From an uncultured virus (IMG/VR IMGVR_UViG_3300048127_000199) (lineage: Duplodnaviria > Heunggongvirae > Uroviricota > Caudoviricetes), in the IMG/VR virus record IMGVR_UViG_3300048127_000199: a stretch of DNA of 20,000 bases; one strand, written 5' to 3'. Below, one piece after another: positions 1 to 20,000 of this stretch; within the stretch, counting starts at the first letter, position 1, and every line of letters begins with the position of its first letter. The position numbers and the translations under genes were made by a program. The notes under the pieces were generated by a model. It worked only from the letters and a program-made list of their open reading frames with translations. It was not told the DNA's origin and searched no databases.

Positions 1-114
1 ACTTTTAGAAAATTAATGAACAGCAATCGTATGTTCAAATTTGGCTTTACTCCATCAATAGCCTTAACAGAAGGCATTCGCCAAACATACAACTGGTATC
101 TTAAAAATGTCTGA
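1..114 (+). CDS. fcl: 3' end of GDP-L-fucose synthase / NAD-dependent epimerase (partial)
   Basis: Frame 1 reads TFRKLMNSNRMFKFGFTPSIALTEGIRQTYNWYLKNV*, matching the Fcl/WcaG C-terminal pattern RKL.D..R...LG..P...L.EG...TY.W. Confidence 0.75.
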   Translation, partial: TFRKLMNSNRMFKFGFTPSIALTEGIRQTYNWYLKNV

Positions 115-346
115 CAAATATACTGGCCCAAGAGATTTTGATGAGCAAACCGATGCATTTCGTTTTGATCTTGATGATATGTGTGATAGATATTTAGAAG
201 AGTTTGACATTAATGTTTTTACAATAGCTGGAGCTTTGATGGAAAAAATTAAAGAGTTACTTGGAGACGATATAGTTTTTAATTTAGATGAGCCAGATGA
301 AGAAGAAGATGATGAAAACCTTGACGATTTTAATCTAGATGGATAG
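107..346 (+). CDS. hypothetical acidic protein
   Basis: 79 aa ORF overlapping the upstream stop, D/E-rich C-terminus. Confidence 0.7.
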   Translation: MSDKYTGPRDFDEQTDAFRFDLDDMCDRYLEEFDINVFTIAGALMEKIKELLGDDIVFNLDEPDEEEDDENLDDFNLDG

Positions 347-503
347 AAATAAAAAATACCAACAAACAGATAAAGGGAAAGAATCATTATCTAGAGCTAG
401 AAAAAAATATGATGAAGCAGACAAGGAAAAACGTAGGCAACAGAAGCGAGATTACATGCGTCGCAAAAGAGAAGAAGACCCGAATTATTGCAAGTGGAAA
501 TAA
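339..503 (+). CDS. small basic hypothetical protein (54 aa, MDRNKKYQQTDKGKESLSRARKKY...YCKWK)
   Basis: Translated by hand; fills the gap and overlaps the previous stop; below ORF-track size cutoff. Confidence 0.65.
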   Translation: MDRNKKYQQTDKGKESLSRARKKYDEADKEKRRQQKRDYMRRKREEDPNYCKWK

Positions 504-508
504 AAACG

Positions 509-515
509 GTGTAAT
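509..515 (+). promoter_or_regulatory. GTGTAAT motif upstream of the DUF1549/1553 gene
   Basis: Same motif as at 3182, 3212, 6033, 7537, 13562; here the ATG (542) is further away than in the other copies. Confidence 0.45.
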
Positions 516-541
516 TTAATCATAATTGTCTATTGATTGTT

Positions 542-2812
542 ATGAAAATTTTAATCTTATTGTTTTTATCTTCAATTTTCTGTTTTGGGGATACGCTATA
601 TTTTAATAACGGAAAAAATCTGAAAGGCGATATTGTAGAGGCGAATGCTACACACGCGTTAATTAAAAGATCAAGTGATCTGCAATTATTCAGGATTTCA
701 ATTGATTCTTTAACAAAAGACAACCAAGCTTATATTAAAAATAATTTTCCACCCAGTCATGAAGCCTTGCCTAAATTTAAAAGACCATTATCTGATAGAG
801 ATTTAAAAACTCATGCTTATTATATTGATAGCTTAATTGAAGCAAAACTCAGAGGATATAATCTTAGGCCAAATAAGGAGGTCGATGATGCTATATATTT
901 ACGTAGAGCATATCTTAAAATTATCGGGAGGACCCCTTCTTTAGCAGAAGTAAACTCTTTTTTTGATGATAAAGATAAAAATAAAAGATCAAAATTAGTT
1001 GATCAGTTATTAGGTAGTGAAGGATATGTAAGTCACTGGTTTAATTTTTGGGCGGATATATTAAGAATTAAAGATAGGTTAACCAATAGAATATCTGGAG
1101 TGCCTTATAAGAATTATGTAAAAGAGTTTATATCAAATAACAGACCATACGATGAATGGGTTAGAGAAATGTTATCCTCATCAGGCTCTCTATGGGTTAA
1201 AGGCAACGAAGGAGTAAGTTATTTTGCTCGTGATGTCAATATGCCTCTTGATAGCATGGCTAACACAGTACGTATTTTTTTAGGCACAAGCCTCGAGTGC
1301 GCCCAATGCCATGACCATCCTTTTGATCGTTGGACTCAAAAACAATTTTACGAAATGGCTGCATTCACAAGTGGTTCGACTAATTTGAGAACAAAAAGTC
1401 CAGAAAATTTAAGTGTCTTAAATAGATTAGCGAGAGATGAAAGAAGAAAATTAGAGCAGTCCGATCAACCTCAAAAATCTAGACAGCTACAAAATAGCAT
1501 AAGAGATATCCAAGATATTTTGCAAACTGGATTAACGAGTTTAGGTAACGGAAAGATCAGTTTGCCTAAAGATTATCAGTATGATAATGCAAAACCTAAT
1601 GAAGCTTTACTAGGGAAAACGATTTTCGGTAAAGAGGTAGATATTAAAACTGTTGCTCCAAATGCAGGTTCTAGGGAAATTTATGCTAATTGGTTGGCGT
1701 CTGAATCAAATCCAAGATTTACAGCTGTTATTGTAAATCGCTTGTGGAAGGAAGTTTTTGGATTAGCTTTAATAGAGCCAATTGATAATATGTTCGATGA
1801 CACTCTTGCTACCGACCCAAAATTGCAATTACATCTAGAAAAAGTCATGGTTGCCTTAAATTATGATTTAAGAGAGTTTTTAAGAATATTGTATAACACT
1901 AAAACATTCCAAAAAGAGTCTGTAACCAGAGATGTAATACCTAAGGATAATAAAGATCAATCTATGCCTGTAGAAGTTGAGTGGATTATCGCAGGGCCAA
2001 ATACCAAAGCTCAGTCTAAAGGAGCTGTCCCTTATTTTTATCAAGGGCCGATATTAGAAAGAATGAGTGGGGAGCAAATTTGGGATTCTTTAGTAAATTT
2101 AACATTTGATAATATAGATTCTAGAAAATTAGAGCAGAATACAAAAGGCTATGAACAATTCGAAACTCTTTCGTCTATGACTGGAGAAGAATTATTTAAA
2201 GATATAATGGCTAAAATAAATAAAACTGAAAGGCCTAAAGAGGCAAGTAAAACAAAATTTGGTAAACCTATAAATACTGATTGTCCTATTAAGCCTGGTA
2301 GAGCAATCGACCCAACGTTGTTAGCTTTAAACGAAAATGGAGAAACTTTAGCATTTTGTTGTGAATCTTGCGTAGATAAATACAAATCTCAAAAGAAAGT
2401 CAGAGAGCAACAATACAAGCAGAATTTTGTGAAAGATAGAAATTCAGTTAGAGCCTCCGAACTATCTTCTCCTGCTCCGATTGGTCATTTAATCAGAGAG
2501 TTTGGTGGCTCAGATAGAGAGCAGATCGAAAATGCAGAAAACAGCGCCTCGGCGACACAGGTATTAAATTTATTAAACGGCTTCGTTGAAACAAGACTAT
2601 TGAAAAATAAAAACTTTGAAGTTATTAAAGCAATTGAATCCCAAAAGGCGTTAAGTGATAAAATAACAGTAGGTTATAAATATATATTAAACCGAGAGCC
2701 TACTTCTAAAGAATTAAGGATATTTACTGATAATTTAAAAAATACGAAAGATGCATATAAAGAAATAATATGGGTATTAATTAATAGTCATGAATTTATG
2801 TTTGTTAGGTAA
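542..2812 (+). CDS. secreted DUF1549/DUF1553 (PSCyt2/PSD1-type) protein with CxxCH motif and YHS-like insertion
   Basis: Signal peptide MKILILLFLSSIFCFG; YLRRAYLKIIGRTP, W..FWADILR, FLGTSLECAQCHDHPFDRWTQKQFYEMAAF, NPRFTAVIVNRLWKEVFG, C-terminal IIWVLINSHEF; CP...GETLAFCCESC YHS-like motif. ATG 542 preferred over the 533 start. Confidence 0.9.
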   Translation: MKILILLFLSSIFCFGDTLYFNNGKNLKGDIVEANATHALIKRSSDLQLFRISIDSLTKDNQAYIKNNFPPSHEALPKFKRPLSDRDLKTHAYYIDSLIEAKLRGYNLRPNKEVDDAIYLRRAYLKIIGRTPSLAEVNSFFDDKDKNKRSKLVDQLLGSEGYVSHWFNFWADILRIKDRLTNRISGVPYKNYVKEFISNNRPYDEWVREMLSSSGSLWVKGNEGVSYFARDVNMPLDSMANTVRIFLGTSLECAQCHDHPFDRWTQKQFYEMAAFTSGSTNLRTKSPENLSVLNRLARDERRKLEQSDQPQKSRQLQNSIRDIQDILQTGLTSLGNGKISLPKDYQYDNAKPNEALLGKTIFGKEVDIKTVAPNAGSREIYANWLASESNPRFTAVIVNRLWKEVFGLALIEPIDNMFDDTLATDPKLQLHLEKVMVALNYDLREFLRILYNTKTFQKESVTRDVIPKDNKDQSMPVEVEWIIAGPNTKAQSKGAVPYFYQGPILERMSGEQIWDSLVNLTFDNIDSRKLEQNTKGYEQFETLSSMTGEELFKDIMAKINKTERPKEASKTKFGKPINTDCPIKPGRAIDPTLLALNENGETLAFCCESCVDKYKSQKKVREQQYKQNFVKDRNSVRASELSSPAPIGHLIREFGGSDREQIENAENSASATQVLNLLNGFVETRLLKNKNFEVIKAIESQKALSDKITVGYKYILNREPTSKELRIFTDNLKNTKDAYKEIIWVLINSHEFMFVR

Positions 2813-3174
2813 TCCCATCTATTATATTTAAAAAAATAAATCATATCATCTTTTATATAAATCCAACCCCATTTCTCTGTATAAAAATACCCTTTATAGC
2901 TTGGAGCATTATATATCCATCCTAATTTTTCAGAATACAACCAACTTCTAGAAATAGATTTTTTGTAAGTTCCATAAACTCTCCCCAAAGTTTTCATTGT
3001 GAACCACAAGCCTTTCGGTTTTTTACCGCATCTTGCCATCCATTCGCCAAGATCTAACGGTTGAGTAGATTTAGCTTGATTTTTGCACCAATCGCAATTA
3101 TCTAGAAAATCTTTTCTTTCCACCCTTGCTTCTAGACAAATATATATTAATATAAAAAGAAGCGAAAACCTCAT
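2788..3174 (-). CDS. secreted/membrane protein with Trp/Tyr/Gly-rich repeats (WLYSEKLGWIY...FYTEKWGWIY)
   Basis: N-terminal hydrophobic signal, repeated GWIY motif, GTGTA motif 9 nt upstream of its ATG. Confidence 0.75.
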   Translation of the reverse strand: MRFSLLFILIYICLEARVERKDFLDNCDWCKNQAKSTQPLDLGEWMARCGKKPKGLWFTMKTLGRVYGTYKKSISRSWLYSEKLGWIYNAPSYKGYFYTEKWGWIYIKDDMIYFFKYNRWDYLTNINS

Positions 3175-3181
3175 ATATTAT

Positions 3182-3188
3182 ATTACAC
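3182..3188 (-). promoter_or_regulatory. GTGTAAT motif, GTGTA 9 nt before ATG 3174
   Basis: Minus strand reads aaGTGTAatataatatATG. Confidence 0.6.
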
Positions 3189-3211
3189 TTGTGTTGATTT
3201 TTCTTTAAAAT

Positions 3212-3218
3212 GTGTAAT
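3212..3218 (+). promoter_or_regulatory. GTGTAAT motif, GTGTA 11 nt before ATG 3228
   Basis: GTGTAataataatattATG; a weaker TTGATT lies at 3194-3199. Confidence 0.55.
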
Positions 3219-3227
3219 AATAATATT

Positions 3228-4520
3228 ATGAACTTAAATACAATTGATGAATTAGGGAGAAGAGAATTTATAGCGCATGCCGCAAAAGCATGCTTCGGAG
3301 TAGGGCTTATGCCGATGGCAGGAGCTTATATTAACAATACAGTGAGCGCTCTTGAGCCTAGTACTAGAGTTCCGACAGCTAGGCATGTCATTTATTTAAA
3401 TATGTCAGGAGCGATGTCGCATCTTGACACATTTGCCCCAAAGCCTGACGCTCCTGATATTCAAGGGCCTACCAAATCAATTGCAACAAGCGCTGATGGA
3501 GTTATTTTATCCGAAAATCTACCAAAAACAGCGGAACTAATGCATCTTGGGTCAATTATCAAAACAATGAATACTAGTCAAGGAGCCCACATGCAAGCAA
3601 GTTATTTAATGCACACTAGTTATCTTAAGAGGGGCACAATTGTGCATCCTACATTCGGGAGTTGGGTGTCAAAACTTTCAGGTTCAATGAATAAAACAAT
3701 ACCTAGCAATGTTAAGATTGGAGGTGGAGGAGGCGGAGCTGGCTTTCTAGAGTCTAAATACGGCGCTCTTCCCATTAACAACCCTTCCTCAGGTCTAGCT
3801 AATAGTAAAATGGCTTCGTATTTAGATCATGAGCATTTTCAAAGCAGAATATCTATTGCCGAGCAATTGAATCAAAATTTTTCTACAGAATTTCCATTAA
3901 AACAAGTAAGAGCTTACAGTGACTTATATAAAGACGCAATAAAATTAATGAATAGTAATGATCTAAATGCTTTTGATATCACTAAAGAGCCAGCATCTGC
4001 AAGTGATCTTTATGGAAACACTAACTTCGGTAAAGGTTGCTTGTTAGCTAAAAGGCTAGTTGAGCATGGTGTTAGGTATGTAGAAGTTACGCGAGGAGGT
4101 TGGGATACTCATGATAATAACTTTGAAAGAGTTGCTGCAAATTGTGCTGATATCGATCAAGCTTTAAGCGGACTTCTTATTGATTTAGACAGAAGAGGGC
4201 TTTTATCAGAGACTTTGGTTGTATTAACCTCTGAATTTGGCAGAACGCCAAACATAAATGGAAGAGACGGGAGAGACCATTGGCCTTATTGCTTCACAGC
4301 TTTTCTCGCAGGAGGTGGAGTGAAAGGTGGATTTACTTATGGTGAGACAGACAAAACAGGCAGATCTCCTGTTGAAGGAAAACCTATCAAGCCAGAAGAT
4401 TTGAATGCTACTATAGCTCATACCCTTGGTTTATCTTTAAATAATTATCAATATTCCCCGTCAGGAAGACCTTTTACTATAGCCCATAAAGGCGAGCCTT
4501 TGTTTGATATTTTATCTTGA
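3228..4520 (+). CDS. DUF1501 family protein with twin-arginine (Tat) signal
   Basis: GRREFI Tat motif; VIYLNMSGAMSHLDTFAPKP, FGKGCLLAKRLVEHGVRYVEV, GGWDTH, SEFGRTP.IN...GRDHWP, LAGGGVKGG..YGETD. Start 3228 preferred over 3210. Confidence 0.93.
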   Translation: MNLNTIDELGRREFIAHAAKACFGVGLMPMAGAYINNTVSALEPSTRVPTARHVIYLNMSGAMSHLDTFAPKPDAPDIQGPTKSIATSADGVILSENLPKTAELMHLGSIIKTMNTSQGAHMQASYLMHTSYLKRGTIVHPTFGSWVSKLSGSMNKTIPSNVKIGGGGGGAGFLESKYGALPINNPSSGLANSKMASYLDHEHFQSRISIAEQLNQNFSTEFPLKQVRAYSDLYKDAIKLMNSNDLNAFDITKEPASASDLYGNTNFGKGCLLAKRLVEHGVRYVEVTRGGWDTHDNNFERVAANCADIDQALSGLLIDLDRRGLLSETLVVLTSEFGRTPNINGRDGRDHWPYCFTAFLAGGGVKGGFTYGETDKTGRSPVEGKPIKPEDLNATIAHTLGLSLNNYQYSPSGRPFTIAHKGEPLFDILS

Positions 4521-4545
4521 CAAATAATTTAAATTCATCTATAAT
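4517..4545 (+). promoter_or_regulatory. sigma70-type promoter TTGACA-N17-TATAAT, ATG 6 nt after the -10
   Basis: Perfect consensus; the -35 overlaps the DUF1501 stop codon. Confidence 0.85.
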
Positions 4546-4551
4546 CATTAG

Positions 4552-5127
4552 ATGAATAAATTACCCAAAATTATTGGATTAACAGGATTCGCTAGAAGTG
4601 GTAAAGATACTTTTTTTACCGCCATTAACATGCTTTCAAGAGAGATGGGTCTACCAGATTTTCGAAGATTCGCTTTTGCTGATGAATTAAAAAAAGAATG
4701 CGACCCTTTTTTGCTTGATAACATAGGAATATCTGCTTGGACTCAAGAAAATGAATCTAAAGAATTAATCCGCCCTTTTTTAGTGACTTATGGGACTCAT
4801 ATAAGAAGAAAGTTAGATCAAAATTGCTGGATCAATAAAATAAAAGATTCAGTTGAATATTGTTCTGCTAACAGCGAAATACCTGTTATTACAGATGTTA
4901 GGTATGAAAATGAGGCTGCATGGATTAAAGAAAATGATGGAGTTATCGTGGAGATTATTAGACAGTCTGTTGCTCCTGCTAATGAAGAAGAAAAGAGAGA
5001 GTCGTTAAAGCTTATGAATTATAGAGATTTTGTTGTTTCTTGGCCTACGTTTGGCGATGACAGCATGGCAGAGTGCGTAGGTTTTGCTCGCTCTTTTTTG
5101 TCTGATATTCAATGCGTTTTAGCATAA
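4552..5127 (+). CDS. deoxynucleoside monophosphate kinase (T4 gp1-like P-loop kinase)
   Basis: IIGLTGFARSGKDT Walker A, FAFADELK, VITDVRYENEA motifs. Confidence 0.85.
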   Translation: MNKLPKIIGLTGFARSGKDTFFTAINMLSREMGLPDFRRFAFADELKKECDPFLLDNIGISAWTQENESKELIRPFLVTYGTHIRRKLDQNCWINKIKDSVEYCSANSEIPVITDVRYENEAAWIKENDGVIVEIIRQSVAPANEEEKRESLKLMNYRDFVVSWPTFGDDSMAECVGFARSFLSDIQCVLA

Positions 5128-5765
5128 TGAATCAAATTAAATATAAACTTGATCTATATAGCAAGTATTTTTTTAATTTAAATTCAAACCTATCTATTGA
5201 AGAAAATTTATTTATTAGTAAATGTATTTCAAATATAGATGAAAAAGATATTTTTATAAATGAGCATATCTCTGCGTATACCTTTTGTCCATCAGTTGAT
5301 AACTCAGGATTAATTAATTATGGAAGATTTGCTTTTGGTAAAAAGACTAAAAATAAATACTTCTACAACTTAGTCGAGCAGCTGTTCAACTTCTTAAATA
5401 TCAATATTCATAATTCAAAAGTTAATTTTTTTTATTATGGAGTAGGTTGGGATTATTTAAATCATTTAATAAAGTTTTATCAATTAAGCTCAGATTATCG
5501 CAATATTTACTGCGAAGAGTTTTTGGTAGATCGCGCGAACTTCAAAAACAACTATATGGTAAAATCTAAAGAATATTCCGTAGGGATCGACAACACAATC
5601 ATGAACAAAGATGACGCAAATGTTAATCAAATTAACTTAAATAATAATTCTAAAGTCTTTGATAATTCTTATGCTAATGATTTGTGTGACAAAATGAAAT
5701 CTTTAGATTTTTTGTTAGACACTTATAGTATATACAATAATAAAACTACTTTATATTTTGACTAA
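5127..5765 (+). CDS. hypothetical Asn/aromatic-rich protein
   Basis: ORF track 5112..5765; the TAATG stop-start overlap at 5125-5129 suggests start 5127. Confidence 0.7.
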   Translation: MNQIKYKLDLYSKYFFNLNSNLSIEENLFISKCISNIDEKDIFINEHISAYTFCPSVDNSGLINYGRFAFGKKTKNKYFYNLVEQLFNFLNINIHNSKVNFFYYGVGWDYLNHLIKFYQLSSDYRNIYCEEFLVDRANFKNNYMVKSKEYSVGIDNTIMNKDDANVNQINLNNNSKVFDNSYANDLCDKMKSLDFLLDTYSIYNNKTTLYFD

Positions 5766-5772
5766 TTTTTTC

Positions 5773-5801
5773 TTGACATTTCGCAAATAAACACTTATAA
5801 T
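5773..5801 (+). promoter_or_regulatory. sigma70-type promoter TTGACA-N17-TATAAT, ATG 7 nt after the -10
   Basis: Perfect consensus in intergenic DNA. Confidence 0.85.
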
Positions 5802-5808
5802 TTATAAC

Positions 5809-6030
5809 ATGAACAATAAATTCCTATCTATTCTTGAATATTCTTTAAATAAGTTTATGCCATATGTTTTAATTAGTTTTTTAGTATTTTTTGAATTTGG
5901 ATTTTATAAAGTTCAGCCATATATAATTATGGGGCTTTTGTGTTTTTTAGACAAACATTCTTTTAGAGTAGGTTATGCCGTAGCTCTTTGCGAAGAAAGG
6001 GGAGTTGATCTTGAGAAATGGGACAAATAA
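5809..6030 (+). CDS. small membrane protein
   Basis: 73 aa with hydrophobic segments, directly after a promoter. Confidence 0.7.
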   Translation: MNNKFLSILEYSLNKFMPYVLISFLVFFEFGFYKVQPYIIMGLLCFLDKHSFRVGYAVALCEERGVDLEKWDK

Positions 6031-6032
6031 AA

Positions 6033-6039
6033 GTGTAAT
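6033..6039 (+). promoter_or_regulatory. GTGTAAT motif, GTGTA 9 nt before in-frame GTG 6047
   Basis: aaGTGTAatattatttGTG immediately after the upstream stop. Confidence 0.6.
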
Positions 6040-6046
6040 ATTATTT

Positions 6047-6259
6047 GTGCAAGAGAGAATAATAAATTTGCTATTGACTATAATCGGGTGTTGTGTAGTT
6101 TTTTATATTTTTAAACAGAATCACGAAATAACATATTTAAAAGATACCATTAAAATACAGCATGAAGCGATAGAAAGACAAAATGTTTTAATTGATTTTC
6201 AAAAAAGAATCATGTATCCAAATAATCCGCAAAATGAATTTCAGCCAACTTATAAATAA
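6047..6259 (+). CDS. small protein, N-terminal TM helix plus coiled coil
   Basis: LLLTIIGCCVVFYIF followed by a heptad-like segment; GTG start inferred from motif spacing. Confidence 0.65.
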   Translation: MQERIINLLLTIIGCCVVFYIFKQNHEITYLKDTIKIQHEAIERQNVLIDFQKRIMYPNNPQNEFQPTYK

Positions 6260-6635
6260 GCAATCTTACAAAAAGATATTTAATAAACTATATTCCAGCC
6301 AACTTAAATACGAAGAACCTAAAAGTATTAGAGAAATCGATGTAGAAGCTAGAAGTGCATGGGATTTCTTATTACAAGCTCAACCCCAAAGATCAAAGCA
6401 CGAAATCCATGTTGGATTCTGTAAAGATTTCCAAAGCGAAGATTTTCCTTGTGCAGAGCTTCGTCATACCAAAAGCAAGCTTTTTCATAATTTCAATGAA
6501 GCTCCTTGGCAAGAAGTTTTGGGATCAAATATAGTAAATTCGTCAAGTTTGTCAGATGAAGAAGTTTGTGCTACAATTTTTTGGTTCTTGACTATGAACT
6601 CTTTTAAGCCAAATAAAGAACTTGATCATGCTTAG
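6234..6635 (+). CDS. hypothetical protein
   Basis: ORF track 6192..6635; first ATG at 6234. Confidence 0.65.
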   Translation: MNFSQLINKQSYKKIFNKLYSSQLKYEEPKSIREIDVEARSAWDFLLQAQPQRSKHEIHVGFCKDFQSEDFPCAELRHTKSKLFHNFNEAPWQEVLGSNIVNSSSLSDEEVCATIFWFLTMNSFKPNKELDHA

Positions 6636-6822
6636 AAAATTTTGGCTTATATGGGCTAGAACTCTCGATCATAGAGTGGGAAGAACAGATAATGATGAAC
6701 CTGATATACCTATATTATCATTAAGAGACGCTCAAATAAGTCTTTTATTAAGAAGTTTAATTGTAATAGTTAATTTAATAACTTGTTTTTTTATAGTCGC
6801 AAATATAATAAAAAATTGGTAA
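6628..6822 (+). CDS. small phage membrane protein (FW.IWA...IVN.ITC.FIVANIIKNW)
   Basis: Pattern resembles a small hypothetical family common in aquatic phages (from recall); C-terminal TM segment. Confidence 0.7.
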   Translation: MLRKFWLIWARTLDHRVGRTDNDEPDIPILSLRDAQISLLLRSLIVIVNLITCFFIVANIIKNW

Positions 6823-7275
6823 ATGAATAGTAGTGAAAAAAGGTTCTACGACATGTGTGTGTCCAGAAATTGGAGTGTCGAAAAAGCCTCAAAAAATCAG
6901 GACATGCACGAACATTGGGATTTTAAAGTTAGAGATTCTTTAATTGATGTAAAAGGATTCAAGAAAACCTCTAGGTCTGATGCCTTTTTTAATCACGATG
7001 AAATTTGGATAGAGTTGCAAAATGTGCGAGGCAATAAAGGTTGGTTGCGTGGAAAAGCTGATTACATAGCTTTTGAGCATTCAAAACATTTTTTGATAGT
7101 AAGTCGCCAAGATTTACTAGATTGGTGCAAATCTAAAATTACAAATCGATCTTTTGTTTCAAGCCCGAAAGAAGCTTTGTATAGACTTTATCAGCGTAAA
7201 AATAGAAAAGACATTATATCTATAATTAAAACAGAAGATTTTGTGAAGGATGTAAAAACTTGGGTTTTAAAATGA
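6823..7275 (+). CDS. putative PD-(D/E)XK-fold nuclease
   Basis: HWDF...IDVKG.KK (D...DxK core), IWIELQNVRG.KGWL.G.ADYIAFE. Confidence 0.6.
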   Translation: MNSSEKRFYDMCVSRNWSVEKASKNQDMHEHWDFKVRDSLIDVKGFKKTSRSDAFFNHDEIWIELQNVRGNKGWLRGKADYIAFEHSKHFLIVSRQDLLDWCKSKITNRSFVSSPKEALYRLYQRKNRKDIISIIKTEDFVKDVKTWVLK

Positions 7276-7278
7276 ATC

Positions 7279-7536
7279 ATGTATGACAGCGGCTTAAATA
7301 ATGAATTCGAAAAAGCTCATCAGAAAGGTTTGCATAGAGGATTTGATTTAGGCTGGTCATATAAAGGAAAGTTTGACAGGCAAATAATACAAGACAAAAT
7401 TATAGAGCTTGAAAAGAAATATGAAGCTAGAAAATCTAAAAAAACTTTGAATGAAATAAATATTCTACGAACTGTTTTAACGCAAATAAAAGACCATAAA
7501 TGTAACAGAGAAAACATCACTTTAAACTTTTGGTAA
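7279..7536 (+). CDS. hypothetical protein
   Basis: 85 aa ORF in the tandem gene array. Confidence 0.65.
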   Translation: MYDSGLNNEFEKAHQKGLHRGFDLGWSYKGKFDRQIIQDKIIELEKKYEARKSKKTLNEINILRTVLTQIKDHKCNRENITLNFW

Positions 7537-7543
7537 GTGTAAT
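7537..7543 (+). promoter_or_regulatory. GTGTAAT motif, GTGTA 9 nt before in-frame GTG 7551
   Basis: taaGTGTAatatattttGTG. Confidence 0.6.
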
Positions 7544-7550
7544 ATATTTT

Positions 7551-7940
7551 GTGGAACATAAACATCTTTTAGTTAATGCTACTTTCGAGCAGACCCCATT
7601 TACGAATACAGATTTCACAAATAAATGGCTTTTAAAAATTGTTAAATTAATTGACATGGAAGTTTTGCATGAACCTGTCTCGGTGAGATGTGATGAAAAA
7701 AATAACGAGGGCGTTAGCGGGTTCTGTTTAATAACAACGAGTCATTTATCTTTGCATTCTTGGGAGAAAAAAACTCCGAATTTATTACAACTTGATGTCT
7801 ATAGTTGTAAAGATTTTGACCCTCATTTAATTGAGTATGAAATTAAAAAATTTCATCCAATATCTCTTGGGTTAAAATTCCTAGATAGAAGAGTACGAAA
7901 TACTAAAGGATGGTCAATGTTTGATGAAAGCAAGGCATGA
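7551..7940 (+). CDS. speD: S-adenosylmethionine decarboxylase-fold pyruvoyl proenzyme, divergent (TTSH at the cleavage site)
   Basis: HKHLLVN, GVSGFCLITTSHLSLHSW, QLDVYSCKDFD; GTG start at 7551. Confidence 0.8.
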   Translation: MEHKHLLVNATFEQTPFTNTDFTNKWLLKIVKLIDMEVLHEPVSVRCDEKNNEGVSGFCLITTSHLSLHSWEKKTPNLLQLDVYSCKDFDPHLIEYEIKKFHPISLGLKFLDRRVRNTKGWSMFDESKA

Positions 7941-8701
7941 AAATATATTTTAGGCATTACTCAGGAGCAATCACTGAATACGATTATTTATTTTTTGATT
8001 GCATGGCAGAAGTTCCGTTAGACGAAGAAGAGCGAGCTTTGCAGGAAGGATGGTTACCTGATGACTATTTTGCTCCTAAAAATGCAGTAAAATCCCATTG
8101 GTATCAAGCTCGACAAACAAGAATTGATTTAAGCAAATTTATTGATACTCGCAGTAGTCGAAAGGCTAGAAAAAAATGCAAAGATATTGTGGTCAAATAT
8201 ACGAAAGCGAATAAAGCAAATATAGAAATTTTAAAAGATATATTTAATAAATATTTTGAATACAGAAACTTTAAGCCTTGGAAGCTAGAGCCTCTACTAA
8301 GTTTAGAGATTGAGAGAAAACATTTTTTAATTTATTATTTAAATGACGAACCTATTGCTTTTACATTTTTGAGAGATGTCGGAGAGAATAGTGTTTTCTC
8401 AACGCAGTTTGCGTGGAATTATGAAAATCCAAAATTATATTTAGGCAAATATGCAAACCTTGCAGAAATAGACTATTGTATTGCAAATAATAAAGACTAT
8501 ATGTATACAGGAGTAGGGTATGAAAAAGCTTGTATATATAAGTCTGACTACCAAGGGTTTCAATTTTGGAACGGAGAAGCGTGGTCGAATAACACAGAAG
8601 ATTATAAATGGTTATGCGAGAGAGATTCTAAAATTGAAAAAACAAAAGATTTAGATAAAATAAAAAGATACGATGATAAAAATTTTTTTATAAATGATTA
8701 A
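7937..8701 (+). CDS. Ate1/Bpt-like aminoacyl-tRNA-protein transferase (GNAT-type fold)
   Basis: ALQEGW, WYQARQTRIDLSKF, FAWNYENPKLYLGKYANLAEI, YMYTGVGY...CIYKSDYQGFQFW resemble the ATE C-terminal pattern (LG......EI...YLY.GY...M.YK..F). Confidence 0.65.
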   Translation: MKIYFRHYSGAITEYDYLFFDCMAEVPLDEEERALQEGWLPDDYFAPKNAVKSHWYQARQTRIDLSKFIDTRSSRKARKKCKDIVVKYTKANKANIEILKDIFNKYFEYRNFKPWKLEPLLSLEIERKHFLIYYLNDEPIAFTFLRDVGENSVFSTQFAWNYENPKLYLGKYANLAEIDYCIANNKDYMYTGVGYEKACIYKSDYQGFQFWNGEAWSNNTEDYKWLCERDSKIEKTKDLDKIKRYDDKNFFIND

Positions 8702-9146
8702 AGATTATATTGATTATATTTCCCTGCAAAGAAAAAAGATTGGCGGTCATGCGATATGCCCTTTTGCTAAAGCTTTTTTGGATAAAGTGCAAATAATAGA
8801 GTCTACAAACTTTTGGATTGACGCTACAGAATGTATGGAAAATGAAGAGCATCCAATGCTTTACCTTGTATATGGAGACAAGGATAAATATAGCACAGAA
8901 TGGCTTGAAAAATTTTGTCAAATAAATAAAAAGTATTCACGCAGTAAAGATCTTTGGTTAATATGGGATCATCCTGATCAAATAAATAAAATAAATGGAA
9001 TTGAGACAAATAATAAAGAATATGCTATTCTGTTAATACAAAAATTATCTGAATTAAATAAATATTCTGAAAAATTACATAAAACAAATTATTATGAATT
9101 TTGGGATAAGGAATATTATAATAAAATAGTAAAAAGTCGATTATGA
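8694..9146 (+). CDS. DUF1415-like protein (ICPFAK ... DHP motifs)
   Basis: N-terminal ICPFAK, central WDHP, LLIQKLSEL, YYEFW. Confidence 0.5.
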   Translation: MIKDYIDYISLQRKKIGGHAICPFAKAFLDKVQIIESTNFWIDATECMENEEHPMLYLVYGDKDKYSTEWLEKFCQINKKYSRSKDLWLIWDHPDQINKINGIETNNKEYAILLIQKLSELNKYSEKLHKTNYYEFWDKEYYNKIVKSRL

Positions 9147-9176
9147 GTAAAATAGGTGGGATGAAGTAATTTTTTC

Positions 9177-9205
9177 TTGACTTTTCTCAAATAATATGAT
9201 ATATT
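9177..9205 (+). promoter_or_regulatory. sigma70-type promoter TTGACT-N17-TATATT, ATG 7 nt after the -10
   Basis: Intergenic, same geometry as the other promoters. Confidence 0.75.
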
Positions 9206-9212
9206 TATACCT

Positions 9213-9617
9213 ATGTACTTAGGTAGTCAAGAATTAGTTGAATTTTATAATTGCGATGAAGATATTTTAAAAGATTCTGATTTAATAAAAAAAATATTTA
9301 TCGAATCTGCTAAACTAGGTAACGCAAATATAGTTAATAGTCTATTTCATTCTTTCAGTCCTTATGGGGTCACAGGAGTCTTAGTGATTGCAGAAAGTCA
9401 TATGAGTATTCATACATGGCATGAGTTTAATTATTGTGCAGTTGATATATTTTCTTGTTGCGATAAATTAAATAATAAAATTGTTTTAGAAGACTTAAAA
9501 GACAAACTATTCAGTAGTAGATATGAATCAACACTAGTTAATAGGGGGAATAAATATATTATCGAACAAAGTGCAAATAAAAAGTTGACAAATAAGCAAA
9601 AATCTGTCAGAATATAA
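9213..9617 (+). CDS. speD: S-adenosylmethionine decarboxylase proenzyme (canonical ESH)
   Basis: FHSFSPYGVTGVLVIAESHMSIHTWHEFNYCAVDIFSC and C-terminal RG, typical of the short SpeD/SpeH class. Confidence 0.92.
   Translation: MYLGSQELVEFYNCDEDILKDSDLIKKIFIESAKLGNANIVNSLFHSFSPYGVTGVLVIAESHMSIHTWHEFNYCAVDIFSCCDKLNNKIVLEDLKDKLFSSRYESTLVNRGNKYIIEQSANKKLTNKQKSVRI
9585..9613 (+). promoter_or_regulatory. sigma70-type promoter TTGACA-N17-CAGAAT, ATG 6 nt after the -10
   Basis: Embedded in the speD 3' end; fixed spacing to ATG 9620. Confidence 0.7.
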
Positions 9618-9619
9618 GT

Positions 9620-9880
9620 ATGGAGATTAAAAAAGAATTAAAAAACGCAACTTTTATATATGATGACGAGAAAAAAGTATTCACCATTATGGAAGCTGAT
9701 GGCTTTAATGGTTATATTGAATTAAATAAAATTTATGCTTTTTCTTTTATGCGTTTTGTGATTAGAATGGCTCAAAGAAATTGGCTAAAAAGTGCAGATT
9801 CTTTTAATAAAACTGAAGAACTTTTAGGCTCTATTGAAGAGGAAGAAGATGATCCAAATCAACTAGAGCTTTTTAATTAA
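9620..9880 (+). CDS. hypothetical protein
   Basis: 86 aa with acidic tail ending DPNQLELFN. Confidence 0.7.
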   Translation: MEIKKELKNATFIYDDEKKVFTIMEADGFNGYIELNKIYAFSFMRFVIRMAQRNWLKSADSFNKTEELLGSIEEEEDDPNQLELFN

Positions 9881-9899
9881 TAAATAAATAATAAATAAT

Positions 9900-10082
9900 A
9901 TGAATAATCAATCATTCGATATAGTTTGTGCGTCTGAAGTAGAAGAATTTTTCTATGAAGACTCTAATATGCCCGTACCCGAAGGCGAGCCTGTTGGTGT
10001 AGAATTCCATTCTCCAACCAATTCAAACCTAGTTTTATCTAAAGGAGTTTATTTTTCTCACGAAAATCTATTCTTAGATTAA
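9900..10082 (+). CDS. hypothetical acidic protein
   Basis: 60 aa ORF in the tandem gene array. Confidence 0.6.
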   Translation: MNNQSFDIVCASEVEEFFYEDSNMPVPEGEPVGVEFHSPTNSNLVLSKGVYFSHENLFLD

Positions 10083-10089
10083 TTTTTGT

Positions 10090-10118
10090 TTGACAAGCTG
10101 ATCGTTGTGTGCAATGCT
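10090..10118 (+). promoter_or_regulatory. sigma70-type promoter TTGACA-N17-AATGCT, ATG 6 nt after the -10
   Basis: Intergenic TTGACA 35 nt before ATG 10125; the -10 is degenerate. Confidence 0.6.
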
Positions 10119-10124
10119 TATTAC

Positions 10125-10301
10125 ATGATGAAAACAGAATATATCAAACTAACAGACTTGTGGAACGAAGGCGAATACGCTGAAGTAGGAAATATCATTA
10201 ACGAAGAAAATTGGAGTGCGTCAAGGGTTGCTGAATTTTGTGCGTACTTTAATAAATACCTTGGAGTTAATCAATTAAATCTTTTATATAAGTTTCTATA
10301 A
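10125..10301 (+). CDS. hypothetical protein (MMKTEYIKLTDLW...)
   Basis: ORF track 10086..10301; start moved to the first ATG after the promoter. Confidence 0.7.
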   Translation: MMKTEYIKLTDLWNEGEYAEVGNIINEENWSASRVAEFCAYFNKYLGVNQLNLLYKFL

Positions 10302-10302
10302 T

Positions 10303-10689
10303 ATGGATGATTTAAGTAATGAAATAGCTTGGGATAGCTATGAATTCTATACCGAGCAATTATTTAATCTCGAACAGGATCATTTATCAAATATGGACAA
10401 AGTAACAAATGTTTTGCAAGGCGGGTCGTACTGCAACAAGCAAGATCACTTAGAAATATTTAATAAATCCCTTGAAGTAACTGCTCAATTAATAGTATTA
10501 TATAATAAACAACTATCATCTATTCAAGATATGCTAATAACTTTATCTGACGAAAAAGATGAGCAGTTGAAAAATCGAACAATTAATTCTTTAAATGTTT
10601 TGACTCAATGGACAAACGATCTCCGAGATGATACAAATAAGTATAGGCAAGATTTAAATAAACTAATAAAAGAATATGAAGAGAGGTAG
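10303..10689 (+). CDS. hypothetical helical/coiled-coil protein
   Basis: 128 aa ORF in the tandem gene array. Confidence 0.7.
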   Translation: MDDLSNEIAWDSYEFYTEQLFNLEQDHLSNMDKVTNVLQGGSYCNKQDHLEIFNKSLEVTAQLIVLYNKQLSSIQDMLITLSDEKDEQLKNRTINSLNVLTQWTNDLRDDTNKYRQDLNKLIKEYEER

Positions 10690-10897
10690 ACCAAAAGGAT
10701 ATACTCCTTATGTGGAAATTTCCTATGAGGAATTAGCTGATTGGGTTGGCAGGAAAGCTAAAGTAGTTGTCTGTAAAAAATGGCTAGAATCGTTAATGGG
10801 CAAAGAAATTCATATTGGATCAGCAGAAGAGTCTATCGCAGAAAAAGAAGATCAAGAAGAAACTCCAAAGATCGAATATGAAATAACTCATTTTTAA
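10676..10897 (+). CDS. small protein with N-terminal AT-hook-like KRGRPKG
   Basis: MKRGRPKG motif and acidic C-terminus. Confidence 0.65.
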   Translation: MKRGRPKGYTPYVEISYEELADWVGRKAKVVVCKKWLESLMGKEIHIGSAEESIAEKEDQEETPKIEYEITHF

Positions 10898-10899
10898 TC

Positions 10900-10928
10900 T
10901 TGACAATTACTAATTTTAACTTTAGATT
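10900..10928 (+). promoter_or_regulatory. sigma70-type promoter TTGACA-N17-TAGATT, ATG 6 nt after the -10
   Basis: Occupies nearly the whole intergenic gap before the RuvB-like gene. Confidence 0.75.
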
Positions 10929-10934
10929 TATATT

Positions 10935-11867
10935 ATGGACAACAATTATTTCGATGGCTTGATCGGGCAAGAGTGCGTTAAGAAGAAACTATCTTTTTAT
11001 TTAGATGCGTTTCACAAAACAAGCGTTTGCCCATTTCTTAATCTAGTTGGTGCAAAAGGTTTAGGTAAGACTGAATTTGCTAAAGCATTCGCCAAGAATC
11101 TGTATAATAGAAACGGAGGCAAGCGTTCGTTCTTAGAATTGAATTGCTCTACAATTAAAAACAATGAGCAATTTTTTGAGCAAATTTTTCTGCCTTTAGT
11201 AGCGGATAATGAGATCACAATTCTTTTTGACGAATGCCATGCTTTGCCGAAAGATTTAACAATGGCATTTTTAACTATTTTCAATACTGAAACAAATACA
11301 AGAAAGCGTTTTGAGTGGAATGAAATGACATTTGAGTTTGACTTCAGAAAGCAAACCTTTATTTTCGCAACAACAGAGAGTGACAAAATATTTCCGCCAC
11401 TTAAAGATAGATTAACAACAATAGATTTCGATCCGTACTCCCAAGAGGAGATTGGCGAAATTATTAAAATTTGTTGCGGTAATATTTCTTTCTCTGATGA
11501 ATGTATAAATGAAGTAGCCTCGACAATTAGAAGTAATGCTAGGAGTGCTGTAATGCGTTCAAGAGAAATCATGTTATATTGCGAATCTAAAGAGATCGAA
11601 AGATTTGAGTCTCATCACTTTAAAGACTTGCGTGACGCTATCGGTATTTTACCTCTAGGTATTTCTCGGACAGAGAAACAAATTTTGCAAATATTAAAAG
11701 AGTGCGGATCAATTAGCCTCACAGGTCTTTCTGCTAAGTTAGGGCTGAGCAAAACATCTCTGCAAAGAGATCACGAACTTTATTTGCTAGGTAAAAATCT
11801 AATTGAAATTGATGGTAAGCGTAGAATCACTTCAAATGGAATCAAACTTTGTGAGGATTTAGTATGA
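10935..11867 (+). CDS. ruvB: RuvB-like Holliday junction branch migration AAA+ ATPase
   Basis: FDGLIGQE.VK..L, Walker A GAKGLGKT, Walker B LFDECH, FATT, PLKDR arginine finger, C-terminal winged helix (LGI...E..IL...E.YLL...LI....R..T..G). Confidence 0.85.
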   Translation: MDNNYFDGLIGQECVKKKLSFYLDAFHKTSVCPFLNLVGAKGLGKTEFAKAFAKNLYNRNGGKRSFLELNCSTIKNNEQFFEQIFLPLVADNEITILFDECHALPKDLTMAFLTIFNTETNTRKRFEWNEMTFEFDFRKQTFIFATTESDKIFPPLKDRLTTIDFDPYSQEEIGEIIKICCGNISFSDECINEVASTIRSNARSAVMRSREIMLYCESKEIERFESHHFKDLRDAIGILPLGISRTEKQILQILKECGSISLTGLSAKLGLSKTSLQRDHELYLLGKNLIEIDGKRRITSNGIKLCEDLV

Positions 11868-12040
11868 CAAGAGACGAACTTTCACATTTAAGGCAAGAAG
11901 TTTATTCTTTATGGTATAACGCAAAAAATCGCTCCGAAGATAAAAAAACTTATGCTCAGATATTAGAATTGATAGATTATACTTTAGAATTAAAATCCGC
12001 AGTAAAGTCAATCAGAAATCTATACGAAGGATTAGTATGA
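11864..12040 (+). CDS. hypothetical protein (58 aa, MTRDELSHLRQEVYSLWY...YEGLV)
   Basis: Hand-translated; ATGA overlap with the ruvB stop. Confidence 0.7.
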   Translation: MTRDELSHLRQEVYSLWYNAKNRSEDKKTYAQILELIDYTLELKSAVKSIRNLYEGLV

Positions 12041-12108
12041 TGAAAAATCATAATTGGGGCTTGACATTATTGCTTCTTTTGATTATAATATATATTTTAT
12101 GGGAGTAG
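12037..12108 (+). CDS. possible 23 aa single-TM peptide MMKNHNWGLTLLLLLIIIYILWE
   Basis: ATGA overlap with the upstream stop, ends 3 nt before the next ATG, overlaps a promoter. Confidence 0.4.
   Translation: MMKNHNWGLTLLLLLIIIYILWE
12061..12089 (+). promoter_or_regulatory. sigma70-type promoter TTGACA-N17-TATAAT, with GGAG before ATG 12112
   Basis: Perfect consensus; this one appears leadered, with an SD-like GGAG. Confidence 0.75.
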
Positions 12109-12111
12109 AAA

Positions 12112-12330
12112 ATGTTCGAATATAAAATAACTTACAAAAGAAGAGGAGATATGCTATCAAATTCTCATTACTACATGGCTTCAGACGCTAACGAAGCACT
12201 AGGTTATCAAATGGAAATGATTGAGCATAAAAATTGGAACATAGATATATTAAAAATAGAAAAATTTTGTAAATATTCTGAAAAATGGATAGACGAAAGT
12301 GAAATACTAAAAGAAGAAAACAAACAATGA
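12112..12330 (+). CDS. hypothetical protein
   Basis: 72 aa ORF with GGAG upstream. Confidence 0.7.
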   Translation: MFEYKITYKRRGDMLSNSHYYMASDANEALGYQMEMIEHKNWNIDILKIEKFCKYSEKWIDESEILKEENKQ

Positions 12331-12704
12331 AATACTCAAACCTAATCGTAATATTATCATTAATAATGACATTTGGATTTTATAGTCCGAGCGTTTCCAT
12401 AAACCCCAAGAATAAATTTCTTGCTAAAGTCGATGTCAAGCCTCAACAGGTAGAAGTTGATCCCTTTTTTGATAAAGAAATTGATCTTAGTGAGCATCAA
12501 GGTCATATACAAATCAACCCTGTCCCTCACCCTTTTAGCATTTCGGGAGAATATGTAGTTTGGGTTAATGGTAAAAGAGTGAATTTAAATAGGCAAGAAG
12601 TTAAAAATCTTGCCGAATCCTTGAATTTACCACTTACGAAACCTCAAGATACTGCGGAAATTCATTCGGGAATGGGTTGGCAAACTCCATTTGCAATTAA
12701 ATAA
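12327..12704 (+). CDS. hypothetical secreted/membrane-anchored protein
   Basis: N-terminal MKYSNLIVILSLIMTFGF signal or TM; ATGA overlap. Confidence 0.7.
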   Translation: MKYSNLIVILSLIMTFGFYSPSVSINPKNKFLAKVDVKPQQVEVDPFFDKEIDLSEHQGHIQINPVPHPFSISGEYVVWVNGKRVNLNRQEVKNLAESLNLPLTKPQDTAEIHSGMGWQTPFAIK

Positions 12705-12705
12705 T

Positions 12706-13035
12706 ATGTGGAATTATAGAATAATACAATCAAGCGATCAATTATATGGTTTATATGAAACTATATATAACGATGATGGAGAAATATCTGCTCACGCAGA
12801 AGAGCCAGAAGCGATAGGTTCTAGCGTTAAAGACTTATTAGATACTTTAAGATTAATGCTTGACGATGCACAAAAATCATCTTACAATATATTAGAAATG
12901 GATAAAATAAAATTTGCCTCTTTAATAGATGAAAATGAAAAAGAGGAAGCTATCGAGATAGAAGATTTTACTAAACTTATGGGCTTAGACCCAAATAAAT
13001 ATAAAAATAATGATTCAGATAGAGGACTCAAATAA
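12706..13035 (+). CDS. phage hypothetical protein (MWNYRII family)
   Basis: MWNYRII...YGLYE..YN.DG.I pattern recalled from many phages; ATG 12706. Confidence 0.7.
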   Translation: MWNYRIIQSSDQLYGLYETIYNDDGEISAHAEEPEAIGSSVKDLLDTLRLMLDDAQKSSYNILEMDKIKFASLIDENEKEEAIEIEDFTKLMGLDPNKYKNNDSDRGLK

Positions 13036-13210
13036 TGAAAATTACCACATAAATCCAAATAATGTGGTTTATGTTAAAGCAAGAATCGATCCTGTTAAGG
13101 GGGAAAAGTGGTGGAAAATTACTTTTGTTAATGGTGAGCAATTACATACTCGCAATGAAGCGGGAGTTAATTCCATAGTAAATGCAATTAAACTCAAAAT
13201 CAGAGGTTGA
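13010..13210 (+). CDS. hypothetical small beta-rich protein
   Basis: 66 aa, INPNNVVYV...WKITFVNG. Confidence 0.65.
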   Translation: MIQIEDSNNENYHINPNNVVYVKARIDPVKGEKWWKITFVNGEQLHTRNEAGVNSIVNAIKLKIRG

Positions 13211-13319
13211 TTAAAAAGCTAATTAGTAAAAATGTTACATCGACTATAATTTCTCTTTCTAAGAAAAATAAAGTTAGTCCAATAATTACATACAAATTTT
13301 TCTCTAACTCGTTGCTCAC
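13200..13319 (-). CDS. 39 aa hydrophobic peptide MSNELEKNLYVIIGLTLFFLEREIIVDVTFLLISFLINL
   Basis: Hand-translated; its GTG start overlaps the TAG of the upstream minus-strand gene (TAGTG) and it fills the gap exactly. Confidence 0.6.
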   Translation of the reverse strand: MSNELEKNLYVIIGLTLFFLEREIIVDVTFLLISFLINL

Positions 13320-13552
13320 TATTGGTTTATTTTCTCAAATATTTTAACTACATCTTGTCTTCTATCTTCTAAAAGTCTGCTAGTTTGAACCCATCTTTCA
13401 GCATCCCTCGCCCCATTCTTTGCTAAATCGACCTCAATGTCTCTTAATTTGTTAGACATTTTTTCTAATTTCATGCTTTCCCTTTTCAAAAAGAAAGCGA
13501 TCACAGATACCATAACTCCCATTGCGATCATCAATATTTCGTTTATTTCCAT
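13319..13552 (-). CDS. N-terminal TM plus coiled-coil protein (holin/XhlA-like architecture)
   Basis: MEINEILMIAMGVMVSVIAFFLKR then heptads to EDRRQDVVKIFEK; start 13552 lies 9 nt after a GTGTA motif. Confidence 0.7.
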   Translation of the reverse strand: MEINEILMIAMGVMVSVIAFFLKRESMKLEKMSNKLRDIEVDLAKNGARDAERWVQTSRLLEDRRQDVVKIFEKINQ

Positions 13553-13559
13553 ACTAAGG

Positions 13560-13566
13560 AATACAC
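13560..13566 (-). promoter_or_regulatory. GTGTATT motif, GTGTA 9 nt before ATG 13552
   Basis: Minus strand reads ttGTGTAttccttagtATG. Confidence 0.55.
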
Positions 13567-13573
13567 AAAAAAC

Positions 13574-13602
13574 TTGACAGGTTAGATCATGTCCCTTATA
13601 GT
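13574..13602 (+). promoter_or_regulatory. sigma70-type promoter TTGACA-N17-TATAGT, ATG 6 nt after the -10
   Basis: Upstream of uvsE, back-to-back with the minus-strand GTGTA motif. Confidence 0.8.
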
Positions 13603-13608
13603 TATAAT

Positions 13609-14619
13609 ATGTCACAACAAATACTAGGCTTAACTTGCATTAGCGAGCAACTCAAAGAGAAAGACAAAGTTAAATATTCCTTTAGGACTATGACTCGCAA
13701 AAGATTTAATGACTTGTGTAGTTCTCAAGGCAGGGATGAAGCTATCAATCAATTATCTGAAAGAATTTTGCACAATGTTGTTGTTACTCAATATATTGTC
13801 AATCATTGCCATGCCTCGGACATTAGGCATTATCGTCTTAGCTCTGCTCTTTTCCCTCTCCTTACCGATCAGACTTTAGAAATTTCTATGGCAGAATTGC
13901 CTCACAAAGCAAGAATCGAAAAAGGGTTAGAGTTTATAGGTTTAATCGCCAAACGCTTTAATATATCAATAGGATCGCATCCCGATCAGTTTAATGTTCT
14001 TGCGTCTCCCGATAGGGATAAAGTTAATCGCACAATAAATGAACTGAATTTTCAAGCAAGAGTTCTCGATATGGTCGGATTACCTCAAGACCATACTGCT
14101 CCAATGAATATACATATTAATTATTCGCCCAAAGCGGATGAGACGCTAGAAGTTGTTGCTACTAGATTCTTTCGCAATCTTTCTATGTGCGATAGAGGTG
14201 TTTACAATCGAATAACTATTGAGAACGAAGACAAAGGTTTCTTTAATGTAGATAACTGCATTAAATTTAGCGAGTATTTATTTGAAACATTCAACGCAAA
14301 TATTCCTGTTTGTTTTGACAATTTACATCATACTTGCAATCCATCAGAGGAATCATCTATTAAATGGCAAGCCGAGCGTTGTGCATATACATGGGTTAAT
14401 AATGGAGAAGGAGACAATCATTTTATTTCTCCTGTCTTTCATTGGTCAGAGGGTAAACCCGAAAAGCCTCGTTCTCATGCAGACTATGTCGCATTCGGTA
14501 ATTTTCCACCACATATTGCTATTGACCCTCAATATCCTGCAATTTTCGAGGTAGAAACAAAGGCAAAGGATAAAGCTATTAAACTCTTACAAAAACAAAT
14601 GGCAGGGGGGTTAAGCTAA
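13609..14619 (+). CDS. uvsE: UV DNA damage endonuclease (UVDE)
   Basis: YRLSSALFP, HPDQFNVLAS, MNIH, TIENED, FDNLHH, HWSE, HADY, EVETKAKDKA motifs. Confidence 0.92.
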   Translation: MSQQILGLTCISEQLKEKDKVKYSFRTMTRKRFNDLCSSQGRDEAINQLSERILHNVVVTQYIVNHCHASDIRHYRLSSALFPLLTDQTLEISMAELPHKARIEKGLEFIGLIAKRFNISIGSHPDQFNVLASPDRDKVNRTINELNFQARVLDMVGLPQDHTAPMNIHINYSPKADETLEVVATRFFRNLSMCDRGVYNRITIENEDKGFFNVDNCIKFSEYLFETFNANIPVCFDNLHHTCNPSEESSIKWQAERCAYTWVNNGEGDNHFISPVFHWSEGKPEKPRSHADYVAFGNFPPHIAIDPQYPAIFEVETKAKDKAIKLLQKQMAGGLS

Positions 14620-14628
14620 AATCTTGTC

Positions 14629-15336
14629 ATGCCTTGTGATTGTAAAAAATGTCTCGATTGTGGAGAATTAAAATCCTTAGATCAATTCACTAAAGATTCT
14701 TCTAAAAAAGATGGCAAAAATATTTATTGCATTCCTTGTAGAAACAAAAGGACTGCAAAATGGAAGGCTGAAACTAACTACAATGAAGAACGATTAATTA
14801 AAAGCATATCAAAGCAATATCGTAAAAAATACTTACGAATTATTAACGAAAACTTGACGCACTTTTTTTATTTAAAACAATACCTTGATTTATTTTTTTT
14901 TATCTTGCTTTGTGTTTTAAAAAATCATAATGATGTAATTAATAAAAGACGCAGAACTCAAAGAGTCTACAATAAAGAAAAAAGAAGACCAATCGATCCT
15001 GTTTTAAAAGCTCACCATGAGCAGTTAAGAAGGTGTAGGAAAAAATCCGCCATTTTACTATCTTCTGATAATTTAATAATCAAACAAATAATCAATAATA
15101 GAATTGCCCTTGATAGTTATGGAGAAACTAAATGGTCTGTCGATCATTTAATACCGATCTCGAAGGGCGGCTCACATCATCAAGATAATTTACAAATCAT
15201 CAAACTTTCTGAAAACATAGCAAAAAGTAATCATAGTTATGAGCGATACGCCTATATAAAAACTCGTTGGGCTATAAATAAAGAGTCTTTTAAAAATCCG
15301 TTGTCTCCTTATTTTAAAATAACCCTTGACAAATAA
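14629..15336 (+). CDS. HNH endonuclease with N-terminal C4 Zn-finger (putative free-standing homing endonuclease)
   Basis: CLDCGELKSLDQF.KD...KDG...YCIPC; WSVDHLIPISKGGSHHQDNLQII...ENIAKSN. Confidence 0.85.
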   Translation: MPCDCKKCLDCGELKSLDQFTKDSSKKDGKNIYCIPCRNKRTAKWKAETNYNEERLIKSISKQYRKKYLRIINENLTHFFYLKQYLDLFFFILLCVLKNHNDVINKRRRTQRVYNKEKRRPIDPVLKAHHEQLRRCRKKSAILLSSDNLIIKQIINNRIALDSYGETKWSVDHLIPISKGGSHHQDNLQIIKLSENIAKSNHSYERYAYIKTRWAINKESFKNPLSPYFKITLDK

Positions 15337-15353
15337 TAAAAAACCTACATAAT
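15326..15353 (+). promoter_or_regulatory. sigma70-type promoter TTGACA...CATAAT, 36 nt before ATG 15362
   Basis: The -35 overlaps the HNH gene 3' end; 16 nt spacer. Confidence 0.65.
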
Positions 15354-15361
15354 TAAATACT

Positions 15362-15598
15362 ATGAATAGATTTGAATTAGAAGATGCAATGAGTGATGTT
15401 CACCAAGTAGGTGAAGATATAGAAACAATGATATATGCGATTGGAGATTCTCCAATCAAACATACCGAAGACCAATTATTAAATATGCTTATCGGCATAA
15501 AACAACTGCATGAGACTCGTTATCAAAAAATGTGGAATGTCTTTGAGCAGTTAATTAAAAAAGGAATTATATCAAATAAAGAAGGAGACATAGAATAA
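15362..15598 (+). CDS. phage hypothetical protein
   Basis: 78 aa, RFELE...EDQLLNMLIGIKQL...MWNVFE. Confidence 0.75.
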   Translation: MNRFELEDAMSDVHQVGEDIETMIYAIGDSPIKHTEDQLLNMLIGIKQLHETRYQKMWNVFEQLIKKGIISNKEGDIE

Positions 15599-15984
15599 TG
15601 ATCGAAGTAGGAAAACTTTGGAGAGTTGACGAAAAAGTTGCGTTAGAAATAATTGATTTAGCGATAACTCATATTAAAAAAGTTGAGCTTAATCCCGAAG
15701 TCGAAACTGAAGGTGACAATTTTGACTATTGGAATAGTTACAAGCTAGAAGATGGCACTTTTGTAGATTACAATATCCATTGTGGCGAAGACATAGGGAG
15801 AATAAATGCTGAAACAGGTGAGTTTGAGTATTCTGATCCTAGTGAATGGTCATGGGATGTCGCTTGTTATGCAGTTGATCCGCCAAATAAAGATAATCCT
15901 TATCATCAAATTGATACAGATAGGGAACATTATTTATTTAATTATAATAAAGATGGAAATGGAGAAATTGTATATGAACATTGA
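15598..15984 (+). CDS. hypothetical acidic protein
   Basis: 128 aa; TAATG overlap and AAGGAG upstream. Confidence 0.75.
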   Translation: MIEVGKLWRVDEKVALEIIDLAITHIKKVELNPEVETEGDNFDYWNSYKLEDGTFVDYNIHCGEDIGRINAETGEFEYSDPSEWSWDVACYAVDPPNKDNPYHQIDTDREHYLFNYNKDGNGEIVYEH

Positions 15985-16135
15985 GTCTCAAATATTGAAA
16001 GGCATTGAAAATTTTTTAAAAGAAAATGGTTATGAAACATCATTCTCTCCAAACTTGCAATCAAAACAAACTCAAATAGAGCTTGCTAGGGCAATCAAAA
16101 AAGAAATGAATTTTTATTTAAAAGGTAAAAGCTAA
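15974..16135 (+). CDS. hypothetical protein (MNIESQILKG...)
   Basis: 3' part of ORF-track 15806..16135; GGAG upstream of ATG 15974. Confidence 0.6.
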   Translation: MNIESQILKGIENFLKENGYETSFSPNLQSKQTQIELARAIKKEMNFYLKGKS

Positions 16136-16136
16136 T

Positions 16137-16214
16137 ATGTATAATTGGATATTTTTATTTGAATTATTTTTTATAATAGGGTTGACAATATTAATAATTA
16201 TAGCTAGTCTTTAA
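16137..16214 (+). CDS. possible 25 aa single-TM peptide MYNWIFLFELFFIIGLTILIIIASL
   Basis: Starts 1 nt after the previous stop, ends 2 nt before the next ATG, overlaps a promoter. Confidence 0.4.
   Translation: MYNWIFLFELFFIIGLTILIIIASL
16182..16210 (+). promoter_or_regulatory. sigma70-type promoter TTGACA-N17-TAGTCT, ATG 6 nt after the -10
   Basis: Fixed 35 nt offset to ATG 16217. Confidence 0.7.
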
Positions 16215-16216
16215 GT

Positions 16217-16804
16217 ATGAGCGGAGAAGGTTTATCAGTTAGTTTTAGAAGAACATCCTTTACGGATAAGTCTAATGCAGAACTCCTTGAGGAGTTTCAA
16301 AAGATCATCTACAATAGTAGAGTTATGAGGCACATGAAATGGTATGGCAAACTTAATAGTGTTGACATACTAGAGCATGGTGACGACAACCGACCAAAAT
16401 TTCAACAAGAATATGTTGCAATTAAAGACACTTTTCAATTTGAGATTAGTGTTTATGAGTCTTGGTACGAAGATGCTGATCTTTATGAGTCGTATGAAGT
16501 AGAAGATAGTTTTGTGTCTCTTGCTTTTAAGTTCGCCAAAGATAACAACTTGATGTATTTTTCCCAAGGTTTTCCTGCGGAATGGATAGAGACAGAAACT
16601 GCTGATGGAGAAAGATGTTGGAATCATTATAATGTAAAACCCGATGATAAAAACATTGACAAGATATGCAAGATATGGCATGATTATAGTATGAATATGG
16701 TTAAAGCAGGACAATGTGGTCAAACTGACGAAATGAAAAGTCATTATTGGAAATCAGCAAGAGATCAAATAAAAGAATTAATGGAATATGAATATGCAAA
16801 ATAG
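16217..16804 (+). CDS. hypothetical protein
   Basis: 195 aa ORF following a promoter. Confidence 0.75.
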   Translation: MSGEGLSVSFRRTSFTDKSNAELLEEFQKIIYNSRVMRHMKWYGKLNSVDILEHGDDNRPKFQQEYVAIKDTFQFEISVYESWYEDADLYESYEVEDSFVSLAFKFAKDNNLMYFSQGFPAEWIETETADGERCWNHYNVKPDDKNIDKICKIWHDYSMNMVKAGQCGQTDEMKSHYWKSARDQIKELMEYEYAK

Positions 16805-17159
16805 ATCAGATAATTATTTAACAGAGCAATACAATCGAAATCGTCCACCATCAGAACATATCTCAAATGTGGATCAAATATCAAACGCTTACTCGCAAAG
16901 TTGGTTGACAATCAGACGAGAAGATAATACGGACGATTGGTCTGCTCCGATTATGTGGTTAGATGACGAATCGGAATATGATCTTTTTGCATTTAATGAC
17001 CTAAATATAGATTGGGTGGAAGAAATGGATAAAGAGGGTGCTCCAATTATAGATGGCGATCACTTAGGCAGAGATATTTGTATTGAAGTAACCTGCCCAT
17101 CTAAAGGTTGGAATAAAAGAAGGGCAATAGGATACAACATAGATTTTGATTGGAACTAA
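16788..17159 (+). CDS. hypothetical acidic Trp-rich protein
   Basis: 123 aa ORF; start could be 16794. Confidence 0.7.
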   Translation: MNMQNRSDNYLTEQYNRNRPPSEHISNVDQISNAYSQSWLTIRREDNTDDWSAPIMWLDDESEYDLFAFNDLNIDWVEEMDKEGAPIIDGDHLGRDICIEVTCPSKGWNKRRAIGYNIDFDWN

Positions 17160-17302
17160 TGAAGAAAAAATCAAGCGGAAATGGCAAAGGCGATTCGCCT
17201 AGAAATAATGCTTCAAAAAAATTTAGAGACAACTATTCTGAAATAAATTGGAGAAAAGTTCGCAAGGCAAAAAAACTTCTTGACAAAAACAAGAATAAAT
17301 AA
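17159..17302 (+). CDS. small basic phage protein (47 aa, GNGKGDSPRN...FRDNYSEINW)
   Basis: Hand-translated; TAATG overlap; GKGD.PR...NY..I.W pattern recalled from small phage ORFs. Confidence 0.65.
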   Translation: MKKKSSGNGKGDSPRNNASKKFRDNYSEINWRKVRKAKKLLDKNKNK

Positions 17303-17308
17303 TATCAT
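17280..17308 (+). promoter_or_regulatory. sigma70-type promoter TTGACA-N17-TATCAT, ATG 7 nt after the -10
   Basis: 36 nt offset to ATG 17316. Confidence 0.75.
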
Positions 17309-17315
17309 TATATAC

Positions 17316-17492
17316 ATGATAGAAGATAATACAAAAATTAGTAAATACATTCTCATTAATACTTTAGCAAAACCGCCTTATGCTTATTTAGGTCATGCTA
17401 ATCTATCCAAATTTGAAGCCAATACAAAGAATCGTGCATTTAAGATGAATAGAGTTAATAAAAAATATATATTAGAGGAAGATTGGAAATGA
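17316..17492 (+). CDS. hypothetical protein, probable paralogue of 18949..19113
   Basis: Start moved from the TTG of the -35 box to ATG 17316. Confidence 0.7.
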   Translation: MIEDNTKISKYILINTLAKPPYAYLGHANLSKFEANTKNRAFKMNRVNKKYILEEDWK

Positions 17493-17845
17493 AAATACAA
17501 GTAACTAACTACGGGAAAACATATACTATTGAATCTGATGAAGACCATGATGTTGAGAGTGTTGCAGATATGTTCAAGAGCTTGCTTGTAAGTATGGGAT
17601 ACCATCCATGCAATGTAGACGCATTATTTAATACAGAGTATAAATGGTTTACTGAAGAAGAATTAGAGCAGAATCTGCAAGGTCATCAAAGTGGCTCAAA
17701 TGCGATAGTGAACAAATGGCACAACGAATGTTTGCATGAATCTAAAGAGTCTTTTTCAGAAAGAAAAAAGAGGGTAGAGGAATGGCAAAATAATCTTTAT
17801 CGTCCCGAAGATGATGATTTCGATGAATACGATATGTTTAAATAG
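17489..17845 (+). CDS. hypothetical protein
   Basis: ATGA overlap; MKIQVTNYGKTYTIES...MFKSLLVSMGYHP. Confidence 0.75.
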   Translation: MKIQVTNYGKTYTIESDEDHDVESVADMFKSLLVSMGYHPCNVDALFNTEYKWFTEEELEQNLQGHQSGSNAIVNKWHNECLHESKESFSERKKRVEEWQNNLYRPEDDDFDEYDMFK

Positions 17846-17847
17846 AT

Positions 17848-18138
17848 ATGACAGAATACGAGATAGAATTAAAAGAAACTCCCGAAGGTGAATTATTTTT
17901 TCGTATACCCGATGATGCTCTTGGTCGATTAGGTTGGGAAGAAGGTGATGAGTTAAAGTTTGAAGAAAGGGATGGTGCAGTTCTGATTCGCAAAATTAAA
18001 TACGAAAGCGTTGAGCTAGAATTTGACGATGAAGAACTTCTTAAATATATGAAGTTTGCACATGAATCGGGAATTACATTTAATCAACTTTGCGAAGACG
18101 CAATTAGATCAAAATTAGATGAAATTAATTCTGAGTAA
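17848..18138 (+). CDS. AbrB/MazE/SpoVT-like DNA-binding protein with possible C-terminal ribbon-helix-helix
   Basis: FFRIPDDALGRLGWEEGDELKF...VLIRK; C-terminal AHESGITFNQLCEDAIR. Confidence 0.7.
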   Translation: MTEYEIELKETPEGELFFRIPDDALGRLGWEEGDELKFEERDGAVLIRKIKYESVELEFDDEELLKYMKFAHESGITFNQLCEDAIRSKLDEINSE

Positions 18139-18346
18139 ATTTTTATATTATTGTGGAGATTTGGTTAGTCGGCTTTTGTATTTTAATTGCCTTAGTTGGT
18201 TGTATCCATTTTATAACAAAATAATGTTGCTAAGTTCTAAGCTAGATAAAGAAGGCGAGGTATGGAAATATCATGCCCCAAAATTATCTGATGAACAATT
18301 AAAAGAATTAACTAAAGAAGTTAAAAAAAGAAAACTACATGAATAA
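18119..18346 (+). CDS. hypothetical protein
   Basis: 75 aa overlapping both neighbours. Confidence 0.65.
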   Translation: MKLILSKFLYYCGDLVSRLLYFNCLSWLYPFYNKIMLLSSKLDKEGEVWKYHAPKLSDEQLKELTKEVKKRKLHE

Positions 18347-18968
18347 TGAAGTGGAATTATTAGGTCACTATGGTAGTGATGAAATTATTGCCTGTTCAGC
18401 GTGGACAAGCACAAGCAGGAATTTAACTGAAGAAAAAAAACAACGCATTCCCAAGCTTATTAATATGCTTTGGAGTAATGGTCACGAAACTCCCTTTGAA
18501 AAAGGTGTTGTTCATTTTTTAGTCGATACAGAAATTGCTAGTCATATACATTTACTGAAGCATAGAATTGCTTCGATTAATGCAGAGTCAGCAAGGTACA
18601 AAGAATTAAAAGAAGATAAAATATTCATCCCCAATGATTTCCCAAATAAATGGAAGCAAAAATTAATTGATTATAGTGATGAAGGTAATAACTTATATCA
18701 TTCATGCCTAGAAGAACTTGAGCCAATCTTAGGCAGGAAAAGAGCGAAAGAGTCTGCTAGATTCTTCAAGACTTACAATTCTCGGATACAAGCAGATGTG
18801 ATGCTCAATATGCGTAGCTTTGCAAATTTTTTAAATCTTAGAAATAGTGAACACGCACAAAAAGAAATTAGAGAAATAGCCTTAACGATGTTAGAGTTAG
18901 TAACTAATATTGAAGGACAACCATTCAAATATACATTAGAAGCATTCAATGAATCAAGAAAAAAGTGA
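18339..18968 (+). CDS. thyX: FAD-dependent thymidylate synthase
   Basis: GHETPFE, HLLKHRIASINAESARY (RHR..S....S.R motif with K for R), ESARFF, NMRSFANFLNLR...HAQKEIREIA. Confidence 0.92.
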   Translation: MNNEVELLGHYGSDEIIACSAWTSTSRNLTEEKKQRIPKLINMLWSNGHETPFEKGVVHFLVDTEIASHIHLLKHRIASINAESARYKELKEDKIFIPNDFPNKWKQKLIDYSDEGNNLYHSCLEELEPILGRKRAKESARFFKTYNSRIQADVMLNMRSFANFLNLRNSEHAQKEIREIALTMLELVTNIEGQPFKYTLEAFNESRKK

Positions 18969-19113
18969 ATACATTATTATTGATTGGAATCGCCCACATG
19001 GTCACGAAAGAATCCCAACAAATAAAACAATTATCTTAACAAAAGATGAGGCTTATGATTTAAATAAGTTGCTTACATTAAATGGCGAAAATAAAAGATA
19101 TGTTAAATTATGA
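18949..19113 (+). CDS. hypothetical protein (54 aa), probable paralogue of 17316..17492
   Basis: Hand-translated MNQEKSEYIIIDWNRPHGHERIPTNKTIILTKDEAYDLNKLLTLNGENKRYVKL; ATGA overlap with the next gene. Confidence 0.65.
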   Translation: MNQEKSEYIIIDWNRPHGHERIPTNKTIILTKDEAYDLNKLLTLNGENKRYVKL

Positions 19114-19763
19114 ATGAATACATTTATATACTTAGAGAGAGCAACAAAAGATCAAAAAATTATTTCAAGATAGGAAAAGGTTGTGATTCTAAAAGAAAAT
19201 ATGATGCAGGAAGGTATAGACATATACAAATAGGTAACCCAAGAAAATTATATTTAATTGAAAAAATATATGATGCAAATGCCGACAAGCTAGAACCCTT
19301 TTTTCATAAAAATCTTATGGAATTTCATTATAGAGGTGAATGGTTTTATCTTAACGAAGAATTATTTTTGAATAAAATAAAAGAAATTAAAAACTCATTT
19401 AAAAATTTAAATTCTACTGAAATCAAAAAAATTAAAAGTCCATTAAAATTTTTATCTAATAACGAGCAAGCTAAATTACTTGGGCAAAAAAGTGCTACGA
19501 AGAGAAGGCAATATGCAATAAATTGGGCTAAAGAAGTAAATCTATTTGGTTTAATACAAGAAGCTATTGACACTTTAGAAAACCCAAATCTTAAAAATGT
19601 CGCCAAATTTCTTAATAATAAAGGAGTAAAAACAAGAAGTGGTCATTGCTTTAGTGGATCAAACTTACATAAACAACTTACTCGCTTCAATGAGGTTAAT
19701 CTAAGGCAACAAATTAATCGCTTAGGTGTTAATTGGAAAGAATTAAAAAATCAACATAAATGA
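19110..19763 (+). CDS. GIY-YIG (T5orf172/MUG113-like) nuclease with C-terminal recombinase-like DNA-binding helix
   Basis: YIYIL...YFKIG...QIGNPRKL...LE..FH..L..FHYRGEWF; C-terminal VAKFLNNKGVKTRSG..F. Confidence 0.75.
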   Translation: MNEYIYILRESNKRSKNYFKIGKGCDSKRKYDAGRYRHIQIGNPRKLYLIEKIYDANADKLEPFFHKNLMEFHYRGEWFYLNEELFLNKIKEIKNSFKNLNSTEIKKIKSPLKFLSNNEQAKLLGQKSATKRRQYAINWAKEVNLFGLIQEAIDTLENPNLKNVAKFLNNKGVKTRSGHCFSGSNLHKQLTRFNEVNLRQQINRLGVNWKELKNQHK

Positions 19764-20000
19764 AAACAATACATAATACTAAAAACTGCAATTACAGAAG
19801 GTTCTTGCACAAAAAACTAAAGAATGGAAAAATTAGTGGTCGCTTTTATAAGTTTCTTTGCAGAAGTCATCCGTATCGCATTACAACTCGTAACATCGAG
19901 TTAATTGTAAGAGAGATTCTTGATGGTAAGATGACAGAAGATAAAGGTATTCGCCTACTAAAACAAGATACTAGCGAGCTAAAGATGCAGAAAGAGATGT
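19760..20000 (+). CDS. hypothetical basic protein (5' part, runs off the window)
   Basis: ATGA overlap; open frame MKTIHNTKNCNYRRFLHKKLKNGKISGRFYKFLC... to the window end. Confidence 0.7.
   Translation, partial: MKTIHNTKNCNYRRFLHKKLKNGKISGRFYKFLCRSHPYRITTRNIELIVREILDGKMTEDKGIRLLKQDTSELKMQKEM

Follow-up and report, generated by a model that had tools for sequence, protein, structure and literature searches.

The window (the whole 20,000-nt stretch of DNA analysed here) carries two intact, full-length genes on the same strand, the first encoding a PSCyt2 (DUF1549) and PSD1 (DUF1553) protein, hereafter the partner, and the second a DUF1501 protein, with an antisense gene between them (Table 1). 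All three families had been proposed in a preliminary description of the locus and all matched above their Pfam cut-offs: PSCyt2/DUF1549 with 1.9e-45 and 155.8 bits (cut-off 29.8), PSD1/DUF1553 with 1.2e-24 and 87.5 bits (cut-off 28.5) and DUF1501 with 4.5e-108 and 362.3 bits (cut-off 27).

Read from ATG 542, the partner has 756 aa, as does P0121, a database protein 100% identical to it; read from a TTG, the ORF extends over 533..2812 (759 aa). Its N-terminus, MKILILLFLSSIFCFG, fits by eye the Sec-type signal previously ascribed to it. An SH3-like beta domain was found at the N-terminus (aa 17-53), and the C-terminus gave a DUF4214 or DUF4214-like match in Pfam. The CAQCH motif lay exactly where it had been described (aa 256-260 in the 759-aa reading) and was kept in 32 of the 33 phage copies, the lone exception being a 204-aa fragment. 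The six cysteines of the mature partner are all located in the CxxCH motif and a Cys4 insert, whose regular expression fitted 26 of the 33 phage copies; the insert weakly resembled the RPA12 zinc ribbon (E 0.37), and PF04945 (YHS) is present in some homologues. The DUF1501 protein would have 436 aa from ATG 3210 and 430 aa from ATG 3228, and the latter was taken as the start because homologues have 430 aa. Its N-terminus consists of GRREFI followed by a hydrophobic stretch, and the RR pair was invariant in all 13 aligned phage copies, in agreement with the twin-arginine signal claimed earlier. Besides the signal peptide, no membrane anchor was read from the sequence of either protein.

Table 1. 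Genes and sequence elements at the locus (positions in the window).
Feature	Position	Strand	Remarks
GTGTAAT motif	509..515	+	33 nt before ATG 542 of the DUF1549/DUF1553 gene
PSCyt2 (DUF1549) + PSD1 (DUF1553) gene, Sec signal, 756 aa	542..2812	+	Pfam; P0121
CAQCH motif, C253/C256/H257 (756-aa numbering)	1298..1312	+	inside invariant block ECAQCHDHPFDRW
Cys4 insert CPIKPGRAIDP...FCCESC, aa 581-610, zinc-ribbon/YHS-like	2282..2371	+	
Antisense gene, 128 aa, signal-like N-terminus	2788..3174	-	between the pair; 25 nt overlap with the end of the upstream gene
GTGTAAT motif	3182..3188	-	7 nt upstream of the ATG of the 128-aa gene
Promoter-like element TTGATT-16 nt-AATAAT, TG before second hexamer	3194..3221	+	ends 6 nt before ATG 3228
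Twin-arginine-signal DUF1501 gene, predicted alkaline-phosphatase-superfamily fold	3228..4520	+	Pfam, AF2, VIA
Perfect sigma-70 consensus TTGACA-17-TATAAT	4517..4545	+	12/12 matches; overlaps DUF1501 stop, precedes dNMP kinase gene
dNMP kinase gene	4552-5127		downstream of DUF1501

Viral setting and candidate regulatory elements

The record is a 64-kb phage sequence, listed as a virus in IMG/VR with a CheckV completeness of 44%, and it carries tail-tip genes and its own replisome. Phage-type genes in the window encode a dNMP kinase, two SAM decarboxylases, a clamp loader, UvdE, endonuclease VII and ThyX, while the rest of the contig contributes lambda-like tail-tip genes, a DNA polymerase, a primase, a helicase and a Lon-like protease. 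Viral genes were thus present on both sides of the pair and, as the preliminary description had stated, composition was shared with them, the GC3 of the upstream and downstream genes being 0.24 and 0.27 and that of the phage DNA polymerase 0.27. Neither gene belongs to a PHROG family, the pair had no match among 50,697 deposited phage records, and no phage copy of it was reported in the literature searched. Contigs from one RNA-library run match the DUF1501 gene at 100% identity (3954-4147 and 4446-4603), and DNA carry-over is possible for them.

It had also been claimed that GTGTAAT stands upstream of each gene. This was true of the copy at 509-515, but the second one, at 3212-3218, overlaps ATG 3210 and precedes ATG 3228 by 10 nt. 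Counts did not exceed chance either in the window (5, a count reached by 13 of 200 shuffles, versus 2.13 ± 1.51 expected) or in the contig (10 versus 7.5 ± 3.1). Placement, in contrast, was not random, as 6 of the 10 contig copies fall within -10 to +35 nt of a same-strand start (3.3% expected; binomial P 2.4e-7), and this start-linked placement ranked first among 194 7-mers of the same composition. The copy at 3212-3218 is enclosed in the promoter-like element, to which a promoter role may be assigned from its sequence; a form of it, TTGAYT..TGTGTAATAAT, is conserved upstream of DUF1501 in L005, L007, L009, L010, L011, L018, L019 and L022. Candidate phage regulation of the pair rests on the start-associated motif and this one conserved element. 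Downstream, the module is delimited by the sigma-70 consensus overlapping the DUF1501 stop, and sigma-70-like sites were not enriched around the pair (11 versus 17.9 ± 4.4 expected). The 128-aa antisense gene showed no family in profile searches and no atlas match. Of 50 related loci, 9 have it between the two genes (58-100% identity); a ~90% relative seen in runs X17 and X19 lacks it, and the contigs there leave out 2813-3192.

Distribution, selection and Opitutales origin

DUF1501 was found in 50 related IMG/VR contigs, all of which share phage core genes with this one, and the partner lies directly upstream in 33 of them. The partner is dispensable, because the other 17 loci hold DUF1501 alone, and DUF1501 itself is accessory, since it was missing from 7 of 12 further DNA-polymerase relatives (at least 100 kb each; three of the 7 at least 98% complete). 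In line with the earlier claim of a single-copy gene, one DUF1501 copy was present in each of five phage records, of which four have a completeness rating of 100%. The pair is intact in related phages and under strong purifying selection: median dN/dS was 0.029 over 68 DUF1501 pairs and 0.066 over 77 pairs of the partner, compared to 0.023 over 8 pairs of the DNA polymerase. A frameshifted copy was seen in L052, whose assembly is probably poor because its DNA polymerase is fragmented as well.

The nearest cellular copies belong to marine Opitutales (64-79% identity). Among the 49 named-genome loci, 47 are from Opitutales or other Verrucomicrobiota, which bears out the PVC host previously predicted and makes marine Opitutales the likely hosts; these 47 and a Planctomycetota locus are cellular, without phage genes in the flanks, and 47 of these 48 have the partner upstream. 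No host locus comes near to identity with the phage pair: the closest cellular copy reaches 79%, and GC3 has moved to that of the phage (0.267 for the phage gene versus a cellular median of 0.400). Of the outcomes that would have refuted the preliminary description (no profile matches, a cellular or chimeric contig, a pair lost or decayed in relatives, near-identity to a host locus), none was observed. In the DUF1501 tree, phage copies fell into three clades among Opitutales (support 100/98, 98/93 and 100/98), and the partner tree was congruent with it; a single phage clade was rejected (delta lnL 154, AU p 6.5e-55). The proposed capture from PVC bacteria therefore stands as to its Opitutales source but not as one event, since at least three exchanges occurred and many relatives keep DUF1501 only. 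Host genomes contain 18-72 DUF1501 matches each, and the phages take the same one of these many paralogues. It lies in an operon in the order PSCyt2/PSD1, DUF1501 and multi-PSCyt1 cytochrome c, the third gene being present in 5 of 5 loci tested, and the flanks of the host locus comprise aminotransferase, PAS protein, sulfatase and FGE-sulfatase genes. None of the 4 complete phage records contained the PSCyt1 cytochrome gene (22 matches in the host control).

Predicted structures and proposed function

The AF2 model of DUF1501 (pLDDT 79.6, pTM 0.80) has the fold of the alkaline-phosphatase superfamily, with NPPs and sulfatases tied: VIA gave ENPP6 at Z 20.9 (rmsd 2.9 Å, 244 aa), PafA at 19.9 and sulfatases at about 19, and the best Foldseek match was the sulfatase 1p49 (4.6e-8), with LtaS also among the matches. 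Of 51 phage copies, 49-51 retain the motifs QGAH, WDTH and GRDHW. No canonical Thr/Ser nucleophile could be assigned, the sulfatase C/S-x-P-x-R motif is absent, Phosphodiest remained under its Pfam cut-off (16.7 bits versus 23) and PF00884 gave no match at E <= 0.01; hhalign aligned only 35 columns with a host sulfatase (probability 2.9%). The partner model reached pLDDT 71.3, and its best VIA match, SHD1 (Z 7.3), covered aa 15-71 only. Structure searches of this model, whose CxxCH region has pLDDT <50, detected no cytochrome fold.

When both proteins were modelled together, as the preliminary description had suggested, the prediction passed its controls, with an ipSAE of 0.67 versus 0.00 for the best of 3. 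Among solved complexes, 116 of 157 attained this ipSAE mark, as did 2 of 215 mismatched pairs; these counts apply only roughly here because self-made alignments and truncated chains were used. Runs agreed in at least 83% of contacts, with partner pLDDT of at least 85. The predicted heterodimer interface involves partner residues 252-253 (E252-C253) and DUF1501 residues 118 and 120-123, so that the CxxCH is predicted to sit against the conserved QGAH loop. A search by sequence found no solved relative of either family, and the complex is thus not the recall of a known one.

To our knowledge, no member of the DUF1501, PSCyt2 and PSD1 families has a known assay, cofactor or substrate. The reading that we favour, with moderate confidence, is that of a host-derived auxiliary module, a two-subunit periplasmic hydrolase that boosts a host pathway in a large marine phage. 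The carrier would be an uncultured marine phage of ~190-210 kb infecting marine Opitutales and making two exported proteins. DUF1501, exported folded via Tat, would be the catalytic subunit, with a metallo-hydrolase fold of alkaline-phosphatase/NPP/sulfatase type; the Sec-exported, mostly helical PSCyt2/PSD1 partner would dock on it in the periplasm, with the CxxCH block, which is invariant, and the conserved helices of PSD1 lying over the QGAH loop. The pair would be a copy of the first two genes of one specific three-gene Opitutales operon. As it copies two of the three genes, it would rely on host Sec and Tat, on cytochrome maturation if haem is attached, and on the host cytochrome if electrons are exchanged. 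Its probable role is to provide more capacity for that host pathway while infection runs, and our best guess at the chemistry is hydrolysis of periplasmic phospho- or sulfo-esters, which may feed the very large DNA genome.

A redox module is an unlikely alternative, although one with several observations in its favour. Haem c on the CxxCH of the partner, a periplasmic substrate oxidised or reduced by DUF1501 and electrons passed to the host multi-PSCyt1 cytochrome and the respiratory chain, to the benefit of host energy, would agree with the invariance of the CxxCH block, whose cysteines are among the six that the mature partner has, with the cytochrome gene next in all five host loci tested, with Tat export, which suggests a cytoplasm-loaded cofactor, and with the predicted interface setting CxxCH beside a conserved DUF1501 loop. 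Kamneva 2012 (PMC3542564) proposes electron transport for the module, and Wecker 2009 (PMC2754498) refers to a redox role of PSD1/PSC2 proteins. The predicted hydrolase-type fold of DUF1501 with its D/H motifs, the lack of the cytochrome gene in the four complete phage records and the loss of the CxxCH partner from 17 phage loci argue against it, as may the failure to detect a cytochrome fold in the partner model. Still less probable is envelope remodelling, whereby an exported enzyme would alter lipid A/LPS, a capsule precursor or a peptidoglycan-linked polymer and so block superinfection or prepare lysis, in line with the action on the host envelope put forward in the preliminary description: export is predicted for both proteins, the superfamily holds envelope-modifying enzymes such as LtaS, and the genes are placed among early or middle replication genes, but neither protein is anchored beyond its signal peptide, the NCBIfam YejM match is very weak (E 0.0093; 14.3 bits, far under the cut-off of 825), and the cellular orthologue stands in a cytochrome-coupled operon by aminotransferase, PAS and sulfatase genes, not envelope-biosynthesis genes. 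Scarcely credible is a passenger or artefact without phage function (recent host DNA, a chimeric assembly or a mislabelled cellular contig), for which the lack of PHROG families and deposited matches and the labelling of some related contigs as bacterial in public bins might speak, since L084, one such contig that was assigned to a 'Cellvibrionales' MAG, is 210,818 bp long and packed with the phage genes seen here, phage genes lie on both sides of the pair here and in those related viral loci whose flanks are kept, dN/dS is 0.03-0.07, the pair has the GC3 of the phage polymerase, no cellular copy exceeds 79% identity, and the stretch recurs nearly verbatim in contigs from 16 seawater runs, weak independent support because 15 of the 16 are its possible sources.

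Comparison with known systems

The auxiliary hydrolase module proposed here has its closest relative in the 'conserved genetic module' of DUF1501 and PSCyt1/PSCyt2/PSD1 described in Planctomycetes, Verrucomicrobia and Lentisphaerae, whose function is left unclear by Kamneva et al. 2012 (PMC3542564). Both share the domain families, a PSCyt2/PSD1 gene directly before DUF1501, Tat and signal peptides and CxxCH, and the phage genes are orthologous to one such marine Opitutales operon (64-79% and 45-62% identity). They differ in that the phage has a single copy, against tens of matches per host genome, no multi-PSCyt1 cytochrome, a shorter partner (~756 versus 840-890 aa) and, in the 17 loci mentioned, DUF1501 alone. 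The phage pair offers a single-copy handle on this large, unexplained bacterial gene family.

The best structural matches of DUF1501 are NPPs and PafA-type alkaline phosphatases (ENPP6 5ege, Z 20.9; Xanthomonas NPP 2gsn/7mw8, 20.5; PafA 5tj3, 19.9), over 244-275 residues at rmsd ~3-4 Å. The conserved D/H motifs WDTH and GRDHW, which may bind metal, are in keeping with them, whereas identity is just 11-16% and the nucleophile and the Phosphodiest match fall short as above. We know of no NPP that needs a helical CxxCH partner. With type I (formylglycine) sulfatases (PF00884), DUF1501 has in common the predicted superfamily fold and the local motif D..lg.ll..L...GlL..TlVv.tS(D/E).G, and sulfatase and FGE-sulfatase genes adjoin the host locus, but it lacks their C/S-x-P-x-R signature and a PF00884 match at E <= 0.01.

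Marine phages carry other exported auxiliary metabolic genes; those of cyanophages include PstS, which binds phosphate in the periplasm, and PhoA, an alkaline phosphatase. Like these, the DUF1501 pair as read here would consist of host-derived accessory genes for nutrient acquisition in the periplasm, under selection in large marine phages. Compared to them, it represents another family, another host phylum and a two-subunit module that was captured repeatedly.

The viral record and its two genes for predicted exported proteins

Read on the reverse strand, bases 968-20967 of one record of 64,361 bp (32.7% GC) make up the window, which differs from that record at 3 of its 20,000 bases. IMG/VR classes the record as a virus and CheckV estimates its completeness at 44%; a near-identical relative of 193,844 bp is rated 100% complete. 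Phage-type genes within the window include a dNMP kinase, two SAM decarboxylases, a clamp loader, UvdE, an endonuclease VII/HNH protein and ThyX. Elsewhere on the contig we found lambda-like tail-tip genes (phrog_18, 30 and 32, followed by a 1,932-aa ORF), a DNA polymerase with a separate exonuclease subunit, a primase and a DnaB-like helicase, together with a Lon-like protease, a virion structural protein and sugar-nucleotide enzymes. Tail-tip genes, a replisome of its own and a structural protein on one record confirmed the viral nature of the contig, which the preliminary description had listed as a point to check. Two side observations concern neighbouring genes. The SAM decarboxylase (AdoMet_dc) paralogues enclose a gene weakly matching the C-terminal domain of arginine-tRNA-protein transferases (E 1e-6), and the three may form a polyamine-related auxiliary set. 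Past the window start, nucleotide-sugar genes adjoin the module, and the epimerase genes are kept next to the pair in many relatives.

Coordinates of the features discussed (positions without prefix refer to the window; G000 is the whole 64-kb record, and L numbers denote related contigs or loci)
Feature	Location	Strand	Description
ORF A	533-2812 from TTG; ATG at 542	+	756 aa from the ATG, same length as the 100%-identical database protein P0121
CAQCH	1298-1312	+	CxxCH motif closing PSCyt2, read in ORF A
128-aa gene	2788-3174	-	Antisense between the pair; signal-like N-terminus; no family
ORF B	3210-4520	+	DUF1501 (PF07394), 362.3 bits against a cut-off of 27, E 4.5e-108
Sigma-70 consensus	4517-4545	+	TTGACA-17-TATAAT, perfect (12/12)
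AdoMet_dc paralogues with a third gene between	7530-7940, 7937-8701, 9213-9617	+	Paralogues at E 1.4e-12 and 2.2e-33
Nucleotide-sugar genes	G000 20854-24878 (L001:854-4878)		Two epimerase/dehydratase-like genes and an aminotransferase
Formyltransferase-like gene	L001:5264-5965 (G000 25264-25965)		Farther on from the nucleotide-sugar genes
Second DUF1501 paralogue	L036:11064-12239		37% identity to that of the window
Split DUF1501	L052:8001-9285		Frameshifted near aa 330
tmRNA	L039:7621-7984, L044:7588-7984, L045:7546-7979, L040:2339-2705		RF00023, 102-126 bits, in 4/4 loci tested
manA RNA motif	L045:16717-16917		RF01745, 76.7 bits against a gathering score of 55.2
1,234-aa protein	L039:29-3733		Concanavalin-like lectin/Laminin_G domains

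The profile searches for DUF1549, DUF1553 and DUF1501 all returned matches above the gathering score, as the preliminary description had anticipated. In ORF A, Pfam places PSCyt2/DUF1549 (PF07583; aa 98-280, 155.8 bits against a cut-off of 29.8, E 1.9e-45) before PSD1/DUF1553 (PF07587; aa 381-732, 87.5 bits against 28.5, E 1.2e-24), both above the gathering score, and also reports a C-terminal DUF4214-like stretch. The CAQCH motif was found exactly where it had been described, and the remaining cysteines beyond the signal peptide all fall in a CP..G..FCCxxC insert (aa 581-610). The DUF1501 match of ORF B spans profile positions 1-389 of 390, that is, the whole protein, and its 430-aa homologues indicate ATG 3228 as the start. 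At this N-terminus a GRREFI motif followed by a hydrophobic stretch was read from the sequence as a twin-arginine signal; the RR is invariant in the 13 aligned phage DUF1501 copies and is also present in the N-termini inspected. Many DUF1501 members bear such a signal according to the passages of Kamneva et al. (2012, PMC3542564) on the family. Phage copies retain the motifs QGAH, WDTH, SEFGR and GRDHW in 49-51 of 51 cases, and cellular copies in 46-48 of 48.

The PSCyt2/PSD1 gene adjoins the DUF1501 gene on the same strand. In relatives devoid of the inserted 128-aa gene the gap between the two is 13-45 nt, and there the pair looks co-transcribed. The inserted gene occupies this position in 9 of 50 related loci. 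It shares 25 nt with the end of ORF A, and a separate GTGTAAT precedes it by 7 nt; a ~90% relative, seen in two runs whose contigs skip 2813-3192, has no such gene. An atlas search with the 128-aa protein gave no usable match. The preliminary description had also placed GTGTAAT upstream of each module gene. As an over-represented word it was rejected on its count in both the window and the contig; its placement near starts is nevertheless significant, as 6 of the 10 contig copies fall shortly before a start on the same strand (P 2.4e-7; top rank among 194 permuted words). Such a copy precedes the two module genes, the antisense gene and the genes for the Lon-like protease and a virion protein. 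The copy before DUF1501 is included in an element, TTGATT-16-AATAAT with an upstream TG, that ends 6 nt before ATG 3228, is conserved in eight related loci and would act as a promoter-like element. Sigma-70-like sites were not enriched in 300-4700 (11 against 17.9 ± 4.4). The perfect sigma-70 consensus of the window lies over the DUF1501 stop codon, directly before the dNMP kinase gene. Expression was assessed from contigs of RNA-labelled runs, three of which (X17, X18 and X19) may be DNA, and uncovered parts of the window are uninformative in this comparison. Contigs of a fourth run, X20, matched parts of the window at 100% identity, and the 100%-identical contigs inside DUF1501, which came from one RNA-library run, give a weak hint that this gene is transcribed.

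Conservation and cellular origin of the pair

With the DUF1501 protein as query, IMG/VR yielded 50 distinct loci (60-100% identity), the longest contig measuring 213,830 bp, and all 50 share phage core genes with the window contig (tblastn with all 92 contig ORFs). The preliminary description had proposed looking for the pair in related phage contigs, where it was found intact and conserved, the DUF1549/DUF1553 gene lying directly upstream of DUF1501 in 33 of the 50 loci. In the partner-less loci inspected (10 of 17), DUF1501 stands alone next to a ribonucleotide reductase, pyrophosphatase or kinase-like gene. Both module genes are under strong purifying selection: the median dN/dS was 0.029 for DUF1501 (68 pairs, 0.05 < dS < 1.5) and 0.066 for the partner (77 pairs), the phage DNA polymerase giving 0.023 (8 pairs). 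Exactly one DUF1501 was found in each of the 5 phage records searched for copy number. DUF1501 is an accessory gene of the lineage, since among 12 further DNA-polymerase relatives of at least 100 kb drawn from the best 80 matches (14 large relatives minus L165 and L181) it is present in 5 and absent in 7, three of these being at least 98% complete. A tblastn search of the 50,697 deposited phage records of INPHARED with both proteins gave no match, and PHROG holds no family for either.

Several related loci showed peculiarities of their own. The second, distant paralogue in L036 lies ~1.8 kb downstream of the first. In L052 fragmentation also affects the DNA polymerase, the exonuclease and the Lon-like gene, so that the split DUF1501 more likely reflects poor assembly than decay. 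In the clade carrying DUF1501 alone, the gene starts ~10-20 nt after a phage tmRNA gene, which ARAGORN missed in 3 of 4 loci and called only in L045, with a tag peptide ending in LALAA; a manA RNA motif was also detected in L045. Upstream of the tmRNA-DUF1501 region of L039, the 1,234-aa protein may be a receptor-binding fibre.

One genome per prokaryote species was then scanned, which gave 49 DUF1501 loci. Forty-seven of them are labelled as Opitutales, Opitutia, Puniceicoccaceae, Candidatus Seribacter or Verrucomicrobia (64-79% identity), in agreement with the PVC host that had been predicted; the other two are a planctomycetotal locus (47%) and a contig of a 'Cellvibrionales' MAG, L084. This last contig, of 210,818 bp, carries DUF1501 at 68% identity and is a near-complete genome of the phage lineage; because it has the same phage genes and 35% GC we regard it as a mis-binned phage, and its bin label would point to a false host. 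The 48 cellular loci have GC contents of 38-69% and 6-kb flanks without phage genes, and the partner lies directly upstream in 47 of them, the exception ending at a contig edge. The phage genes have drifted to phage composition, the GC3 of DUF1501 (0.267) nearly equalling that of the phage polymerase (0.268), whereas 30 cellular genes have a median of 0.400.

A DUF1501 tree was built from 21 phage and 27 cellular rows, leaving out near-duplicates, three partial rows and the long-branch L103 and L085. Phage sequences formed three clades (support 100/98, 98/93 and 100/98) with cellular rows between them, and a quick tree of all 85 distinct rows agreed. A single clade of all phage rows was rejected by the AU test (delta lnL 154, p 6.5e-55), as was the joining of the first and second phage clades (p 5.8e-7), a grouping named after the tree had been seen. 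The partner tree was congruent: the clade of the window lies next to one Opitutales group, and the second phage clade is nested in another, beside a Puniceicoccaceae MAG. From the three separate clades and the congruent partner tree we infer at least two exchanges of the whole pair between Opitutales and these phages, and a third of DUF1501 alone; given the wide cellular distribution, the transfers probably ran from host to phage. The capture envisaged in the preliminary description thus held as to its host origin, and the single event gave way to at least three exchanges. Host genomes contain 18-72 DUF1501 matches (five genomes, 2.1-4.4 Mb), and all phages carry one and the same orthologue. 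The gene trees place the phage clades among Opitutales and point to marine Opitutales as hosts of these widespread, uncultured ~200-kb phages.

Predicted structures and complex

The DUF1501 model (pLDDT 79.6, pTM 0.80) is predicted to have an alkaline-phosphatase-superfamily fold. In the VIA structure search its best match was ENPP6 (Z 20.9, rmsd 2.9 Å over 244 aa), effectively tied with the Xanthomonas NPP (20.5), PafA (19.9) and many sulfatases (~19), and Foldseek ranked sulfatases at the top (4.6e-8). Assignment as a type I sulfatase (PF00884) was rejected, as the C/S-x-P/A-x-R formylglycine motif is absent and no PF00884 match was obtained at E ≤ 0.01. At the sequence level PDB sulfatases matched DUF1501 at E 0.11-0.7 only, the NPP/type I phosphodiesterase profile (PF01663) scored 16.7 bits, below its cut-off of 23, and hhalign of the DUF1501 profile against a host sulfatase aligned 35 columns with a probability of 2.9%; a PDB sequence search found nothing significant for either module protein. 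The partner model (pLDDT 71.3) comprises a small SH3-like beta domain (aa 17-53), the rest being helical, and is poorly defined at aa 221-263, around CxxCH, and at aa 564-611, the Cys4 insert. Its best Foldseek match had E 0.19, and the best hit of a wide VIA search (Z 7.3) covered the N-terminal beta domain only; the helical parts reached Z ≤ 6.2, within noise, in searches that used the whole 756-aa model as query and may miss single domains.

Partner residues 85-703 and DUF1501 residues 50-430 were then modelled together in three runs alongside three controls. The median ipSAE of the three runs was 0.67, against 0.00 for the best control. Of the benchmark sets, 116 of 157 solved complexes and 2 of 215 mismatched pairs attained this level, counts that apply only roughly here because custom alignments were used. 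At least 83% of contacts agreed between runs, and the partner reached a pLDDT of at least 85. The predicted interface involves partner residues 237, 240, 252-253 (the E-C of ECAQCH), 460-507 and 647-688, and DUF1501 residues 118, 120-123 (the QGAH loop), 168-241 and 410-414. The prediction supports a putative binding of the partner to DUF1501.

Possible roles and relation to bacterial modules

The best-supported reading is that the pair constitutes a host-derived auxiliary module: it lies in a phage genome, is conserved in relatives, evolves under purifying selection and has cellular nearest relatives, as phage auxiliary genes do. In the mechanism we propose, the Tat-exported DUF1501 protein would be an enzyme with a metallo-hydrolase fold, it and the Sec-exported helical partner would cap each other in the periplasm, and the phage pair would add capacity to a host pathway, the favoured chemistry being ester hydrolysis for nutrient supply.

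The main rival is a redox module, in which haem at CxxCH feeds the host cytochrome. It should be considered that CxxCH is invariant in the 53-row partner alignment and occurs in 32 of 33 phage copies, the sole miss being a 204-aa fragment, and in 41 of 47 cellular copies, where four of the six misses are cut fragments and two (L055 and L080) are full-length. No cytochrome c fold appeared among the structure matches of the partner, whose CxxCH region was modelled at pLDDT <50. Remodelling of the envelope by the two predicted exported proteins is a lesser rival, and an artefact or passenger DNA can in practice be dismissed. Beyond the auxiliary module itself, we put forward as a speculative and rather unlikely proposal that ~200-kb ocean phages repeatedly took one particular DUF1501 paralogue out of the 18-72 in their hosts, sometimes together with its CxxCH partner, since this enzyme is what limits phage yield, that the phage heterodimer plugs into the periplasmic PSCyt1 cytochrome of the host, and that CxxCH and an NPP-like hydrolase form a composite metal/haem active site. 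If true, this would be a hydrolase-cytochrome coupling without characterised precedent, and the phage pair would be the smallest working version of the entire PVC DUF1501/PSCyt system.

DUF1501 and PSCyt/PSD1, present in tens of copies per genome, belong to the largest gene families of Planctomycetes and Verrucomicrobia that still lack an explanation; the relevant passages of Wecker et al. (2009, PMC2754498) count 41 copies of each domain in Rhodopirellula baltica, and those of He et al. (2017, PMC5615132) have PSCyt2 genes adjoining an unknown family. The bacterial module is described, and its function left open, in the sections of Kamneva et al. (2012, PMC3542564) devoted to it. In the main text of openly available papers we found no report of the DUF1501, DUF1549, DUF1553 or PSCyt2 families in a phage, apart from a weak CDD match of DUF1501 to a 61-aa Pseudomonas phage protein. 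No paper there mentioned DUF1501 together with DUF1553, those on DUF1549, DUF1553 or PSCyt2 did not deal with viruses, papers linking planctomycete cytochromes to viruses were on Symbiodinium, and those on auxiliary metabolic genes of Opitutales phages looked unrelated from title and opening abstract lines. A single pair under strong selection, with the same orthologue taken at least three times, points to an orthologue important during infection, and this minimal version could be expressed for biochemical and structural work.

In ten cellular loci, DUF1501 is followed within a few bases by an ORF of 571-705 aa, which in the five loci scanned is a multi-PSCyt1 c-type cytochrome. The host loci share further neighbours: a class-V aminotransferase occurs in 4 of 4 scanned, a PAS protein in 3, a sulfatase on the opposite strand in 3 and an FGE-sulfatase gene in 2. 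In the window, DUF1501 is followed by the dNMP kinase gene. A protein search for the multi-PSCyt1 cytochrome was blank in all four complete phage records and gave 22 matches in a host control genome; a PF07635 family search of the phage records was also blank, as were its positive controls. As the cytochrome is missing from the phages, the phage version amounts to a three-gene operon without its last gene, or to the middle gene alone, and the host cytochrome gene and the predicted interface offer testable ideas on module architecture. Compared with the orthologous Opitutales operon, the phage pair therefore differs in having no multi-PSCyt1 cytochrome directly downstream, whereas it resembles the PVC module of Kamneva et al. 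(2012) in that a PSCyt2/PSD1 gene adjoins DUF1501 on one strand.

Follow-up and report, generated by a model that had tools for sequence, protein, structure and literature searches.

What would an uncultured marine tailed phage do with a transferase that draws on charged tRNA, encoded next to two genes of the SAM decarboxylase family? Known uses of aminoacyl-tRNA outside the ribosome concern cell walls, lipids, the ends of proteins, and a small number of antibiotics. The window, by which we mean the whole stretch of 20,000 nucleotides analyzed here, carries four consecutive plus-strand genes that raise this question: SpeD1 (7551..7940), a gene for an ATE-like protein of 254 residues (7937..8701), a gene that we refer to as CPFA (8694..9146), and SpeD2 (9213..9617). 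An earlier note on this DNA had treated the four as a single cluster that could couple amine or polyamine production to tRNA-dependent aminoacylation, with simple co-location of independent genes as the alternative.

The open reading frame list agrees with the positions reported in that note for all four genes and with the overlap among the first three. Gene 1 is listed as 7530/7551–7940, and its GTG start at 7551 agrees with the N termini of homologs, beginning MEHKH. The stop-start overlaps amount to 4 nt between genes 1 and 2 (ATGA, 7937–7940) and 8 nt between genes 2 and 3 (8694–8701), and a gap of 66 nt separates CPFA from SpeD2. Family calls were made with Pfam for genes 1, 2, and 4 and with PHROGs for gene 3, and the families proposed for the three Pfam-called genes are borne out: both SpeD proteins match AdoMet_dc (PF02675; SpeD1, E 1.4e-12 and 48.3 bits; SpeD2, E 2.2e-33 and 115.3 bits), and the ATE-like protein matches ATE_C (PF04377; E 1e-6 and 29.8 bits), each against a Pfam cut-off of 25. 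CPFA belongs to phrog_10325 (E 8.5e-24), and the window's own protein matches no Pfam family.

The motif GTGTAAT upstream of SpeD1 (7537..7543, plus strand), which had been singled out as heading the cluster, is no more frequent than expected by chance: the window holds five copies versus 2.1 expected, and at least five are reached in 13 of 200 shuffles. Four of the copies lie on the plus strand close to gene starts; we assign the motif no role. The sigma-70-like site suggested as SpeD2's own promoter, TTGACT-17-TATATT with TG (9177..9205, plus strand), is present in the 66-nt gap, but the surrounding region (6800–10000) contains 16 promoter-like sites versus 17.6 in shuffled sequence, a number not above that of the shuffles. 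Contigs of 151 nt from RNA libraries (runs X3 and X6; shares 0.06–0.08) are identical to the window on SpeD1 and CPFA and may reflect DNA carry-over. The window contains no tRNA gene.

The two SpeD proteins are only 19% identical, as distinct in sequence as had been stated. SpeD2, a canonical-type class-1b SpeD with Ser, His, and Cys at the canonical spacing, has cyanophage SpeD genes as its relatives and is 39% identical to the SpeD of S-PM2, a proven AdoMetDC (PMC9992855). It reads HTWHE where S-PM2, locus L026, and the speE-adjacent SpeD proteins of G608 and G609 read HTWPE, the Pro of which is presumably the conserved residue described in PMC10407285. Of the 12 close loci, only four (L001–L004) place SpeD2 beside the other three genes, and across L001–L003 SpeD2 is 84% identical where the flanking genes are 98–100% identical. 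Four of eight related phage records encode a spermidine synthase (SpeE), and each of these four also has a second, high-scoring SpeD, which is missing from the other four and abuts speE in two of the SpeE-bearing records; the low-scoring SpeD1 type is found in all eight, regardless of SpeE. The lack of a spermidine synthase, previously observed for the window, extends to its entire 64-kb record (44% complete), and in a near-identical relative whose sequence is complete at 194 kb, one is encoded about 110 kb from the cluster. SpeD2 is an independent module that lies outside the conserved cassette, and it would most likely supply a phage spermidine synthase encoded elsewhere in the genome.

The first three genes, in contrast, stay together. 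All 12 close loci place SpeD1, ATE, and CPFA next to one another despite differing flanks, and so do all three additional loci, of which one shares its contig with a locus already counted; SpeD1 lies directly upstream of ATE in each of these 15, and the co-occurrence in other phages on which the earlier note made its proposal depend is seen. Seeding with ATE gave 30 loci, 24 of which have CPFA alongside, and seeding with CPFA gave 80, of which 59 have ATE alongside. The adjacency persists at 25–30% identity, the gap having a median of −3 nt, and most such pairs have no decarboxylase. Five arrangements are represented, namely CPFA followed by a short ATE (50), a long ATE followed by CPFA (15), CPFA convergent with a long (11) or a short (6) ATE, and a short ATE followed by CPFA (1); one ATE lineage (L013–L018) is without CPFA. 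The conserved core is ATE plus CPFA, and the decarboxylase is a clade-specific addition. That all four genes are merely independent auxiliary genes lying side by side appears highly improbable: this explanation is contradicted for genes 1–3, whose adjacency, both as a triad and as the ATE/CPFA pair, survives rearrangement, inversion, and divergence to 25% identity, and it holds only for gene 4, with its patchy presence and lower identity. The four-gene cluster of the earlier note stands as a unit for its first three members and loses SpeD2; in relatives, the second, high-scoring SpeD tracks spermidine synthase. Searches of 50,697 cultured-phage records gave no match to a 2.4-kb DNA query or to the ATE-like protein, and the clamp loader likewise gave none.

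The nearest cultured-phage relatives of SpeD1 are the SpeD genes of pelagiphages, including that of HTVC201P (34–35% identity, E 3e-19). In an alignment of nine sequences, S64, H69, and C86 are invariant, such that the self-processing Ser and the catalytic His and Cys, represented by S63, H68, and C83 in T. maritima SpeD (PMC10407285), are retained. SpeD1 and the HTVC201P protein have in common a T-S-H cleavage site, the motif QLDVY(S/T)C, and two insertions, and the latter is a proven pyruvoyl arginine decarboxylase, described in PMC9992855 as devoid of AdoMetDC activity. Bona fide AdoMetDCs retain a conserved Pro that separates them from ADC forms (PMC10407285); SpeD1 reads HSWE versus HTWPE in S-PM2 and L026, again on the presumption that this is the same Pro. 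Four residues, Gln, Thr, Phe, and Tyr, are given as diagnostic of ODC (PMC10407285), and at approximately matched positions the Ser of SpeD1 is preceded by Thr, its QLDVY supplies Gln and Tyr, and a Leu takes the place of the HTVC201P Phe. By sequence, SpeD1 is a predicted, divergent class-1b pyruvoyl decarboxylase that groups with the HTVC201P-type arginine/ornithine enzymes (SpeDA/SpeDC) and not with the proven SAM decarboxylases, so that its earlier designation as a SAM decarboxylase probably needs correcting. Its kinship with HTVC201P suggests that the substrate is probably arginine or ornithine. The genomic setting is different in HTVC201P, where speD is flanked by exonuclease and ribonucleotide reductase genes, with neither ATE nor CPFA nearby.

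The predicted structure of the ATE-like protein (pLDDT 80) has human ATE1 (8tzv, E 1.5e-8) as its best Foldseek match, followed by MprF, LFTR, and FemX, and all of its top matches are aminoacyl-tRNA transferases. The structural relationship that the earlier note had assumed for the middle gene is thereby upheld. Comparison in VIA gives a Z of 16.7 with ATE1 8tzv (rmsd 3.4 over 225 aligned residues), a lead of two Z units over lipid and peptidoglycan transferases, and a Z of 11.0 with the small-molecule ligase Sba18. The protein is thus nearer to a protein-modifying enzyme than to small-molecule ligases, which argues against reading it as one of the latter. A weak sequence alignment with residues 234–307 of yeast Ate1 (E 0.14) places W160 on W260, E177 on residue 277 (E/D), and Y201-K202 on Y303-K304. 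In klAte1, binding of the arginine moiety depends on E277 and transfer on K304, and the leucine-transferring Bpt has Gln at the 277 position (PMC9351520). E177 and Y201-K202 are invariant among the 27 sequences of the ATE-like family, which we predict to be aminoacyl-tRNA-dependent transferases of the ATE1/Bpt fold.

In eukaryotes, oxidation of cysteine precedes arginylation. The ATE-like enzyme could, in a hijacking of the Bpt/ClpS N-degron route, aminoacylate the N termini of host or phage proteins, with CPFA preparing or altering the substrate end, for instance by oxidation. We regard such protein tagging as rather unlikely, despite the closeness of the ATE1 fold, the ATE_C score above cut-off, the retained catalytic Tyr-Lys, and the existence of a bacterial relative, Bpt, in the Leu/N-degron pathway (PMC9351520). 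Like eukaryotic ATE1 and bacterial Bpt, the protein has a bilobed GNAT-like fold, ATE_C, the Tyr-Lys pair, and an acidic residue at the position of Ate1 E277. Unlike them, it gives no match to ATE_N (PF04376) at E up to 1, and no set of four Cys that might form the zinc site is conserved among the 27 sequences. The basic acceptor pocket with the essential Arg80 of Ate1 and Bpt (PMC9351520) also appears to be lost, as the family seems, by eye and not by tool alignment, to read G-W-L-P-D-D at this site. Moreover, most ATE-like relatives are half-size, single-lobe proteins of ~145 residues that lack the N-terminal part, and the genes found alongside encode a decarboxylase and a heme-like enzyme rather than a protease adaptor.

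The heme-like character of CPFA is suggested by its fold and by one motif. The family keeps C22, P23, A25, and Y134 invariant, and the predicted structure of the window's protein (pLDDT 92.5) was compared with 48,161 chains in a wide VIA search, in which AglA (9ub3), a sandwich fold, ranked first with 138 of 150 residues aligned; its Z of 7.0, the next being 4.5, is at a level typical of the best chance match in VIA. AglA ligates heme through Cys44 (PMC12866846). In an hhalign comparison with YqcI/YcgG, C22 aligns with the invariant Cys of that family and A25 with its invariant Ala, at a probability of 3.1% (P 0.014); neither 20 members of the CPFA family (E up to 10) nor the window's record gave a match to its Pfam model (PF08892). 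PF21780 (DUF6875) matches 14 of 29 CPFA relatives at E up to 1 (best 9.2e-5), always within the N-terminal 60 residues, and gives no match to the window's CPFA. DUF6875, which has been renamed cytochrome P422, is described in a preprint as a thiolate-heme family with a ...VCP heme motif; a search of 401 genomes of one phylum found no DUF6875 protein. Foldseek returned no CPFA match in the PDB at E up to 0.001, and profile searches of PDB sequences yielded only noise.

CPFA resembles cytochrome P422 and YqcI/YcgG in its N-terminal Cys-Pro or Pro-Cys..Ala motif, the Cys of which is the heme ligand in the known families, and in a four-stranded sheet flanked by helices. It differs from them in its sub-threshold matches, its shorter length, its almost entirely viral distribution, and the absence of the listed P422 substrate-binding motifs. 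Taken together, fold and motif suggest that CPFA is probably a small thiolate-heme oxygenase distantly like DUF6875/P422 and YqcI/YcgG (AglA). The family comprises 1,260 clusters at 50% identity, almost wholly viral, and genome contigs contain only three CPFA-like loci, all in MAGs. CPFA is also seen as a radical-SAM fusion and among radical-SAM genes; no fusions of at least 348 residues were found, a length limit that would miss an ATE fusion of ~310 residues.

Could CPFA instead be a structural or regulatory subunit of the transferase, for example one that replaces the second lobe in the half-size forms? Its stop/start overlap with ATE in most loci and the missing N-terminal part of the short ATE forms would suit such a role, as would the statistical weakness of every sign of heme binding, whether the VIA score or the hhalign probability. 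The full-length ATE of the window is nevertheless accompanied by CPFA, and 21 of 80 CPFA-seeded loci, including sites upstream of cyanophage baseplate genes, have no ATE, from which it follows that the role of CPFA need not depend on ATE. Together with the radical-SAM fusion and a single invariant Cys-Pro across the entire family, which points to a ligand or catalytic residue, this makes a non-enzymatic CPFA quite improbable.

The wider neighborhood of these genes bears on whether their product is a free metabolite at all. A Mom-family DNA-modification gene abuts CPFA in L019–L023, and many contigs, as well as S-PM2 and Syn1, have CPFA just upstream of gp25 and gp6, which are baseplate genes, a T4-baseplate-like gene being a frequent neighbor (47 loci). 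A third partner, DUF6614, accompanies 53 of 83 ATE+CPFA loci; one preprint (10.1101/2024.04.14.589459) assigns an anti-Druantia gene to this family, itself only by prediction. These associations would be in keeping with modification of a macromolecule (DNA, virion, or other) or with counter-defense. However, the Mom neighbor is limited to five near-identical loci of one lineage, baseplate synteny may merely mirror a shared T4-like genome order, and the window has neither DUF6614 nor Mom; overall, we consider a macromolecular or counter-defense role unlikely. DUF6614 was also tried as a SpeD-like protein and shows no likeness (best E 0.35). As for amidinotransferase partners, 27 neighbor proteins included only two with ADI-family matches, both below threshold (E 0.013 and 0.048).

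The reading that we favor, at somewhat short of an even chance, is one of two modules, in which genes 1–3 make a modified arginine- or polyamine-like small molecule through a tRNA-dependent pathway and SpeD2 stands apart. The coupling of amine production to tRNA-dependent aminoacylation proposed in the earlier note persists here as the best account of the triad, given its linkage and the ATE1 fold, and no longer includes SpeD2. The first module (7551–9146) would be a translationally coupled three-enzyme unit active during infection. SpeD1 would self-process to a pyruvoyl enzyme and convert arginine or ornithine to agmatine or putrescine, and the ATE-like enzyme would use charged tRNA to load an amine with an amino acid, probably arginine or another basic one, both donor and acceptor being inferred. 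CPFA, as a predicted Cys-ligated heme protein, would hydroxylate the substrate or product with electron donors of the host; searches of the window's record and of three complete relatives found neither a ferredoxin nor an agmatinase. In the majority of ATE+CPFA pairs, which come without a decarboxylase, the amine would need to be host-derived.

A more specific version is doubtful but worth stating, namely that in many ocean and freshwater phages this self-contained set of enzymes builds an N-hydroxylated aminoacyl-amine of hydroxyguanidine or hydroxamate type, for example hydroxylated arginyl-agmatine, and so diverts charged tRNA from translation. In the window's clade, the phage's own pyruvoyl decarboxylase would feed this pathway, and the product might aid infection through iron handling, counter-defense, or control of host translation, for example.

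Our literature search found no paper on non-ribosomal aminoacyl-tRNA use by phages, and the word "phage" does not occur in the cytochrome P422 preprint. If CPFA does bind heme, it would represent a widespread phage oxygenase family. The three-protein cassette offers a concrete system for tests in E. coli, and setting it apart from the SpeD/SpeE module amends the probable annotation of the two "SAM decarboxylase" genes.

Each module can be set beside known systems. SpeD2 resembles phage SpeD/SpeE spermidine modules in its sequence identity to S-PM2 SpeD and, as far as the second, high-scoring SpeD of its relatives is concerned, in co-occurrence with SpeE, and differs from S-PM2 SpeD in the HTWHE motif. 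For the triad, the closest worked example is the pair AglC and AglA of argolaphos biosynthesis in Streptomyces monomycini. AglC, a tRNA-dependent GNAT-type ligase, joins arginine to an amine, making AMPn-Arg with ArgRS and tRNA, and AglA, a small thiolate-heme guanidine N-hydroxylase, then hydroxylates the product with ferredoxin (PMC12866846). No structure compared matched CPFA better than AglA, yet CPFA, with ~150 residues versus 243 in the AglA chain, is shorter and falls short of the YqcI/YcgG Pfam model. Small-molecule ligases, of which Sba18 is an example, are more distant in fold from the phage transferase than ATE1 is. The argolaphos route also belongs to an actinomycete and comes with phosphonate genes, of which the phage cassette has none. 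Finally, if the cassette does build an N-hydroxylated aminoacyl-amine, its three activities would parallel those that open hydroxamate siderophore assembly, namely decarboxylase, N-hydroxylase, and acyltransferase, by means of unrelated enzymes.

The four open reading frames proposed in the earlier note are real, as their coordinates and the Pfam and PHROGs calls show, and all lie on the plus strand. SpeD1 (7551–7940; Pfam AdoMet_dc, E = 1.4e-12) has a GTG start, likelier than an alternative TTG upstream at 7530. It is followed by the gene for the ATE-like protein (7937–8701), a transferase of ATE1/Bpt fold that scores 29.8 bits against Pfam ATE_C (cut-off 25), and by that for CPFA (8694–9146), a small protein with an invariant Cys22-Pro23 that belongs to phrog_10325, a PHROGs family of unknown function, and to which Pfam assigned no family. 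Stop and start codons overlap by 4 nt between the first and second genes and by 8 nt between the second and third, and a 66-nt gap precedes SpeD2 (9213–9617; AdoMet_dc, E = 2.2e-33). The GTGTAAT and sigma70 motifs that the same note had placed before these genes are present, but not in excess over chance.

Neighbouring genes for dNMP kinase, clamp loader, UvdE, HNH endonuclease, and ThyX mark a large AT-rich phage, and the virus record that contains the window spans 64 kb, with an estimated completeness of 44%. A tblastn search of 50,697 cultured-phage records with the clamp-loader/RuvB-like AAA+ protein (10935–11867) found nothing at an E cut-off of 1e-10, indicating a phage lineage far from any isolate. 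A 759-residue PSCyt2+PSD1+DUF4214 protein (533–2812) and a 436-residue DUF1501 protein (3210–4520; E = 4.5e-108), neither of which matches any PHROG, sit at the border of the phage gene block. Such pairs are typical of planctomycete-like bacteria and unusual as auxiliary genes in a phage; the DUF1501 member is 99.8% conserved in two relatives (L001 and L003). A MazE/AbrB-like antitoxin-fold protein (17848–18138; PF04014 at cut-off, phrog_661 at E = 1e-10) sits amid small genes of unknown function.

The clustering of all four genes held in part: SpeD1, ATE, and CPFA recur side by side in 12/12 close loci with varying flanking genes, but SpeD2 follows them in only four of these. With the ATE-like protein as seed, 30 viral loci were retrieved, and by profile HMMs CPFA adjoins ATE in 24; the six without it form a single lineage (L013–L018). 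With a CPFA alignment as an independent seed, 448 of 600 pattern matches were confirmed as relatives, and among the best 80 of these the ATE-like gene is adjacent in 59 and not in 21. Across the 83 loci with both genes, which are partly non-independent (some differ very little, and a single contig accounts for both L008 and L035), the median gap is −3 nt and the arrangement is CPFA before short ATE (50), long ATE before CPFA (15), convergent with long (11) or short ATE (6), or short ATE before CPFA (1). That adjacency is kept through inversion, reordering, and divergence to 25% identity argues for ATE and CPFA being a functional pair. A neighbouring SpeD is confined to the window's clade (15 loci) and one further locus, L026. 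In two relatives of this clade, extra genes sit between ATE and CPFA (L034:4176–4610 and L033:4122–4991), one of them QueF-like (E = 1.3e-18).

The earlier suggestion that the middle gene encodes an aminoacyl-tRNA transferase was borne out by structure prediction. An AlphaFold model of the 254-residue protein, built from 27 sequences (mean pLDDT 80; first 21 residues unreliable), has as its best Foldseek PDB matches only aminoacyl-tRNA-dependent transferases, with human ATE1 first (E = 1.5e-8) and K. lactis and yeast Ate1, A-PGS/MprF, LFTR, FemX, and Sba18 among the others. VIA-align also places human ATE1 at the top (Z 16.7, rmsd 3.4, 225 residues aligned), about two Z units above MprF and KlAte1. 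A less likely reading, in keeping with this fold, is that the cassette serves protein N-terminal tagging. On the acceptor side, the protein has no match to Pfam ATE_N, and no four-cysteine site is conserved among the 27 sequences. Most ATE-like relatives are half-size (~145 aa), spanning only residues 96–210 of the window's protein.

A weak alignment (E = 0.14) of the family profile to yeast Ate1 residues 234–307 pairs S155-S255, W160-W260, A173-S273, and M189-Y289 and places the invariant E177 on residue 277 and the invariant Y201-K202 on Y303-K304. In klAte1, E277 is described as needed for binding the arginine of Arg-tRNA and K304 as the counterpart of a FemX lysine that stabilizes the intermediate, and leucine-transferring Bpt is reported to carry Gln at the E277 position (PMC9351520). 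The acid retained there in the phage family therefore points to a basic amino acid as the probable donor. Inspected by eye rather than by tool alignment, the phage family apparently has G-W-L-P-D-D in place of the basic pocket of Ate1 and Bpt.

The CPFA model (pLDDT 92.5) is predicted to have four strands with flanking helices and to place Cys22 in a loop near the N-terminus. Foldseek found no match to it in the PDB. When 48,161 chains were searched exhaustively with VIA, the top match was apo-AglA (9ub3; Z 7.0, rmsd 3.5, 138/150 residues aligned). Its Z falls within the 7–8 that the tool warns is usual for models without true matches; the second-best match reached Z 4.5. AglA is described as a YqcI/YcgG enzyme of four-stranded "sandwich" fold, whose haem is ligated by Cys44 and which N-hydroxylates the guanidine of AMPn-Arg (PMC12866846). 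Start Met aside, only C22, P23, A25, and Y134 are invariant in 29 diverse CPFA relatives. Pfam DUF6875 is matched by 14 of these with E values of at most 1 (best 9.2e-5), in every case over the N-terminal ~60 residues, and two match DUF1415; the window's own protein has no Pfam match. DUF6875 has been renamed "cytochrome P422", described as a thiolate-haem hydroxylase family with its haem cysteine in RxGxVCP (10.64898/2025.12.11.692455). An hhalign comparison of the CPFA profile with a YqcI/YcgG profile of 11 genomic sequences was weak (probability 3.1%, P = 0.014, 74 columns), and in that single alignment C22 and A25 pair with the Cys and Ala that are invariant in the P-C-x-x-A motif. These weak but agreeing lines tilt the balance toward CPFA being a Cys-ligated haem protein. 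Much less probably, it is a non-catalytic subunit. The CPFA family is large and nearly all viral, with 1,260 clusters passing an E cut-off of 0.001 and 723 passing one of 1e-10.

The two decarboxylases differ in their relatives. Those of SpeD1 in cultured phages come from 11 pelagiphages, one uncultured phage, and one cyanophage, and it is 35% identical (E = 3e-19) to the HTVC201P enzyme, which did not complement a speD deletion and decarboxylated arginine but neither ornithine nor lysine (PMC9992855). In the SpeD alignment the processing Ser, His, and Cys do not vary. SpeD2 has 139 related records, mostly from cyanophages, including at 39% identity the S-PM2 SpeD, a proven AdoMetDC (PMC9992855). 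Among eight related phage records, all carry the low-scoring SpeD1 type, and a second, high-scoring SpeD occurs in exactly the four that encode spermidine synthase, directly before speE in G608 and G609; in G604, a complete genome of 194 kb and a near-twin to the window's phage, SpeD2 lies beside the triad and speE ~110 kb away. Since the high-scoring SpeD tracks spermidine synthase, SpeD2 is best read as its probable partner. A caveat is that SpeD2 has HTWHE in place of the HTWPE of proven AdoMetDCs; a conserved Pro, possibly the one in this motif, is described as marking bona fide AdoMetDCs (PMC10407285). SpeD2 is 84% identical in L001–L003, where flanking genes are 98–100% identical, and 96% identical in L004, where the flanking triad genes are 72–77% identical, a pattern that suggests exchange of the gene between lineages.

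CPFA also occurs without ATE. In S-PM2, Syn1, and similar contigs it lies upstream of the baseplate genes gp25 and gp6; in these two cultured T4-like cyanophages the homologue (T4-like gene cluster 824; S-PM2 26205–26669 and Syn1_090) has no ATE-like gene within 4 kb. A second ATE-free context is a radical-SAM/SPASM setting: at L042:2413–7899, CPFA lies amid three such genes, a layout matched in gene sizes by L050, and in one case, the 572-residue P0281, radical-SAM/SPASM is fused to a C-terminal CPFA domain. Outside the SpeD1 clade, ATE is adjoined at a median of 4 nt by a ~110-residue DUF6614 protein (e.g., L052:5891–6226; range L019–L112), found in 53/83 loci with both ATE and CPFA versus 0/25 with CPFA alone; the window has none. 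Its family is purely viral in Atlas, and one preprint describes an anti-Druantia type I gene with DUF6614 as predicted family (10.1101/2024.04.14.589459). A less likely reading is that the cassette acts in DNA or virion modification or in counter-defence.

Other neighbors were also observed. At L067:3122–4240 and L077:5890–7032, ATE and DUF6614 are separated by a ~375-residue protein with weak, sub-threshold arginine deiminase/amidinotransferase matches (E = 0.048 and 0.013); similar-sized downstream genes in other loci had no Pfam match. In L019–L023, a Mom-family DNA-modification protein (5799–6584; PF25680, E = 1.2e-52) directly abuts CPFA, with a peptide deformylase and an SMC-like ATPase nearby.

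On the observed linkage, folds, and residue conservation, the most coherent reading is that decarboxylation, tRNA-dependent transfer, and hydroxylation form one pathway, for which we infer substrates, step order, haem binding, and product. SpeD1, the clade's added partner, would make a guanidino-amine or diamine, the ATE-like transferase would take a basic amino acid off tRNA for transfer, and CPFA, by likeness to its nearest relatives (guanidine or indole hydroxylases), would hydroxylate. Literature searches yielded no account of an ATE-like gene in phages or of this cassette. The window adds a clean separation of SpeD2/SpeE from the cassette and a residue-based argument that the aminoacyl donor is basic.

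The only worked precedent found is argolaphos, in which AglC with ArgRS and tRNA is described as forming AMPn-Arg, then hydroxylated by AglA with ferredoxin (PMC12866846); its gene cluster is listed with a YqcI/YcgG protein and two GNATs (PMC8976061). The phage transferase has in common with Ate1 its fold and, in the weak alignment, counterparts of E177 and Y201-K202, whereas it lacks the ATE_N match. SpeD1 shares with the HTVC201P arginine decarboxylase the T-S-H cleavage site, the QLDVY(S/T)C motif, and two insertions, and the best structural match of CPFA, at its weak score, is AglA.
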